Virus record (IMG/VR): IMGVR_UViG_3300045242_000214
Span: 7,880-71,879 of that record
From: a virus
Reading direction: 5' to 3' (one strand)
Length of the DNA stretch: 64,000 nt
In this document: positions 1 to 64,000 of the stretch, one piece after another
How positions within the stretch are numbered: position 1 is the stretch's first letter
How the letters are laid out: each line of letters starts with the position of its first letter
Notes under the pieces: generated by a model
The model's database searches: none
Seen by the model: the letters and a program-made list of their open reading frames with translations, nothing else
Told to the model about the DNA's origin: nothing
Program-made: the position numbers and the translations under genes

Positions 1-373
1 GATCCTCGAGGAGGCCGGGGAGCGGATGTCGAAGCTCTCCTTCGGCAAGGTGCGCTGGGGAGACCAAGGACGCCAGCCTCTGATCCTCCGTTGGCTGACC
101 GACCCCGAGGGTCCGGTCGGCTACCACGCTGACAGCGGGATCAAGGTGATCACCGACCGCGAGCTGTACGAGCGGATCGACAAGTTCATCCACGAGTCGG
201 AGAAGCCGGTCGGCGTGACCGCTATTTGCCGTGGCGTGACCGGGCAGAACGACCGCATCCGTGCCCTGATCGCCGAGGGGCACGAGGTGGGCCGCTATGG
301 ACGGCTTGGCGGCGAGAAGCGCGGCACCTACTTCCTGGCCGAGGAGTCCGACCAGGAGACGCTCGAACTGTGA
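1..373 (+). CDS. partial CDS (3' end), possibly C-terminus of an AAA/primase-helicase replication protein
   Basis: Frame is open from the window edge and ends in a GTGA overlap with the next gene; C-terminal part looks wHTH-like. Function is a guess. Confidence 0.4.
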   Translation, partial: ILEEAGERMSKLSFGKVRWGDQGRQPLILRWLTDPEGPVGYHADSGIKVITDRELYERIDKFIHESEKPVGVTAICRGVTGQNDRIRALIAEGHEVGRYGRLGGEKRGTYFLAEESDQETLEL

Positions 374-567
374 CCGGCCAGCTCGATCTGCTCGCTGACA
401 CTTGGACTTGCACCACCTGTCAGGGCGCCGGCGAATGTCTTCGTCTCCTCTATCCGGACGAGCGCGAGCCCGGCGGGACGTTCGTCGCTATGCGGCGATG
501 CCCGACTTGTGGGGGCGCAGGGAAGCTTCCGTACGACCCTCGGGATCTGAGCGCCTTCCGCTTTTAG
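370..567 (+). CDS. small DnaJ-type zinc-finger protein
   Basis: CTTCQGAG and CPTCGGAG (CxxCxGxG repeats); GTGA coupling to upstream stop. Confidence 0.65.
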   Translation: MTGQLDLLADTWTCTTCQGAGECLRLLYPDEREPGGTFVAMRRCPTCGGAGKLPYDPRDLSAFRF

Positions 568-650
568 CAGGTAGAATGGGTGTCCTGGGGTCGGCTCAGG
601 CAAGGCGGAATCATGCGCGGCTGGGCGGGCCACCCCAACAAGGAGCACCT

Positions 651-854
651 ATGAAGGGATTCTGGCGTCAACTCATCGAGCACAACGGACCTTTCGTCGC
701 GCACCTCTTACGCCAACTCGCACACCAGGTGGAACTGGCGGCTCCAGGCCCACCCCACCTCGCGTTCATTCTCTTCAGACGAAGCGCGCCGGCAGCAGCT
801 CCACGCGTTATAGTTGAGCTACATGACTCAAGTAGCAGTCGTAAATGCCGATAA
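651..854 (+). pseudogene. N-terminal part of a gene probably interrupted at about 774 by an insertion
   Basis: AGGAG RBS before ATG651; joins in frame to 1319 onward if 775..1318 is removed. Confidence 0.45.
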
Positions 855-1318
855 GGGGGTGGTGCAGATCACCACACGCACGATCCACTTCTACCTCGTG
901 GATCACGGTGCTGTCCTCTCTACTCGGCCCAGAGGCAGAGAGACAGCCGATCATCTAAGGACCCTCGCGGGCGAGCCGGGCGACCTCATCCTCGATTTTC
1001 GAGACGTCGAGGTGGCCAGTGCGCCGTTCCTGCAGGAGCTGGTCAACGGGGTCCAGTCCGTGATCGCCGCAGAGAGCGACAGGGGGCGGATCGTCCTGAT
1101 CGCGAACATGAACGACGATGTGGCGGAGACGCTCGCCTATGTCGTTGCTCGGAAAAAGTTCATGCTTCCGTACCGCCAAGGAGACCAGGTCGAGCTCCTT
1201 GAGGCAAACAAGCAGTTCGCGGACACGCTCCGCGAGGCGCAACGGCTTCGGTCGTTTACCGCGCCCCAACTCGCCGATCGCCTCCACATCAAGCCGGACG
1301 CCGCGACGCAACGTCTCT
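775..1318 (+). mobile_element. 544-bp host-like insert encoding a STAS-like (DUF4325-type) domain and truncated wHTH
   Basis: LSTRPRGRE...LILDFRDVEVASAPFLQELV motif; bounded by TCTCT direct repeat (770-774 and 1314-1318). Confidence 0.5.
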
Positions 1319-1341
1319 GGAGCCAACCCGAAGGAGTAGTA

Positions 1342-1662
1342 ATGGCTGACCTCTCAGTTCTCGACACAAGCGGTCCCCTCAACGGCGCATTCCAGCCGCT
1401 CGACGTGGACGGCAACCCGACCACCGCCGACGACATACCCGTCTGGACGTCCAGCGACACGACCATCGCAACGGTCGCCGCTGCCGCCGACGGCATGAGT
1501 GCCGTCGTCACGCTCGCCAGCCCGCCGCTGCTCGGCGCCACCGTCATCGGCGTCGACTCGATCCGTTCCTCGGATCAGGCCGACGTGCACGCGCAGGCCA
1601 CCCTGACCGTCACGGCGTCCGAGGAGACCTCGGGCGAGGTCACTCTCACCCCGGCCGCGTAA
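1342..1662 (+). CDS. Ig-like (Big_2-type) domain protein
   Basis: VWTSSDTTIATVAAAADGMSAVV motif; AAGGAG RBS before ATG1342. Confidence 0.65.
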   Translation: MADLSVLDTSGPLNGAFQPLDVDGNPTTADDIPVWTSSDTTIATVAAAADGMSAVVTLASPPLLGATVIGVDSIRSSDQADVHAQATLTVTASEETSGEVTLTPAA

Positions 1663-2251
1663 TACCGTTCGAGGCGAGGGTCGGCTCCGGTTGGCCCTCG
1701 CTTTGCACCTGCGGGCGGATGACTGCGATGGTCTCGTCGACGTAGACAGGCTCGCCGAACTCGAGCCGTAGGCACTGCGCGTAGACGAGGTCGCCGAGCC
1801 AGCCTTTGCGTTTGACGCCGCCGAGGTCAGGTAACGCGTCGACGCCCCAACGGGCCTTCGCGCTGGCGGGCGCGACGATCATCGGGGTGCCGACGTTGCC
1901 CGCCTTGATGCTCTTGCCCTGCCAGACGGTGACGCCGGGGCAGTGCGACCCTTCGCCGAATGTCATCTTGAACAGGAACCAAGGGCCGTTCGGGTGCTGA
2001 CGGATGGTCTGGCGGATCTTGTCGAACGCGGCAGGCAGAAACTCGTCGTCATCATCGGTGCTCACGATCCAGTCGCCCTTGACGAGACCTTCGTCCAGTG
2101 CCCGGTTTCTGAGCGAGTGGCCATAGCAGCCTGCTGTGCCATCCTGGTCGGGCATGATCACAACCTGGTCTGCTCCGCTGCAGGATTTGAGCGTCGCCCT
2201 AAGTGAATCACGATTGAGCGTCGGCACGATGACCGAGATGCGTTCGATCAC
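1646..2251 (-). CDS. glycosyltransferase family 2-like protein
   Basis: ISVIVPTLNR N-terminus, RNRAL, WIVSTDDDD (DXD). Confidence 0.75.
   Translation of the reverse strand: MIERISVIVPTLNRDSLRATLKSCSGADQVVIMPDQDGTAGCYGHSLRNRALDEGLVKGDWIVSTDDDDEFLPAAFDKIRQTIRQHPNGPWFLFKMTFGEGSHCPGVTVWQGKSIKAGNVGTPMIVAPASAKARWGVDALPDLGGVKRKGWLGDLVYAQCLRLEFGEPVYVDETIAVIRPQVQSEGQPEPTLASNGITRPG
1671..1704 (+). terminator. intrinsic terminator-like hairpin at convergent gene junction
   Basis: GAGGCGAGGGTCGGC-TCCG-GTTGGCCCTCGCTTT stem-loop just after the Ig-like stop. Confidence 0.6.
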
Positions 2252-2490
2252 GATGGCGTCCAGAGCGGGACGACCAGATAGCTGAAGTCGCCGACGACTT
2301 CCTCGCCATCCATGAACTCCTGCCAGGCCGCGTCGTCACGTCCGGCCTGGACGAGCGCCGCTTCCGCCTGGTCGAACGGGCCGGTGGCGTGGACGACGGT
2401 GTGCGTCTCGTTGTCGACGGTGACCATGACGAAGGCGCCGGCGTTCTTCTGCGCCTGTTCGAGTGCAAAGATGAGTTCCTCGATGCTCAC
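2248..2490 (-). CDS. hypothetical protein
   Basis: GTGA-coupled ORF in operon. Confidence 0.55.
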   Translation of the reverse strand: MSIEELIFALEQAQKNAGAFVMVTVDNETHTVVHATGPFDQAEAALVQAGRDDAAWQEFMDGEEVVGDFSYLVVPLWTPS

Positions 2491-2681
2491 GGTCCCACGT
2501 TTCGCTTGATCCATCTGTCGATGCGCCACATTGTCCACCAGCGGCCGAGCCTGCTGCGCCAGAACCAGCGCGGGCTTGTCGGCGGGTACACCGTCACGTT
2601 GCCGCTGAAGATCGTGTGCATCTGCTCGGGCCAGCCTTGTTCGCCAAGGATCTGCATGATCTTGTCCTCTCCCTCGCTCAC
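2487..2681 (-). CDS. hypothetical protein
   Basis: 4-nt overlaps with both neighbours. Confidence 0.5.
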   Translation of the reverse strand: MSEGEDKIMQILGEQGWPEQMHTIFSGNVTVYPPTSPRWFWRSRLGRWWTMWRIDRWIKRNVGP

Positions 2682-3271
2682 GCGCGCGCCCCGATGTCGC
2701 CGAACTCGCGTGTCGGGTGCATGTACTCGGCGGTCTTTCCGTCCTCGCTGATCTCGTAGCCGAGAGCGGCGAGATGCTCAGCGAGCGTTAGATGCTCGAA
2801 CTCGGGACGGAGCGCCTGCTTTTCGTTGACGTGTCGTACCGGCGGAAGATGCAGATGCGGCTGGCGCCCATAGACCTGCCCGAGAATGAACCGCATCAGC
2901 ACCACGTCGACTTGCCGGTAGTGAGTGCCGCCAAGCCTCGGGACGGGAATCTCTGCAAGCAAGTCGGACTTGAACGCCGTAAAGCCGAGTGCGGGAGCGA
3001 CGTTCGTGGACCACACGTAGGGCGAGGCGCAATAAGAGCGCTCGCATTCGATCAGAGCTTGCAGCTGCCCTGGCTCAAAAGCCATGTCGGCTTCTACAAC
3101 GAGGAAGGACTCGCCGTCGCCCCAGAGCGCCATGATCAGTTCGGCGTATGCGGTGTCGCTGCGCGAAGTGTCGAGGAACTCGGGGTCGATCTCGAGAACT
3201 CTGACCGCATCACCGAATGAGCGCAGCGTCTCCGTGCGCACACTGGCGGCAAACGGGCAGACGATCCTCAC
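2678..3271 (-). CDS. GT-A fold glycosyltransferase-like protein
   Basis: MRIVCPF start, FLVVEADM (DXD-like), LGFTAF, C-terminal VRH. Confidence 0.5.
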   Translation of the reverse strand: MRIVCPFAASVRTETLRSFGDAVRVLEIDPEFLDTSRSDTAYAELIMALWGDGESFLVVEADMAFEPGQLQALIECERSYCASPYVWSTNVAPALGFTAFKSDLLAEIPVPRLGGTHYRQVDVVLMRFILGQVYGRQPHLHLPPVRHVNEKQALRPEFEHLTLAEHLAALGYEISEDGKTAEYMHPTREFGDIGARA

Positions 3272-4731
3272 CTGTCCGCCCCCTCCCAGATGCTGCCGCG
3301 CGTCGGCATGATCATCAACGGACCCCCATCAGCCGCGGCAGCCTCGTCGGCCAGCCCGTGCGTCGTCGGATCGAGCGACTCCTCGTAACGCCGCCATGCC
3401 TCCCCGCCTTCACCCGTCGCCGTCCCCAACCAGCGTGACCCCTGCGGCGACGGCAACCCCACCGGAACCTGGTTCACGCGACGCCGCCACGGCAGCTTCT
3501 TCGCCGCCAACGCCAGTGCAAACGCCAGGTCATCCTTCGCGCGGTCCGAGCCGTGCGACCCCGGCGTCGTCCAGCGCGCACCCTGCGACGAATACGCGAG
3601 CTCGAACGACTCCAGCTCCGAGCGGATCTGGCCATCCGGAAAGCCGACCGCCTGCTCGCCGATCATCAAAGCCAGATGCTCCAGCAGATCCTGGCGGGAA
3701 CGCGCGCTAAACGGGTAACCCTCAACACGCATGTCACCACGTCGCTGCAGACGCTCCACGATCGCATCGCCGGCTCCGGTCGAGTCGACCAGCGCGGGTA
3801 CGCGGCCGACGATCTCGACGATCCGGGCCTCCGTCTCGGTGTGTGGCGCCCGGAAGCGTTCGACATGGGTTGCGACGCCTTCGCGGTCGAGGAGGACGAT
3901 CGCGGTGTAGTCGCGCTCGAGCACGTCACGCGACCTGACCTCGCGCACGTTGACGGCGCCGCGTCCGGCGAGGTCGACGCCGGCGACGGCGGGCGGCTTG
4001 TCGGAGAGCGGCTGCACGCAGGCCCTGATCGCGTCGAGGCCGAACGGGTTTTCGCCGTCGTCGGACGCTTCGGCGAGGTAGAGCTGCTTCCAAGCGCCTT
4101 CGCGACCGCGGCTCGCCCATTCCTGGCGTGATGCTTCGATCTCGGCCGCGTCGAGTACCCCTGCTTCGACGGCGTCGTAGCAGGTCAGCTTGTGGTACGC
4201 CATATCCGGGGCGCCGGCCTCGGCCATGCGAGAGACCTGGTAGAACCAGGTTTTGCGGCCGATCACGTTGCCGATGATCCGGAGCGGTCCTTTCGTGTAG
4301 GTCAGCGTGGTGAGGATGGCTTCATAGGCGTCCTCGCGCATCCAGGCTGCCTCGTCGAGCACGGCGGCATAGACGTCTTCACCGAAGAGGTCGCTGGCGC
4401 GTTCAGCCGACTTGAACCAGATCATGGCGCCGTTCGGGATCGTGATCGTGAGAGCGGATTGGTTGAACTTGCACAGGTGGCGGATCGGGTGCAGATTGCG
4501 ACGGGAGCGCCGGAAGCCGATCGACGCCTGGTGATAGACCGGGGCGCACCACCAGTAGTTGCGGCCCGGATTGCCTTCGGTGAACGCCTTCTCGAACAGC
4601 CACGCCAGGACACCTACGGTCTTTCCTGATTTCGTCGCGCCCTCCACGAGTACCTGACGCGCGGGATCGTAGATGGCTGCGCGCTGCTTCGGGTAGAGCG
4701 GCGCTTGCGTGTATTCGACTGCGGTGGTCAT
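3268..4731 (-). CDS. terL: terminase large subunit
   Basis: Walker A EGATKSGKT, Walker B AVLDEAA, nuclease VAGVDLA, VDSTGAG, DDLAFALALA. Confidence 0.9.
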   Translation of the reverse strand: MTTAVEYTQAPLYPKQRAAIYDPARQVLVEGATKSGKTVGVLAWLFEKAFTEGNPGRNYWWCAPVYHQASIGFRRSRRNLHPIRHLCKFNQSALTITIPNGAMIWFKSAERASDLFGEDVYAAVLDEAAWMREDAYEAILTTLTYTKGPLRIIGNVIGRKTWFYQVSRMAEAGAPDMAYHKLTCYDAVEAGVLDAAEIEASRQEWASRGREGAWKQLYLAEASDDGENPFGLDAIRACVQPLSDKPPAVAGVDLAGRGAVNVREVRSRDVLERDYTAIVLLDREGVATHVERFRAPHTETEARIVEIVGRVPALVDSTGAGDAIVERLQRRGDMRVEGYPFSARSRQDLLEHLALMIGEQAVGFPDGQIRSELESFELAYSSQGARWTTPGSHGSDRAKDDLAFALALAAKKLPWRRRVNQVPVGLPSPQGSRWLGTATGEGGEAWRRYEESLDPTTHGLADEAAAADGGPLMIMPTRGSIWEGADR

Positions 4732-4988
4732 GGCTGCGGGGCGGCTGGCGCTGGTATGGAGGTCACTTTGTTGGAGTTGTCCTCGCAGCCGTGAGGCTGC
4801 CGCTCGGCCGCCCCGCGGCTTGGCATAGAGGATACAGCGTGCAGGTCGGCGAGCAAGTCCTCAGCTGCGCGGGCGGCGTCGACGAGACGCTTCAACTCGG
4901 CGATGCTCTCGACCTTGAGGCCGGCGAGCAGGAGCTCGATGTCCTCGCTATACGGAGTAGAGGCAGGCTGATCGTGGCTAGAGGACAC
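4728..4988 (-). CDS. hypothetical protein
   Basis: ORF coupled to terL start. Confidence 0.45.
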   Translation of the reverse strand: MSSSHDQPASTPYSEDIELLLAGLKVESIAELKRLVDAARAAEDLLADLHAVSSMPSRGAAERQPHGCEDNSNKVTSIPAPAAPQP

Positions 4989-5163
4989 CGCGAGCCTCCC
5001 CGCTTTTCACGATGCGCCGGAACTCACTCCGCTCCCGTCGCCCGAAGAACCAGCCGGTGAAGAAACAGCACAACGCGCCAGCGCCCGCTATGGCGATGTA
5101 GCCGGTCGTCCAGTAGTGGAGCGCGAAGGCCGCGAACGCCACCGGCACCGCCGCGAACATCAC
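4978..5163 (-). CDS. small membrane protein (2 TM)
   Basis: two hydrophobic segments and a basic tail. Confidence 0.55.
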   Translation of the reverse strand: MMFAAVPVAFAAFALHYWTTGYIAIAGAGALCCFFTGWFFGRRERSEFRRIVKSGEARGVL

Positions 5164-5234
5164 GGCGCAGGCGTCTTCTCGATCTCGCCGCGTGAGCGGT
5201 CAGCAGGAACCTCAGTGGTCGCCGCGTAACTCAT
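5160..5234 (-). pseudogene. 24-codon remnant of a common phage protein (MSYAATTEVPADRSRGEIEKT...)
   Basis: Resembles the N-terminus of a phage family (YA.T.V..DRSR.EIE.TL.RYG), truncated; 4-nt overlaps on both sides. Confidence 0.45.
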
Positions 5235-5626
5235 CGCGCTCTCGCCAGAAACTCGCCGTGCAGCGTCCGCAAAGCCTCCGGGTCCACGCTGACGCGCCCG
5301 TTCTGCGACGCGATCCACAGGTTGAGCGCCTCCGTCTCGTCCAGCGACTCGTCCATCGCCTCCACACGGGCGCGCACCTTGCGCTCGACCGTGGGGCGGA
5401 AGACGACCTTGAGCGCGCCATAGCCAGCGAGGATGCGCCGAATCTGGGTCTCGTCGATGCGACGCGCCATCTCTTCGTCACAGCGGTAGCGCACCCGGAC
5501 ATTCGCACCTTCGTACTGCTCGGGAGGGATGAGCGTGTCCCACTCGGGAATGTCGCCCCAATCCGTGAAGTCGAAGTCCAGCGTGATGAAGTCGCGGTCA
5601 GTCAGCGGGATGAAGCGAAGGTTCAT
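5231..5626 (-). CDS. SbcD/Mre11-like nuclease, C-terminal part (separate gene)
   Basis: MNLRFIPLTDRDFITLD...ANVRVRY matches the segment that follows the phosphoesterase domain in SbcD; TGATG coupling. Confidence 0.7.
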   Translation of the reverse strand: MNLRFIPLTDRDFITLDFDFTDWGDIPEWDTLIPPEQYEGANVRVRYRCDEEMARRIDETQIRRILAGYGALKVVFRPTVERKVRARVEAMDESLDETEALNLWIASQNGRVSVDPEALRTLHGEFLARAR

Positions 5627-6120
5627 CAGTCCACCGCAGCTTCCATGTTGGCAAGGCGCCAAGCACGGGATGCTTCGGCAGCCTCTTCCTCGGTATCGAA
5701 GTAGCCAAGGTGGTGCCATTGCCGTGCGAGGCTCCCATATGCGCGCCACTTACCACGGTCGGGGCGGTAGCAAACGCCACGATGTTTGGAATCGCGTGAG
5801 TCGCGGTGGCCACCCATGTTGTGATTGTGCTGATGACGCAAAAGGATCCGCAGATTGCTGCGACGGTTGTCTAACGGATCGCGGTTGATGTGATCGCCTA
5901 TGCGCGGATCACCAATCCCTAGTCCTAGGATCTCGCGATGAAGGTACGAATTCGATGCAGGACGCGGCAAAGAGCGCATGGCGTAGCCATAGCGGTTGAG
6001 GTACCAGGTGTACTGAAGCGCCCAGGCTTCATCAGCCGCGCTAACGAGCGAGTAGCCGATCACCACGGTGCCTTGCTCACGGCGACCTCGCAGTGGGATT
6101 CTGACGCCCACGTCGTTCAT
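5626..6120 (-). CDS. HNH-AP2 homing endonuclease
   Basis: YLHREILG, DHINRDPLDNRRSNLR (HNH_3), HRGVCYRPDRGKWRA...LGYFDTEEEAA (AP2). Confidence 0.9.
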   Translation of the reverse strand: MNDVGVRIPLRGRREQGTVVIGYSLVSAADEAWALQYTWYLNRYGYAMRSLPRPASNSYLHREILGLGIGDPRIGDHINRDPLDNRRSNLRILLRHQHNHNMGGHRDSRDSKHRGVCYRPDRGKWRAYGSLARQWHHLGYFDTEEEAAEASRAWRLANMEAAVD

Positions 6121-6908
6121 GCGGCTGTATCCAGAAGCCAGACCCCGTGAGAATCGTCGGTTTCTCCCCATGAGCAAACCCAGGGGCTACCGCAGTACAG
6201 AACGGCGGGATCGTCGCTGATCACCTGAACCTTGTGTAGGTGGCCGAGGACTACCAGATCAAAACCAGCCGCCTTCAGTCCTTCGAGTGACAGCACGGGC
6301 TCTCTCAACATTTCGACAGGAAGCCCTGTCGGCAGCGTCGCCCCCGAGACCGACCAGTGCCCGACCAGGATCGCCGTCTTTCCTGGATGCTCGTCGCGGC
6401 AGCGAGCGCCGAGGAGATGCGCCGACTCCACGAGCGCCGCCGCCGCGACCTCGTTCAAGCTGTCCCGGTCCTCGGCAGGCCGGTCCGCGACGAGGCGCGC
6501 GATCGGCGTCCAGGGCAGCGTCGCCACGACCACGTCACCGACCGGGTAGAGGCTGGGTCCGAGCGCGACCGCGACGCCGGTTTCGCCGAAGATGGCGAGC
6601 GCCGGTGGCAGCGCTGCCGACTTGACGTCGTGGTTGCCGAGGATGCAGAGAACGCTGGCGCCGTTGTCGCGAAGACGCCTGACAAAGCTCTGAAAAGCCA
6701 AGATGGCAAACGGCTTGGGTGACGCATACTCGAACACGTCTCCGAGGATGCAGACGAGCTCGCACTCCTCCTGAGCCGCAAGGTAGGCGATCTGGTCGAG
6801 CGCGTCCTCCTGGTCGGCGAAGCGGCTGCCAGGACCAAAGTCGCTGCCGTTTCCGAGGTCATTCCCCGCGCCTAGCTGGAGGTCTGCCGTGAAGAGAGCG
6901 CGCATCAA
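6117..6908 (-). CDS. SbcD/Mre11-like metallophosphoesterase, N-terminal part
   Basis: TADLQLG, LGDVFE, LGNHD, VGH, LGHLH, YCGSP motifs. Confidence 0.85.
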   Translation of the reverse strand: MMRALFTADLQLGAGNDLGNGSDFGPGSRFADQEDALDQIAYLAAQEECELVCILGDVFEYASPKPFAILAFQSFVRRLRDNGASVLCILGNHDVKSAALPPALAIFGETGVAVALGPSLYPVGDVVVATLPWTPIARLVADRPAEDRDSLNEVAAAALVESAHLLGARCRDEHPGKTAILVGHWSVSGATLPTGLPVEMLREPVLSLEGLKAAGFDLVVLGHLHKVQVISDDPAVLYCGSPWVCSWGETDDSHGVWLLDTAA

Positions 6909-7543
6909 AGTCCTACGGCATCCCGAAACGCCTGCGCCGCGCGCTTCTTGCCGCGTCTGTTCCCGAGAGCGGCTACGGTCACCTTGGCGGCACGCACGAT
7001 CGCCTCGTCCGAGAAGTCCGCCTGTTTGTCAGGCACCTCTCCGTTCGGGAGACGTACCGGCATGATCATGCCGACCTCTTCATGGAAGCCGTCGACGCGG
7101 AGACCCTTCAGCGGGTGGACTGGATGCAGGATGATCGCGTTGTCTCGCATCTCCTTGCCCTTCATCGCCGTCGCGAGATTGTGGAGCAGCCGAGCGTTGA
7201 TCCCGAACCGCACGGGAGCCTTCGGGGCGCCGTCAAGGATCTTTGCAATGTCCGGAAAAGACAGGCTGGAAAGAGGCCAGGTGCGCTCTCCACCGTCCGA
7301 CAGCTTGAGTGTTGCTTTGCCGTCAGCGATGCGCAGGCTCTGACCATTCGCTTCCTTCAGGGCCGTAGCCGGAATCAAGCCGGACTCGTCTCCGTCCTCC
7401 ACTTTGCAAGGAACGCGAGCGGCGACGTAGCTGTCGGTCGCAGTCAAGGTGCCGGCCTCTGCATCGAAGGAGACATGATTGAGAGCCATCCGGGTCGGCT
7501 CGGTAGAAGCGATGACCCAGATCTGGCCGACGCTGGCAATCAT
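6905..7543 (-). CDS. DNA polymerase III beta-clamp-like protein (partial fold)
   Basis: ASTEPTRMALNHV, ATDSY, FPD, INARLL, IMPVRL echo DnaN middle and C-terminal domains. Confidence 0.65.
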   Translation of the reverse strand: MIASVGQIWVIASTEPTRMALNHVSFDAEAGTLTATDSYVAARVPCKVEDGDESGLIPATALKEANGQSLRIADGKATLKLSDGGERTWPLSSLSFPDIAKILDGAPKAPVRFGINARLLHNLATAMKGKEMRDNAIILHPVHPLKGLRVDGFHEEVGMIMPVRLPNGEVPDKQADFSDEAIVRAAKVTVAALGNRRGKKRAAQAFRDAVGL

Positions 7544-7785
7544 GACTCTTCCCTCAGCCGCCATCCGAGCTCGAATCCGAGAAGCAGCATCGACAGCATC
7601 GACAGCTTGATGTCCTCGGCGGTGACCATCGCACCCTCCGGGATCCCTTCGAGGCGCATGGCAACGACCTCGCTGCCGACCTTGAGCAGGTCGTCGGCGG
7701 ACACGTTGGCGCTGCGGAAGAACATGTCGCGCGCCGTGGCGCTGTCGGAGACTTCGACCTCGCTGATCTCTTCGTAGCCGATCAT
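7540..7785 (-). CDS. hypothetical protein
   Basis: coupled ORF. Confidence 0.55.
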   Translation of the reverse strand: MIGYEEISEVEVSDSATARDMFFRSANVSADDLLKVGSEVVAMRLEGIPEGAMVTAEDIKLSMLSMLLLGFELGWRLREES

Positions 7786-8027
7786 GCCGTCTTCGCCTTT
7801 GCGCGCCCTGAGATCGCCTCATCGACGAGCGATGAATCCACGAAGCACCGCCACGAGCAATAGTGAGTGTCATGGTTAGTGATCGGGTAGATCATCATGT
7901 CGGTCACGAACCCGCCCATGCTTGGCACGCTCTCGTTTTTGACCGCTAGCCTCCAATCAACCGAGTTACCCGACGCTGTGATGTTCTTTCCGCAGGTGTC
8001 ACAGATGATCTTGTGCGTCTCGCTCAT
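7782..8027 (-). CDS. small zinc-binding protein
   Basis: CDTCG and HYCSWRC. Confidence 0.6.
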   Translation of the reverse strand: MSETHKIICDTCGKNITASGNSVDWRLAVKNESVPSMGGFVTDMMIYPITNHDTHYCSWRCFVDSSLVDEAISGRAKAKTA

Positions 8028-8206
8028 GAGTCGCCGTTCCTTGGCGCGAACGCCTCGTCGGCTTGGTAGTTGACACCCAGGGTCTCCGCGCTCTGGCGGA
8101 GTGACTCCTTGGCAACCTCGGTGCGAGCCTTGAGGACGCCGAGGTAGGAGTTCCAGCTGACCCAGGCGAAGAAACCGAGCACGAGGACGACGATCTGCCA
8201 GGTCAT
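8024..8206 (-). CDS. small membrane protein
   Basis: N-terminal TM helix; coupled. Confidence 0.55.
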   Translation of the reverse strand: MTWQIVVLVLGFFAWVSWNSYLGVLKARTEVAKESLRQSAETLGVNYQADEAFAPRNGDS

Positions 8207-8409
8207 GTCCGCACCTTGAATCGGAGTTGTTCCACGGCCGTATTCCCCGTAGCAGGGTCGATGTACTTCTCGCCGTCCTTTAGAGCAGCGCGAGTGACCG
8301 TCACGTCGATCGGCTCAAACAAGATTGAGATGACATTGGTTTTGAGAATGCCCAGCTTGTCGCAGAGCGCGGTGATCTCGTGGCCGATGTCGATGGGGTC
8401 CGTGATCAT
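8203..8409 (-). CDS. hypothetical protein
   Basis: coupled ORF. Confidence 0.55.
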   Translation of the reverse strand: MITDPIDIGHEITALCDKLGILKTNVISILFEPIDVTVTRAALKDGEKYIDPATGNTAVEQLRFKVRT

Positions 8410-8717
8410 CTCGACCTGAACTCGATCTTCGGCTCGACCCTCGCCGTCAACTCGACCGGCTGAAACGAACGCGACGGGACGGCGACGTAGGTGAGGACCC
8501 CCGTCGTGTCGATGTCGGGGTCGGCGGCCTGGACGGCGGCGGCCTTGCGGATCGCCTCGTCACTCGACGCGGCGTTCACGGTGCCGAGCTCAGCCCACTG
8601 GTTGTCGGCGTCGACGATGCTCTGCAAGATGATGTACTCACGGCCGGCGCCCTTATCCGCGGGCAACGGGAGCGGTTCGGGTTCGGTCAGCGGTGGTTCG
8701 GTGATTGCGGTGGTCAT
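8406..8717 (-). CDS. hypothetical protein
   Basis: GAGGAG RBS; coupled to next gene. Confidence 0.6.
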   Translation of the reverse strand: MTTAITEPPLTEPEPLPLPADKGAGREYIILQSIVDADNQWAELGTVNAASSDEAIRKAAAVQAADPDIDTTGVLTYVAVPSRSFQPVELTARVEPKIEFRSR

Positions 8718-8727
8718 TGAACTCCTC

Positions 8728-8955
8728 TCAGTTGTTCTGAATGCCTAGGAGGTCACGCTGAAGCGCACGGTGCTCAGCGACAGCCAGCGCGTGCAGTTCG
8801 GCGATCTCGTCCGCTGTTGCGCCCTGCACGATCGACACTTCCCACTGCGGGTCCTGTTTGGAATTCAACGAAACCTTGATCTTCGATACCTGCTCGATGA
8901 ACGGAGCATCAATGCCGCCACGCTGCGCGTTCTCAAGTCTCGGTTCGCCCTCCAT
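8728..8955 (-). CDS. hypothetical protein
   Basis: TGATG coupling to upstream gene. Confidence 0.55.
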   Translation of the reverse strand: MEGEPRLENAQRGGIDAPFIEQVSKIKVSLNSKQDPQWEVSIVQGATADEIAELHALAVAEHRALQRDLLGIQNN

Positions 8956-10331
8956 CACTGGCTCCTCTCTGCGACCCATTCGGCGTACACCTCGGGCTTG
9001 TGTGCCTTCGCAACCAGGATGAGCGCGTCGTGGAATCCCTGATCCTGCTTCTCCCATTGCTTGTTCAAAGCCCATCTGATCCAGGCGTTCGCTGATTCGC
9101 CGTGTGTTAGCAGCTTCGTCAGCGTCATTCCCTGGTAGGAGCCCATCGGCACCTTCACCTTCAGCATCTCGGGCAGGACGGTCTCCTCCTCATCGCTCAG
9201 CGCCAGCGGATCGTCGGGATCCTCGTACTCGCCCTCGAGCGCCGGCTCGGGAGCTAGGGCCAGAGGCGGCGGCTCCTCCACCACCGCCTCCGGCGTCTCT
9301 TCGGTCGACTCCGCGCTGTGGTCCGCGGAGGTCGCGGCGCCTGTTGGGGGGGTCTGTCCCGGCGTTTCGCGTTGTAGGACCGAAGTCTCAGGACCCTGAA
9401 TCTGTATCGGAGGCTTCGCAGCGTCAGGCTCCGCGTCCTCCTCGCGCTCGCGCACGACGACACCTTCCGTCAACTCGCGTGGCTGCGCATACAGCGACTC
9501 CGCCGCGGCCGAGGTCAGCTCGCGATGCTCCCGGAACCGCTCCAGCATCTCGTCCTCGGTCTCTGTCGGGATCAGGTCGAGCACATAGATGCGCGTCTTG
9601 ATCCGCTTCGGCTCCTCACCACGCTTCTGCACGACCGGCCGCGCAGACGCGGGCTTCACGATCAGCGTCGGTCGGAGCACGAACGAGGTGCGATGGCCAA
9701 ACGTGCCATAGAAGCCGCGCAGCTTGAACCAGAGCGTGTCCGTCGTCGCCTTCCCCTTCGACGTGATCTCGCAGTGCGACCCGTAGCCGAGCACGTTTGG
9801 GATCCCGAAGCGGAACGTCGTGTACAGGCCGAGTTGCAGGTCGCGTGCGTACTCGTCGAGCGGCTCGCCCGTGGTCGCGTCGAGGCCGGCGGTTTGCACC
9901 TCTTCGACGGAGCCGTCCTGACGCCAGATGGTCAGCGTGTCGGGGCCACCGACGTAGTCGTAGAGGGCGAAGTTCGTGTCGCCCTTCGCGGTCATCACGC
10001 CACCGCCGCCGTTCTCGCCACCACCGCCCGCGAACGCCTTGTAGCGAATGTCGAGAGCGTCACCGAACTCGCCGGGGAGACGAATCTCGATCGCCTTCGG
10101 CCTGTCGCCGTAGACCTCGCGGAACTTGGCGGCGGCGCGGGCAAACTCGTTATCGGGGCCGTCCTTCGCGATGAAGTAATCGGTCTTGGTCGGGGCGCCG
10201 CGCTTGTCGGGGTCGCGGAAGCCGATCGCGATCCGAAGCGCAGGCTTGACGCGGACCCCGATGACGCGAGCGCCAGCAGGACGATGCACCTGCTCGAGCG
10301 GGCCGTGCTGGAAAGGTTCGAGTTCGCTCAT
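8955..10331 (-). CDS. Gp3-like (recombination directionality factor-like) protein
   Basis: RIAIGFRDPDKRGAPTKTDYF...VYGDRPKAIEI N-terminus; acidic Pro-rich linker; C-terminal PMGSYQGMTL motif. Confidence 0.65.
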   Translation of the reverse strand: MSELEPFQHGPLEQVHRPAGARVIGVRVKPALRIAIGFRDPDKRGAPTKTDYFIAKDGPDNEFARAAAKFREVYGDRPKAIEIRLPGEFGDALDIRYKAFAGGGGENGGGGVMTAKGDTNFALYDYVGGPDTLTIWRQDGSVEEVQTAGLDATTGEPLDEYARDLQLGLYTTFRFGIPNVLGYGSHCEITSKGKATTDTLWFKLRGFYGTFGHRTSFVLRPTLIVKPASARPVVQKRGEEPKRIKTRIYVLDLIPTETEDEMLERFREHRELTSAAAESLYAQPRELTEGVVVREREEDAEPDAAKPPIQIQGPETSVLQRETPGQTPPTGAATSADHSAESTEETPEAVVEEPPPLALAPEPALEGEYEDPDDPLALSDEEETVLPEMLKVKVPMGSYQGMTLTKLLTHGESANAWIRWALNKQWEKQDQGFHDALILVAKAHKPEVYAEWVAERSQ

Positions 10332-10543
10332 GACGGTGTCCCTTCGGAGGAGAAGAAGAAGTCGAGGGGCTTCCCAGTGACCTCGCAGATCCGCTTCAGA
10401 TGGCGCGCGTTCGGTGTTCCGTGGCCGCTCTCATAGCGGCGAAGCGTCCGCATATTGATGCCGAGCCTCTCGGAAAAGTGAAGCTGATTCAGGCCCGTTG
10501 CGACGCGAGCCTCACGCAGCCTGCTAGCTGAGAAGTCCTCCAT
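10328..10543 (-). CDS. XRE-family HTH transcriptional regulator (Cro-like)
   Basis: LREARVATGLNQLHFSERLGINMRTLRRYESGHGTP. Confidence 0.9.
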   Translation of the reverse strand: MEDFSASRLREARVATGLNQLHFSERLGINMRTLRRYESGHGTPNARHLKRICEVTGKPLDFFFSSEGTPS

Positions 10544-10553
10544 ACCGACCGAC

Positions 10554-10582
10554 ACGATAGGACATCCGTGTCCGTCTGTCAA
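10554..10582 (-). promoter_or_regulatory. sigma70-type promoter for the XRE/recombination/terminase operon
   Basis: TTGACA-17 nt-TATCGT on minus strand. Confidence 0.7.
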
Positions 10583-10589
10583 GTAGCGG

Positions 10590-11081
10590 TCAGAGGCGTG
10601 CGACGCTGAGCCAGGTCGTCCGACCCGAGAAGCCGGGTTGCAGCCAGGACAACTTCAGGAAGCTCGGGTCTTCAGCGCTGCCGTGCGTGAACATGATCGG
10701 GTCGCCGTGCAGCGGGTCCTTCTGATGCACCTGGGCGGCGTGCTGCTGCGGAAGTGGCCGATCACTGTTGAAGATGGCGATCGCGCCGGGCAGAGCAAAC
10801 CTCGCGTCGAAGTAGTGCTTGGTGAGGTGGTTGAGCATCGTGTCGGTATTGCCCAGCGACCAGCTTCCGGTCGGTGACTTGACTCCCGCGATGTGACAGA
10901 TCAGCACCAGCGACTCGGAGCAATCCATCGAGAAGCCGGCGCTGATCTTTCGCATGAGTCCCGTGAGCGTGGAGACGTTCCGTGTCCCCATCGGTCGCAG
11001 CTGCGTGTAGCCGATCTGGGCCTTATGCGCGACCAGAAGCGCCTGCACCTTCTGGATCTGCTTGCGCTGCGCGAGGTTCAT
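10590..11081 (-). CDS. NlpC/P60-like cysteine peptidase (cell-wall hydrolase)
   Basis: YTQLRP, DCSES, GNTDTM, PGAIAIF, HAAQV, THGS. Confidence 0.7.
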   Translation of the reverse strand: MNLAQRKQIQKVQALLVAHKAQIGYTQLRPMGTRNVSTLTGLMRKISAGFSMDCSESLVLICHIAGVKSPTGSWSLGNTDTMLNHLTKHYFDARFALPGAIAIFNSDRPLPQQHAAQVHQKDPLHGDPIMFTHGSAEDPSFLKLSWLQPGFSGRTTWLSVARL

Positions 11082-11644
11082 GCCGCCGCCGGGAAGATAA
11101 TGTTGAGAATCGGATGGACCTCACAACCGTTCGGGGCGACGCCGGTCTGACCGTGTAGCCGGTCGAAGAAGCCGACACCCTGCACCGTGACAGGGACGGA
11201 CACCTTCGTGATCATCGGGACGCCCTCGGTGAGTGTCTCGGCCAGCGCCTTCAGAGCCGTCACCTGATTGCCGAACTGCGCGTTGAACGCATCCCTCGCT
11301 GACGTGATGGCGGGGAGCCAGATGCTCGACTGGCAGAAGTCCGGGTCGGGGATCTCGGCGATCATCGTGTTCGCACCGTCGGAGAGGACGAGGTGATAGT
11401 CGCCGTCCTGCTCGAGCTTGTACGCGATCAGGGTCGTGTCGAACTCGAACACGGTGAGCTCGGTCGGGTCGACGCGGTCGGGCACCGTGTCAGGATCCGG
11501 CGGCGGAGTGAGCGCGACGAGCATGGCGATCGAGCCGGTCACCGGGGTGAGGGAGACGTTCGCGGCCTCGGGGTCGGTGCCGGTCTTGACCGCCCAGCGC
11601 TCGACGCCCGGCTTGATGCCTACTGGCTCTTCCGGCGTGCTCAT
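11078..11644 (-). CDS. conserved hypothetical protein (ERWAVKT...GVGFFD..HGQTGVAPN..E.HP family, possibly OB-fold)
   Basis: recognisable motif set typical of soil-bacterial secreted proteins. Confidence 0.6.
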   Translation of the reverse strand: MSTPEEPVGIKPGVERWAVKTGTDPEAANVSLTPVTGSIAMLVALTPPPDPDTVPDRVDPTELTVFEFDTTLIAYKLEQDGDYHLVLSDGANTMIAEIPDPDFCQSSIWLPAITSARDAFNAQFGNQVTALKALAETLTEGVPMITKVSVPVTVQGVGFFDRLHGQTGVAPNGCEVHPILNIIFPAAA

Positions 11645-11826
11645 TTGCCTGGACGCTGCAATCGGCGCTCGTACTCGTCGAAGGTGTGGCCACCCCAGGA
11701 GCGAAGGCCTGCACGGCGGCGTCCTCGCCTGACGATGTCGCGGATTGTCGCGCCGAGGTAACCGCCTGCAACCGAAATCACGGCGATGATCGACCAGAAC
11801 AGTTCGGGGTGCTGCTCGAACGACAT
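11641..11826 (-). CDS. small membrane protein
   Basis: one TM helix plus basic tail. Confidence 0.55.
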   Translation of the reverse strand: MSFEQHPELFWSIIAVISVAGGYLGATIRDIVRRGRRRAGLRSWGGHTFDEYERRLQRPGK

Positions 11827-11838
11827 GCTTGCTCCTCT

Positions 11839-12060
11839 CTAGCAGTGAACATCTCCGTGGACTGTCGCGTGGCGCTTACAGCGTTTATGCGGCGTATTCT
11901 TGACCGGGACGGTGGCGGGGCGGTAGCAGCCGCGTTCGATGCAGTGCAGATGACGCAGCGCGAGCATGTAGGTCGGGATGACCCAGATCGCGGAAGCGAT
12001 GAGGTTGGTGAGAACGCTCCCGGTTGGCCAATCGAAGAGGTGCCAAAGGACTGCCGTCAC
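11839..12060 (-). CDS. membrane protein with C-terminal Cys/His cluster
   Basis: TM then HCIERGC...CKRH. Confidence 0.55.
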   Translation of the reverse strand: MTAVLWHLFDWPTGSVLTNLIASAIWVIPTYMLALRHLHCIERGCYRPATVPVKNTPHKRCKRHATVHGDVHC

Positions 12061-12302
12061 GCAGGGTCGTCCCGGTTGGTGACGTTGTCGAAGCCGTCCC
12101 AGAGCATCCGGCAAAGGCCGCGCAGCCCGTGGCGGCCGAAGAGGAGGAGAACGGTAGCGACCGCCGTCGCGAGCGCGGCGCCCTGGGTGGCACTGAGAGG
12201 GACGCCGGCGTAGGTGGTGATGACCCAGATGATGAAGACGGCGACGCCGCCGCCCGACCCGCCGAGCGTCGCGTTCGGATGTTGACGGGCCGGGCTCTGC
12301 AC
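12057..12302 (-). CDS. holin-like membrane protein
   Basis: 2 TM helices, located in lysis region. Confidence 0.55.
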   Translation of the reverse strand: MQSPARQHPNATLGGSGGGVAVFIIWVITTYAGVPLSATQGAALATAVATVLLLFGRHGLRGLCRMLWDGFDNVTNRDDPA

Positions 12303-12306
12303 GGCT

Positions 12307-12663
12307 CTAGGCCGACGTATTCCTGACCTGATAGACGGCGCCGAGCGCCACAAGCGCCGCGCTGATCGCGCCGATCAGCTCAGCCTGCGTGACGACGTTG
12401 TCGGCGTACGCCGTGATGAGCGCCGTGACGAACGCGCCGCCGCTGGCGATCACCGCCTTGATGATCCCGCCCGCGATACCGGGCACGTTCTCCGCCCACC
12501 AGGTGAGAGCACCCGATGCGAGGATCGCCCCAACCGCGGTCAGCCAGGTCTTCGTGTCGAGGTGCGAGAGATTCTGCTGCGGGCTCGTGCCCAGCGCGGT
12601 GACGAGCGCCGCGGCGACCGCGATCAGCGTCGCGATGACCGCCTTGGCGTACCTGCTGTTCAT
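12307..12663 (-). CDS. holin (internally duplicated 2-TM unit)
   Basis: KAVIA...A..TAL repeated twice; ends LGAVYQVRN as in actinophage holins. Confidence 0.7.
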   Translation of the reverse strand: MNSRYAKAVIATLIAVAAALVTALGTSPQQNLSHLDTKTWLTAVGAILASGALTWWAENVPGIAGGIIKAVIASGGAFVTALITAYADNVVTQAELIGAISAALVALGAVYQVRNTSA

Positions 12664-12678
12664 CCGTCCTCCTCCTAG

Positions 12679-13443
12679 CTAGGTAGTGAGATTGACGTGC
12701 CAGAAGTCGTTGCAGAAGTCGCCCGAGATCATGAACGCGGCCGGCGCCCAGAAATACCCGGAATCGCCCCAAGACGAGGACCAGCTGTTACGCACCTCAA
12801 AATAGAGGTGCCCGTTGATCTGCTTGTAGCCGACGACAACGGTCGCGTGGCCGCCCATCACTTGCTCGGTGTTGATGTTTGGCATCGGCATGATCCCGTC
12901 CGGGCCGATCGTCTCGAACGATTCGTAGACGACGAATCCGAATACGACGGGCCGCTTGAAGTAGACGGACGCCTGCAACGAGTGCGCAGACTGGGTGACG
13001 CGACCGTAGGTGGCCTCGTATTTGAGCGCGTCGCTGAACGCTTGGGCCGGAGGCTTCTGCTTGAACTTCGCGATGTCGTACGGCCAGTCCGTCTCGGGCG
13101 GTGAGCCGATGGTGGCGATCACCTTCATCCCGTCCCTGATCATGGCGCCGGAGTCCGCGTCGACCGTGCCTTCCATTGCGCGTTCCGCGTAATAGATGAA
13201 GAGGCGCGACGGCGTGTGGGTGCCTTCGGCCTCCTTCTGCTTCATCTGCTCGTACTGGACGCAGCCGCCGATCGCGTTCGCGGTGCAGGACCCGAGCTGG
13301 CCCTGGTCGTAGACGGGCGGCATCTTGGCCCTGAGCGAGAACTCGGATGGCAGGACGGTCGTCTGTTCCTCGCGGGTCAGGGCGAAGAGGTGATCGCGCG
13401 GGTCCGGTTGATCCTTACGCCAGCCGTACGCGTATTTGCTCAT
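12679..13443 (-). CDS. papain-like cysteine protease (C1 family)
   Basis: YGWRKDQPDPRD, DQGQLGSCTANA (Cys), GGHATVVVGY (His), VRNSWSSSWG (Asn). Confidence 0.9.
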   Translation of the reverse strand: MSKYAYGWRKDQPDPRDHLFALTREEQTTVLPSEFSLRAKMPPVYDQGQLGSCTANAIGGCVQYEQMKQKEAEGTHTPSRLFIYYAERAMEGTVDADSGAMIRDGMKVIATIGSPPETDWPYDIAKFKQKPPAQAFSDALKYEATYGRVTQSAHSLQASVYFKRPVVFGFVVYESFETIGPDGIMPMPNINTEQVMGGHATVVVGYKQINGHLYFEVRNSWSSSWGDSGYFWAPAAFMISGDFCNDFWHVNLTT

Positions 13444-13453
13444 CGGTCTCCTC

Positions 13454-13528
13454 TCATCGGCGGACGATAAAGATGATGAGGGCGACTATCGCGAGGACGG
13501 CGAGGATGATCCAGAGCGTTGAGCCCAC
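13454..13528 (-). CDS. 24-aa single-TM peptide (MGSTLWIILAVLAIVALIIFIVRR)
   Basis: GGGAG RBS, fully hydrophobic with RR end; too short for the ORF track. Confidence 0.6.
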   Translation of the reverse strand: MGSTLWIILAVLAIVALIIFIVRR

Positions 13529-13540
13529 GGTGTTCTCCCC

Positions 13541-14083
13541 TCATGGGGTGGTTGCGGTCGGGGTGGTAACCGTGACGGTAGGTATCGGCGTCGGCGACGT
13601 GCGATGGGCAGCGATGTAGGTGAGCAGGATGATGACGGCGACCACCAGCGCGATGACTGCGCTGGCGACTCTCGTACTGAGATCAACCTGGCTTCGCCTT
13701 TGTGTGCGCGTGTCCTGCTGGAACTCCTCGCGGGAGATCGAGGTGGTGCGGTCTTTGTCTACCTCCTTGCGCCATGATTCAAGGTTGGCCTGCTCGGCTT
13801 TCCGCTGTTCTTCATTGGCGTCATACGTGTCCTTCGAGATCGATGTCTCCTGGGCTGCCAAGATCCTCGCGTTCTCGTGGTTGAGGTTCTCGAGTCGCCG
13901 CTGGATCTCGAACCAGACGATGCTGCCGAGACCGATCAGCCAGTAGAAGCGCTCTCGGCCGTGCGAGCGGTCGCTGTCCATCAGGGCGTGGAAATACTCG
14001 CGGAGCGAGACATCCGTCGCTGATGATGTTCCCGCCGCAGAGTCGGTGCTGCGACTCGCCCCACCCCCTTGGTCGGCGTTCAC
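13541..14083 (-). CDS. membrane protein with coiled coil (lysis accessory)
   Basis: two TM segments flanking a charged helix; Thr/Pro tail. Confidence 0.6.
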   Translation of the reverse strand: MNADQGGGASRSTDSAAGTSSATDVSLREYFHALMDSDRSHGRERFYWLIGLGSIVWFEIQRRLENLNHENARILAAQETSISKDTYDANEEQRKAEQANLESWRKEVDKDRTTSISREEFQQDTRTQRRSQVDLSTRVASAVIALVVAVIILLTYIAAHRTSPTPIPTVTVTTPTATTP

Positions 14084-14592
14084 CGCGGCGGCCAGGGCTT
14101 GTGGAGGGACTTCGCGTACTGAGCGGCACGGGCGATGACCTGCTCGGCGTAACGCTCCGCAGCGGGACCAGAGCCATTGTAGGCGGCAACGCCGGCGTGA
14201 AGACCGTCGCGGCGGATGTTCTCGACGAGGTGCTCAAACCCGATCATCATGTTGTAGTACGGATTCCAGCAACCACCGAGCGCGTCCGCTTGGTCTTGCG
14301 TCGACCACCAGGTCAACTGGACCGGACCCACGCCCTGCATCAGCGTGTTGCCACTGCGCTGCCGTTCCGCTTTGTAGGCGTGATACTTCGTTTTGGTCAC
14401 AACGCCAGCGCCGATGAAGATTGTCGGATCGTGGCCGAATTCGTTCGTTCCACCGCCGCTCTCCTCCATGAGGAGCGAGCAAGCGAGCGCAAGATTGAGG
14501 CCGGTGCGGTGGGCGGCTCGAGCGGTGCGGTACGGCATCTTCATGCCGATGCGGCGCATGCGCCAGATCAGGAGGAGATTGACGGTTGGCAT
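14080..14592 (-). CDS. lysozyme-like / lytic transglycosylase endolysin
   Basis: LMEESGG (catalytic Glu), GVGPVQLT, AAYNGSG. Confidence 0.75.
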   Translation of the reverse strand: MPTVNLLLIWRMRRIGMKMPYRTARAAHRTGLNLALACSLLMEESGGGTNEFGHDPTIFIGAGVVTKTKYHAYKAERQRSGNTLMQGVGPVQLTWWSTQDQADALGGCWNPYYNMMIGFEHLVENIRRDGLHAGVAAYNGSGPAAERYAEQVIARAAQYAKSLHKPWPPR

Positions 14593-14626
14593 ACGCCCGG
14601 AGATTATCGTCTAAGAGACGAACTGA

Positions 14627-15283
14627 TTACGGCTCGTCGTACTCGATGATCGCCTCGCTGATCTGGAATCCGGGTGTGACGTCTAGCCGCAGGAAGAAGT
14701 AGCCGGGGCCGCCGTTGAGCAACGTACCCCCGCTGATGGACGTGGACCTCTGGAAGATGGTGCTCACGCCTGCACCTCCGTCGACTGCGTTGATCGCCCA
14801 ACCGACCCCGCTAGGACCGCCGCTGATCAGCGAGCAGAAATCCTGGATGCGACGCAGGTACGGCTCGAGTGCAGCACCGAGATTCCACGAGCTTTGCAGG
14901 ATCCAGTCGCCAGACGGTACGGAAGTGAGCCTTGTGTTGGTTGGGTACGCGCCGGCGATGTAGGCGGCGAGCGTGCCGCTGCCACCGCCGTCGATCCAGA
15001 GCGTGTAGTCACCGGGGCCACAGACGATCGGCCAGATCAGCTTGCCGGTGCCGCTGCCCGTATAGGCGAGCTTGAAGTTGTTGCGGCACGTCGAGTCGAT
15101 CGTCGTGTCCCAGTGGTCCGGTGGCGGGTCGGGAGACTGGCTCGAGAACGGCCCTTGGTTGCCGATGCCGCTGAGTGGCAGGAAGGTTGGGCCTACCGGC
15201 CACACCAGCGGCCAGCCGGGGATCGGGTCCTCGCCCCACGGCAGGTGCGTAGGCCCGTGATGGCCGATCGGCTGACGCGTCAT
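14627..15283 (-). CDS. putative minor tail protein
   Basis: HGPTHLPWGEDPIP N-terminal motif seen in tail accessory proteins; position after tail genes. Confidence 0.5.
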   Translation of the reverse strand: MTRQPIGHHGPTHLPWGEDPIPGWPLVWPVGPTFLPLSGIGNQGPFSSQSPDPPPDHWDTTIDSTCRNNFKLAYTGSGTGKLIWPIVCGPGDYTLWIDGGGSGTLAAYIAGAYPTNTRLTSVPSGDWILQSSWNLGAALEPYLRRIQDFCSLISGGPSGVGWAINAVDGGAGVSTIFQRSTSISGGTLLNGGPGYFFLRLDVTPGFQISEAIIEYDEP

Positions 15284-15289
15284 TGTTAG

Positions 15290-16732
15290 CTAGCTAGGGA
15301 TCGGCACTTTCTGGCCCGACGTGAAGGCCGTTGCCGGTGCAGCGAGATAGCGCGGGTCGGCGATCCCGGCCGCCCACGCCGCCAGCGCGGTTGAGTTGAT
15401 CTGGCCGGCGTTGTTGCCGATCTCGATGTAGTTGTTCTGGCTGAAGTTGCCGTCGGCGAACCAGCTGAACCACTTGACCTCCGGATGCGCCTTCAACCAG
15501 GCGAAGAACGCGGTGACCCAGGCCGCCTTGCCGCCGGTGTAGCTGGTGGGTGCTTTGCAGCCGGTCTCGCCGATCCCGATCGGGAGACCCGGAGCGAGCG
15601 CCTTGACCTTCGCGAGCGTCGTGTCGAAGATCACGTCCGGACTCTGGTTGGCCCCGAAGTTGTACGCGTCGAATCCGACCCAGTCGCAGTAGGAGGCGCC
15701 GGGGAACCAAGGGGTCGGGTCGGCGCCCATCTGGTTGCAGCACCAGTGGATGCTCACGTTGTTGGCGTGGGCGCGGACGATGTCGACGAGTTTCTTGAAG
15801 GCCGCGACGTAGGTGGCGACCGGCGTGCCGTTGGCGACCTGCCAGGACCAGTTCCCGTTCTGGTCACCGCTCCAGTTCCCGTTCATCTCCCAGAACGGCC
15901 TGAGCATGATCGGGTGCGCGAACGACGCCATCGCCGTCGCCATCGCCGCGAAGACACCACCCGGATCGGTGCCCGCGGCGAGGGACGCTATCTGCGCCGT
16001 CGTGGCGCCGAGGTCGTACTGGTTGAAGGCGCCGCGGCTCTGGCTCAGCGCCGCCGTAGACGCCGAGAAGCTCTGGCCGTGGTTTGTTCCGGCCCATTGC
16101 ACCGAGCAGACCTTTTTGCCTGCGTGCGCCTCGAAGCGATCCCAGGTGTTCGGTGATGGATTGGCCGCCGCCCAGGGGGCGTAGTTGGCGTTCGGGGCGC
16201 CGTAGTACGTCTGATAGACGATGCCGTTCATGCGGGCGCCCCAGTAGCAGCCGCTCACGGGAGAACTGGTCACGAAGATGCTTCTGCTGACGGTCGCGGT
16301 ACCGTCGGGACTCGTGCCGGTTACCAGCAGCGTCACCGTGTAGGTGCCCGTTCCGGCGTAGGTGTGGGAGGGGTTCTGTGTGGTCGAGGTGTTCCCATCG
16401 CCGAAGTCCCAGTGCCAGGCGGTGATAGGCCCGGACGGTCCGGGAGTCGAAGCGTCGGTGAAGCTGACTGTGAGTCCCGATGGAGAGTCGGTGAAGCTGG
16501 CGGTCAGAAGACCAAGATCGACGACGGTGATCGACCGCGAAATCGAGGCGGTCCCATCGCTTCCCGAGCCGGTCACTGTGAGCGTGACGGTGTAGGTGCC
16601 CGTCGCCGCATAGTCGTGCGTGGGATTCTGCGCCGCCGAGGTTCCGCCGTCCCCGAATGCCCAGGCCCATGCCGTGATCGGGCCTGACGGGCCGGGGGCT
16701 GATTGGTCGAAGAAAGCAACCGTGAAAGCCAT
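15290..16732 (-). CDS. two PKD domains plus glycoside hydrolase family 26 domain
   Basis: WAFGDG/WDFGDG...QNP.H.Y...GTYTVTL twice; MLRPFWEMNGNW, DWVGFDAYN, IGETG. Confidence 0.85.
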   Translation of the reverse strand: MAFTVAFFDQSAPGPSGPITAWAWAFGDGGTSAAQNPTHDYAATGTYTVTLTVTGSGSDGTASISRSITVVDLGLLTASFTDSPSGLTVSFTDASTPGPSGPITAWHWDFGDGNTSTTQNPSHTYAGTGTYTVTLLVTGTSPDGTATVSRSIFVTSSPVSGCYWGARMNGIVYQTYYGAPNANYAPWAAANPSPNTWDRFEAHAGKKVCSVQWAGTNHGQSFSASTAALSQSRGAFNQYDLGATTAQIASLAAGTDPGGVFAAMATAMASFAHPIMLRPFWEMNGNWSGDQNGNWSWQVANGTPVATYVAAFKKLVDIVRAHANNVSIHWCCNQMGADPTPWFPGASYCDWVGFDAYNFGANQSPDVIFDTTLAKVKALAPGLPIGIGETGCKAPTSYTGGKAAWVTAFFAWLKAHPEVKWFSWFADGNFSQNNYIEIGNNAGQINSTALAAWAAGIADPRYLAAPATAFTSGQKVPIPS

Positions 16733-16733
16733 G

Positions 16734-16970
16734 TCAGACCTGCCTATCGGTGAACTGCGCAACCGGCGCGTGAGGCACGACAAGCTGGCCGACTTCCGCC
16801 CTCGCGGCGGCTACCGCGGTCAGCGCCTGGAACCAGTAAGAGGTCGGCGGCCACTTAGTCGGATCGGACCCGTACTTCTTGACCATCGCCGGATAGGTCA
16901 AGGTCGTCTTCGCGAGCGCTGCGGTAGCAACGTCTAGCTTCGCTTGCACGTCTTGTGGTGTTGCGGCCAT
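16734..16970 (-). CDS. hypothetical protein ending in a PKD-like first strand
   Basis: GGAGG RBS; C-terminus APVAQFTDRQV. Confidence 0.6.
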   Translation of the reverse strand: MAATPQDVQAKLDVATAALAKTTLTYPAMVKKYGSDPTKWPPTSYWFQALTAVAAARAEVGQLVVPHAPVAQFTDRQV

Positions 16971-16979
16971 TTGTGCCTC

Positions 16980-18962
16980 CTATTGGGCGTAGGCGAAGTC
17001 GGCAGAGAGACTCGGCGTCGGACCCCCTCCTCCGCCCGGCCGGTAGTAGATGGTGCCGTCGAACGTCTGATACCAGGCTCGCGGCGACAGGTCGAGAGTT
17101 GTCGTGAAGTCGAACAAGCCAGCCTGCAGGACTGCGACAGTGTTGTGGATGCCCTCGACGAAAAACTGGGTTTGGACGAAGCCGCCGCCACCGGGGTTGG
17201 TCGTCCACACTTTGACCACGTCGCCGATCTCGACGCCGAGGATGAAATCCCAGAGTGGCAGGGCGAGCGAGTCGGAAGGATCGCGCGTCTTGAACGCGAT
17301 GTGGGAGATCATTTCGACCGGCTGCGCGTAGTTGTCGACGTAATACTGGCCGAAGACCTTGCACGCGTCCTTCGCGTCCAGGAACGGCTGATCCTGAGAG
17401 GGGTCCGAGACCTGGTCGAGGGTGAGCAGGTCCGAGATCGTAAGCGACCGCGTCCCGTACTGCGCGATCGAGCCGGCGTTGAAGACGAGCTGGCCCGCGA
17501 TGTCGGCTTGCGCGATCCCGTTCGGCGTACAGAGGCAGGCGTTGATCACGTTCTTCAGGTCGAGTATCCATTCGATCTCCGCGATCGGGGCGATGCCGAA
17601 CGTTTCCGCGGCCTGGATGTCCCCGACCTCCCAGAAGTTGATCGCCTTATGCCCCGAGGGCGGCGTAAGGCCACCGTCGCGCGGACCGTAAATCTGGGGG
17701 ATCAGACGCGAGAAGCGACCGCGGAACGCCACCTGCCCCCATTTGTCCATGAAGATGTTGGCGGCGTTCGGCAGTTCGGCGTCAGCGCAGTCCTGGAGCA
17801 CGCTGAGCAGCGACGTTTGCGGGTTGTAGACGGTCTCCTGCAGGTGCACGTTGCCGCTGAAGATCAACTCCTTGTCCGATGGCCAGCCATAATCGGCCAG
17901 GACGCCCCTGATGCGATCCTCGACGAGGTCGGCGGCAAGGATTGTGGTGCCGGAAGAGTCTGGCACCGTCTCCGCTCGAGCGAGGAGCTCGAAGGCGTCG
18001 GTCAGGTTGATCGTGAGGATCATCCAGCGCTCGGTCTGGTCGAGCACGTAGTCCCAGGACTCGACGAACCCGGTGAAAATCACCTCCGTCACCGACGAGA
18101 CGGGGTTGACCGCGAGGATCTGGGCTGGCGCGAGCGGCCCGATCAGACCGAAGTAGGGGCCGTCGGGGTTCGTCGGGTCGTATAGTCCGGTCTGGTCGAT
18201 GACGTTGATCACGGCGGTGCCGGCTTGTGTCTTGTCGAGCTCGTACTGGCGTCCGCGGTCGGTGCTCCAGGACTGGACGTTGAGGATGGGCTGGTAGGCG
18301 GGGGCCTCGGAGAGGGTGGCTTCGCCGAACGCGACATAGACGCCGCTGCTGGCGTTCTGCGGCGGTCCTGGGGGCGCGGGACCGCTTGAGATAGAGGCGG
18401 CACCGAAGACGGCGTCCCAGCCAGCAAGGCTGCCGGACTCGAAGTTGTCTGCGAAGTAGTCGCTGCCGCCCAGCGTCGAGCCGACCAGGATGTTGTCGAG
18501 GTAGTAGATCTCGCCCATTGCATGGAAAGCGCTCCAGCCACCGAAGTGGAAGGTGGTCGAGCCAGTCGGCGTGACTCCCAGCGCGTTGGTGAACTCGGTA
18601 ACGCCGTCCAGTACCCAAATCCAATTGCCGCTCGTGTCGATGTGCAGCTTGATCGTGTGCCATGTGTCGGCGCTGAACGCGTTCGGGATCCCGGTCGAAG
18701 ATGGCTCGAAGTTCGTTCCAAAGGTGGCAGGGCTGCTGAGGCTGCCTGGCGTACCGTCGCCGAGGAAGACTCCGTCGTCCGGCTGAAAATCGAGGAAGGT
18801 TGCGGAATACCCGTCGCTCGCCAGTTGTAGGGCGGTGAGCGTCGCCGAGGGGACGTAGACGTCGAACTGGACGTAGATGTCCGACGGCGATCCGGGAAAG
18901 GTGATGGTCTTGTCGAGGTAGGCGTCAGCGCCCGAACAGTCACACTTGAGGACGAGCGTCAA
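16980..18962 (-). CDS. minor tail / baseplate protein with N-terminal LamG-like domain
   Basis: DTWHTIKLHI...WVLDGV lectin motif; STDRGRQYELDKTQAGTA and IFTGFVESW as in actinophage tail proteins; start uncertain (TTG18962). Confidence 0.7.
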   Translation of the reverse strand: MTLVLKCDCSGADAYLDKTITFPGSPSDIYVQFDVYVPSATLTALQLASDGYSATFLDFQPDDGVFLGDGTPGSLSSPATFGTNFEPSSTGIPNAFSADTWHTIKLHIDTSGNWIWVLDGVTEFTNALGVTPTGSTTFHFGGWSAFHAMGEIYYLDNILVGSTLGGSDYFADNFESGSLAGWDAVFGAASISSGPAPPGPPQNASSGVYVAFGEATLSEAPAYQPILNVQSWSTDRGRQYELDKTQAGTAVINVIDQTGLYDPTNPDGPYFGLIGPLAPAQILAVNPVSSVTEVIFTGFVESWDYVLDQTERWMILTINLTDAFELLARAETVPDSSGTTILAADLVEDRIRGVLADYGWPSDKELIFSGNVHLQETVYNPQTSLLSVLQDCADAELPNAANIFMDKWGQVAFRGRFSRLIPQIYGPRDGGLTPPSGHKAINFWEVGDIQAAETFGIAPIAEIEWILDLKNVINACLCTPNGIAQADIAGQLVFNAGSIAQYGTRSLTISDLLTLDQVSDPSQDQPFLDAKDACKVFGQYYVDNYAQPVEMISHIAFKTRDPSDSLALPLWDFILGVEIGDVVKVWTTNPGGGGFVQTQFFVEGIHNTVAVLQAGLFDFTTTLDLSPRAWYQTFDGTIYYRPGGGGGPTPSLSADFAYAQ

Positions 18963-18997
18963 CTGAGTGGCCCAAACCCGGTAACATACGCCGAACA

Positions 18998-19612
18998 GTG
19001 ACGGATTTGGAAACACGGCTGCTGTGTCGCAGGGTGATCACGTCGCGTGGGTGCTGGGTGTGGATGGGCCGCATCAGTTCTAGTGGATACGGAGAACTCA
19101 CGCTCGTGGTTCATGGGCGGAAGGTTGTTCGACGCGTTCACCGCATCTCCGCCATGCTGTGGTTGGGCTTTGATCTGGAGTCGGATCTTTTCGTCTGCCA
19201 TCGTTGCGACAACCCGCCATGCTTCAATCCCGACCATCTTTTTATCGGGACGGCCGCCGACAACACAGCGGATATGATCGCCAAGAACCGTCAGTCGATG
19301 GCAGGCATGAAGGCAAAGTGGAGTCCCGAGCAAATGGAGGCCGCACTTGACGGACTCCGGAATGGAATGACGCTCAGAGAGGCCAGTCGAACATTTGACG
19401 TGACGCGGCCTTGTTTGCGAGCCCGGGCGCCGTGGTACGTGCCACCGTCGCCATTGCCGAATCGACACGGCGGTCGGCCAAAGACACACGATCCGAAACA
19501 GATGGTTCGAGCGATCTTCGCCGTAAAAGCTGGTGTGCCCGTAAGAGTGGCAGCGCGAGAGTTTGGTGTGCCACGCACAACGCTTAGGCGCTACGTCTCC
19601 GGTACACGCTAG
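18998..19612 (+). CDS. HNH homing endonuclease with C-terminal HTH repeats (antisense to structural operon)
   Basis: GCWVWMG..SSSGYG, VHRIS, VCHRCDNPPCFNPDHLFIGT..DN; psq-like HTH. Confidence 0.9.
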   Translation: MTDLETRLLCRRVITSRGCWVWMGRISSSGYGELTLVVHGRKVVRRVHRISAMLWLGFDLESDLFVCHRCDNPPCFNPDHLFIGTAADNTADMIAKNRQSMAGMKAKWSPEQMEAALDGLRNGMTLREASRTFDVTRPCLRARAPWYVPPSPLPNRHGGRPKTHDPKQMVRAIFAVKAGVPVRVAAREFGVPRTTLRRYVSGTR

Positions 19613-19620
19613 CGCCAGCC

Positions 19621-22600
19621 TCACGCCAGACCGACGCCTTTCCCCGCCTGAGGTCCACGGGTCTGGGCGCCGTTGCGGCGCTGGACGCGGAGTAGTTCGG
19701 TGCGTACTGCTCGCGCTACGGCAGCCGGATCCTTGGCAGCCGAGGCGACGTGGATCACGATGTTGCCGTTCACAACCATCGTCTGCGCAGCCGCTGGATG
19801 TGCTCCGCCGGCATGCGGATGACGACGCCGGTGAGGATGGCCATGCGGCAGTTGTACGCCGCCGCCGACACCGGGCGGGAGCGGAACACCACCGGCCGCC
19901 CCGCCGGTCGGGACGCGATGGCCGTGCATGTAGTAGGAGGAGAGCCGTGCCATCTCGGCCGCCCGCTGCGCCGGCGTCAAACCGAGACCCGCGGTCAGCG
20001 CCCGCGCGGAGGGGGCGATGTAGTTCGACTTGATCGTCGACGTCCCGGACAGTTCCTGCTGGATCTGCTGCAGCCAGTTAGTGATCTTGCGCGTTTCGGC
20101 CGGCGTCAACTTCATGTTCTCGCGATGAGCGATTCGCAGAACCTCCTGGATCTTGCGCAGTTCGGCCATCGCCTTCGCGTCGAGCGTGATCCCATGCTGC
20201 TGCATCTGCCTCAACAACGTGGCCGGCGACTCGCGCGTCAGCTGGCCGACCGTGACCCCGAGCGCCCGAGCCGTCGCACCGATGTTGTGGTGCGGACCGC
20301 CAAGCGCCTGCTCGAGCGCACGGATGAACATGTTCCGTTCGCGCTGCTGGATGCTGAGCGAGCCACCCGCCGCTGCCCCGCCACCGATGCCGAGAATTTT
20401 GTTGATGCGAGACTGGACTTGGAGGTCGTGGATCTGCTTCTCGGTTGCCGCGATCTGGCGGGTGATCGCGAGCTCCTCCCGCTTGAGGGCGACGAGCTTG
20501 GCGCCTGTGGCGTGTTGCGCCATCAGGCTGTGAAGGACCGCCTGCTCCTGTTGGAGAAGGGCGCGATTGGCAGCAAGTGCGCGAGCAGAGTTGGTCGTGT
20601 TGGCGAGAGCGGCGACGCGCTGCTGGGCCTGTGCGAGGGCGGCGGCGAGACCGGGTGGGACGAGGTTCATGCCGGTTGCTGCGCCTGCTGTTCCGGGAAT
20701 CGTTCCGGTCGCATGCGGGACATGACCCGGCGTGCCGTAGGGCGCGTACTGGGCCTCGGCCTGGTAGATGGCGAGGATCTGCTTGCGGGTCAGGTTGTGC
20801 CGTTTGAGGAGAGCCTCGTAGTAGGCGTAGGCTGCGGCGTCGGCCTTCTGGATCGAGCCGTGTCCGGCCTGCGCGGCGGCGAGTTGCATCTGGATTCCCC
20901 GCGGCAGGTTCAGATTGAGCGGTCCAGGGACACCTGCTATTCCAGCGGTGCTTACGATCCCCGCCCCGTACGGGCCAGCGCCGAAGCGCACGCCGTGGAC
21001 TACCTCGTCGATGGTGATCGTGATCGTCTTGTGGGTGGGGATGCGACCAGTCGCCTCACGGATGCGGATCAGCTGCTCAATGACGCGAGCCAGCTTCGGA
21101 TCGCTTGCCTGCAAGGATTTTGCAAGCGACTCCATCTTCTGCGTCCAGTTAGTGAGGGCTACGGCCGACGTAGCAGCGATGTGCTGGACGACGTTCCCCC
21201 TGCCGACCCATTGCGACATCGGGTGGATAGAGATCTCCGCCTGCTTGGCAACCTCTGCGAACGCGCTAGCGAGATCCGCCTCGATCTTGCGGGCACCCTG
21301 CGTGTGACTGTTCAACTGCGCGAACGCAGCCCCAAGCCTGCCGAGGCGCACCGTCAGACTCGGAATGCTGTGGTTGAGCGCGATGACTGCGCCGGCGATT
21401 GCGCCAAGACCGCCTCCGATGCCGGCGCCGAGCGGACCACCCACCAAGAAGCCGAGGCCCGCCCCGACTCCCGCGCCTTGCAGGGCGCCACCGACGCCCT
21501 GACCGACCTGACCGCCGATCTGGGACTTGACCAGACCGCCGCCCATCAGGCCGGCGATGGCGAAGAGTCCCGCGGGGCCAAGTCGTGCGCCTGCGCCAGC
21601 GAGACCGAGTCGGGCGAGGATGCCACCCCCGCCGGCGGCAGCGACCTCTCCCTCGGCACCGACGACGCCAGCCGCACCGACCTGCGCTGACGTACCCATC
21701 CCAGCAAGCTCCGCGTTGATCGTCTCCAGCTGCGTCACCACTGGGGCGAGCGCTGCCTCCATCTCCGTCGCAGCCCGCTGAGTGCCAAGAATCGCCGCAC
21801 CCCAGCTTGTACCTATGGCCCTGATGCCACCCCAAACAGCAATGGTCGCCCTGTAGACCAAGGCGAATGCGCCGATCCAGCCAAGCGCCCATGTGAGCAA
21901 GGGGTGACTGAACAGCCATTTGACAGCGTCGATGATCGGCTTCAATGCCTGATTGAACGCCTGCGTCATGGCCGCCTCAATCTGGAGGAACGCGGAGATC
22001 ACGCTCTCGAGCAGCGGCAGCAGCGCCTTGATCAGATTGCCGATCAGAATGAGTTGCTGCGTATGGGCGGCGAACAGCCGGTGCAGCACATCCTGAGTGC
22101 CGGACGCCGAGAGCCAGTCGCGGACCTTGTTGATGATCTGGGTCAACGTCTCGGCGAACTGCTTGCCGAACCCAACCGCGGGCTTGAACAGGTCGACCAC
22201 CAGGCCGATCATTGAGCCGAGCAAACCCATCCAGGTGCGGAAGAGGCTGATCAGCTTGCCGACCTCGGCGGCGACGCGCGGGAACATGGCCGGCGAGTTC
22301 CACTTGGTCACGAACTCGTTCACCTTCTGCACAAGGCCACCCGTGTGCTGAGCGGCTACATCCATGACTTTCGTGAACAACTCGATCCCCTGCGTCAAGG
22401 CGTGGATCGAGGTCGGTAGCCGGTTCTGGAAGATCTGCTCCAGGTTCGTGAAAATGCCGAGGCCGCCCTGCGGTCCCTTCTGCTGTAGCCAGGTGAAGAA
22501 CGGCTGCAGGCCGTGCTGGATGATCTCGGTGTTCTGGGTGGCGTATTTGCCGATGGTCGGCAGGAACTTCATCCCGACGTGCATCGCCTGGTTGATGATC

Positions 22601-23499
22601 TCCGCCCCCGTCTTCTCCGCCTGCCCGGTCGCCTTGTCGAACATCGACTTGAACGCCTGCGAGGTCTGGGCGGCGGCGAGAACCGCTCCGCGAGCGACGG
22701 GGCTGAACGAAGCCAGCGACTGATTCAGGGTCGCCTGCGCCTGCGCGGCCTGCGTCGAATTGCGGCCGTACGTCTTGATCGCCGAGTTCAAGGCGCCGAG
22801 GTTCGTCGAGACCGTCTTGATGTCACCCGCAGCCTGGCCGATCCCGGCCGCATCCGTGCCCATGCCGACAGCGGTCGTCGAGAGCAGCCCGCCTGCGAGG
22901 AGTCCGCCGCCAGCGAGGCCGCCGATCATCGAGCCCGCGATCCCGAGCGTCGACGTCAGGGCACGTTCGGCACCGAAGCCAGCGAGTCCCGCGACCGAAC
23001 CCAGCGTCCCGAAGCCGCCGAAAAGGCGACGCGGGCCGAAGCCGAAGCCGCCTCCCATCATGCGCAGCGGGTTGCGAATGCCACCTCCACCGAAGCCGAG
23101 CGCAGCCGCCAGACCCAGACTCGCGACTGCGGCATCAGCGGCCACAGCCTCGTTGCGCACCTTCTCCAGGCCGCCGGCGATGACATCGGTAGCGGCACGC
23201 GATTCGGCGGCCTGTGCGGCGGTGACCTTCACCTGCTCGGAGCGGTTCGCCGCCTCAAGCGCGGTGATTGAGTACGAACTCATCGATCGCCGCATCTGAG
23301 CCAGCACCGCATCGGTCTGGGCGCCCTGGCTCGCCTCGATCTTGACGCCGCCGAGCGCGGTCGACAGCGTCGCCGCCGTCTTCTCTGTCTCCCTTATCTG
23401 GCTGCGCGTTTGGGCGAGGATCGCGTCGGCCGCGGCCATGTTGCGCTGGAAGGCAGCGATCTCCCCCTTGAGAGTCGCGACAAGCTGAGCGACCTCCAC
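19621..23499 (-). CDS. tape measure protein
   Basis: 1292 aa Ala/Gly-rich helical protein directly after tail chaperone. Confidence 0.9.
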   Translation of the reverse strand: MEVAQLVATLKGEIAAFQRNMAAADAILAQTRSQIRETEKTAATLSTALGGVKIEASQGAQTDAVLAQMRRSMSSYSITALEAANRSEQVKVTAAQAAESRAATDVIAGGLEKVRNEAVAADAAVASLGLAAALGFGGGGIRNPLRMMGGGFGFGPRRLFGGFGTLGSVAGLAGFGAERALTSTLGIAGSMIGGLAGGGLLAGGLLSTTAVGMGTDAAGIGQAAGDIKTVSTNLGALNSAIKTYGRNSTQAAQAQATLNQSLASFSPVARGAVLAAAQTSQAFKSMFDKATGQAEKTGAEIINQAMHVGMKFLPTIGKYATQNTEIIQHGLQPFFTWLQQKGPQGGLGIFTNLEQIFQNRLPTSIHALTQGIELFTKVMDVAAQHTGGLVQKVNEFVTKWNSPAMFPRVAAEVGKLISLFRTWMGLLGSMIGLVVDLFKPAVGFGKQFAETLTQIINKVRDWLSASGTQDVLHRLFAAHTQQLILIGNLIKALLPLLESVISAFLQIEAAMTQAFNQALKPIIDAVKWLFSHPLLTWALGWIGAFALVYRATIAVWGGIRAIGTSWGAAILGTQRAATEMEAALAPVVTQLETINAELAGMGTSAQVGAAGVVGAEGEVAAAGGGGILARLGLAGAGARLGPAGLFAIAGLMGGGLVKSQIGGQVGQGVGGALQGAGVGAGLGFLVGGPLGAGIGGGLGAIAGAVIALNHSIPSLTVRLGRLGAAFAQLNSHTQGARKIEADLASAFAEVAKQAEISIHPMSQWVGRGNVVQHIAATSAVALTNWTQKMESLAKSLQASDPKLARVIEQLIRIREATGRIPTHKTITITIDEVVHGVRFGAGPYGAGIVSTAGIAGVPGPLNLNLPRGIQMQLAAAQAGHGSIQKADAAAYAYYEALLKRHNLTRKQILAIYQAEAQYAPYGTPGHVPHATGTIPGTAGAATGMNLVPPGLAAALAQAQQRVAALANTTNSARALAANRALLQQEQAVLHSLMAQHATGAKLVALKREELAITRQIAATEKQIHDLQVQSRINKILGIGGGAAAGGSLSIQQRERNMFIRALEQALGGPHHNIGATARALGVTVGQLTRESPATLLRQMQQHGITLDAKAMAELRKIQEVLRIAHRENMKLTPAETRKITNWLQQIQQELSGTSTIKSNYIAPSARALTAGLGLTPAQRAAEMARLSSYYMHGHRVPTGGAAGGVPLPPGVGGGVQLPHGHPHRRRHPHAGGAHPAAAQTMVVNGNIVIHVASAAKDPAAVARAVRTELLRVQRRNGAQTRGPQAGKGVGLA

Positions 23500-23687
23500 T
23501 AGCCGTTCTCCTCCTTCGCCGCTTCCATCGCCGCCTCCTCATCCTCCGGACGCAGGACGTACAGCTCGGCCTCCCACTCGGCAAGCTCCGCCGCGCCGAT
23601 CCGCCTCAGAAGCTCACCCACAGTGCAGCCAACCGTCTCCGCTATCCGGAAGAGGACGCGCCGTTCAGGGTGATCACGGAGTTTCCC
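23499..23687 (-). CDS. tail assembly chaperone frameshifted extension (gpGT-like)
   Basis: -1 frame after GGGAAAC reads KLRDHPERRVLFRIAETVGCTVGELLRRIGAAELAEWEAE...; TAG overlaps tape measure GTG. Confidence 0.8.
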   Translation of the reverse strand, partial: GKLRDHPERRVLFRIAETVGCTVGELLRRIGAAELAEWEAELYVLRPEDEEAAMEAAKEENG

Positions 23688-24121
23688 TCCGCCGACTCCT
23701 GGTAGGAGCCCATCCGAGACAACTTCTCGATCTCGTCGACGAGCGCAGCGATCTTCGCGCCGCCAAGCTTCATCAACCGATCGAGGTCACCCTCACGGAA
23801 GAACGGCTTGCGGTCACCGGCCGGCGACGTCGGATCAACGACCCCGTTCCGGAGCATCGCCTTCTGGTACTTCGCCGTCCAGGTCGGATCGGAAAGCTTG
23901 TTGCCCTCGATCGCCGTCGCCATCTGACCCAGGATCTCGGCGCGCGCCTGCCCGGAAATCTCGGACAGCAGCACCTTGCCGACGCCCTCCAGTTCAAACT
24001 CGGCCTCGGCGAAACGGCCAGCGGCGCCGAGAATGTCATCGCGGCTCGCGAATCCCGCCGCTGCGGGCGGTGGCTCTGCGACTGCGGTGGCGCCAGGAGC
24101 GGCCTTGTCAACAGGGGACAT
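23642..24121 (-). CDS. tail assembly chaperone (gpG-like)
   Basis: position between tail tube and tape measure; SRDDIL, GVVDP...KPFF motifs. Confidence 0.8.
   Translation of the reverse strand: MSPVDKAAPGATAVAEPPPAAAGFASRDDILGAAGRFAEAEFELEGVGKVLLSEISGQARAEILGQMATAIEGNKLSDPTWTAKYQKAMLRNGVVDPTSPAGDRKPFFREGDLDRLMKLGGAKIAALVDEIEKLSRMGSYQESAEGNSVITLNGASSSG
23681..23687 (-). other. programmed -1 ribosomal frameshift slippery site G GGA AAC
   Basis: XXXYYYZ heptamer near the end of the chaperone (AEGN). Confidence 0.8.
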
Positions 24122-24665
24122 AAACGAGTCCTTCCTCATCGAAGGTCAGGACGGTTCCCGACCCAGTGCTGCTGATGCTATCGCCGCAGCCGACAAAGAG
24201 ACAATCAGGCTCCCAAGCCTCCAGACGAGCCAGCACGCGACCGCGCGGGCCATCCGCAAGAGCAGGGAAGCGGCAGATGCGGTCGCCGGGGATGGCCACA
24301 ACCTGCGGCTCGATTCCCAACGTCTCCTTGCGATGAATCGTCGAATGCACCTCGCCCTCCCACCCGCCAGCCTCCACAACGAGGCTCAGCGGCCGACACA
24401 CACCACTGACGCGCAGAGACTCGCCGCGGTAGCAGCGAGCGAAGCCGACCCGGCCACTCGCGCGCCACACCTCCAACGGCTCGAGCGGAAACCACTCAGC
24501 GCCCTGCCAGGCCTCGAAGATAAGCGCTGCATCCGTCCAGAAGCGCAGCGACGGATCGGAGACGCGCCAATCGAAGCCGTCGCCGCAGTCCTCCAGAGCG
24601 CCCGTGAACGTGAGCGGATCACCGACCCGGTACAAACTCCCGCCGGGGCCGGAGAACCGGAGCAC
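24108..24665 (-). CDS. hypothetical tail-associated protein
   Basis: fills the gap between tail tube and chaperone. Confidence 0.5.
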   Translation of the reverse strand: MLRFSGPGGSLYRVGDPLTFTGALEDCGDGFDWRVSDPSLRFWTDAALIFEAWQGAEWFPLEPLEVWRASGRVGFARCYRGESLRVSGVCRPLSLVVEAGGWEGEVHSTIHRKETLGIEPQVVAIPGDRICRFPALADGPRGRVLARLEAWEPDCLFVGCGDSISSTGSGTVLTFDEEGLVYVPC

Positions 24666-24674
24666 ACGGGGAGC

Positions 24675-25085
24675 CTAGTTGTAGTACGGGCCGTTCAGCG
24701 AGCCGGTGCCCTCGAACGTCCAGTTCAGGCTGGCGATGTTGTCGACCGGACTGGAGATCGCACCCTGCGTGACCACGATCTGGCCGATCAACTCGGAACC
24801 GTCACCAGACTCGAACACGATCAGCGGGTAAACGCTGCCGACCATCGAGTTCCAGAGGTAGTGCTGACCGAGCGGATCGGCGCCGACCTCGTAATGGCCG
24901 GTCAGCGTTCCCGTCCAGTTCTTGAGGCCCGAGATCCTCTCCGTCCACTGATCGCCAAGAACCGACGCGTCGTAGGTCGGGGCGGCCACCGTGATGTCCC
25001 ACTGGCGCAGGCCAGCGACTTGCACATTCGGCGTGCCCGGAATGAGCACGCGACCCAAAGTTCCCGCGAACGCCTGCTGTGCCAT
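24675..25085 (-). CDS. major tail tube protein
   Basis: QWDITV...YDASVLGDQWTERISGLKNWTGT...FEGTGSL; GAGGAG RBS. Confidence 0.8.
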   Translation of the reverse strand: MAQQAFAGTLGRVLIPGTPNVQVAGLRQWDITVAAPTYDASVLGDQWTERISGLKNWTGTLTGHYEVGADPLGQHYLWNSMVGSVYPLIVFESGDGSELIGQIVVTQGAISSPVDNIASLNWTFEGTGSLNGPYYN

Positions 25086-25129
25086 TCCGGACTCCTCCTC
25101 AAATCGTGAAAGTCCGGTGTGCTATCGGC

Positions 25130-25585
25130 TCACCACTGGTCGTTTTCGTACCAGACGCTGAGATTGAGGCTCCACATGTGCCGTTGCCGCGCGTCTGTCG
25201 GAGGCGCAATCCCAAGGTAGGCGGGCGAGGAGAGCGCGCGAATCAGGTGAAAGTAGGCGCCGCCGATGTTCAGGTTCTTCTCGGCCTGCATGTCCAGCGC
25301 CCCGAAGATCGCTTGCATCAGCGAGTTCCCAGCCACGAAGCCCTGCATCCCGGCTCGCACCATGATCTGGACGCTCGGCTTGTCGAAGCGCGACTGCGGC
25401 GTGTACAGAACCCGGTCCGGAGCCATGCCGGGTCGCTCGATCACCGCAGCGGCGATGTCAGGCTCGTCGGGGAGATACGTGTCGAACAGGTTCTTCGTCC
25501 CGGCACCCGAGTAGTTGAGTGTCGTCGGAAGGCTCTGCGCCTGCAGGTAGGTGCAGATCTCGCCGCCGACCGAGAGCGCCGTCAT
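25130..25585 (-). CDS. tail terminator (minor capsid 3-like)
   Basis: LPDEPD, PSVQIMVRA, SPAYLG..D.RQR..WS.N. Confidence 0.75.
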   Translation of the reverse strand: MTALSVGGEICTYLQAQSLPTTLNYSGAGTKNLFDTYLPDEPDIAAAVIERPGMAPDRVLYTPQSRFDKPSVQIMVRAGMQGFVAGNSLMQAIFGALDMQAEKNLNIGGAYFHLIRALSSPAYLGIAPPTDARQRHMWSLNLSVWYENDQW

Positions 25586-26121
25586 GCTGGCTTCGCGCCC
25601 AGATCTACACCGTCAGCGACGACGGCACCATGAGGGAGTTCGGCCGGGTGCGTCTCCTGCATTCGGATTGCCAGATCGGCCTCGAACGTAGACGCCTCTT
25701 GCAGCATCGGGTCGAGCAGGAAGTGGCTCTTGGTCGGCGGCTCGTGCTCAAGATCGGACCGCTCGTGCACGGGGACGGCGTACTCAGCCGCGAGACGACC
25801 TGCCGGGTTGACCTCCTCTCCGAAGCCGTAACCGAACTCGACGCTGACCTCGTTCGGCGTGCGCCGCGGCGCGAACACCCGTGCCGAGCGTCGCAACGTG
25901 CCTGCGTCACCTTCGATGAACACGTCGTCCGGGTTGCCGAGGAACACGGGTCGGCCGCCGATCGTGCGGTACTGCGTCCCGAACTCCTCGATGTACGTCT
26001 CTCTGTCGGAGATCGGACACTCGATGATCGACTTGCGCATCACCGCCTCGGCCTCCTCGACGAGTGCGCGCTCGAGCCGCCGTACGAGATCTTCTCCGGC
26101 AGCCTCGAACTCGCCGGCCAT
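25582..26121 (-). CDS. neck protein (HK97 gp10-like)
   Basis: GTLRRSA...YAVPVHE...KSHFLLDP. Confidence 0.7.
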   Translation of the reverse strand: MAGEFEAAGEDLVRRLERALVEEAEAVMRKSIIECPISDRETYIEEFGTQYRTIGGRPVFLGNPDDVFIEGDAGTLRRSARVFAPRRTPNEVSVEFGYGFGEEVNPAGRLAAEYAVPVHERSDLEHEPPTKSHFLLDPMLQEASTFEADLAIRMQETHPAELPHGAVVADGVDLGAKPA

Positions 26122-26507
26122 TAGAGCGTCACCTTGACGAGCCAGGGCGCCTGATTGTCAAAGGGTGGCCCGAACTCCGTGGCGAGGAAGAGTGCTTGTG
26201 GTTTGCGGCCTTCGATCCCGACCACCGGAATGCTGAAACGGTCGAGCACGGTGAAACCCTGGACGTTCGCGTCGGAGCCGTTGAAGTAGAGATCGAACTC
26301 GACGTCGACGGTCGTGTTGGCGGCCCGACGTACGGCCTCGAGGCCGCCTGCGACAAAGCCGGACTGCTCGCACCAGCACTGGAGCGTGATCGGTGCGGCA
26401 TAGGTCGGCTGGCCGTGCCCGTCGAGGCCGGTGTTCTTCTCGTACTGGCAGCTGATCGTGAGCAGCTCGGCGATGTCGGGAGGGAGTGCGGTCGCGGGGC
26501 CGCTCAT
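26121..26507 (-). CDS. head closure / head-tail adaptor
   Basis: GLDGHGQPTYAAP motif and synteny. Confidence 0.65.
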   Translation of the reverse strand: MSGPATALPPDIAELLTISCQYEKNTGLDGHGQPTYAAPITLQCWCEQSGFVAGGLEAVRRAANTTVDVEFDLYFNGSDANVQGFTVLDRFSIPVVGIEGRKPQALFLATEFGPPFDNQAPWLVKVTL

Positions 26508-26510
26508 CAG

Positions 26511-27002
26511 CTAGAAGTCGTCTTCGTCGAAGTCACCGCTGGCCGTGTCGCCCTCGTTACCGACGGGCGGTAGCGAGTCGGACGTGTAACCCCCCGTCCA
26601 CGGGCTCTGCTGCATCGTTTTCTCGAAGAGAGGAGCAACGAGGTCACCGTTCTCGCTGTACGCGATCTTGTCACTGACGCTCATGCCGCCGACGAATGGC
26701 GGCGTGGTTCCGAGCGCCTTGCAGCGAAGCGCCTTCGCCATCATTAGGTACTGCTCGGCGGCGCGCGTGTAGGTGATCTGCATGGAACGCCCGAGACGCA
26801 CGTCGGCCTTGCGCAGGAGGAGTCGGGAGATCTGTTCGGCGCTTCGCGCCGCTGCGCTCCAAAACCCGCGTTCCTGTGAAATATTCCAGGCGATCTCCTC
26901 ATCCGCGAGCAGCTGATTATTGACGTCCACATCAGCGATCTCGTTGCGGACCTGGTAGATTTCGTTCGTCGCTAATTGGGTCGGATCGTACGTCCAACTC
27001 AT
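26511..27002 (-). CDS. head-tail connector protein
   Basis: MSWTYDP...VRNEIADVD..QLLADEEI. Confidence 0.75.
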   Translation of the reverse strand: MSWTYDPTQLATNEIYQVRNEIADVDVNNQLLADEEIAWNISQERGFWSAAARSAEQISRLLLRKADVRLGRSMQITYTRAAEQYLMMAKALRCKALGTTPPFVGGMSVSDKIAYSENGDLVAPLFEKTMQQSPWTGGYTSDSLPPVGNEGDTASGDFDEDDF

Positions 27003-27016
27003 ACGGCAACCCCAAG

Positions 27017-27709
27017 ATGTCCAAGCGTTCGCGAATCACTGATGAAGAGAGGCGCCAACGACAGCGTGAGGCCAATGCCCGCTACAGGGCGAATCACCCT
27101 GAGCGTGTAAAGGCGATTCCACGATCGCAGCTCCCCCCCGAAAAGGTTGCTCAACTCCGGGCGCGAGATCGAGAAGCGAAGAGACGCGCAAAAGAACGTC
27201 GCACTCCCGAGCAGATTGCGGCTCGCAAGGCGTATGATCGAGCGAGGTACCTGAGAGAGCATGATCGCTTCCTCGAGGCGGCGCGCCTGAAGCGCGAGCG
27301 CGACCCTGAAAAACATCGTGAGGGTGTGCGGCGTTCGGCAGCGAAACGTCGCGCTAGAGATCCGGAAGGAGACAAACGGCGACAAGCACAGGCGACGGCG
27401 AGATGGCGCGCTCGCAACCCCGAGAAGGCGCGCGAAATCGTAAAGGCCGTGCAGCGACGCCACGAGGCGAGGAAACGTGGGGCACAACGAACTGAGGCGG
27501 TACGCCTTCGAATCCTTGCTGAACGCGACGGCTGGCGCTGTCATATCTGTGGAAAGCTCGTGACTAAGAAGAACTGGTCGATGGACCATCTTGTGCCGAT
27601 CAGTAAGGGCGGTGACCACACGTACGACAACGTCTCGCTTGCTCATGTCAGTTGCAACGGCCGCCGCCAAGATGGGCGAACTCCAGCCCAACTTCTCTTC
27701 ATCGGCTGA
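27017..27709 (+). CDS. HNH endonuclease (antisense to structural operon)
   Basis: Arg-rich repeats then RDGWRCHICG...DHLVPISKGGDHTYDNVSLAHVSCN. Confidence 0.9.
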   Translation: MSKRSRITDEERRQRQREANARYRANHPERVKAIPRSQLPPEKVAQLRARDREAKRRAKERRTPEQIAARKAYDRARYLREHDRFLEAARLKRERDPEKHREGVRRSAAKRRARDPEGDKRRQAQATARWRARNPEKAREIVKAVQRRHEARKRGAQRTEAVRLRILAERDGWRCHICGKLVTKKNWSMDHLVPISKGGDHTYDNVSLAHVSCNGRRQDGRTPAQLLFIG

Positions 27710-27724
27710 TCTCACCGCATTCCC

Positions 27725-28306
27725 CTACTGCAGCCGCACGAGCCCGAGCTCGGCGAGAAGGTAGGCGACGTCACGCGCCAGCGTCTCCGACCCGAGCGAG
27801 AGCGTCGGCGGCGACGAGAGCCGCTTTACATACTCGGACAGATCCTGGTTCGCGCCTCGAGGCCCCTGGACGCCCTGTGCGCCCCTCTCGCCCGCCATGC
27901 CGCGCGGGCCAGGCGATCCGACAGGTCCGGCCGGGCCACGCTCGCCACCGTCTCCTCGCGGCCCCTGGGGGCCTTGTGGGCCGCGCTCGCCCTGCAGGCC
28001 ACGCACGATGGCCGGGATCGCGTACGGGCTGAGTTTCCCGTTGGCGTCGAGGCCTGCGTAGCCACCTGCCGTGTCCTTCTCTTCGACGGTCTGGTAGTCG
28101 CGTGAGAGGTCGGGCAGGTGACCGGATGTGAGCGGCGGGATGACCTCGGCGGGAAGGAGGCCGTTCTTGAGCGGTACGCCGACGGCCGGCTCGGCCAGGA
28201 AGGGATCCTCGATCGGCTCGAAGTCGACGTCGGGCTCCATCACGGCGGTCGCCTCCTGGTTGTGCGGGTACATCTTCTTGCCGGGGCCGTGCTCGTCGTC
28301 AGGCAT
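27725..28306 (-). CDS. collagen-like repeat protein
   Basis: G-X-Y run GLQGERGPQGPQGPRGDG; EKDTAGGYAGLDANGK motif; AAGGAG RBS. Confidence 0.75.
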   Translation of the reverse strand: MPDDEHGPGKKMYPHNQEATAVMEPDVDFEPIEDPFLAEPAVGVPLKNGLLPAEVIPPLTSGHLPDLSRDYQTVEEKDTAGGYAGLDANGKLSPYAIPAIVRGLQGERGPQGPQGPRGDGGERGPAGPVGSPGPRGMAGERGAQGVQGPRGANQDLSEYVKRLSSPPTLSLGSETLARDVAYLLAELGLVRLQ

Positions 28307-29432
28307 TCGCGGTCTCCTTCGTCTCGGCGAGTTTATCGTCAGCCAGTTCATACCATCCTCGGCCCCACAAACTGAGGAGCCGAGAAAACCAAGCGTCGTA
28401 AAGCGGCCCGACGGCCTCGAGCGAATAGCGGCCGACCGCGTAGGCGCGAATGGTCTCAGGGTCGAGGGTCACGCAGTCTTCGACAGCTTGGACGTACTCG
28501 GCCAGCGTGCGGCAGCGGAAGCCAGAGAGGCCGCTCTGGACCGTCTCCGTGAACGCACCGAAATCCGAGACAAGAACCGGGGTTCCCGCAAGCATCGCTT
28601 CGATTGCGACACCCCCGAACGGCTCAATGTACCGAGTTGGACAGAGAAGCGCTCGCGCACCAGTCAGCAGCTCGGCGCGAGTTTCGATGTCGACAGGGCC
28701 GACGTACTCGACGTGCGGGGCGGACAGGTCTACTTCATCCACGCTGCCACGGCGGGACTGGTTCGGCCCGGCCACGACGAGCCGCATCCCGGCTGCCCCG
28801 GCAATCTCAATGGCCTCCTGGACGCCCTTGCGCGGCGTAATACGACCCAGGTAGAGCAGATAGTCGCCGTCTCCCTGGTTCAGGTGAGGGAATTCGTCCG
28901 GATCGAAGAAGTTGGGGATGACGGCGTCGAAGTGTCGTCCGTCTTTGATTCCGCGCAGTCCGTAGACATGGTGCATCCAGGCGTACGACTCGAACGCGCA
29001 ATGCAGTGTCCCCGTGATGCCTTCGTAGCCGACGCCATACTCGACGGCCATCATCTCTGGGAAGGCGTCCGCGATGGGCTTCTGTGCCCAGCTCGTCGAA
29101 AGGAGCAGCAGGTCATGCGGCTGGGCGCGCTCCCGGATCGCGAGCGTCGCTCGTGCGTTGAAGACGCGCCACCAGTCGTCGGACGCCGCCCAGCCGACAT
29201 CCGGCATCACCTGCGGGCTGTGCGGTCCAAACCAGTCTTGACGTTCTTCTGCGCTGATCAGTGCGATGTGTTCCGTGCATTCGGCGTCGTTGCTCTCGCC
29301 TGCGTAGAGGTAGACCTTGTGGCCCGCGCGGCTGAACATCGTGCTCGCATGGCGAGCTTTGGCCGTGTAGGCACAACCTGCGAACTCGGCGGTCGTCTCC
29401 GTGTGCGGAAAGCCGAGAAGGTGGAGTCTCAC
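28299..29432 (-). CDS. glycosyltransferase family 4
   Basis: LLYLGRITPRKG, EPFGGVAIEAMLAGTPV (EX7E). Confidence 0.9.
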   Translation of the reverse strand: MRLHLLGFPHTETTAEFAGCAYTAKARHASTMFSRAGHKVYLYAGESNDAECTEHIALISAEERQDWFGPHSPQVMPDVGWAASDDWWRVFNARATLAIRERAQPHDLLLLSTSWAQKPIADAFPEMMAVEYGVGYEGITGTLHCAFESYAWMHHVYGLRGIKDGRHFDAVIPNFFDPDEFPHLNQGDGDYLLYLGRITPRKGVQEAIEIAGAAGMRLVVAGPNQSRRGSVDEVDLSAPHVEYVGPVDIETRAELLTGARALLCPTRYIEPFGGVAIEAMLAGTPVLVSDFGAFTETVQSGLSGFRCRTLAEYVQAVEDCVTLDPETIRAYAVGRYSLEAVGPLYDAWFSRLLSLWGRGWYELADDKLAETKETANA

Positions 29433-29435
29433 GAA

Positions 29436-29972
29436 CTAGCCGACCCGGATCGTGCGGACGTTCCCAGCCGAATCCTTCTCGCTGACCATCAAACCGCCGG
29501 TCACTGGAGTTTGGTCATACCAGATCCAGGCTGAGCCGTCTCTCATGTCCTGCGCCCACGGAGCCGCATGGGATGACGTAACGATCGCACCCGAGCCGGT
29601 GATCCCACCGATGAAGTTGTCGTTGGTGTCACGCACCGACAGGCGCGGCGTATCGGGGTAGACGTAGTAGTTGTACGACTCGAGCTCGCCGCCACTAGAG
29701 ATGGAGGCAACGGGGCTCGAGCCGATCTCCGAGATCAGCGTGTCGGCGGTGTTGTACCCATCCGCCGAGAGGATCAGTCGTGCCGTGTTCGAGCCAGTCG
29801 CGTGAATCCATGTCTGGCCGGACGAGTCAACTGACAGTCCGGTCTGCCCAGCGTTGTTCGCCAGGCTGAACGGAAGCAGACCAGTGTCGGCCGCTGCGAC
29901 ACCTCCAAGCGAAATGAACAGTGCAATCATGGCGACGATTAGTGCGGGTGATGGCCTAAGTCGTCTGAACAT
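29436..29972 (-). CDS. secreted hypothetical protein
   Basis: signal MFRRLRPSPALIVAMIALFISLGGVAAA; GGAGG RBS. Confidence 0.65.
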   Translation of the reverse strand: MFRRLRPSPALIVAMIALFISLGGVAAADTGLLPFSLANNAGQTGLSVDSSGQTWIHATGSNTARLILSADGYNTADTLISEIGSSPVASISSGGELESYNYYVYPDTPRLSVRDTNDNFIGGITGSGAIVTSSHAAPWAQDMRDGSAWIWYDQTPVTGGLMVSEKDSAGNVRTIRVG

Positions 29973-29983
29973 GCCTCCTCCTT

Positions 29984-32374
29984 TTACGAGTACCAGATGC
30001 GGCATTCGCCAGCGCCACCAACTCCGCCCGTACCGCCCGCTGCTGAGGAGGATGCGCTAGACGAACATCCCCCTCCGCCGCCGCCAGCCCCAACGCCGCC
30101 AGCGCCGCCGTTCTTGCCTGCGACCGCGGTGCCTCCGCCACCGCCCCCGCCGCCCTGGCCGCAATACGGTGTTGGGCCTTGGCCTCCGTCGCCGCCCTGG
30201 GCCGGAGTAGCGCCACCGCCACCGAGAGCGCCGCCGCCGCCGGTTGAGTAGGACTGGTTGTTGCCTCCCGCCGCCCCCACCGAGCCGACGTTGCCTGCGC
30301 TGGCTGCGCCACCTGAGCCGCCGCCTGGGCCTCCGAAGATGCTGCCGCCGCCCTGCTGCGGCCCTGCGAGACCACAGGAGCCGCCGCCAGCGCCCCCGAA
30401 CTCGGTTGCGTTACCGGCCGTGTTGGCACCGTTGATTAGTGCCGACTGACCGCCTGCGGCGGTTGTTGCAGACGCAGCTGTTGGAGTGCCTGCCGTGCCG
30501 ACGACGGCTGCGTTGAAGGCTGAGCCGCCGCAGCCGCCTGCTACACCAGCGGCCGTGCCGCCAGGACCCCCAGCGCCACTACCGGCCTTTACCAGGGTGC
30601 CGAATGTGGTCGCGGCCCCATTGGCGCCGTTCGATCCGTTCGCGCCCGCACCAGAAGCTCCCCCGCCGCCTGCGCCCGAACCGCCTGCGCCGACGGTGAC
30701 GGTAATCGTTGTTCCCGCGGCTCCGAGTGAGGCAACTGTCGGGTGAGCTATCGCGACCCCACCGCCTCCACCGCCAGAGCCGCCAGTCTTGTTGGTTGAA
30801 ACGCAGGAAGCACCGCCGCCGCCCTGGCCGCCACCACCGATGCAGACAACCTGGATCTTCTCGATGCCTGTAGGGACGATAAAGTTGCCGCCCGTCGGCG
30901 TAAATTTCGCATAGCCTCCATCAAGCAGCTGGGAGAAGAAGTTCGCGCCGTTGCACTCGATCAGGCGTGTCTCGCCCGAGTACATCGTGATCGTGGTGAG
31001 TCCGTCGATCGTCTCGGAGGCATTGGGATCGACGACAAGGACGGTCGTGCCGCCTTGGGTGTCGTTCTTGATGATGCACCACCAGCCTGCGCCGAGCGTC
31101 GCCGCAGCGGTGATTGTCTGGGTGTACGCGGAGGTAGCGCAAATGACAGCGCCGAGATCACCGGCAGCGAGGATCGTGTTGGATGAACGGGCGGAACGAG
31201 TGATGCCAGGTCCTGTTGGTCCAGTGGCCCCGGTAGGTCCTGTCGGCCCGGTTGCGCCTGTGGTTCCGACGCCCGTAGGTCCTGTCGCTCCCGTAGGCCC
31301 AGCAGCGCCGGTCGCGCCGCTGGCTCCGGTTGGGCCAGTCGAACCTGCAGGCCCCGTCGGCCCTGTAGCACCGATCGCGCCCTCCGTGATCGGGGACGCC
31401 ACATTCGAGGCGTGCGTGTTGCCGTCGAAGACGAAATGCACCGTCCGCGCCACAGCCGACGTGGTCTTCGCGAATACTTTGACCACGATTCGGTCGGTCG
31501 CAGCCAACACCGTCGCTGTCGAAGTGGTGTAACTAAGCAGTTCCTCGGCCACCGAGGTCGAGATCAGACCGCCAGTCGAGGCGACGTTGAAAATCTCCGT
31601 CTCGCTCCCGCCAGCGGTCCGCTGATAGACGCGGAAGACGAGTTGGGTGACACCGACGATCGTGTCGACATAGGTCCAGAAGTCGAACTTCCAGAGGCCC
31701 GGATCGAGTTGGACGATCCCAGGGAAGCCGACCGGGGACGCGAACGCTTGGATCAGCTTCTCACCGTCGGCGGACGCGACGGAGACGGATGCGTCTGCTT
31801 CCGTACCGCCGGAAGGAGTGTCAGCGATCACATCGTAGGTCGAGATTCCGGAAGCGACGTTCTGGAAGTAGAGGATCAGTCCGGTTGTTGCGGCTCCCGT
31901 CGCTCCTGTGGGACCAGTAGCACCCGTCGTGCCTACTCCCGTTGGACCCGTCGGCCCGGTGGCACCTGCTGCTCCGGCCCCTCCTGTGGGTCCCGTGGCG
32001 CCCGTAGCGCCGATGCCTGTCGGACCCGTTGGGCCTGTCGGGCCTGCGACACCAGCCGCGCCCGTAGCGCCAGTCGGCCCTGTGCTGCCGACGCCCGTGG
32101 GTCCGGTCGCGCCGCTGGGTCCAATCGCGCCAGTCGGACCAACTGCGCCGGTGACGCCAGTAACCCCGGTTGGGCCAGTCGCTCCTGTCGGACCCGGAAC
32201 GGTCGAGTCGGCCCCCGTTGCTCCGGTGGGTCCAATCGGCCCGGTCGCACCCGTCGCGCCAACATCACCTGTTGGCCCTGTCGGGCCAGCGACGGTACTG
32301 TCGGCGCCAGTTGGCCCAGTAGGGCCGGTTGCGCCTTGCGCCCCGGTTACGGCTTCAAATGCTGAGTTGCTCAT
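29984..32374 (-). CDS. collagen-like (G-X-T) and glycine-rich fibre protein
   Basis: long GATGPT repeats in two blocks; C-terminal Gly-rich domain ending GECRIWYS. Confidence 0.85.
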
Positions 32375-32400
32375 GGGTTACCGAGGCTCGATTCGATGCC

Positions 32401-33684
32401 CTACCCGGCGCTCACTTTGAGCGTCCCCGCCGAGTTCCAGAGACGCCCGGCGACGTGAGGGTCTGCGGTGGGTAGGAGCGGCATGTCGATTTCGCCGTGT
32501 CCTCGAATGGCGAATCCGATGTCCACTCCATCGTTGACGTAGACGTTGACGGCGTCGTTGTCGGCGTCGTTGGCGGTGAGGAGGGTGCCGTGCGCGTTGA
32601 CGAAGATGCCGTATCCGTTACAGCTGACGTAGAGCAGGTAGTTCGTCTGGTTTTCGCCCGCTCCCACGACGGAGAGACAAGCCTCGTCGGGGTTGCCCGA
32701 CTCGATGGAGACTGCGCCGCCAGACGTAACTCGGAAGACACTGCTGCCTCGATAGGTGAATGGATAGGTGGCCTCTTTGCTCGGTACGAAGGAGTTGTTG
32801 AATCCCGGCAAGAGGGTGAAGCTGAGCACCAGCGTTACGCCGCGGATCGCCGTGAAAATCTCGTCAAGCGTGCTAATAGGCGTGTCGCCGGAGTCGGTCG
32901 CATAGTGGACGGTCAGCGTCGTTCCAACTAGATCTACGGAGAGAGGTGACGATGGGCCATCGTCGGTGAACACGATCTCCGTGACTGTGACGCCGTCGCC
33001 CTGGATTAGCCAGCCGATGTCGCTGGCGATGAAGTAGTAACCGAGGCCGGGAGAAAACGCCTTGAACAGATCCCCGCTCTGGCTGTCGAGCCCGTCGATC
33101 TGGAGCGGTGTCTTACTGCCAGCATCGACCGCCGCGGTGACTTCGCCGCTGGTGTTGTCGGCTGTCCACGGGTCGGGCAGCGAACCGCCGCCCGAGGCCG
33201 CGATCACCTCACCCCGGAAGTTGAACAGATACCCCGACGACGACGAATCCGCGATCAACAACGGCTTCGACACCTGCCCCACCGTCGCCGGATCCGTAGG
33301 CGACAACGCCCCCGGAGTCGTCGCTGACAGAAAGTACACGTCGCCCGGCGTCAACCCGGACAGGCCCGTGATATACCCCGACAGCTGCAACGTGAAATGG
33401 TTCGCGTCTGCGACCGCAGAAACAAGACCAACCACCTCCGCGTCAGCCGCCGAATCAGCTTGCGCCTTCACATAGTTCGTGCCGTCAAAACGCACCGCAT
33501 CACCGACCACCAGCATGTGATCCACCTGCTGAACCGGACGCGTATTCCCCGAACCGCCGCCTCCGCCCTGGCTCGGCTTCCAGTTCGGCTCCAAATCGTC
33601 GTTCAGAGTCAGAACCCAGTCGACATCAACAGCATCGACCGGCACATCGTCGTTAGCCGTCTGCACGCGCGGCGAAGGAGCCAC
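32401..33684 (-). CDS. fibre / virion structural protein
   Basis: VGDAVRFDGTNYVKAQADS...VVGLV...GLTPGDVYFLS domain; C-terminal LPTADPHVAGRLWNSAGTLKVSAG. Confidence 0.7.
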   Translation of the reverse strand: MAPSPRVQTANDDVPVDAVDVDWVLTLNDDLEPNWKPSQGGGGGSGNTRPVQQVDHMLVVGDAVRFDGTNYVKAQADSAADAEVVGLVSAVADANHFTLQLSGYITGLSGLTPGDVYFLSATTPGALSPTDPATVGQVSKPLLIADSSSSGYLFNFRGEVIAASGGGSLPDPWTADNTSGEVTAAVDAGSKTPLQIDGLDSQSGDLFKAFSPGLGYYFIASDIGWLIQGDGVTVTEIVFTDDGPSSPLSVDLVGTTLTVHYATDSGDTPISTLDEIFTAIRGVTLVLSFTLLPGFNNSFVPSKEATYPFTYRGSSVFRVTSGGAVSIESGNPDEACLSVVGAGENQTNYLLYVSCNGYGIFVNAHGTLLTANDADNDAVNVYVNDGVDIGFAIRGHGEIDMPLLPTADPHVAGRLWNSAGTLKVSAG

Positions 33685-33777
33685 CGCTAGCCGCCCCTAC
33701 GAGCCAGAACCGTTGTGTACACGCATCTGCTGGCCCGCGCTAGTGACCGCGGCCTGGACGGCCAGCACAGCCACCGA

Positions 33778-34230
33778 CTACCCCTTGTCCAGGGCTGCCT
33801 GGGCTGAGACAGCCCGACGCTTGCCGCGAACGTGCATCCCGTCCGACAACTCGTAGGTGCCGCCGCCGAGATGGTTCGGGTACTTGATCTCCTGCTCCGG
33901 CGGCTCCTCGTCCTCTGGTGCCTCCAACTTGGGCTCCTCGAGCGAGATCGGGGCCTTGCCCTCGTAAGCAAGATACTGGCGCGTCGGGTCGGTCAGGCCG
34001 TACGGCGGAGGAGACGCCGGTCGGGCGCCCGCGACGTCATCACCGGGATCGGCGACGTTGATCGCGATGCGCGTGATCGTGTCGTTCCCCTCCATGTGAT
34101 GCGCCGCCTGGCCCCAGTCGTTCGCGGGGACACGGTCTCCGGGAGCGTAGGTAACGACCGTCCCAGAGCCGAGCGGATGCTCGGCCTGGAACGGCTTCTT
34201 GGCTACCCAGTCGAATTCGACGTGAGCCAT
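33778..34230 (-). CDS. hypothetical protein downstream of capsid
   Basis: C-terminal HLGGGTYELSDG..VRGK motif typical of capsid-adjacent genes. Confidence 0.6.
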   Translation of the reverse strand: MAHVEFDWVAKKPFQAEHPLGSGTVVTYAPGDRVPANDWGQAAHHMEGNDTITRIAINVADPGDDVAGARPASPPPYGLTDPTRQYLAYEGKAPISLEEPKLEAPEDEEPPEQEIKYPNHLGGGTYELSDGMHVRGKRRAVSAQAALDKG

Positions 34231-34235
34231 CTCGA

Positions 34236-35228
34236 CTAGACGGAGACCGCGTTGAGGAAGAACGAACCCAGGTCAGCTCCGACGATCTTGCAGGCGAAGG
34301 CGAGTTCGGCCTCGACCCGGACGGTGCCGATCCCCAGCCACGGCATCGGAATCTGCGAGACGCGAGACCCGAAGGCCCCGGCGCCGAGCAGTCCGACCCA
34401 GGTGAAGATATAGCCGGCGGACGGAACCATGATCCCCGGCTCCGGCTCTGCGTAGAGCAGCAGCGCGTCCTTCGTCGGGGTGATGAACTGAAAGTTGTCC
34501 GCCGCCCCCTCCGCCGCGTTGTTGTAGATCGCCGCGGCGACGAGAACCTGGAAGTCGGGCACGCCAGGCGGGGCGATCAGCGACGCCAAGAGCTCCGGCG
34601 TCGTGATGCCGCGCTGCGTGTACTTGATCCTCTGCACGATCTCGTCGTGGTTCTTCAGGACCTCCCAGACACGCGGGCCGAGCACGAAGCGGTTGGGGAA
34701 CTTGCCGGTCACCTGCTTAACTGCCCAGATCTGCGCCTCGATGTCCTCGAGCGGCGTCGAGTTGGCGAGATTCCACTGCGGCGACGGGGTGATGTCGCCG
34801 CCCGTCGTGGAGCCCGTCCAGGTGCTCGTCGCCATCACCGTCTGCGCGACGATGATCTCCCGCTTGAGCATGATCCGGTGCGTCGTCCACAGGGTCGCGT
34901 CGCGGTCGGCGTTCAGCGGCACGTCCGAGTTCGCCCGGATCTGCGGGTCGACGTCCTTATGGATCGCCCAGACGGGGGCGTAGTAGGACGGCGTGTTGTC
35001 GAGGTTGTAGCCGGACCCTGCCGACGGGGTTCCCGGTGCCCGCTGCTGTGCTTCGTCGCGGAACCAGTCGCCCTTCGTGTAGACGAAGTAGCGGTCGGAC
35101 TGCTTCTGCACCGGCACGATCGGGAAGATCTTGTCGGCGATGTAGTCGGAGGCGTCTTGCATATACGCCTGTGAGATATTTGTTAACGGTCTGTTAACAT
35201 GTACGCTAGACAACTGCGGCTCAGGAAT
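34236..35228 (-). CDS. major capsid protein (probable ATT start)
   Basis: VHVNRPLTNISQAYMQ..YIADKIFPIVPVQKQSDRY phage capsid E-like; GGAGG 8 nt before ATT35228; alternative start TTG35213. Confidence 0.9.
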   Translation of the reverse strand: MPEPQLSSVHVNRPLTNISQAYMQDASDYIADKIFPIVPVQKQSDRYFVYTKGDWFRDEAQQRAPGTPSAGSGYNLDNTPSYYAPVWAIHKDVDPQIRANSDVPLNADRDATLWTTHRIMLKREIIVAQTVMATSTWTGSTTGGDITPSPQWNLANSTPLEDIEAQIWAVKQVTGKFPNRFVLGPRVWEVLKNHDEIVQRIKYTQRGITTPELLASLIAPPGVPDFQVLVAAAIYNNAAEGAADNFQFITPTKDALLLYAEPEPGIMVPSAGYIFTWVGLLGAGAFGSRVSQIPMPWLGIGTVRVEAELAFACKIVGADLGSFFLNAVSV

Positions 35229-35280
35229 CGGACTCGCCTCCCCTCAGTTCATGTAAGATGATGGGACCTACTAGAAGGGA

Positions 35281-36060
35281 GTGGCTCCTATGCCGAAGCG
35301 CATCCCAGCAGACCGCAACGCGATCTTGGATCTCTACGAACAGCTTGGAAACGCGCAGGAAGTGGCGCGACGAATGAACCTCCATCCCGGAACGGTCTAC
35401 AAGGCGATTCGCCTTGGTCGTGGACTGTGTGCTGCTGGCTGCAACCGACCTGCTAAAGCGAACCGGGCCTACTGCGAGCCATGTCTCGAGCGTCTTGCAA
35501 AGAGATCCCAGGCTGTACGTGCCGAGCGCCGCCGTCTGGGACTTTGCTTCTACTGCGATGAGCGTGTCGATGCGCCGGTCTCGCGACAGTTCTGCGCAGT
35601 CCACCGGATTGAGCAACTCGACAAGCAGAGAGACCGTGCTACGCAGCGTCACAAGGAACGCACTAAGGCCGGCCCGCTCACCACAGGTGTGGCTCTGGCG
35701 AAGCGGGAGCGAACAATCAAGTGGCTCTACCGACCTGGCGGCATGGAGGCGTGGGAACGAGACAGGAAGCGGTGCGTGATTTGCGGAACGCACTTTGGTC
35801 AAGCCAAGATCCACATTCACCACATCGACCTTGACGGGAAGAACAACGCCGCCGAAAACCTCGTCTGCCTCTGCTTCGACTGCCACGAACTGGTCCATCG
35901 CCTTCTTAGGGCGCGAAAGCCCACAAAGGCCGTGACCTGGACTCGTCGTACGTACCCCGGCTTCCAACCGCCGCCGGGGTACGACGCGGATCTTGCCTTC
36001 GTCACGGAGAGCGACAGACGACACGCAGCAGCCTCTACGCCGCCAGGCCGCTCGGCCTGA
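35281..36060 (+). CDS. HNH endonuclease with N-terminal HTH and Zn fingers (antisense)
   Basis: RDRKRCVICG...HIHHIDLDGKNNAAENLVCLCFDCHELVH. Confidence 0.88.
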   Translation: MAPMPKRIPADRNAILDLYEQLGNAQEVARRMNLHPGTVYKAIRLGRGLCAAGCNRPAKANRAYCEPCLERLAKRSQAVRAERRRLGLCFYCDERVDAPVSRQFCAVHRIEQLDKQRDRATQRHKERTKAGPLTTGVALAKRERTIKWLYRPGGMEAWERDRKRCVICGTHFGQAKIHIHHIDLDGKNNAAENLVCLCFDCHELVHRLLRARKPTKAVTWTRRTYPGFQPPPGYDADLAFVTESDRRHAAASTPPGRSA

Positions 36061-36460
36061 ACAGCATCGCGGTGTAGGAACCGGAGGCGCCTGCCTGCTC
36101 CGCGATTCCTAGTACCTGGCTTCCGGAGACGGTGTAAGGCGTCCCGGTGAACACGGTCGCTCCCGTGTAGGCTACTGCCTTCCCGGCCGAGTCGGACGAG
36201 AGCTTGTCACCTGCGTTGAACGTGCCGCCCGCCTGGACCTTCGTGCCGCCCAGGAACCTCACCTCGGAGGCGAGCGGGGTGCCCGCGGTGCCGACGGGGG
36301 TGTCCTGGATGACGCCGAACGCGAGTGCGCCCGCGCCGCAGACGTCCATGTAGCCGTCGGAGCCGAGCACGACGAACTTGAACTGGTTGCCCGTCATGTC
36401 GATGTCGGTCAGGAGCGTGGTGTCGAGACCGACGTTGGTGCCGTAGGCAGGTCCTGCCAT
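36035..36460 (-). CDS. capsid decoration / cement protein (DUF2190-like)
   Basis: QFKFVVL...GVIQDTP...GGTKVQAG...GDKLSSDSAGKAV; lies before capsid. Confidence 0.75.
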   Translation of the reverse strand: MAGPAYGTNVGLDTTLLTDIDMTGNQFKFVVLGSDGYMDVCGAGALAFGVIQDTPVGTAGTPLASEVRFLGGTKVQAGGTFNAGDKLSSDSAGKAVAYTGATVFTGTPYTVSGSQVLGIAEQAGASGSYTAMLFRPSGLAA

Positions 36461-37906
36461 TTACGCCGCCTCCCCTCTCATGCCGGTCAGGTTCGCGGCG
36501 CCCATGTGGTAGGTCTCGCCCTGGTAACGGGCGTAGAGTTTCTGACCCTCCTCGGTCTTGAGCACCCTGTCGATCTTCTGCTCGCGAGTGAGGGTCTCGC
36601 CGTCCTTTTCGACGATCGCCTCGGCGGCCTTCTCGAGCTGCGACCAGGCATCGCCGGCGGTGTCCTCGCTGGTGAGGGCGGTGCGGCCAAGCTCCTTGAA
36701 CAGGTCGCCCGTCTCGACCTGCTCGTTCGCGGCCTTGAGGATCGCCTCCAGCTCGCCGAAGGTCTCCTCGGCGAGCGATTCGGCTGCGGCCTTGAGCACC
36801 GGGCCGAGCTTGTCGGCTGCCGCGAGCGCCGGCAGCTCGTCCTTGGCCTTCGCGATGTACTGCTTCTCGGCCAGGGCCTGCTCGGACTTCTCGAGCCGCT
36901 CGCGCGTGTCCTTCAACTCGCTGATGATGGCCTCCTGCGCCTTGAACACGGGCTCGAGAGTGGCGCGCTGCTCGTCGGGGACGCCGTCGAGGTCCCACGT
37001 CCCGTCTTCCTTCAGAACCGGCACTGCTGGGGTCCCCACGGTGCCTCCCTCCTCTTCGTTGGCTTTCTTCAGATCGTCTGGGTCGTCGTCCGGTACGGCC
37101 GGCTCGCCGTTCTCGTCTGCCGGGGTGTCGCGCGTGTCCTGCGACTCGCCCTTCAAAGCCTTGATCACGCGCCGGACGAGCGTCTCATCGGTCTCGTCTT
37201 CCTTGGAGACCTTCCAGTCGCCGGGGAGCGCGTCCGTGGCGCCGAGCGCCTTGGCGCGGCTGCGGATGTGAGCGCGGATCGCGTCGTGCGAGCCTTTGCC
37301 GCGGCCGACGGCGTGGATCGCGTTGTCGAGGTCACTGCGGTTCTCGATCGGGTAGCGGCCACCCGGCATCGCAGCGCCACTCGAGGCTGCGGCGCGACGC
37401 TGGTCGGCGGTGAACGTGCGCTTCGTGACCGCCGAGACTGCCGCGAACTCCTTCGCAACGTCTTCGTCGTCCTCGTCCTCGTCGTAGTCCGCCTTCCAGG
37501 TCGGCAACTCTCCGCCGCCCGAGGCTTCCCCGGTCAGTTCGTTCTCGGAGTCTTCCGGGGCTGTAGAGGTCGTGTTCAGCGGCGCGTTGCGGCGCGTGTA
37601 CATCTCGCTGCCGAGTTTCTCGACCATCTCGCGCAGCGGCTCCGGCAAATCCCCCTCGACACCCTTGAGCAGACGAACGGCTGCGACAGCGGCCTTCTGC
37701 ACCGTTTCGTCGGCGCCATCGGCGCGCAGGCCGTCGAGCATCGCGCCCTCGAACGAGGTCGGCACGGCCATGATGTCGCTGATCTCTGCATCCACGTCGG
37801 CGTCTCCCTTCAAGACGAAACGCCGCTTGTTTGCGGCTCTTTTGACCGGACTGACCTCATCCGTGTCCACGTCCTCAAGCAGGTTCACGCCCCGCCTTAT
37901 CGGCAA
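36461..37906 (-). CDS. capsid scaffolding protein with DUF6582-like insert
   Basis: DEVSPVKRAANKRRF N-terminus; MPGGRYPIENRSDLDNAIHAVGRG...IRSRAKALG; acidic coiled C-terminus. Confidence 0.7.
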   Translation of the reverse strand: MPIRRGVNLLEDVDTDEVSPVKRAANKRRFVLKGDADVDAEISDIMAVPTSFEGAMLDGLRADGADETVQKAAVAAVRLLKGVEGDLPEPLREMVEKLGSEMYTRRNAPLNTTSTAPEDSENELTGEASGGGELPTWKADYDEDEDDEDVAKEFAAVSAVTKRTFTADQRRAAASSGAAMPGGRYPIENRSDLDNAIHAVGRGKGSHDAIRAHIRSRAKALGATDALPGDWKVSKEDETDETLVRRVIKALKGESQDTRDTPADENGEPAVPDDDPDDLKKANEEEGGTVGTPAVPVLKEDGTWDLDGVPDEQRATLEPVFKAQEAIISELKDTRERLEKSEQALAEKQYIAKAKDELPALAAADKLGPVLKAAAESLAEETFGELEAILKAANEQVETGDLFKELGRTALTSEDTAGDAWSQLEKAAEAIVEKDGETLTREQKIDRVLKTEEGQKLYARYQGETYHMGAANLTGMRGEAA

Positions 37907-37909
37907 GAT

Positions 37910-39439
37910 TTAGATGAGCAGCGAACCGAGCAGATCCGGGTGCGGCTGAACCTGCCAGTCGGCAGGCTCCTGCGGCATGTAAGCGCGTGGCACCTCGGGT
38001 CCGTAATCGGCGCCCTGAAGCGAGCGCCTGACACCCGTGCCGCCCACCGAGAACCCGGTGTACTTCCCGTCGAGGAAGTCCTGCCAGAGGGCGTCGTCCT
38101 CGACGTGCATGACCATGACCCAACTTCCGGCCTTGATCATTTCCTTGCCGTCGTAGCTGAAGTCGGTGGGCGCGATGAACGACTCGACGGGGATCACACC
38201 TTTGCCGTCGCGCTTGAAGCCCTGCGTGCGATGCTGCAGCTTGGCGACGGTCGCCTTGCCGCGGATGATCCGCTTCATGTAGGCGTGGGCGGCCTTCTCG
38301 ACGTGCTTCGGGAGCATGAAGTCGTCCTGCGAATCCATCGCGTTCGGCTCGAGCACGACGCCGCAGGCGAGTTGCTTCCACTGGTCGGCTTTACGCACGG
38401 GCAGAAACTCGCCGCGCAGCACCGACTCGTCCTTGCGCTTGCGTCCCTGACCGACATAGGAGACCGAGATATCCGGGAGCGGCACGTTCACATGCACGCT
38501 CGCCAGTCCGGGTCCGACCTCGCCGAGCGTCTGGGATGACGGTAGCGCCGAGGAGGCGCCGAGATCGCCGGCAGGGGGTATGTCTCCGGCGGGACCGTCG
38601 GCGCCATCCTTGGCTAACTCCCCACCGGCGAGTGCGGCGAGCTCGCGCCAGGAGTGGGGAGCATCGGAGTAATGGGAGACGACGTTCGGATTGACCCAGC
38701 GCATGTCCCCCTGCACGTCCTGGAGGAAGTCGCCGGTCTCGACCTTGAGCACGTCGCCCTTGCGAGCGCGCACGCGCGTTGGCAGGGTGCGACCGACGTA
38801 GTGACCGTCGCGAGAAGCCATCCGGTAGACGCGCATCCCGCCGGGGGCGTTGGAGACACCGTGCACGCGCAGGTGCAGCGTCGTCGGACGCGCGTCTCCC
38901 TTCGCAACCTTCGTCCAGGGACGAGAAGCACGTAGCTCATCACGGATTGCAGGGCTACGCTTCATGTCGTCGGGATGCCACCAGGCTGCGACCTCGACGT
39001 CGTCGCCGTCAGGATCATCCGGATTGAGCACGCGCCGGTCCTCCGGGTCGAGGTTCAGCTTGACGGAATCCTCATTTGGGACCTGATGGACGAATCCGTG
39101 GTAGATGCCACTGCGCCATTGGCCCGCGTGCTCGCCCTTCGGCAGGCGCAGTCCCATTTCCTCTTGCCACTCGCGACGCGCACCGTCGTAAGGATGCTCG
39201 CCGTCCTCAAGTTTGCCGCCCGGAAATTCCCACTTGCCCGCCGCAGGGTCTTTCGGATCTGAGGTCGAGCGCTGAATCATCAACACGCGCCTCGTGTTCT
39301 TAGCCCTCACCGCGATTCCTGCCGCCTTCGGTGCCGTGCCCTTGCCAATCCGCATCGGCTCAAGCCGGTTGGTCATCTCCGCGACGCGGTCAAGATCATC
39401 CTGATCCCAGGTCGCAGCGTTGAGCGTGCCGTCTCTCAT
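37910..39439 (-). CDS. NUDIX hydrolase fused to XkdF-like capsid maturation protease
   Basis: WEFPGGKLEDGEHPYDGARREWQEEMG (Nudix box); GVVLEPNAMDSQDD, VESFIAP, GSWVM, GKYTGFSVGG (XkdF). Confidence 0.85.
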   Translation of the reverse strand: MRDGTLNAATWDQDDLDRVAEMTNRLEPMRIGKGTAPKAAGIAVRAKNTRRVLMIQRSTSDPKDPAAGKWEFPGGKLEDGEHPYDGARREWQEEMGLRLPKGEHAGQWRSGIYHGFVHQVPNEDSVKLNLDPEDRRVLNPDDPDGDDVEVAAWWHPDDMKRSPAIRDELRASRPWTKVAKGDARPTTLHLRVHGVSNAPGGMRVYRMASRDGHYVGRTLPTRVRARKGDVLKVETGDFLQDVQGDMRWVNPNVVSHYSDAPHSWRELAALAGGELAKDGADGPAGDIPPAGDLGASSALPSSQTLGEVGPGLASVHVNVPLPDISVSYVGQGRKRKDESVLRGEFLPVRKADQWKQLACGVVLEPNAMDSQDDFMLPKHVEKAAHAYMKRIIRGKATVAKLQHRTQGFKRDGKGVIPVESFIAPTDFSYDGKEMIKAGSWVMVMHVEDDALWQDFLDGKYTGFSVGGTGVRRSLQGADYGPEVPRAYMPQEPADWQVQPHPDLLGSLLI

Positions 39440-41871
39440 TTTGCTGTCAGCCTGTCCGACGCCGGCGTGTCCGGACCCGGCCGCGTCACCACTCGCGGCG
39501 AGAAATCGTGGCCCTCCTTTGGTTCCGGCAGGCCGCCCTGGTTCATCGCCCACGGCAGCACCGTCTCCCAGTCGATCGGGGCTCCGGACTGGCCGAGCCG
39601 CATGATGTAGTTGCCGAGTGTGTCCAGGTCAACCGTCTCCACCGCTCCGTGCGCCAGGGACGGCTGCGGCATCGTGAATCCGTTCAGCGCCCAGAGGCGC
39701 GGCACCAGCTGCGTGTTGATCACCGACGAGATGATGTCCAGATACGCGCCGAGCGACGCGGCGAACAGGTCCTTCTTCGTCACCGCCAACGCGTATGAGC
39801 CGACCTTGTCCTGGCCCATCATCACGAGGTCGGCGAGGACGGAGGTTGCGATTCGGTTCTCGTAGCGCGAGATCGCGCCGCTGATGTCGAGTTGGCGTGT
39901 GCCGCCCGTCGTCAGCAGTTCGAGCACCCAGCCGTCCGGCAGCACGATCCCCTCTTGCTCGTCGCGGCGAATCGACGAAACGACGTTCTGGGCGAGCGTC
40001 CGCATCGCGGCCATCGCCGGGTCGTTCGAATCCCAGATGTCGACGCCTGGCGGGGGATGCAACATCGGCAGACCAGCGAGGTCGCGCTCCATCCCGATGC
40101 CCTCCAGGTTTTGGAGGTTGCGGGTGAAGTAGAAAGCTCTGTACGCGTTGCGAAGTATCGAATTATGGGTGGGTACCATTGCGCGCCCTGCAAGAAATAG
40201 CCCACCTGGCTCGCCAACCTGAATGCAGACCGTGCGCTGTCTCGGGGCTGGCTCAATGCGACTGACCATGTGCGCCGAGGACTTGTGACTACGACGCAGA
40301 ACTTGCCGCTCCCGCTTGCGCTCAAGACGAAATACCCAGCGATCTAGGGCGAAATGTACGCGGTAGTTCGGCTTCGTCGCTACCACTGCGCGCCCATTCA
40401 ACATGCCCGCGAAGTGACCAGCTTTTGTTGTTACCTGAACATGCGGTATCCCACCGAGGGATCGCACCAACTCTTCACAATCAGCGATCAGTCTCCGATC
40501 GCTATTGAAGAACATGCAGCTTCCGATGTTTCCGATCGCGCCATCTGAGTCCATAAGTCCTTGCAGGAGAGCAAGTCGCGCGTCCGGGTCGGCCTGCAAG
40601 TACATCCTTGGCACATGTTTGTTGCCGAGCAGTCCAAGCCCTCTTAGGACCGTGCGAAGACCGGCGACACCAAGATAGCCGCTGCCGTAGTCGGTGTGCT
40701 CGAAACCAGCGAGGCGGATCTGGTCGACTAGATGAGGAAGGTCGCGCTCACCGTATGAAATGCGACCGTCTCGAGCGTTGCCATCCCCAAGCCAATATCC
40801 GAGCACATACGGGTCGAGAGGCAGATGAGTCGTTGTGCCTCGCAAACGCGGTGTCATCCCGAACGAGAAATGCGGTCTGCTATGAGTCTCGAGATGCTCG
40901 GCCATCTGCTGCGTCGTCAGCAGATGCTTGCGTTCGCGCGAATGAGTCTTCGTTACTGACCACAGATGGTTCGCGTCCGCGACGATGGATTGCCCCTCTG
41001 TCAGCACGACCTCGTAGCACGGACGGTCATCCCAGGACGCTACTCCGACGACAGGGGTGGGTTCCCCTTCGGCATCGTAAACGAAGTCACCAACCTTCAA
41101 CTCGTCCATGCGGCGCCATCCATCCGGCGTAGGAACTGGGGTGTCGGCTGCGAGAGCCCGCCCTTCCGGATTTTGCTTGAAAATCGTCGTACGGAAGTGC
41201 AGGGCTTTCTCTGTCGGAATGAACCGCAGCAAATAGTCGGGCGGCGGGTTCTGGATCAAGCCCTCGATCTGGCCGGTGTCATCGAACACCCATTTCCAGA
41301 GCGAGTCCTGGGAGCGCCCCGGTAGTCCAGCGAGGGCGATCTGACCATCGTCGAAGCGGGAGTTGAGGCTCGAGTCACGGTTCTCGCCGTTCCGCTTCTT
41401 GTAGACCGTCTCCTGCCACGAGTAGCCGTAGCCGAGGAACGAGATGATGTCGGTGATCGTGTCCGGCCAGGAGGTGCGCATGTCGTTCAAGACGCCCCAG
41501 AGCCACTCGGCCTGCTGGGATCCCTTTGGCTCGCACCACCAGGTCACGCGGCGCATGAGCATCGTGATCGCGTACATGATCGCGCCGATGATCGGATCCT
41601 GGTCCTGCATTTCACGGTAGACCTCGGCGGCACGTCGCCCTTGCTGAAGCTCGCGCAGCCACTCCTCGAAGACAAAGCCGCCCCAGTGTCTGAGACCGGA
41701 GCGGCCGAGCTCCTCGTAGATGTCGCCGCCGAGACCGAGACTGCCGCGCGATTGCGGCGTGGCGGCCTTGCTCATCGTGACGAGTTCGCGAGGCCCGAAG
41801 TCACCGACGATGTGGCGAATGTCCCCGTTGCCGTTGCGGGGGACGGTGTACTCGGGGAGGCCGCTGCTCAC
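39436..41871 (-). CDS. portal protein (DUF935-like) containing an intein
   Basis: ELGRSGL..WGGFVFEEWLRELQ, NPEGR/SILRNAY, EGIGMERDLAGLP, GSYALA. Confidence 0.88.
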   Translation of the reverse strand: MSSGLPEYTVPRNGNGDIRHIVGDFGPRELVTMSKAATPQSRGSLGLGGDIYEELGRSGLRHWGGFVFEEWLRELQQGRRAAEVYREMQDQDPIIGAIMYAITMLMRRVTWWCEPKGSQQAEWLWGVLNDMRTSWPDTITDIISFLGYGYSWQETVYKKRNGENRDSSLNSRFDDGQIALAGLPGRSQDSLWKWVFDDTGQIEGLIQNPPPDYLLRFIPTEKALHFRTTIFKQNPEGRALAADTPVPTPDGWRRMDELKVGDFVYDAEGEPTPVVGVASWDDRPCYEVVLTEGQSIVADANHLWSVTKTHSRERKHLLTTQQMAEHLETHSRPHFSFGMTPRLRGTTTHLPLDPYVLGYWLGDGNARDGRISYGERDLPHLVDQIRLAGFEHTDYGSGYLGVAGLRTVLRGLGLLGNKHVPRMYLQADPDARLALLQGLMDSDGAIGNIGSCMFFNSDRRLIADCEELVRSLGGIPHVQVTTKAGHFAGMLNGRAVVATKPNYRVHFALDRWVFRLERKRERQVLRRSHKSSAHMVSRIEPAPRQRTVCIQVGEPGGLFLAGRAMVPTHNSILRNAYRAFYFTRNLQNLEGIGMERDLAGLPMLHPPPGVDIWDSNDPAMAAMRTLAQNVVSSIRRDEQEGIVLPDGWVLELLTTGGTRQLDISGAISRYENRIATSVLADLVMMGQDKVGSYALAVTKKDLFAASLGAYLDIISSVINTQLVPRLWALNGFTMPQPSLAHGAVETVDLDTLGNYIMRLGQSGAPIDWETVLPWAMNQGGLPEPKEGHDFSPRVVTRPGPDTPASDRLTAK
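40162..41157 (-). mobile_element. class 3 intein with LAGLIDADG endonuclease (332 aa)
   Basis: starts ALAADTPVPTPDGW; WCT triad (HLW, VCIQV, PTHN); Ser+1; LGYWLGDG and LQGLMDSDG. Confidence 0.88.
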
Positions 41872-42668
41872 GAGTCGAGACTATCGCGCAGCCGGGAAAG
41901 TCCGACGCTGCGTATCTGGCGTGCTTCCTCGACCGTCTTTGCTCGCGGCACGCCCTGTATCGGCTGGGGCGCGTCGCCGTAGCGGTGGTGACGCTTCATC
42001 TCGGCGACCATCTGCTCGTAGCCTCCGGTCTGATGGGCACGTTGCAGCATGGAGTCGTCCTTCGTCTGATAGTGAAAGAGTGTCTCGTAGCAGCCGACAT
42101 AGCGGGCGCCGCGCATCATGAGGTCGACGTGGAGGTCGTAGTCCTCGAGCGCGAGCGTCATCTTCGCGTTCCAGCCGCCGACGCAGCGCAGCATCTTCGC
42201 GCGGTAGAGGCTGGCGTAATAGCAGCGGTTGTATTGCCACATCACGTCGAGCGTGACATCTTCGATACGGCGATCGAAGCCAGGCCCGTAGGTGCCGTTC
42301 CTGGTCGGCCCGTGCTCCTGCAGACCCGGCACGACGACGTCGGCGTTCTTGAGCAGCGGCACGGTCTTCTCGATGTAGTGCTCGTCGATCCAATCGTCCG
42401 CGTCGAGCGGCAGGAAGGCGTCTCCCTCCGCGAGCATCAGTGCGACGTTCCGGGCGCCGGCGAGCCCGCGATTCGTGACCTGGACGAGGCGCACGTCGGT
42501 GTGGCCCGTGCAGATGCCGGCGATCTCGCTGGCCTCGTCGGGCGGTGAGCCGTCGTCGACCACGATGACCTCCAGCGCGGGCCAAGTCTGGGCGAGAGCA
42601 CTTTCAAGGGCGCGGTCAAGCGTGTCAGCCTGGCCATAGCAAGGGATCGCGACGGTGACAGAGGTCAT
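41868..42668 (-). CDS. glycosyltransferase family 2
   Basis: VTVAIPCY, VIVVDDGS, NRGLAGARN, FLPLDADD, LEDYD. Confidence 0.9.
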   Translation of the reverse strand: MTSVTVAIPCYGQADTLDRALESALAQTWPALEVIVVDDGSPPDEASEIAGICTGHTDVRLVQVTNRGLAGARNVALMLAEGDAFLPLDADDWIDEHYIEKTVPLLKNADVVVPGLQEHGPTRNGTYGPGFDRRIEDVTLDVMWQYNRCYYASLYRAKMLRCVGGWNAKMTLALEDYDLHVDLMMRGARYVGCYETLFHYQTKDDSMLQRAHQTGGYEQMVAEMKRHHRYGDAPQPIQGVPRAKTVEEARQIRSVGLSRLRDSLDS

Positions 42669-43390
42669 AGCGCCGCCACCAGCTGCCGCATGAGGGATTC
42701 GCGTTGGCCCCAGTTCGGCACTCGGTTCCAGTGGGTCGTATTCGTCAGGTGCACGAAGTCTGAGATGCGCTCGACCGCGTCCGAGTGCGTCGTGCCGTTC
42801 GTGGTCCTGATCCAGTCGTAGCCGTACGAGATCGGCGGCAAAGCGTTGAGTTGTTCCTCGGTGATGAGGTTCGCGAGCTGCGCGCCCGTGTCGACGCCAG
42901 GGAGGCTGTCGAAGTCGGGCATACGGCCATCCAACCAATCGCGGCGGAAGAATACGAAGCCGGGCCAGAGGTAGACCTGGCCGTTCTCGCCATTGCGCTG
43001 GCCGACGCCGAAGAAGCCACACGGTTCGACGAGGGCAAGCAACGACGTTGGGCGACATGGGAAGACGTCGTGGTCCAAGAAGCCGAGCACGGGCGCCTGC
43101 CGGTTCATCAGGTCCGCGCAGGCGTGGTGAAGAGCGTCCTCGTGTAGCCGCTTCCCGTCTCTCGCAGCCCGCAGCGGGACACGCGTGTAGCGCGCACCTT
43201 GGGCCTTGCAAAGCTGCTGGATGTCCCAGGCCACCTTCGCGTCGTTCGAGTTGTCGTACACCGAGAGGACGAACGAGTCGGTCAGGTACTTCGGGTAGAG
43301 ACGCAACGCCTCTTCGACGACCCAAACGACGTCGGAGACGATCATCGCCAGATCGAGCTCGGCCTCGCAGATGTCGCTCACATCAGCCAT
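42665..43390 (-). CDS. GT-A-like glycosyltransferase
   Basis: VYDNS, H..AL, FLDHDVFP, YLWPGF, DTG; start 43390 or 43381. Confidence 0.6.
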   Translation of the reverse strand: MADVSDICEAELDLAMIVSDVVWVVEEALRLYPKYLTDSFVLSVYDNSNDAKVAWDIQQLCKAQGARYTRVPLRAARDGKRLHEDALHHACADLMNRQAPVLGFLDHDVFPCRPTSLLALVEPCGFFGVGQRNGENGQVYLWPGFVFFRRDWLDGRMPDFDSLPGVDTGAQLANLITEEQLNALPPISYGYDWIRTTNGTTHSDAVERISDFVHLTNTTHWNRVPNWGQRESLMRQLVAAL

Positions 43391-44423
43391 CGACGATTCT
43401 CCAGTGTCCAGCAAACGGTGCGTCGGAGTGACTCGGCCAAAGGGATCGGAGGCTTCCAGCCGAGTGCTGCCATCCTCGATCCGTCAAGGGCATATCTGAG
43501 ATCATGGCCTGGCCGGCTCTCGTGCCAGTTGACGAGCTCGTAGTCGATCTTGCGGTTCGCGTAGGTGGCGATCATCCCGGCCATCTTCAGGTTGTCGACC
43601 TCGCGCTCCCCGACCACGTTCCAGCGTCCCATCTCAGTGCTATCCGCGTAGATGGGGAACGGCTGCGTCCGAAGCAGGAACAGCAGAGCGTCGGCCTGGT
43701 TGCGGGCGTGGAGGTAGTAGCGCGACCCGATGCTGACCGGCCGGGCGTACTCGTCGACGCTCGCGTGGATTGGGACGGTCTGGCCGGCCAGCACCTTCGA
43801 CAGGACGAGCGGCACGAACTTCTCGGGGTCCTGGCGCTCGCCGATGATATTCATGGTGTTGGAGATCCCAACCGGCAACCCGTACGTCCGCCAGTACGAG
43901 TAGATGATGTCCTCCTGCGCCGCCTTCGACGCCGAGTACGGGTTGGACGGCCGGTGCGGCTCGCCCTCGACGTGGTTGTGACCGACCGAGGCTGGTCCGT
44001 ACACCTCGTCCGTCGAGACGTGCAGGAACTTCTCGACCGGATGCTCGCGCACGTAGTCGAGCAGGGTCAGGACGAGCTGGACGTTGTTCTCGATGAAGCT
44101 GCGCGGCTCGGTGATGCTGCGGTCGACATGGGATTCTGACGCGATCGAGACGAGGTAGTCGATCTCGCCGATCCGCTCAGCGAGCTGCGCGTCGATCGGG
44201 GCACGGAGGTCATGGGTGAGGACGGTGACCCGATCTCTCCAAGTGAATGAGGATCGGCCCTGCGGCGTGCGATCGTGTGCATCAAGCACCTCACGGATCC
44301 GGCTCGTCTTGCCGCGATGCCGGAACGAGTCGAGGCAGATGATCTCCCAGTCGGTGTTTTCCAGGGCATGTTCGAGAAAATGGTGCCCCACAAATCCACC
44401 CGCTCCGGTGAGGAGGACGCGCT

Positions 44424-44427
<4 letters not shown>
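43378..44427 (-). CDS. rmlB: NDP-sugar 4,6-dehydratase (RmlB-like)
   Basis: TGAGGFVG, ASESHVDRSI, HVSTDEVYG, PYSASKAA, RPGHDLRYALD. Confidence 0.85.
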
Positions 44428-45337
<910 letters not shown>

Positions 45338-45341
<4 letters not shown>

Positions 45342-46180
45342 GAGACCGCCTCGATGAACCTGCGCAGGCGTTCATCCGCTTCGTCCTTGTCGCGGACCTC
45401 CCAGTTGCCACCGCCGCCGAGGTGGACGAAGATGCCGCCGTACGTCTCGCTGGCTCGGTAGTGGTCGTGCTGTGTGTTGGAGTCCCAGCGGAAGAAGTCC
45501 TGCAAACGGTCAGGAAGAGCGCCGTTCGCCGAGAAGGTATGAGCACGAGCCGAGCAGATCCCGAAGGAACCGAAGCCGCCCTGGTTCGCCTTGAGGAAGA
45601 GGTAGAGCATGCCCCCGACGTCGCAGGGCGTGTCATTGATGTGGGCGCAGTCGAGATTGAAAAGGCCCATGCCAGCCGCTCGCCTCGGGTCGACGAGGAG
45701 CAGGCCGTTCCAGAGGTAGATGATCCCGTCGCGGGTCTGCGGCACACCCCAGATCGGCTTGATGGCCAGGAGGTTTTTCGGCTCGACCGGGCTGTACGGG
45801 ACCATGTCGGCGTCGAGGATCAGGATCGGCTCATCCGACTCACCGAGCAGCAGGTTGACGCCGAACTGGACGGCGTCAGCGCAGCGCGTGTTCGCGTTCT
45901 CGACGTTGGCGAATTCCTCTGGCTCGTTGGGAAAGACCTGGCGCCGGTCGGTGTGCCACTCCTGCGGGAAGCGATGCTCTTGTGCTCCGATTGGCAGACA
46001 GGCCGCGGTGATCTCTGCAACCGTGCCGCGTCTCCAGTTGTTCGAGAAGTGCTCATCCTCCTGCGCATCGTTGACGACGTGGAGTTCGTATGGATGGTGG
46101 GCCATGTGCCGGACCAGCGCTTTCCCTTGCGCGACAAGCAAGTCGCCGGACGTGCAGGCGGTGACAAGGACACGAATCAT
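45338..46180 (-). CDS. GT-A-like glycosyltransferase
   Basis: VVNDA, LILDADM, YLWNGL, DVGG; paralogous to 42665..43390. Confidence 0.6.
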
Positions 46181-46737
46181 TCGAGCAGACCCATGCCGAC
46201 GCGTTCGGTGACCTCGCTCCAGCTGCGGCCGTACATCGCCGCCCAAGTGCGAGCCGCGTCACCAGGCCCCGCACCGTTCGTGTCGTGAATCAGCATCGGC
46301 GCGTCAGGAACGAGACGCTGGATCAGGGCGATCTCCCTCGTCACCATCACGGCCGAATGGTCACCGTCGAGGAAGAACAGCGGTCGCCTTGGTTGCTGGC
46401 GCTTCCACCGAATCAGCGACTCGGTGACGCCGTCGCCGCGCCAGGCAAACACGCCTGTGTCCTTGATGTGCATGCCGCAGTTGACGCCCGGATGTTGCCC
46501 ATCCAGGTCTCGCAACTCGTCGGGCAATTCGGTCGTGTTGATGGCTGCCTCAAAGCCCAGGCGCAGGTCACACTCCCAGAAGATGCGAGCCGAGCAGCCC
46601 GAACCCGTACCCCACTCGGCAACGAAGTCCGGGCGCAGCCGCTCCATCGTGTCGCACATGAATTGAAGCTCCTCTCCCGGATAGCCTCCGACAGCCAACG
46701 GGAAGGCCTCCACTACCTGACTCGCGAGGTCACTCAC
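46177..46737 (-). CDS. class I SAM methyltransferase (Methyltransf_24-like)
   Basis: EWGTGSG, FLDGDHS, LIHDT. Confidence 0.8.
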   Translation of the reverse strand: MSDLASQVVEAFPLAVGGYPGEELQFMCDTMERLRPDFVAEWGTGSGCSARIFWECDLRLGFEAAINTTELPDELRDLDGQHPGVNCGMHIKDTGVFAWRGDGVTESLIRWKRQQPRRPLFFLDGDHSAVMVTREIALIQRLVPDAPMLIHDTNGAGPGDAARTWAAMYGRSWSEVTERVGMGLLE

Positions 46738-46922
46738 GGTCGCTTCGCTATCAGCCGCACGGTGCCTAGCGGGCCGTCGTCCTTGCTCAGCTGTCGATCC
46801 TCGGATAACTCGCTCGGGAGGAGCAGGATCTCGCCGCCGGCACGCTCAACCAGGATCGCAAGAAAACGCAGGACCTCCTCGTGCTGGCGTCGCAGCTGGC
46901 GGAAGTCGCTCTCGAGGTTCAT
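46734..46922 (-). CDS. hypothetical protein
   Basis: coupled ORF. Confidence 0.5.
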   Translation of the reverse strand: MNLESDFRQLRRQHEEVLRFLAILVERAGGEILLLPSELSEDRQLSKDDGPLGTVRLIAKRP

Positions 46923-47602
46923 CGGCCGGTCAGCGCCCGCTGCTCGGGTGTCTTGTCGAGGGCGAGGATCCGCGGCTGGTACTTCTCCGTCCAGACGACG
47001 CGTTCGTAATACGACGAGTCGGCCGGATGGCAGTAGGCGGGCGAGAGGAAGGACTTGTATCCGCGATAGGCCACCGCAGCTGCATTGAGTCCACTCTCAT
47101 CGTTCCATCGAGCCGTGATTCCGCGAACGCGGTCCTCGTCGATTCGCCTCACGACCATACGGGCGAGATCCTGAAACTCGCGGCGCTCTCCGCCGACAAA
47201 TCCGCCGGCGAAGTAGTGATGCCGTTTCTCCAACGGCACGTAGGAGGCGGACTCAGGGCGGTCCTCGAATGGCAACTCCTCGGCCGACTTGCCGACGTAG
47301 CCGGGATGGAGGGTGAGAACGACTCCGTCCTCGTCCTGCGGCAGGACTTCGGCTTCAATCGGAGCGACGCACAACATGTCGCAATCCACCATGTAGAGAT
47401 ACGTGCTGGTGAACTTCTCGCGCAGCAGTCTGTGGTAGCGCAAAAGCGTGCCATCTGGCCAACCAGAGGGTCCGTCGAGGACGACATACTCCTGTCGGCC
47501 GCACGGCTGGAAGAACTCGCGGGCCGACTCCATCAGCGCCTCGGCGTATTGCTCGTAAATAGCACCACCCGCGACTGCGACCAGCGTGCAGGACTCAGAC
47601 AC
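46919..47602 (-). CDS. glycosyltransferase family 6 (ABO-like)
   Basis: [60 protein letters not shown]. Confidence 0.85.
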
Positions 47603-48581
47603 GGGCTGGCGCCTCTACTGCTGCGAGGTCGTGGTCGACCATGATCCACACGAGCTCCTTGAACCCGACGGTCGGCTCCCACCCCAGCTTCTTCTTCGCC
47701 TTCCCTGCGTTACCACACAGCTCGTCGATCTCGGCGGGACGCAGGTATCGCTCGTCCGTCACCACGAAGTCACGCCAGTCCAACATGTCCCGGATTGGGC
47801 CGTGACTGAATGCCTGTTCGAGGAACTCGCGGACCGAGTGCGGTTCGCTGGTCGCGAGGACGTAATCGTCCGGCTCGTCGGCCTGCAACATCATCCACGC
47901 GCCGCGCATGTAGTCGGGCGCGTACCCCCAATCGCGCTTCGCGTCCAGATTGCCGAGCACTAGCTTGTCCTGTTCGCCACGCCGAATGGCAGCGACAGCC
48001 TTAGTGATCTTCCTGGTCACGAATGTCTCACCGCGCCGGGGCGACTCGTGGTTGAAGAGAATCCCGTTGGCCGCGTACATGCGATACGCCTCGCGGTAGT
48101 TACGCGTGATCCAGTAGCCGAACACCTTGGCGACGCCGTAGGGGCTACGCGGTTGGAACGGTGTCAACTCGTTCTGGGGCGGCGGCGCGTTGCCGAACAT
48201 CTCGCTCGAGCCGGCCTCGTAGAAGCGGCAGGCGAGGTCGGACTCACGGATCGCGTCGAGGAGGCGCAGCGTGCCGAGCGCGTCTATGTCGGCCGTGTAC
48301 TCGGGAATGTCGAACGAGACGCGGACGTGGGATTGGGCGCCGAGGTTGTAGATCTCGTCGGGGCGGATGGTGCGGATCAGACGGTTGAGGGAGGAGCCGT
48401 CGGCGAGGTCGCCGAAGACGAGTTCAAGGTCGTCGAAGATGTGGTCGATGCGGGCCGTGTTGAAACTCGACGAGCGGCGCACCATTCCGTAGACCTGGTA
48501 GTCCTTCTCCAGTAGGAGTTCGGCGAGATACGAGCCGTCCTGCCCGGTGATGCCGGTGATGAATGCTCTGCGCTTAGACAA
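47595..48581 (-). CDS. gmd: GDP-mannose 4,6-dehydratase
   Basis: [56 protein letters not shown]. Confidence 0.95.
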
Positions 48582-49482
48582 GGGCCGGTTCCCGTCCCAG
48601 CTCGAGCGCGCGCTCGATGGCCTGCAGCGATTCGCGGTACGAGTAGCGAGCGACGGCGCGCTGCTGCTCACGCACGACGCCGAGATACTCCTTGCGCCTG
48701 AGCGCGAGCGCCGAGTCGATCATCTCCGCGACCGAACCGGGTGTCGGTGACCAGCCGCCGAACAGCGTCTGCACCGCCGGCACATTCGTCAACGACAGGA
48801 CGCCATACGCGGGCGCCTTCAGGGTGCGGCAGGGGATCAGGTCGTGCTCGACCTGCCAGCCGCCGGCGAACGCAGGCGCGATCCGCGCCGACCGGACCGC
48901 CTCGACCATCTCCGCATCCGACAGCTGGGTCAGGCGGCGAAACTTGAGTCCGTGGTCGGCGAGCGCGAGCCGTGTCTCCTCGATCACCTCGCGATTGCCG
49001 AGCTCAACGCCATCGACCAGCTGGCTCCAGACCGCGCCGACGAAGACGGCATCCTGCGACTGCGGGTTGAAGACCGGCTCGAGGAACTCCTCGGGGAAGA
49101 GGTCGGTCCCCCACGGTTGATAAAGCACGCGTCCAGAACGGTCGTAGAGCCGGAACGGTGCCCATTCATCCCCACGAGCGTCCGAGGTGTAGACCTGGAG
49201 CCGCAGGAGACGTTCCGGCTCCACGGTTTGACAGAGAACGTGCGTCGAACTGAAATTGTGCAAGATGTAGTCGACCTCGGGCATAGCCGCTCCGATGTGC
49301 TCTGACCAGATGTCCGCGCCGATGACCGTTGTCCCCGGCACGAGAAGTTGGCGCGCGTCGGCTAGGTCGTCCGTCCAGACCGAGCGGATCCCGAGCTTGT
49401 GCGCCGCCCTGTAAAAGTGGGACCAGATCCAACGGAGGCTGTTGCCGTCCGAGACACCGCCCCAGAGGACGAGGTTCTTCAC
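48574..49482 (-). CDS. GT-B-like glycosyltransferase
   Basis: [21 protein letters not shown]; context in sugar island. Confidence 0.55.
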
Positions 49483-50135
49483 TGCAGTCGCTCCGCCACT
49501 AGTTCCGCTTCGACGGTAACGGCATCCTCAAGATAGGCGTGCAGCAGGACCTCGCCGCCCAACGATTCGTAGAAGGAGACGGCCACCTTTGAATTCGCGA
49601 CCATGATTTCGTCGATGCGCGTCTTCGACCATACGTTCTGCCACAAGCCGTCGCGCTCACGCAGGAGGTAGTCCTCCTTGCCGGGGCGCATGAAGAAGAC
49701 GACGATCATCTCGAGCCGGGCCACACGGATCATCTCGGCCAGCGCCCGGTCGATCCGGGGCAGGTGCTCGAGGACGTGGCGGCAGTAGACCAACTCGAAG
49801 CTGGAGTCCTCGAACGGGATCTCCTCGATCGAACCGGCGGCGATGTTGGGCTCTTCGAGGTCGTACCGTTCGGCGATCTGATCGGCGGCTTCACGCATCG
49901 CCTCGGACGGTTCGACGCCGACGTACTCGACGTCGTAGCTGATGTTCTTCATCCCGATCGCGTCGAGGCCAAGGCCGGCGCCGCAGTCAAGGACTTTGAG
50001 GTAGCCGCACTCTGCGATGCGTTCGCGGATGCGCACCCGGCTGGGGTGGTCGACGCCACCGAGCCAGGTCTCGAGTTCGTCAAGACCGCCGGCCAAAGCG
50101 AACTCTGTCCACCACGCGCCCTCGCTCACAGCCAT
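49479..50135 (-). CDS. class I SAM methyltransferase
   Basis: VLDCGAGLG, IPFEDSSFELVYCRHVLEHL. Confidence 0.85.
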   Translation of the reverse strand: MAVSEGAWWTEFALAGGLDELETWLGGVDHPSRVRIRERIAECGYLKVLDCGAGLGLDAIGMKNISYDVEYVGVEPSEAMREAADQIAERYDLEEPNIAAGSIEEIPFEDSSFELVYCRHVLEHLPRIDRALAEMIRVARLEMIVVFFMRPGKEDYLLRERDGLWQNVWSKTRIDEIMVANSKVAVSFYESLGGEVLLHAYLEDAVTVEAELVAERLQ

Positions 50136-50251
50136 TCTCTCAGTTCCGCGAAGGTAATGAACCACGCGACAAACATGACCAACCACGCTACGACCACAGC
50201 ACGCCAACACCAGAGGAGTCGCCGGTACGACCTGTCCAGGGGCTCCATCAT
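50126..50251 (-). CDS. 41-aa single-TM protein
   Basis: ATGA coupling; one hydrophobic helix. Confidence 0.45.
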   Translation of the reverse strand: MMEPLDRSYRRLLWCWRAVVVAWLVMFVAWFITFAELREWL

Positions 50252-51057
50252 GCGAACCTCAGCGAGAACTCGACATGAGCGGCGTTCACGGCGTCAGGGT
50301 CGATGTCCAGGGCGAGCCGGTTGCCGCCGAGGTAGCCGTGATTGAGAGTGGCGACGTCGTGGGCGTGCATCTCGCCGAACCGATTCGACTCATGGCTGGA
50401 CCCTACGCGGTTCACGGGTATTCCCACGAGGCTCGACTGGGCGTGCGCCGCCATCATCGGACGGTCGAGGTCGTTCCACTGGAAGTCGCGCGCTAGCTTC
50501 GCCTCGACGGTGTTCGGATCGGACCAGTCGAAGACGTCCTGCAACAGCGGGAGCAGGTCGACGGTTCGGAAAACGTGCCCGTCGAGCGACGCGGGGTACG
50601 AGAAGTCGCACTCGGCCTGCCCCCACTCCCAGTAAAGGACACCGTCCTCGGCGCTGTGCGTCGCCGGGAGCGCCTGCGAGCACCGCAGCGGATAGCACTC
50701 CGTCGTGTTCAGCCCAAGGCGCGGCGAGAAGCAGAGCACGTCCTCGTCCTCGCACAGAATTTCGGCCGGGTCGCGGCCCTCGACCTTGCGGTAGAAGACG
50801 CAGTCGTCCATCAGGAACGCGACGTGCTCGTCCTGCTGGGCGAGCCAAAGAGTCTGGCCGCGCAGGTCGCGTTCGGCATGGAACGGAAACTCGAGGTGCT
50901 GCAACTCGCAGGTGCGATAGGCGGCAGCGTACTCGCGCTCGCCCTTCCAGATGACGTGGACGCTGTCGTAGAGGTGCGTGGCGTTCTTCTGAAGCGAGCG
51001 GAGCAGCAGGTCGAGCTGTGCGGCCCTGTTTTTGCTGAACACGATGACGGTCGTCAC
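50248..51057 (-). CDS. GT-A-like glycosyltransferase
   Basis: VIVFSKNRAAQLDLLLRSL, FLMDDCVF, YPASLDGHVF. Confidence 0.65.
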   Translation of the reverse strand: MTTVIVFSKNRAAQLDLLLRSLQKNATHLYDSVHVIWKGEREYAAAYRTCELQHLEFPFHAERDLRGQTLWLAQQDEHVAFLMDDCVFYRKVEGRDPAEILCEDEDVLCFSPRLGLNTTECYPLRCSQALPATHSAEDGVLYWEWGQAECDFSYPASLDGHVFRTVDLLPLLQDVFDWSDPNTVEAKLARDFQWNDLDRPMMAAHAQSSLVGIPVNRVGSSHESNRFGEMHAHDVATLNHGYLGGNRLALDIDPDAVNAAHVEFSLRFA

Positions 51058-51272
51058 GCGCCGCTCCCTATCGCCTGAGCCTCACCGTTCAGCTTCGGGC
51101 CGGGCGTCATCGGTCCAACCGGGCAGCCGTGCCAGACGCGGGCGCAGGTTGCGCTGCAGAAGGGGTCGGTCGCGAACGCGTCCCGGTACAGCGGCTTCAG
51201 GCCGGCCAACTTCCGTTCGCCGCCGCACTGGACACACCGTCCTGACGCAGGCACTGTCGGGTCAGGGTTCAA
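51054..51272 (-). CDS. small zinc-binding protein
   Basis: CVQCG and DPFCSATCAR. Confidence 0.5.
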   Translation of the reverse strand: MNPDPTVPASGRCVQCGGERKLAGLKPLYRDAFATDPFCSATCARVWHGCPVGPMTPGPKLNGEAQAIGSGA

Positions 51273-51552
51273 GGCGCGGCTCTCCCGGCAGCGGTTGGAA
51301 TCTCGGTCGAGTCGGCTTGCGCCAGACCCACTTCCAGGTCTGGCCGAAGAATGGCCGCTCCAGATCCTCTTGGCCGCGCTCCACCCGACCCTCCTCGAAC
51401 AGGTAGACGAGTACGAGCCGCACCCACTTGGCGCTCCTGCTGGCGCGGTCCGCCACCTCAAGCGTGCTGTGCCACTCATCGTCTACGGCAGCCTCCACCT
51501 GCAGCACGGCCTTAGAATCACCGTTCGTTCGGTAGTAGTCACCAACGCTCAC
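51262..51552 (-). CDS. wHTH-like protein
   Basis: STLEVADRASRSAKWVRLVLVYLFEEGRVER. Confidence 0.5.
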   Translation of the reverse strand: MSVGDYYRTNGDSKAVLQVEAAVDDEWHSTLEVADRASRSAKWVRLVLVYLFEEGRVERGQEDLERPFFGQTWKWVWRKPTRPRFQPLPGEPRLEP

Positions 51553-51851
51553 AGCGGCGCCTCCTCGCCGCACAGAATCGCTCGCATCAGGCGTGCCGCC
51601 GAGACACCGCCAGCCAGAGCTCGCGCCTCGATGGTTGCCCACTCGTCATCGCTGAGCATCAAGTAGTGCTGACGCAAACCGTCCTCACGATCCGACCGGC
51701 TCATCCGTTTCTCCGGGTTGAGCGCGTAGTAGGCGCCCATCTCACTCATCCCGAGGTACTTGCCAAGCTCTCTGTAGGTCCAGCGCTTGCGGTCTTGTGC
51801 GCGGAGCGTGCGGGCGCGCTCGAGCATGACCTCGCGGCTGATTTTTGGCAC
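51549..51851 (-). CDS. HTH plus ribbon-helix-helix DNA-binding protein
   Basis: WTYRELGKYLGMS and LSDDEWATIEARA..GVSAARLMR. Confidence 0.65.
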   Translation of the reverse strand: MPKISREVMLERARTLRAQDRKRWTYRELGKYLGMSEMGAYYALNPEKRMSRSDREDGLRQHYLMLSDDEWATIEARALAGGVSAARLMRAILCGEEAPL

Positions 51852-51857
51852 CGTTCT

Positions 51858-51886
51858 AGGCTACCAATATCCACATGCCGTGTCAA
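51858..51886 (-). promoter_or_regulatory. sigma70-type promoter, probably leaderless mRNA
   Basis: TTGACA-17 nt-TAGCCT with TG extension; GTG start 6 nt after the -10. Confidence 0.7.
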
Positions 51887-51893
51887 CACACTT

Positions 51894-51984
51894 GGCGCGT
51901 AGTTGCAAACAAGGGCGCCTGCTACTTAGGCGTGTAGTTACATAGGGCCGACGAACGTAGGCGGGAGTTTTGTAACTATGCGCC
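51894..51984. repeat. three copies of a 14-bp motif GGCGYRTAGTTRCA (two direct, one inverted)
   Basis: 51894-51907, 51929-51942, inverted 51971-51984. Confidence 0.65.
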
Positions 51985-52215
51985 GCAAACCCTTATGGTT
52001 CCATGAAGTCTTCTGCTGGCGGGGTTAGGGACAAAATCTTCGCGCCACTACTCAGTCTGAACAAAGTTCCGTCTCCCTAACCCACCCCCCCTGAAAGGTG
52101 GGTTGGGAGACGAAGGAACTTTGAGAAGAGGTACCAAAAAACACTGAACAGGCTTCCGGGGACGCTATCGACATTTGCCTCGCTCCACGAAAGTACGCTA
52201 CGCTCACGACCGCCC

Positions 52216-52542
52216 GTGCGCTTCCGTCGCCGCCGTGACGACAGACCCAAGCTTCCCACCGAGAAGCCCTACCTCGTCACCATCCACGCCGAGCACGACC
52301 AGTACCACACCTTCGCCATGGGACCCGGCGACGCAGTCGGCGTCGGAGCCATTCGAATCGACATCGCCAAAGACGGCAGCATCCACGCCAGCCCCAACGC
52401 GGTACCGCACGCAGAACAGGTCACGACGATGCGCACGCCGGTCTTCGTCGGCGAAACGCAGGTGAGCGGAGAAGCGCTCGCCGAAGCTGTGCGGCGCGAA
52501 TTACTCAAGGTGCATCGACGCAACGGGCCACGCACCGCATGA
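52216..52542 (+). CDS. hypothetical protein with tape-measure-like C-terminus
   Basis: coupled to next gene; ends ALAEAVRRELLKVHRRNG. Confidence 0.6.
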   Translation: MRFRRRRDDRPKLPTEKPYLVTIHAEHDQYHTFAMGPGDAVGVGAIRIDIAKDGSIHASPNAVPHAEQVTTMRTPVFVGETQVSGEALAEAVRRELLKVHRRNGPRTA

Positions 52543-53093
52543 GACGCCGCTTCTTCAACCAGCCGCTCCTCATCGGCGGACGCGAAGTCCAAGCCTTCTC
52601 GACAGGCGCCGTCCTGACCAGAAACGGACGCTGGCTCATCCTCTACACCGACCCCATTCTCGACGCCGAAGCATTCTGCAACGGCCTGCTCAAAGAAGCC
52701 TTCGACGAATGGGGACACTACGAACGCCCCGACGAATACGACGAAGCACTCCAAGAACTCCTCATCCGAGCGCTCCGCCTCGAGCGCACCTATGATCCCG
52801 AGAGGAGCCAAAGCTTTGCCGACTACGCCAGATACATCCTCCGCAGACGCGCCGCCGACGTCGGACCCCGACGCCTCCTCGGCCGCTCCGGCAACCGAAT
52901 CCACGACTACCTCCACGACACGCTGGAACCGGGCGCTGGAACAAGTGAACCTGGAGAACCTCTCGGTACGCGGTCGAGCGATCCGAATCGAGATTGGGGA
53001 GATGATGCCGTCTGGCTACCGCCTGAACGAAATCGCGAAAGAGCTCGACGTCACGCCGTCCTGGGTCTCCCAGCGGCTCGACGAGCTGCGTAG
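52539..53093 (+). CDS. sigma-70 region 2-like protein
   Basis: YDEALQELLIRALRLERTYDPERSQSFADYARYILRRRAAD. Confidence 0.65.
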   Translation: MRRRFFNQPLLIGGREVQAFSTGAVLTRNGRWLILYTDPILDAEAFCNGLLKEAFDEWGHYERPDEYDEALQELLIRALRLERTYDPERSQSFADYARYILRRRAADVGPRRLLGRSGNRIHDYLHDTLEPGAGTSEPGEPLGTRSSDPNRDWGDDAVWLPPERNRERARRHAVLGLPAARRAA

Positions 53094-53829
53094 CGAAATC
53101 GTCCTCGCCGGCGGCGGCTTCCTCCCCCTCTCAGACAGCGAATACGAAGCGCTCAAAGCGTCCATCGCCGAACACGGCCAGCGGGTCCCCGTCATCGTCG
53201 GCGCCAGCGGAGTCCTCGACGGCAAGCACCGGCTCACGGCCCTCCGCGAACTCGGCATCACCGAGGTCCTCGTCGAGTTCGTCACCGACGCAGACCCCGA
53301 AACCGAACGCCGGATCAGCCGCACCGTCAACGCCGCCCGCCGCATGCTCAACCGCGCCCAAAAGGAAGCGCTCGTCCGCGCTGAGTTGGAACAGAACTGG
53401 TCCCGCTCGAGCCGGCAAATCGCGCTCGACTGCGGCTGCAGCCCCCCGTTCGTCGAGACCATTCGCGACGCGGTACGCAGAGAACGCGAGACCGAGAATG
53501 AGGACTGGGAATTCGACGACGAACCCGCGTTGAAAGTTACTCACGACGGCAAAGAAGTTCCCGCGCCACGCAGCGTCGGCGAAGCCGTACGCGCAGCCAG
53601 CGTCCCACGCGAAGAAGAAATGCGTGTTGACGCCGGCGGAGTCCGCCGCCCCGCCTACGTACGCAAACCAGGCACCTCCCACAAAGCCAGCGAACCACAC
53701 AGCCGCTGGGCCGGACGCGAAGGCCACGCAGACCGCCCCAAAGGCCACGCAACCTGCGCACACGGCCAGCAACACGCCATCTACCGCGCCGACGACGGCA
53801 CCTGGACACTCAAACCCGACGATGGCTAA
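52945..53829 (+). CDS. sigma region 4-like HTH fused to ParB/Srx domain
   Basis: LSVRGRAI...GYRLNEIAKELDVTPSWVSQRL; LKASIAEHGQRVPVIV..VLDGKHRL; SSRQIA second HTH. Confidence 0.75.
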   Translation: MNLENLSVRGRAIRIEIGEMMPSGYRLNEIAKELDVTPSWVSQRLDELRSEIVLAGGGFLPLSDSEYEALKASIAEHGQRVPVIVGASGVLDGKHRLTALRELGITEVLVEFVTDADPETERRISRTVNAARRMLNRAQKEALVRAELEQNWSRSSRQIALDCGCSPPFVETIRDAVRRERETENEDWEFDDEPALKVTHDGKEVPAPRSVGEAVRAASVPREEEMRVDAGGVRRPAYVRKPGTSHKASEPHSRWAGREGHADRPKGHATCAHGQQHAIYRADDGTWTLKPDDG

Positions 53830-54211
53830 CCCCGAAGAACACGAACGCGCCCGCCGCGTACTCGCCATCCGCGACAACGACACGGACGACGAAGAACACC
53901 CCTTCGACCGCCTAGCCGCCGACGACCCTCGCTACCTGCGCGAACAGGCACGACTACACACACCCGGCTCAATCGACACGCTCGTGGCGATCCGAGACGA
54001 CTGGACACAGCCAGGCAGCGTGCGCAAAAGCTGCGCCGAACTCCTCCTCGCCTACGGCTGGGGAAAACCCTCAAGCCAGGCCGACATCATGCGCCTCTTC
54101 CTCGACCACGAAAACGGCGACAGCATCATTCGCTTCGAGATGCCTATGACCGTCGACGGCGTCAAAGACGATGACTCTGACGGCAAAGCACGAGCGGGCG
54201 ATCTCGGATGA
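53822..54211 (+). CDS. putative terminase small subunit
   Basis: ARLHTPGSIDTLVAI...VRKSCAELLLAYGWGKP motif typical of genes at TerS positions. Confidence 0.55.
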   Translation: MANPEEHERARRVLAIRDNDTDDEEHPFDRLAADDPRYLREQARLHTPGSIDTLVAIRDDWTQPGSVRKSCAELLLAYGWGKPSSQADIMRLFLDHENGDSIIRFEMPMTVDGVKDDDSDGKARAGDLG

Positions 54212-54357
54212 AAAGATTCTGGTCTGAGCCAACGATCAACGAGCAGTTCGGTGCACTGTGTGCCGCCGTGCGAGAACTGGGATACGAGGCGGTCAAAGCG
54301 TGGAATTCAGACGGATCGTTCAAGGTCGTCCTGATGCCAAGAAAGCAAATGCCCTAG
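54208..54357 (+). CDS. hypothetical 49-aa protein
   Basis: ATGA coupling. Confidence 0.4.
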   Translation: MKRFWSEPTINEQFGALCAAVRELGYEAVKAWNSDGSFKVVLMPRKQMP

Positions 54358-54782
54358 CGAAGCCCTCTAGGCCTAGCCAAAATATTCGGCGGGTCGTCCG
54401 CCCTCTCGCGTCCGGGCCAAGGTCGTAATCTGTGCCGCGGGGATGCCGGGGCCGGGGTGCAGCTCGGCGCTTCACTCGCTGTTCTCGGTCCTGGCGCGTG
54501 CCTGGCCGACCGCGCGCCGCTCGCTTCCCTCGCCAGCCGGCTGCTCGAGGTGGGCCGGGCGTGCCTCCCTGCGCTCACCAGAGCCCCGTGACGGCCCTGC
54601 GAGCCGCTGCGCGGGTGCTGCTACCCCCGAACGCTTAGAACGGCTCCTGCGGCCTTCCTGGGGGGTGCTGGCCTGCGTGCGCCCAGCGAGCTCGGCTGCG
54701 CTGCGCGGGCGTGTAGCGGAGTTTCGGAAGATGATCCGGCACACGTTCCGTGCCTGCGAGTCGGAGCGGGCTAACGCTGCGG

Positions 54783-54881
54783 AGCGTTACGAGGGGACGA
54801 GAGCGCAGCAGGTTCGTAACGCTTGGCAGCGCGAGAAGCGAGCGTTACGAAGTGAGCCTCGGCAGGTGCTTTCGTAACGGT
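54783..54881. repeat. two tandem units of AGCGTTACGA-N21-TCGTAACG(C/G)T
   Basis: arms at 54783-92/54814-23 and 54841-50/54872-81; 58-bp period. Confidence 0.8.
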
Positions 54882-54902
54882 AGCCTGTATTGTAAAGTCT
54901 GC

Positions 54903-54931
54903 TTGACTCCACTGGCATGGGCTGCTAGTGT
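54903..54931 (+). promoter_or_regulatory. early sigma70-type promoter
   Basis: TTGACT-17 nt-TAGTGT. Confidence 0.7.
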
Positions 54932-54970
54932 CCCTTATGTTGGAGTTTGTCTCACGGACGGAGGTCGACA

Positions 54971-55273
54971 GTGAATACCGAATCACGGTCAGTCTGGGAT
55001 CTAGACGCAGGCGACGAGTACGTAGTGCGCACGCGGGATGGCCTGCAGTCGCGCACCGTGCTAGGCGTTTTACAGCGCACGCCGTTGCACGGTGCGCTGC
55101 TTGAGGTACGCGCGGACGATGGCAACGTGTTCCGCTCGCATATGCACGGCGTCGTCGACCTTCTGACGCACGATCCCGCGTGTACGGGATGCGAGCACGA
55201 CTGCCCTTGGCGGAAGAATCCGCTCGGCGCGCCCTTCTGCTCAGTCTGCGACGATCATTGGGAAGCGGGCTAG
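54971..55273 (+). CDS. hypothetical protein with C-terminal Cys cluster
   Basis: GGAGG RBS; CTGC...FCSVCDDH. Confidence 0.6.
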   Translation: MNTESRSVWDLDAGDEYVVRTRDGLQSRTVLGVLQRTPLHGALLEVRADDGNVFRSHMHGVVDLLTHDPACTGCEHDCPWRKNPLGAPFCSVCDDHWEAG

Positions 55274-55339
55274 GACCCCTGCGGCTCGCGCCTCTCACGG
55301 GACGCGGGCCGGAGTTGTCAGCTAACGGACGGAGGAGTC

Positions 55340-55633
55340 ATGAACGGACGGAGCACTACCGGCCACGTCGACGTCATTGGTGAGATTTGGTGGCCGATGG
55401 GCGGGACGTTCGCCTACAGCTACTCGCTCGACGCCTACGACGTGGAGAACATGCGCGCCGACGATGGGAAGATCGCGCGGCGCGAGATCCAGGCGTGGCT
55501 CGATACGCACGCGGGCGATTTCTCGAGCATCGCTGATTTCTCGGCGACGATTGACGGCGCGTCGTACGGCTGGGCGGACGCTGATTCGGAGCTGACGTTC
55601 GGCGATTGCATGTACGGCTCGGAGGTGTCCTAA
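55340..55633 (+). CDS. hypothetical early protein
   Basis: GGAGGAG RBS. Confidence 0.65.
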   Translation: MNGRSTTGHVDVIGEIWWPMGGTFAYSYSLDAYDVENMRADDGKIARREIQAWLDTHAGDFSSIADFSATIDGASYGWADADSELTFGDCMYGSEVS

Positions 55634-55658
55634 GGTCGCTCGCAGCGATAGCCTTTGC

Positions 55659-55847
55659 ATGGCAGCCAGGCCTGCGAAGCGTAAGCGGGAGAACGGCCGG
55701 CAGCGGCTCGAGCGGGAGCTGGGCGCCTATCTCGGCTTCTGGCAGGAGATCCGCGGCGATGAGCCTATGCTGACCGCGTATCCTCAGAGTGAGCGGACGG
55801 GGCTCGCGTTGTCGCGACGCATCAAGCAGTCTCGCAAAGCGGCTTGA
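55659..55847 (+). CDS. hypothetical protein
   Basis: short basic ORF. Confidence 0.4.
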   Translation: MAARPAKRKRENGRQRLERELGAYLGFWQEIRGDEPMLTAYPQSERTGLALSRRIKQSRKAA

Positions 55848-55872
55848 CTTTCGCGCCGTGAGGGTGTAACGT
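55844..55872 (+). promoter_or_regulatory. early sigma70-type promoter
   Basis: TTGACT-17 nt-TAACGT followed by a leader matching that of the 54903 promoter. Confidence 0.7.
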
Positions 55873-55916
55873 CTCAAGTGTTGGAGTTGTCTACATCGGA
55901 CGGAGGTACGGACGGA

Positions 55917-56495
55917 ATGAAAACCTTGACTCAGAGCGAATGGGAAAGGACGCCGGAGGATTACCGCTCCGAGCGGTTCGGCGTTCGGAGCGTGCTTTGC
56001 CTAGACGGGCACGGCGCTACGGTTCTCGAGCCGGTCTCGGTGCTGGACGAACGGGACGCGACGATCCTCGCGGACCGTGGCAGGCAGCTCGACGCCGTAG
56101 CGGGTCCCCGTTGCGGCGACTTCGTGCGCTTCGCTGATGGGCGCCTAGAACGCGTTTCGCATGTCTGGGATTGGGAGCCGGAAGGCGTCCAGACGAGTGA
56201 GGGCGGTTCTTGGTATCTCGGCGGCGGCTACTGCAGCTTTAGCGGTGGCCTGAATCCATCGATTCCGCTCGGAGAGTTGACACTGACGGATGAGCGACGG
56301 CTAGGTTCGTGCTGGTTCTTTCACCATGACTGGGCAGAAGCGGATAACAGCGTCGGCGTAGAGCTTCCCTTCCGCGTCTACGACGTCGCAGGCGTGCGTG
56401 AGATCATCCGCTCCTCAACGCCGTACACACGGCCGGAATGGTTTAGCGATTACATCGCGGGCGAGACTGTCGCTCCGGTGCGGGTGCTTTCATGA
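55917..56495 (+). CDS. DUF4121-like protein
   Basis: GPRCGDFVRFADG..RVSHVW, QTSEGGSWYLG.GYCSFSGGL, CWFFHHD. Confidence 0.6.
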   Translation: MKTLTQSEWERTPEDYRSERFGVRSVLCLDGHGATVLEPVSVLDERDATILADRGRQLDAVAGPRCGDFVRFADGRLERVSHVWDWEPEGVQTSEGGSWYLGGGYCSFSGGLNPSIPLGELTLTDERRLGSCWFFHHDWAEADNSVGVELPFRVYDVAGVREIIRSSTPYTRPEWFSDYIAGETVAPVRVLS

Positions 56496-56695
56496 GCGAG
56501 CGCAGCGCGAATACCTGGGGCTGGACGTTTGCCATGCTCGCCGTAGCCTACGGCTTGGCGTTCGGCTTCATTCTGCTCGGTAGCTGGCAGGGATGGGCTA
56601 CGTGGCTCTGCATTCTCCTAGGCTGCCTCGGTTTTATGCTCGGCCTCATGGCGGGCATCATCACTCTCGCCGCGAAGGGATACGACATTCAATGA
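56492..56695 (+). CDS. small membrane protein
   Basis: 2 TM helices. Confidence 0.55.
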   Translation: MSERSANTWGWTFAMLAVAYGLAFGFILLGSWQGWATWLCILLGCLGFMLGLMAGIITLAAKGYDIQ

Positions 56696-56847
56696 GAACC
56701 GCGATCATCCTCGGACTCATCGCGGGCGAGGTGTACGGGTTGAGCGCGCGTCAGCCGTACGTCTCGGTCCCGATCGCGCTGGTGTTGATGCTGGTGCTCT
56801 TGCGCGACATCAAGCGCGAGGCAGAGCGGGAAGAGGTGCGGCGATGA
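56692..56847 (+). CDS. small membrane protein
   Basis: 2 TM helices; ATGA coupling. Confidence 0.5.
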   Translation: MRTAIILGLIAGEVYGLSARQPYVSVPIALVLMLVLLRDIKREAEREEVRR

Positions 56848-57206
56848 TTGGCGTGCGCTACTGGTCGACTGGAATCATGCTCAAGCCTGACCGCTGGCCG
56901 CGTCCCGACAAATGGACCGCATCTCTCACGTTCCTCGATAACGGCTTTTGCGAGGACGACTCGACGGAGGGCACGCTGCGGCTGCGCTACTTCGTGGCGG
57001 ACCTACCGCTCGGCCTGGCGACGTTGAAGCAGGACGCAGAGAGACTCGGCATCGAATGGGATAACGCGAGCGGCGGTCCAACGGTCTACGTCGTGCAGGA
57101 CGGCGAGCTTGACTCTGGCGACGCGCCTGAGTTGCGCGCGTTCGCCGACAACATGGCTTGGAGTCTAGGTTGGGAGCCTTGCTACGACAGGGAGATTCCA
57201 GCATGA
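56844..57206 (+). CDS. hypothetical protein
   Basis: coupled ORF. Confidence 0.6.
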   Translation: MIGVRYWSTGIMLKPDRWPRPDKWTASLTFLDNGFCEDDSTEGTLRLRYFVADLPLGLATLKQDAERLGIEWDNASGGPTVYVVQDGELDSGDAPELRAFADNMAWSLGWEPCYDREIPA

Positions 57207-57322
57207 GCGAGGTCTTGCGAGCGATCGCACGCGCGCAGGCGGCGCAAGCGCGCAGTCTCGGCTACAGGGACGCCGGCGCGAGGTACGACCCGACGGACGA
57301 CAACGAAAGGACGGACGGAGAC

Positions 57323-57589
57323 ATGAAGCGTTACATCATCAGCGTGGCCGAAGAGGCGCGCGTGCAGTACGAGGTCGAAGCGGAGAGCGAAGAGGAAGCT
57401 CGGAAACTCTACGAGGACGGCGCACTGACCCACACCATCGACGAGCACATCGACAGCGAGATCATCGACGTGACGGAGATCCCGTTTCCAGACCGGCCGG
57501 TCCTGGATGAGTGGGGCTACGAGGTCAAGGACTACGAGCTTGCGAACGCGAAAGGCAGACCGGACATCCAGCATCCGGATGCGTCATGA
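57323..57589 (+). CDS. DpnD/PcfM-like small protein
   Basis: YEVEAESEEEAR motif; shared leader before ATG. Confidence 0.6.
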   Translation: MKRYIISVAEEARVQYEVEAESEEEARKLYEDGALTHTIDEHIDSEIIDVTEIPFPDRPVLDEWGYEVKDYELANAKGRPDIQHPDAS

Positions 57590-57807
57590 CTGCGATTCCC
57601 GACGACGACGAGATGCGTGCCGAGGGCAAAGAGGTGTGGATGGACTTGCTTACGGAGCGCGGGCGTCTGCTACGTAACGCGCTCGGCGGCTGCGGCGGAC
57701 TAGTCGAGCAGGCACGGCTCTGCGGAGCTACCGACTTAGAGATCATGGTGGCGCTCGGCGTCAGCGAGCAGCTATTCGAGACGCTGTTCGGAGCCGGGTC
57801 GTCATGA
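57586..57807 (+). CDS. hypothetical HTH-like protein
   Basis: ARLCGATDLEIMVALGVS. Confidence 0.5.
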   Translation: MTAIPDDDEMRAEGKEVWMDLLTERGRLLRNALGGCGGLVEQARLCGATDLEIMVALGVSEQLFETLFGAGSS

Positions 57808-57901
57808 GCCTTGACTTTGACGTGCGTTGCGATCCGGAGGTGGGTCACCGTCCGTGCTCGCCTCCGGTTCGGAACGCAAACGGACGAAAGGACGGACGGA
57901 A

Positions 57902-58195
57902 ATGAACGGAACGGAGATCAAGCGAGAGTTTCAAGTCGGGTGCGTATTCGACCTGACGAATCACTACATCACGCGCGAGGATCATCCTTGCTTCGGTACG
58001 CGGCTCGTCCGCGTCAATCGAAGCAACAGCGCGGCGCTCTATACGTCTGACCCAGATGGACAGATTCGGCGGATCGAGTGGCCGAAGGCGTCGCAGTTGG
58101 AGAGAGACGAGAACGGCACCATTCGCTTCTACGGCGGCGGGATCGGCCAGGCTGCCGATGAGTTGTTCCTGACGTTCGAGCCGGTGCAATCATGA
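57902..58195 (+). CDS. hypothetical protein
   Basis: shared leader before ATG. Confidence 0.6.
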   Translation: MNGTEIKREFQVGCVFDLTNHYITREDHPCFGTRLVRVNRSNSAALYTSDPDGQIRRIEWPKASQLERDENGTIRFYGGGIGQAADELFLTFEPVQS

Positions 58196-58413
58196 ACGGG
58201 ATACTCAACGGGGACGACCTAGCGATGATGGACGACGCGGCGGACGCCGACATACGGGCTCGGCTTGAGTACCTGCGGAGCCAGATCGACGCGGAGTGCA
58301 TCAGCCAGGGCGAGCTCATCGAGCTTCAAGGCTTGGCCGAGCACATCGAACCGGGCGACGTGCAGCTGCTCGCATGGGCCGGCGTCCCGGAGTTTCCCGA
58401 GGACGAGTCATGA
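58192..58413 (+). CDS. hypothetical acidic protein
   Basis: coupled ORF. Confidence 0.6.
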   Translation: MNGILNGDDLAMMDDAADADIRARLEYLRSQIDAECISQGELIELQGLAEHIEPGDVQLLAWAGVPEFPEDES

Positions 58414-59552
58414 ACCACGAAGCCGAGCCTCAGCGCATGGTCCCCCCGGACGACTTGCGCGACTACCTCAGAACCTACGTCGCGCTCTCAGATGTTCAGT
58501 ACGACGCGATCACGCTTTGGGCGGTCCATTCGCACTGTTTCGAGGCGGCCGACACGACCCCGTACCTGCAGATCACGTCGACGGAGGCACGGTGCGGTAA
58601 GACGCGCCTCCTCGAGGTGCTGGAGCTCGTCGTGGATAACCCCTGGTTCACCGGCCGCGTGACCGGCCCGGCGCTCGTACGCAAGATCGACGCGGAACGG
58701 CCGACGCTGCTCCTTGATGAGACGGACGCGACGTTCTCCGGCAACCGCTCAAGCTACGAGATCCTCAGAGGCGTCCTCAACACGGGCTACAGGTTGAACG
58801 GGCGCACCTCGTACGCGGCCGGCGGCTCGTACAAGGACATGGTGACGTACTGCCCGAAAGCCTTGGCGGGGATAGGAGACCTGCCGTCGACGCTCGCGGA
58901 TCGTTCGATCATGATCAAGATGCAGCGGCGCGACTTCGAGCAGGTGCAACGCTTCCGCCGGCGTGACGCGATCCTCGAGGCTCGCTTCGTTCGGGCGCGG
59001 CTAGCACGGTACGCGGCGGCGAATCTCGAGAGTCTTGCGCGCGCGCGGCCGTTGATTCCGGCGCAGCTCGATGACCGCGCGGCGGACGTCTGGGAGCCGC
59101 TGCTGGCGATCGCGGACACGTTCGGGCAGGCCTGGGCGTCACGCGCGCGGGTCGCCGCGGTGTCGCTGATGGCGGACCGGGAGCAGACGGCAGCGTCGGC
59201 GATCGGACTCGAACTGCTGGCGGACGTTCAGCGCGTGTTCGTCGCGTTGGACGCCGAGCGGATCTCGACGCGCGACCTGATCGCGGCGCTCCTGGAATCC
59301 TCGGATACCTGGCAGGACGTGGACGGGGACCCGCTCGACCCGTGGTCGCTGTCGAGGCTGCTCTCGTCCTGGCAGATTGGCCCGCGCCAGATTCGCTTCG
59401 GCAAGGTCACTCAGAAGGGCTACTACCGGCAGGCGTTCGTCGAGGCGTGGAAGATGCTGGAGCCTGCCGAGCCGGTGCTGCGGCCCGACCTGCCCGGAGA
59501 GGTTGAGCCGGTGCTGGATCCGATCGTGGCTGCGAGCGAGGAGACCGGGTGA
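58410..59552 (+). CDS. DUF3631-domain replication-associated ATPase
   Basis: LWAVHSH, TPYLQITS...CGKTRLLE, PTLLLDETD, LNTGY, DRAADVWEPLLAIAD, KGYYR. Confidence 0.85.
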   Translation: MNHEAEPQRMVPPDDLRDYLRTYVALSDVQYDAITLWAVHSHCFEAADTTPYLQITSTEARCGKTRLLEVLELVVDNPWFTGRVTGPALVRKIDAERPTLLLDETDATFSGNRSSYEILRGVLNTGYRLNGRTSYAAGGSYKDMVTYCPKALAGIGDLPSTLADRSIMIKMQRRDFEQVQRFRRRDAILEARFVRARLARYAAANLESLARARPLIPAQLDDRAADVWEPLLAIADTFGQAWASRARVAAVSLMADREQTAASAIGLELLADVQRVFVALDAERISTRDLIAALLESSDTWQDVDGDPLDPWSLSRLLSSWQIGPRQIRFGKVTQKGYYRQAFVEAWKMLEPAEPVLRPDLPGEVEPVLDPIVAASEETG

Positions 59553-59896
59553 GCAGCCGGAGGCGGGATATCGCGGTTGAAGTGCGGCGCGACTTCGACG
59601 GACGCCTGTATTCGCAGGTCGTAGATCGCATCGAAAAGGCACGCTATGAGTCGGGGGACCGAAGCCGAGGCAAGGAGTTTCCGACCTTCCTGCTCGTAGT
59701 TGATCGTCAGCGGGGACGGCTGCTTGACTCAGAGACCGTTCTCAACCGAGCTGCGTCGCTGGCCGAGGTGCTGGGTTGTCCGCTAGACGAGGATCTGTTC
59801 TGGCCATGCCGCGCACGGCAGGGCTACACGCAGCAGACCTGCTCTTGCCCGGCGTGCGCGCAGCGCACTAACGAGCGAGAGGCGAAACGCAAATGA
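59549..59896 (+). CDS. hypothetical protein
   Basis: coupled ORF with Cys cluster. Confidence 0.5.
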   Translation: MSSRRRDIAVEVRRDFDGRLYSQVVDRIEKARYESGDRSRGKEFPTFLLVVDRQRGRLLDSETVLNRAASLAEVLGCPLDEDLFWPCRARQGYTQQTCSCPACAQRTNEREAKRK

Positions 59897-60132
59897 GCAG
59901 CCACATCGCCGACCGCATGCGTCCGCCCGCGGTGCAACTCGCGATCGTGGCCTCGGTCGCCGACGAGCTCGGTGCGCTCGAATGGCGTTCGGTCGTTCTG
60001 CGCGATCGGCTCTACGACGCCGTGCGCGATGCCGTGGAGGCAGGGTTCGCGCAGGTGCGCGTCGCTGAGGCGGCCGGCGTGTCGAGGCAGCGCGTCGGTC
60101 AGATCATGGCGATGTTCGAGGTGCCGGAGTGA
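59893..60132 (+). CDS. small HTH protein
   Basis: AGFAQVRVAEAAGVSRQRVGQI. Confidence 0.7.
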   Translation: MSSHIADRMRPPAVQLAIVASVADELGALEWRSVVLRDRLYDAVRDAVEAGFAQVRVAEAAGVSRQRVGQIMAMFEVPE

Positions 60133-60329
60133 CGGACTACTTCCATCGCTTTGTGCTCACGGACGGCAGCGTGATCGTGGTGCCGCACCGGCAGGCGCAG
60201 CGCGTCCTGGACGTGCGCGACAACCGGCGCATACCGGAGACGGTCTGGGAGGTCACGCTCGACAGCGGTCTCGTGCGTCGCTTTTGGCCTTCCGACCTGC
60301 AAGAATGGTCTCAGGAAGAAGTCAAGTGA
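60129..60329 (+). CDS. hypothetical protein
   Basis: coupled ORF. Confidence 0.5.
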   Translation: MTDYFHRFVLTDGSVIVVPHRQAQRVLDVRDNRRIPETVWEVTLDSGLVRRFWPSDLQEWSQEEVK

Positions 60330-61222
60330 GACTGCCGAGATTCCGCCGCGCCGTTCCTGAGCCCTCGGCTCGCCAAGTCCGCGACGACTGGCTTGAGTGG
60401 CTACGCCTCAGCGCGTTCAGTCCCTTGACGATCAAGGGCTACCGGCTCACAACTGATCGAATGCTCGCACGCTGGCCGGAGCTGACGTTCTCCGAGTTCA
60501 CCGACGAGCACATCCTCGGGATCATCGAGGATTCCAAGCCGGCGTCACGGCAAGCCCGGCGGTCGGCGTTCCAGAACTGGTTTCAGTGGGGCGTCAGGAC
60601 GAAGCGGATCGAGCGTGATCCGATGCGACACGTCCAGACGTACAAGCCGGCCCCGCGTCCTCCGGTCGAGGTTTTCACGGAGGCCGAATGCAAGGTGCTC
60701 TGTTCGCTGCCGGAACCGGATGGCACGCTCATGGCGATCCTGCTCGGCACTGGACTACGGAAGGCAGAGGCTCGGAACCTCATGGTCAAGCGCGTCGACC
60801 TTGACCACGCCGAGATCCATGTGGTCGAAGGAGCAAAGGGCGGCTCGACCGGGATCGTCCCGATCGAGCACAAGCTCGTCTCCCGGCTTGCCGAGTATTT
60901 CCTGCTCGAGGGGCTGAACGGCGACGACTATTTGTGGTACTGCCATCCGGGCGGTCATCCGACGCGTCGCCACGATCGTCCTCTCGTTGACGCGTCGATG
61001 CATATGTGGTGGGCGCGGTCGATCAAGGCGTCAGGGATTCCGTATCGGAACATGCACGTCACGCGACACACCTACGCGACTGAGTGGCGCCGGCGTGGTC
61101 TGGCGATGGATGACGTAGGGACGCTGCTGCGTCACGCTGATTTTCGGACAACCCAGAGGGTTTACGTGCACACCAAGCTGATTGACGTTCGCAAGCGGAT
61201 GGAGGCGTGCCCGCCGCGATGA
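60326..61222 (+). CDS. tyrosine recombinase / integrase (Xer-like size)
   Basis: TGLRKAE, AKGG, HVTRHTYA, LLRHADFRTTQRVY. Confidence 0.9.
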   Translation: MRLPRFRRAVPEPSARQVRDDWLEWLRLSAFSPLTIKGYRLTTDRMLARWPELTFSEFTDEHILGIIEDSKPASRQARRSAFQNWFQWGVRTKRIERDPMRHVQTYKPAPRPPVEVFTEAECKVLCSLPEPDGTLMAILLGTGLRKAEARNLMVKRVDLDHAEIHVVEGAKGGSTGIVPIEHKLVSRLAEYFLLEGLNGDDYLWYCHPGGHPTRRHDRPLVDASMHMWWARSIKASGIPYRNMHVTRHTYATEWRRRGLAMDDVGTLLRHADFRTTQRVYVHTKLIDVRKRMEACPPR

Positions 61223-61503
61223 CTCATCACGACGGAGAAATTGGGAATGTTCGCGAGAAAGCTGCCGCAACTCCGTCGCGGCCACGGCGCTCGTACCAGG
61301 TCGAGCCGTTCCACGAGCCTGACGGTCGCAAGACGTGGGCTGTGAAGGAGATCGTGGTCGGGCCGCACGGCTACTTCCTGCGGCATCTCATCAGCTTCCA
61401 CGAGACGTTCACCGAGGCTGATCGCCAGCGCGAGAAGATGAAGCTGCGGGAGCGCGAAGGCTCCTGGGGCGAACCATACGAGGGGGCGATGCTCGATGCC
61501 TGA
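61219..61503 (+). CDS. hypothetical protein
   Basis: coupled ORF. Confidence 0.5.
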   Translation: MTHHDGEIGNVREKAAATPSRPRRSYQVEPFHEPDGRKTWAVKEIVVGPHGYFLRHLISFHETFTEADRQREKMKLREREGSWGEPYEGAMLDA

Positions 61504-61753
61504 CACGGGTCATCGGCTGGTGCTCGAAATCGAGGTGCCCGAGTTCTATGTGGACGGCACCGAGCAGGAGTTCGCCGACGAGCACGACCTGACGGTGTTC
61601 GACATCGCGACCGAGGAGTGGATGCGGCCCGACGTTGGCCTGACCTTCGTCACCATCCCCGGCGAGAAGGAGATGAACTCGGACTTCGAGGTCAAGGCGA
61701 TGGAAGGCCGAATCGTCGGAGCGCGGATCGTGAAGGACGGCGACCGTGGCTGA
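61496..61753 (+). CDS. hypothetical protein
   Basis: overlapping ORF in operon. Confidence 0.55.
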   Translation: MPDTGHRLVLEIEVPEFYVDGTEQEFADEHDLTVFDIATEEWMRPDVGLTFVTIPGEKEMNSDFEVKAMEGRIVGARIVKDGDRG

Positions 61754-61982
61754 GGATCGCTCTACCGCCCATACGACACCGCACGAGTGCCAGCGGTGCG
61801 GCTCCGACGAGTGGGAGTACGTCGATTACGGCGGCTGCTCTGTGTGCCGGTCTTACGAGGATCGCAACCGGGAGGACGAGGAGGACGCCGTTGCTGAGTG
61901 GGTTGCCTGGGCGCGCACCACGTCACTTCGTCACGGCCTGACCACGTTCGGCGGTGCTGCCGCGCGGGTGCATCGTGGCTAG
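61746..61982 (+). CDS. small zinc-ribbon protein
   Basis: CQRCG and CSVC. Confidence 0.5.
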   Translation: MAEDRSTAHTTPHECQRCGSDEWEYVDYGGCSVCRSYEDRNREDEEDAVAEWVAWARTTSLRHGLTTFGGAAARVHRG

Positions 61983-62117
61983 GTGGAAGCTGTGGTTCAC
62001 GCCTGGCATCAATGGCTGTAACCGTTGCGGAAGCAAGACGAACGGCGATCTTGCCTCACCGGGATTTCTGAGCGGGCAGTTGTGGTGCCCGGTCTGCTTG
62101 CGGAAAGCGGGCAAGCT

Positions 62118-62297
62118 GTGAAGTCTGCCGCGTCGCCTCTGCGTGAGCACGAGGTCGAGGTCTACCTGACCTTCAACACGACCCGCGAGGACGTGCACGA
62201 CGCACTCGAACGCTCCGGGCTTGTCGAGGGTCGTCTGATCGGGGAGTGCCTGATCGCCCAGGTGCAGGTCTATCCGAACGAGGGCGACGATGCCTGA
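62118..62297 (+). CDS. hypothetical protein
   Basis: ORF in operon; start uncertain. Confidence 0.45.
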   Translation: MKSAASPLREHEVEVYLTFNTTREDVHDALERSGLVEGRLIGECLIAQVQVYPNEGDDA

Positions 62298-62478
62298 TCC
62301 TTCTGCCGCTACTACAGCCGCGCAGATCGCGGAGGAGGCGTGGCAGTTGAACCAGCGTTTCCTGCACGCCGACTACATCGGGGACGAGCCGGACATGTTC
62401 CAGCTTCGCCGCGACCTCGCGTTCCTGTCGCTGCTCGTCCACCAGCTTGCCGAGGAGGTTGACGATGCAGCCACCTGA
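62290..62478 (+). CDS. hypothetical protein
   Basis: overlapping ORF. Confidence 0.5.
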   Translation: MPDPSAATTAAQIAEEAWQLNQRFLHADYIGDEPDMFQLRRDLAFLSLLVHQLAEEVDDAAT

Positions 62479-62644
62479 GCCGAATGCCGCGAACGACTCG
62501 CACGATCAGGCCGTCGAATACGTAGACCGCTCCATCGCGGGCCAGGTCGCGCTCGGCTACGACGCGCCTCCAGCCAGGACACGTGCGGTCGTTATCGCGG
62601 CTGTGGAGCGCGCAATCTGGAAGCTGCGGAGGCTCGCATCGTGA
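62465..62644 (+). CDS. hypothetical protein
   Basis: GAGGAGG RBS. Confidence 0.5.
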   Translation: MQPPEPNAANDSHDQAVEYVDRSIAGQVALGYDAPPARTRAVVIAAVERAIWKLRRLAS

Positions 62645-62814
62645 CTGCCGCTACTCCGTCGCGGCCAGCCTCCTGGAGGCGCTTCTGTCTCGCCTCGCTT
62701 GACCAGACGCTGATTGCCTGCACGAAGCGACCGGGACACAAGGGCGACCATGAGTGGGAGGCGGATCGCTGGGAGCGTTTCGTCGAGATGCGAGCCAAGG
62801 AGCTTCGCTCGTGA
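62641..62814 (+). CDS. small Cys/His protein
   Basis: FCLA...CTKRPGHKGDH; GTGA coupling on both sides. Confidence 0.5.
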   Translation: MTAATPSRPASWRRFCLASLDQTLIACTKRPGHKGDHEWEADRWERFVEMRAKELRS

Positions 62815-63467
62815 GGCCACGGCTCCTCGACCTCTACTGTGGTGGCGGTGGCGCGAGCATGGGCTACTGGCTCGCCGGATTCGAGGTCGTAGGCGTGGAC
62901 ATCGGCAAGCGCGGCAGGTATCCGTTCGCTCACTTCCAGGCGGACGCGCTGGAGTTCGTGCGGCTGTACGGAGTGGGCTTCGACGCGATCCATGCCTCAC
63001 CGCCGTGCCAGGCGTACTCGCGGCTCGCAGCGCGTCACCCCGAGCGCGAGTACCCGGACCTGATCGAGCCTACCCGCGAGGCGCTCAGGGCCACGGGCAA
63101 GCCGTACGTCATCGAGAACGTGCCGGAGGCACCGCTGGTGAATCCGGTCGTGCTGTGCGGCTCCTCGTTCTTCCTTGGCACGAATGACGAGCAGTACCAG
63201 CTACGGCGGCACCGTGCGTTCGAGACCAACTGGCCCTTGATAGGTCGGTCGTGCCGCCACGATGACCGCCCGGTTATCTCGGTAGCCGGTCACGCTGGAC
63301 GCGCTGGACGCAACCTCTCAGGCTCGACCGTCGAGCGGCGGGAGGCGATGCGGATTCCGTGGCTGTCGTCTGACGCCATCGCTGAGGCGATCCCACCAGA
63401 CTATGCCCACGAGATCGGTTGCCAACTGCGTGACCACTTGGAGGTGTTGCAACGTGAAGCCGCATAG
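62811..63467 (+). CDS. DNA cytosine-5 methyltransferase (short phage type)
   Basis: LLDLYCGGGG (motif I), ASPPCQ (IV), VIENV (VI), RHRAFE, EAIPP (X). Confidence 0.85.
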   Translation: MRPRLLDLYCGGGGASMGYWLAGFEVVGVDIGKRGRYPFAHFQADALEFVRLYGVGFDAIHASPPCQAYSRLAARHPEREYPDLIEPTREALRATGKPYVIENVPEAPLVNPVVLCGSSFFLGTNDEQYQLRRHRAFETNWPLIGRSCRHDDRPVISVAGHAGRAGRNLSGSTVERREAMRIPWLSSDAIAEAIPPDYAHEIGCQLRDHLEVLQREAA

Positions 63468-63651
63468 CGAGCAGAAGTTCGTCGTCTACGCGATCACCTA
63501 CGACGATGAATGCTTCGGTCTGTACGCGACCCGCGTGGAAGCGGAGACGGCGTTTGCTCGTCAGCTTGCCGAAGGCGGTCCGGCATGGGAGGACTGTCAT
63601 GTGAATCCATGGTGGATCAACGGCGAACCCGAGGTTCATCGTGCCGAGTAA
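63454..63651 (+). CDS. hypothetical protein
   Basis: GGAGG RBS. Confidence 0.5.
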   Translation: MKPHSEQKFVVYAITYDDECFGLYATRVEAETAFARQLAEGGPAWEDCHVNPWWINGEPEVHRAE

Positions 63652-63874
63652 CGATCAGCCTGCCGCTACTCCGTCTGGGCGTGACGCTACAGTGGACGAT
63701 TCCGCATCGGCTGCTAGTGCTTCCGTCACGCAGGCGGGGTCGGAGATCGCACCTTCGGCCCCGCTCGGACTTCATACTTGGCGCGACGGTTGGATCTGCG
63801 AATGCGGGGAGTACCAGCTTGTCGCCAGTGAGATTCCGGGCGTCGCTTACCCCGAAAAGGTGCGGCGTGGATAA
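63641..63874 (+). CDS. hypothetical protein
   Basis: overlapping ORF with WICECG. Confidence 0.4.
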   Translation: MPSNDQPAATPSGRDATVDDSASAASASVTQAGSEIAPSAPLGLHTWRDGWICECGEYQLVASEIPGVAYPEKVRRG

Positions 63875-64000
63875 GTCTGCCGCAACAACCGCGACGCGAT
63901 GGGAGTGCCAGGTCGGAGCGACTGATTCGCAGGGTGACCTGACGATCCTCGATGTCACCATCGAGACGCCCGACTGGCAAGAGGCAATCCGTCGATCCTG

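Follow-up and report, generated by a model that had tools for sequence, protein, structure and literature searches.

A soil phage locus with σ region 2 in one reading frame and a putative σ region 4, joined to a ParB-type module, in the overlapping +1 frame

To our knowledge, few systems with split σ factors have been described, and the same is true of ParB-type transcription clamps. For the former, the accessible text of one source names SigO-RsoA from Bacillus subtilis, gp55 with gp33 from phage T4, gp33-gp34 from phage SPO1, and Sig7-Sig8 from Tn916 (bioRxiv 10.64898/2026.10.01.756105). For the latter, the KorB, BisD, and VirB systems are described, as far as the available portions of the sources go, as ones in which the ParB-type protein controls transcription over distance (KorB, PMC11790492; BisD, PMC12409273). 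A third relevant case is the orphan extracytoplasmic function (ECF) σ factor AntA, whose C-terminal Ala-Ala makes it a ClpXP substrate according to the accessible part of its description (PMC7142297). Neither a fusion of a σ factor to ParB nor a frameshifted phage σ factor was described in the literature searched, which was taken without its supplementary material.

Here, we analyzed a soil phage locus that carries σ region 2 in one reading frame (ORF A) and a region 4-like domain together with a ParB-type module in the overlapping +1 frame (ORF B). The window is the whole stretch of 64,000 nucleotides that was analyzed (positions 7,880 to 71,879 of IMG/VR record IMGVR_UViG_3300045242_000214), and all features discussed below lie on its plus strand. 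ORF A occupies 52539-53093, from ATG 52539 to TAG 53093, and encodes 184 amino acids (aa). The +1 frame, or frame B, is preceded by a TGA at 52615 and is open from 52618 to 53829. Read from a conserved TTG, ORF B spans 52816..53829 (337 aa) and is composed, in this order, of a P/T/S-rich extension, region 4, a ParB N-domain, a helix-turn-helix (HTH), a variable linker, and a small C-terminal domain; its overlap with ORF A is 278 nt from TTG 52816, or 149 nt if ORF B starts at GTG 52945. The two genes are tightly packed with their neighbors: the TGA of a 108-aa ORF on the 5′ side (52216..52542) overlaps the ATG of ORF A (ATGA), and the ATG of the gene on the 3′ side (53822..54211) overlaps the stop of ORF B (ATGGCTAA). 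PHROG searches returned no match for either neighbor; a scan of 51500-54300 for sigma-70-type promoters gave 0 sites, and no promoter motif was found. Since gene callers at present give only one of the two, ORF A in some cases and the long ORF B in others, the family is systematically misannotated. On balance, we lean toward a split σ factor made of two polypeptides, one of which joins region 4 to ParB, that would act jointly on RNA polymerase, a reading suggested by the sequence comparisons below.

The core of ORF A (52539..52926; residues 1 to 129) consists of an N-terminal beta hairpin followed by the σ region 2 helices and closes with the conserved motif GNRxHDYLHDxLE. It matches Pfam Sigma70_r2 with an E value of 3.7e-7 and 30.3 bits (cutoff, 24), and no Pfam match to region 4 was obtained for this ORF. 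The same holds for its relatives P0037 to P0046, 9 of 10 of which match Sigma70_r2 at an E value of ≤0.01 while 0 of 10 match region 4. Residues 1 to 110 were modeled by AF2 with pLDDT values of 81 to 95. Chains of σ domain 2 were frequent among the top VIA rows for ORF A, with middling Z scores of at most 5.9 that are tied with unrelated rows; Foldseek returned no match for the model at an E value of ≤0.001, and the profile of alignment A5 gave 0 matches to PDB sequences at an E value of 0.01. One of the tied top structural rows (Z, 5.9) was chain 7d7d_F from the T4 gp45-dependent activation complex.

The complementary domain is found in frame B, where a σ region 4-like HTH (RALEQVNLENLS...RLDELRSEIVLAGGG) occupies 52930..53119. 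Its direct Pfam matches are weak (HTH_23, 2e-4; Sigma70_r4, 0.11). A profile built from the first 66 residues of ORF B, though, matches 8 of 49 sigma-2 relatives, with E values from 5.6e-11 to 1.4e-4. All eight are single-frame relatives of ORF A (181 to 199 aa), and in each the match falls in frame on the C-terminal domain, which suggests that both halves derive from one σ factor. One such single-frame relative, P0054, matches both Sigma70_r4_2 (27.1 bits; cutoff, 25.7) and Sigma70_r2 (24.0 bits; cutoff, 24). The RAL at the start of region 4 is retained in the related locus L062 despite three synonymous changes. By homology, the N-terminal HTH of ORF B is thus identified as the cognate region 4 of ORF A's σ factor.

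Downstream of region 4, ORF B contains a ParB/Srx N-terminal domain (53116..53394), in which DGKHR supplies a GxxR motif and NAARRML resembles box III. PHROGs matches to this domain range from 1.7e-12 to 8e-4 (ParB families, 2.4e-9 and weaker), PDB ParB sequences match ORF B with E values from 4.8e-8 to 1.2e-4, and the top Foldseek rows for the ORF B model are Noc, Spo0J, ParB-CDP, and KorB (8qa9), with a probability of 1.00 and E values of only about 2e-3. GxxR is defined as a nucleotide-binding motif (box II) in the available text of the BisD paper (PMC12409273). In ORF B, DGKHR aligns to GERR of ParB, and G101 and R104 do not vary across 16 sequences; N137, R140, and R141 are likewise invariant and align to N..R of ParB box III (ENxxR). 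The box III ENxxR residues, including Glu, are used in CTP hydrolysis; in ORF B the Glu is replaced by Val (TVNAARR), and there is no acidic residue before the Asn. The central HTH (53398..53511; helices 164 to 197 of the model) sits where ParB proteins have their DNA-binding domain, and the alignment of ORF B to the Caulobacter and Myxococcus ParB proteins extends through it. At the C terminus, a small three-stranded beta domain with a C-x-H-G-x-x-H signature (53743..53817) was modeled with pLDDT values of 88 to 92, and C322, H324, G325, and H328 are invariant in 14 sequences. ORF B therefore has the sequence and GxxR motif of a ParB N-domain and, as modeled, its fold; by analogy, it may also behave as a CTP clamp. 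Palindromes resembling parS (arms of at least 8 nt) numbered 4 in the window versus 5.7 in shuffles, and none was repeated.

These domain assignments bear out the preliminary description of this DNA, which had proposed a two-part σ-like factor with region 4 fused to ParB: its ORF A with region 2 and without region 4 agrees with the Pfam results, its succession of region 4-like HTH, ParB domain, and second HTH in the +1 frame agrees with the PHROGs, PDB, Foldseek, and profile matches, and its assignment of region 4 is strengthened by the homology to the C-terminal domain of the single-frame relatives.

Two measures show that the frame switch is real coding. GC3 in frame A is 0.77 before 52926 and 0.40 over 52945-53093, a stretch in which frame B reaches 0.82. 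Compared with L062, substitutions shift from frame-A to frame-B wobble positions at about 52900-52960 and, in the tail of ORF A, hit frame-A codon position 1. L062 itself carries A (73 to 80% identity) and B (61% identity) in the same two frames with an ungapped junction, and neither contig 8 from run X2 (about 89% identity over 52538-53442) nor contig 16 from run X3 (52838-52994) shows an indel at this point. At the protein level, six close A homologues of 150 to 185 aa are conserved through HDxLE and divergent thereafter. Three positions in the tail, R164, L175, and G176, are nonetheless at least 90% conserved among 22 A-type sequences (30 to 79% identity), and these correspond to the frame-A reading of the frame-B N-E and W-V codons. 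As judged from the alignment, even A-type proteins with identities as low as about 30% retain tails whose off-frame residues reflect the HTH encoded in the +1 frame. Both halves are adjacent and under purifying selection in every examinable relative, the DNA of relatives being that of L062 plus difference tables for the X2 and X3 contigs. Because relatives keep the same layout, the split is a maintained design rather than a broken gene.

The search for further relatives covered several collections. The phage collection gave no match to 52300-54000 by blastn or to ORF A by tblastn. Viral contigs yielded only two distant ParB loci with ORF B, no locus with alignment A2, 0 loci with the GPRRLLGRxGNR DNA pattern, and 60 loci with a looser pattern, 0 of which were confirmed by tblastn. 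From metagenome contigs, alignment A1 gave 0 confirmed loci, and P0002 gave 57, every one of them a distant ParB relative that lacked an accompanying region 2 relative. The pattern search of genome contigs returned three loci, among which L062 is the only relative; ORF A was found neither in the two genomes with the other loci (L061 and L063) nor in a sample of 401 genomes from the phylum to which the Nocardia genome with L061 belongs.

With respect to translation of the second gene, ORF B is best read as having its own start, separate from ORF A, at TTG 52816 behind an AGGAG Shine-Dalgarno-like site (52803..52807) that lies 8 nt upstream and is conserved in L062. No other canonical frame-B start ahead of region 4 is common to the window and L062, although the conservation of TTG and AGGAG comes from few independent lineages. 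Plus-strand AGGAG occurs only twice within the 4.7 kb of 50800-55500, the other copy preceding a gene start at ATG 55340. Moreover, the TTG requires TTT for Phe93 of ORF A, a codon that encodes 24 of 185 Phe residues in ten long genes. An initial M lies exactly at this position in 8 of 13 B homologues, a count biased by the fact that gene callers can start there only where the codon exists. GTG 52945, where the preliminary description had placed the start, reads GTC in X2 and X3 and can no longer be upheld.

The tail of ORF A (52927..53093) comprises 55 residues of off-frame type, has pLDDT values of 38 to 55, and is modeled as disordered. Its TAG (53091-53093) falls within the ELRS codons of ORF B, and the protein ends in RRAA. 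A C-terminal -AA is found in 26 of 56 family members, in many sequence contexts, with the restriction that some of these ends share one stop position dictated by the frame-B ELR codons and are thus not independent. Six of eight single-frame σ factors end in this way, as do split-family members that differ in stop position. Given that the Ala-Ala end matches the ClpXP degron of AntA, ORF A is probably translated to its own stop.

What, then, does the overlap mean? A direct repeat, CGCTGGAAC, lies exactly at the switch point, with its two copies (52921-29 and 52934-42) 13 nt apart, and removal of one 13-nt unit restores a single frame reading ...HDTLEQVNLENLS..., coordinates and effect both being as the preliminary description had given them. 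The locus could hence be a broken or phase-variable gene, in which a recent 13-nt duplication threw a σ-ParB gene out of frame in a way reversible by slippage. This explanation is highly improbable and largely refuted: L062 is split identically, without an indel and without a second copy of the repeat; X2 and X3, also without an indel, have an imperfect second copy (52940 A>C); and the split reaches A-type proteins at 30 to 50% identity. The overlap is conserved in relatives, off-frame tails included, and this copy is not broken. The window contains 5 exact direct repeats of at least 9 nt with a spacing of 9 to 30 that is not a multiple of 3, versus 7.45 in shuffles at all spacings; the 13-nt repeat is clade specific and of a kind occurring at about chance frequency. 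No 13-nt length variants were present in the contigs of three runs, one of which, the likely source run, held a single contig identical to the window, although contigs cannot reveal rare variants. The phase variation proposed in the preliminary description accordingly finds no backing. Nor is there support for the split having begun with a 13-nt duplication in an ancestor, as the two units of L062 agree at only 4 of 13 positions.

Two other explanations were considered. A programmed +1 (or −2) frameshift near 52920-52930 would yield a region 2/region 4/ParB protein of about 430 aa (...HDTLE / RALEQVNL...), with the 184-aa ORF A as an unshifted by-product. The overlap itself speaks for it and against two polypeptides, since 278 nt with 40 to 55 unselected codons per gene is unusual for two ordinary genes and resembles a frameshift-joined gene. 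Conservation passes from frame A, where it extends to about 52928, to frame B, where it begins at about 52930, and because the two constraints abut so exactly, meeting within about 10 nt, a ribosomal shift fits equally well. The split is also conserved through the deep family, 43 of 44 nt upstream of the junction (52893-52935) are the same in the window and L062 with 0 synonymous changes in 13 codons, and the joined product would have the ordinary ECF layout of the single-frame relatives. On the other hand, neither the window nor L062 shows a recognizable slippery codon, rare codon, or stop around the junction (52900-52950), the CTG-GA motif is not universal (distant A-type proteins show EYD, EFG, or PTGD), and the RNA fold of 52890-53010 is unremarkable (z, −1.03), with no stimulatory structure. 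ORF A, for its part, continues for 55 codons beyond the junction to keep the family's -AA end, and ORF B has a conserved TTG and AGGAG of its own. Nor was a fused homologue found: 0 of 50 ORF A matches are longer than 274 aa, and an in-frame region 2 is absent from the 13 aligned close homologues of ORF B (out of 29 matches of 161 to 515 aa). We therefore regard a frameshift as rather improbable. Alternatively, the halves may no longer cooperate, with ORF A being a region-2-only factor (like T4 gp55) or a decaying remnant and ORF B a ParB-type regulator or partition-like protein in which the former region 4 survives as an additional HTH and which makes no contact with RNA polymerase. The more distant B-type proteins P0014 to P0016 (277 to 340 aa), whose own sequence starts at the HTH and carries no region 2, speak for this explanation, and KorB and BisD are, in the accessible text of their descriptions (PMC11790492; PMC12409273), ParB-family regulators and not σ factor parts. 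We nevertheless consider it unlikely, given the purifying selection on, and adjacency of, both halves in every examinable relative and a region 4 that is still recognizably like that of intact single-frame σ factors.

Under the two-polypeptide reading that we favor, the ancestor would have been a small ECF-type σ factor gene with region 2, a linker, region 4, and an Ala-Ala end. A frame change in the linker would have split this gene, and the phage lineage would have retained both parts as overlapping genes. The first of these would yield the 184-aa product with the region 2 domain and a disordered off-frame tail still ending in Ala-Ala, and the second, initiated independently at TTG 52816, the 337-aa product. 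Together, they would form a two-subunit σ factor on the host RNA polymerase, with ORF A binding the β′ clamp helices and reading the −10 element, the region 4 of ORF B binding the β flap and reading the −35 element, and the ParB module anchoring or sliding region 4 on phage DNA. The Ala-Ala end would act as a ClpXP-type degron and make ORF A short-lived. A more speculative version, to which we assign only a small chance, is that a CTP-gated ParB clamp loads and slides on phage DNA carrying region 4 and supplies −35 recognition and flap binding to a polymerase that holds the short-lived region 2 subunit. It would be the ParB-type equivalent of the mobile enhancer formed by T4 gp45, gp33, and gp55, and through it the state of the phage DNA would be coupled to late or middle transcription.

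If the split arose as proposed, the locus would be a clean natural gene fission kept as a long overlap, of which ancestral-type and derived forms can be compared. The Ala-Ala end across the family suggests that phages time their own σ factor by host ClpXP, for which one bacterial ECF σ factor provides the precedent. That factor, AntA from Streptomyces (PMC7142297), is, in the part of its description available, likewise a small ECF-type σ factor with no obvious anti-σ factor and a C-terminal Ala-Ala; in the phage, by contrast, the -AA sits on the off-frame tail of a region-2-only protein. Compared by description with the known split σ factors, the phage locus shares the distribution of region 2 and region 4 functions over separate polypeptides of a mobile element or phage and the location of the genes in an early or regulatory operon. 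It differs in that its halves are overlapping frames, by 278 nt, of what would formerly have been one gene, that homology to a contiguous σ relative can be demonstrated for each of them, and that region 4 is covalently joined to a ParB module. The ParB part resembles KorB of RK2 (PMC11790492), BisD of ICEclc (PMC12409273), and VirB, which, as the accessible text of these sources has it, are mobile-element proteins with a ParB N-domain containing GxxR followed by an HTH. The phage box III, however, has no acidic residue before the Asn, and no loading site was found; moreover, KorB and BisD work with separate partner proteins (KorA or TrbA, and BisC) and with the host σ factor, whereas the phage ParB is fused directly to region 4. 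Through this fusion of a promoter recognition domain to ParB, DNA loading or sliding could lead directly to RNA polymerase recruitment. In that respect, the locus may be likened to T4 late transcription (gp55, gp33, and the gp45 clamp) and to Mu MuC with the β clamp, where, as far as the available text on the latter goes (PMC12867686), a DNA-tracking clamp brings a partial σ factor to promoters. The phage clamp, if it is one, would be of the ParB type instead of a PCNA- or β-type ring and would need no clamp-binding peptide, being fused to the σ factor part itself, and the locus would in this way link split σ factors to ParB-type transcription clamps.

ORF A (52539-53093, plus strand; 184 aa) matches Pfam Sigma70_r2 at 30.3 bits, above the curated cutoff of 24, and a Pfam region 4 match sought in the same protein was not found. 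The +1 frame (frame B, as distinct from frame A of ORF A) is open from 52618 to 53829 and first encodes a helix-turn-helix (HTH) that Pfam scores weakly (HTH_23 at 2e-4, Sigma70_r4 at 0.11). Residues 1-66 of ORF B, with their counterparts in its homologues, were made into a profile and searched against 49 sigma-2 relatives of ORF A (P0037-P0085). Eight of them were matched (P0068, P0063, P0072, P0054, P0082, P0067, P0076, and P0064; all 181-199 aa), with E-values from 5.6e-11 to 1.4e-4 in this small database of 49, and the matches sit in the C-terminal 50 residues, in frame with region 2. Region 2 itself is matched at E 0.0012 or better in seven of these eight single-frame relatives, and P0054 reaches the Pfam cutoffs for both regions (Sigma70_r4_2, 27.1 bits against 25.7; Sigma70_r2, 24.0 bits against 24). 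Therefore, ORF A and the N terminus of ORF B correspond to the two parts of a small σ factor that these more distant relatives encode contiguously, and the first domain of ORF B is, judged by homology, the cognate region 4. The homology of both halves to contiguous small σ relatives is the strongest support for the putative two-part σ factor proposed in the preliminary description, which is borne out in this respect. Structural comparison of ORF A placed 7d7d_F, a chain of the T4 gp45-dependent activation complex, among the tied top matches (Z 5.9, rmsd 3.7, 86 aligned), a Z so low that it does not discriminate among them.

Behind the HTH, frame B encodes a ParB-type domain that matches PHROG ParB families and the sequences of ParB proteins in the PDB (4.8e-8 to 1.2e-4). 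Foldseek searches with the AF2 model of ORF B (mean pLDDT 75) returned Noc, Spo0J, ParB-CDP, and KorB as best matches (probability 1.00, E about 2e-3), and the central HTH is covered by alignments to Caulobacter and Myxococcus ParB. These results confirm the earlier reading of ORF A as region 2 without region 4, and of the +1 frame as an HTH followed by a ParB-type domain and a second HTH. DGKHR of ORF B pairs with GERR of ParB (the GxxR motif), with no variation at G101 and R104 across 16 sequences; the GxxR arginine is reported to be required for nucleotide binding in BisD (PMC12409273). NAARRML pairs with box III (N..R), here without an acidic residue before it. The ParB part gives way to a variable, low-confidence linker and then to a small, confidently modeled beta domain (53743-53817, plus strand) with an invariant C-x-H-G-x-x-H in 14 sequences; it had no family match and could be either a metal site or a dimerization module. 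A search for a parS-like palindrome found none. Over 53559-53708, GC3 falls to about 0.6 in frame B, in the variable linker, and reaches up to 0.90 in the third frame, to which both the downstream gene and ORF 53624-54211 belong; the downstream gene may start earlier, overlapping ORF B.

The split is shared by relatives. L062, a related locus on a 1,333-bp MAG contig, has A and B in the two frames that they occupy in the window, and the alignment of the two is gapless across the frame-switch junction (~52920-52930). Among the sequencing runs with matching contigs, X1, probably the source sample, is identical to the window; X2 (a 5,162-bp contig, ~89% identity over 52538-53442) and X3 (a contig spanning 52838-52994) carry no indel at the junction. 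A broken copy in the window is thereby ruled out. The six close A homologues (150-185 aa) are conserved up to ...GNRxHDYLHDxLE and divergent beyond, and none of the 50 proteins that residues 1-134 of ORF A recovered when searched exhaustively exceeds 274 aa. The tails of 22 A-type sequences, with identities as low as 30%, retain R164, L175, and G176, which are the frame A reading of the frame B codons N-E and W-V of the HTH (NEIA...SWV). Together with the P/T/S-rich +1-frame stretch that eight close B homologues share across the junction, this indicates that the overlap between a region 2 ORF and a +1-frame HTH characterizes a deep family.

The frame switch is a coding feature. Frame A GC3 is 0.77 up to 52926, whereas over 52945-53093 it is 0.40 in frame A and 0.82 in frame B. 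Substitutions between the window and L062 are concentrated on frame A third positions before ~52900 and on frame B third positions after ~52960, and frame B R-A-L (52930-52938) is preserved in L062 through three synonymous changes that alter frame A residues. Frame A constraint thus stops at ~52928 (...HDTLE) and frame B constraint begins at ~52930. As previously described, CGCTGGAAC occurs at the switch twice (52921-29 and 52934-42), and deleting one 13-nt unit would fuse the two frames. Phase variation through this repeat, which had been suggested, is rejected: the second copy is CACTAACCA in L062 and has a C at 52940 in X2 and X3, and the window holds five exact direct repeats of at least 9 nt whose spacing is 9-30 and not divisible by three, against 7.45 in shuffles, which were counted at all spacings. 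Confined to one clade and located where frame B requires RWNRAL, the repeat is coincidental: it did not cause the split and does not act as a switch.

Are the two halves made as one protein or as two? The start formerly assigned to ORF B, GTG 52945, is not conserved (GTC in X2 and X3, ATC in L062). Several features favor independent translation of ORF B. The only canonical frame B start upstream of region 4 common to the window and L062 is TTG 52816, which has AGGAG 8 nt upstream in both; the only other plus-strand AGGAG in 50800-55500 directly precedes ATG 55340. This TTG depends on Phe93 of ORF A being encoded by TTT, the choice at 24 of 185 Phe codons across ten long genes, and AGGAG contains the rare codon AGG (28/400 Arg codons). 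Eight of 13 B homologues are called from an M at this position, a count biased by the gene caller, which can start there only if the codon exists. ORF A, for its part, seems to be read to its own stop: it ends in Ala-Ala, as do 26 of 56 family members (P0030-P0085) regardless of tail length, including six of the eight single-frame σ factors, whose tails differ in length, and split-family members with different stops (...LGLRAA, ...RRAA, ...DLAA, ...AIAA, ...LPAA). Not all of these ends are independent, since the frame B ELR codons force a common stop on some of them. In the orphan ECF σ factor AntA of Streptomyces, a C-terminal Ala-Ala is the ClpXP degron (PMC7142297), and the ends observed here suggest that turnover of the ClpXP type characterizes the family. 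On balance, we lean toward two separate polypeptides. Fusion by ribosomal frameshifting is improbable: the constraints on the two frames abut exactly, as it would predict, and the window and L062 agree at 43 of the 44 nt directly upstream of the junction, but the junction has no shift-prone codon, rare codon, or stop, its residues differ among distant relatives, and its RNA structure is unremarkable (z -1.03).

The source record is a 71,879-bp IMG/VR virus with direct terminal repeats, rated complete, of which bases 7880-71879 form the window (GC content ~64%). Structural genes occupy the minus strand; a gene on that strand (29984-32374) contains, at 31212-32350, numerous divergent copies of a CCNGTNGGN repeat with 9-nt periodicity, which read as Gly-X-Y collagen-like repeats on the coding strand, and probably encodes a tail fiber protein. 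The plus-strand operon starts after a lower-GC divergent region (51852-52215), in which a strong inverted repeat (52070-52112; TCTCCCTAACCCACC ... GGTGGGTTGGGAGA) may be a terminator or regulatory hairpin. ORFs A and B are its second and third genes, tightly packed through an ATGA overlap between an upstream 108-aa ORF and ORF A and a ATGGCTAA overlap between ORF B and the next gene. Over the sigma/ParB genes (52001-54000), the plus strand is rich in A and C, with an AT skew of +0.287 and a GC skew of -0.157, a strong asymmetry absent elsewhere. Because of a tyrosine integrase at 59972-61222 (phrog_1, E 1.2e-35), the phage is probably temperate; despite the integrase, ORF A was not found in a sample of 401 genomes from the phylum to which the Nocardia genome with locus L061 belongs. 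Past the integrase, close to the right end, lie three plus-strand copies of CTGCCGC(A/T)ACTCCGTC... (61262-61284, 62645-62667, and 63660-63682; 16 nt exact, up to 23 nt similar) whose flanks do not align, and a fourth, with two mismatches, is on the minus strand in another part of the record. Operators, promoters, or binding sites for a protein are possible roles for these copies.

In the mechanism we propose, ORF A would bind RNA polymerase through region 2, ORF B would contribute region 4 to engage the flap and the -35 element, its ParB module would tether or slide this half on phage DNA, and ClpXP would turn over ORF A. Literature searches covering main texts turned up neither a fusion of σ region 4 to ParB nor a frame-split phage σ factor of this kind. 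Its closest working analogies among split σ factors are T4 gp55/gp33, SPO1 gp33/34, SigO-RsoA, and Sig7-8 (Tn916 preprint); in DNA-tracking activation, T4 gp45 and KorB, VirB, and BisD, which are regulators of the ParB type, come closest.
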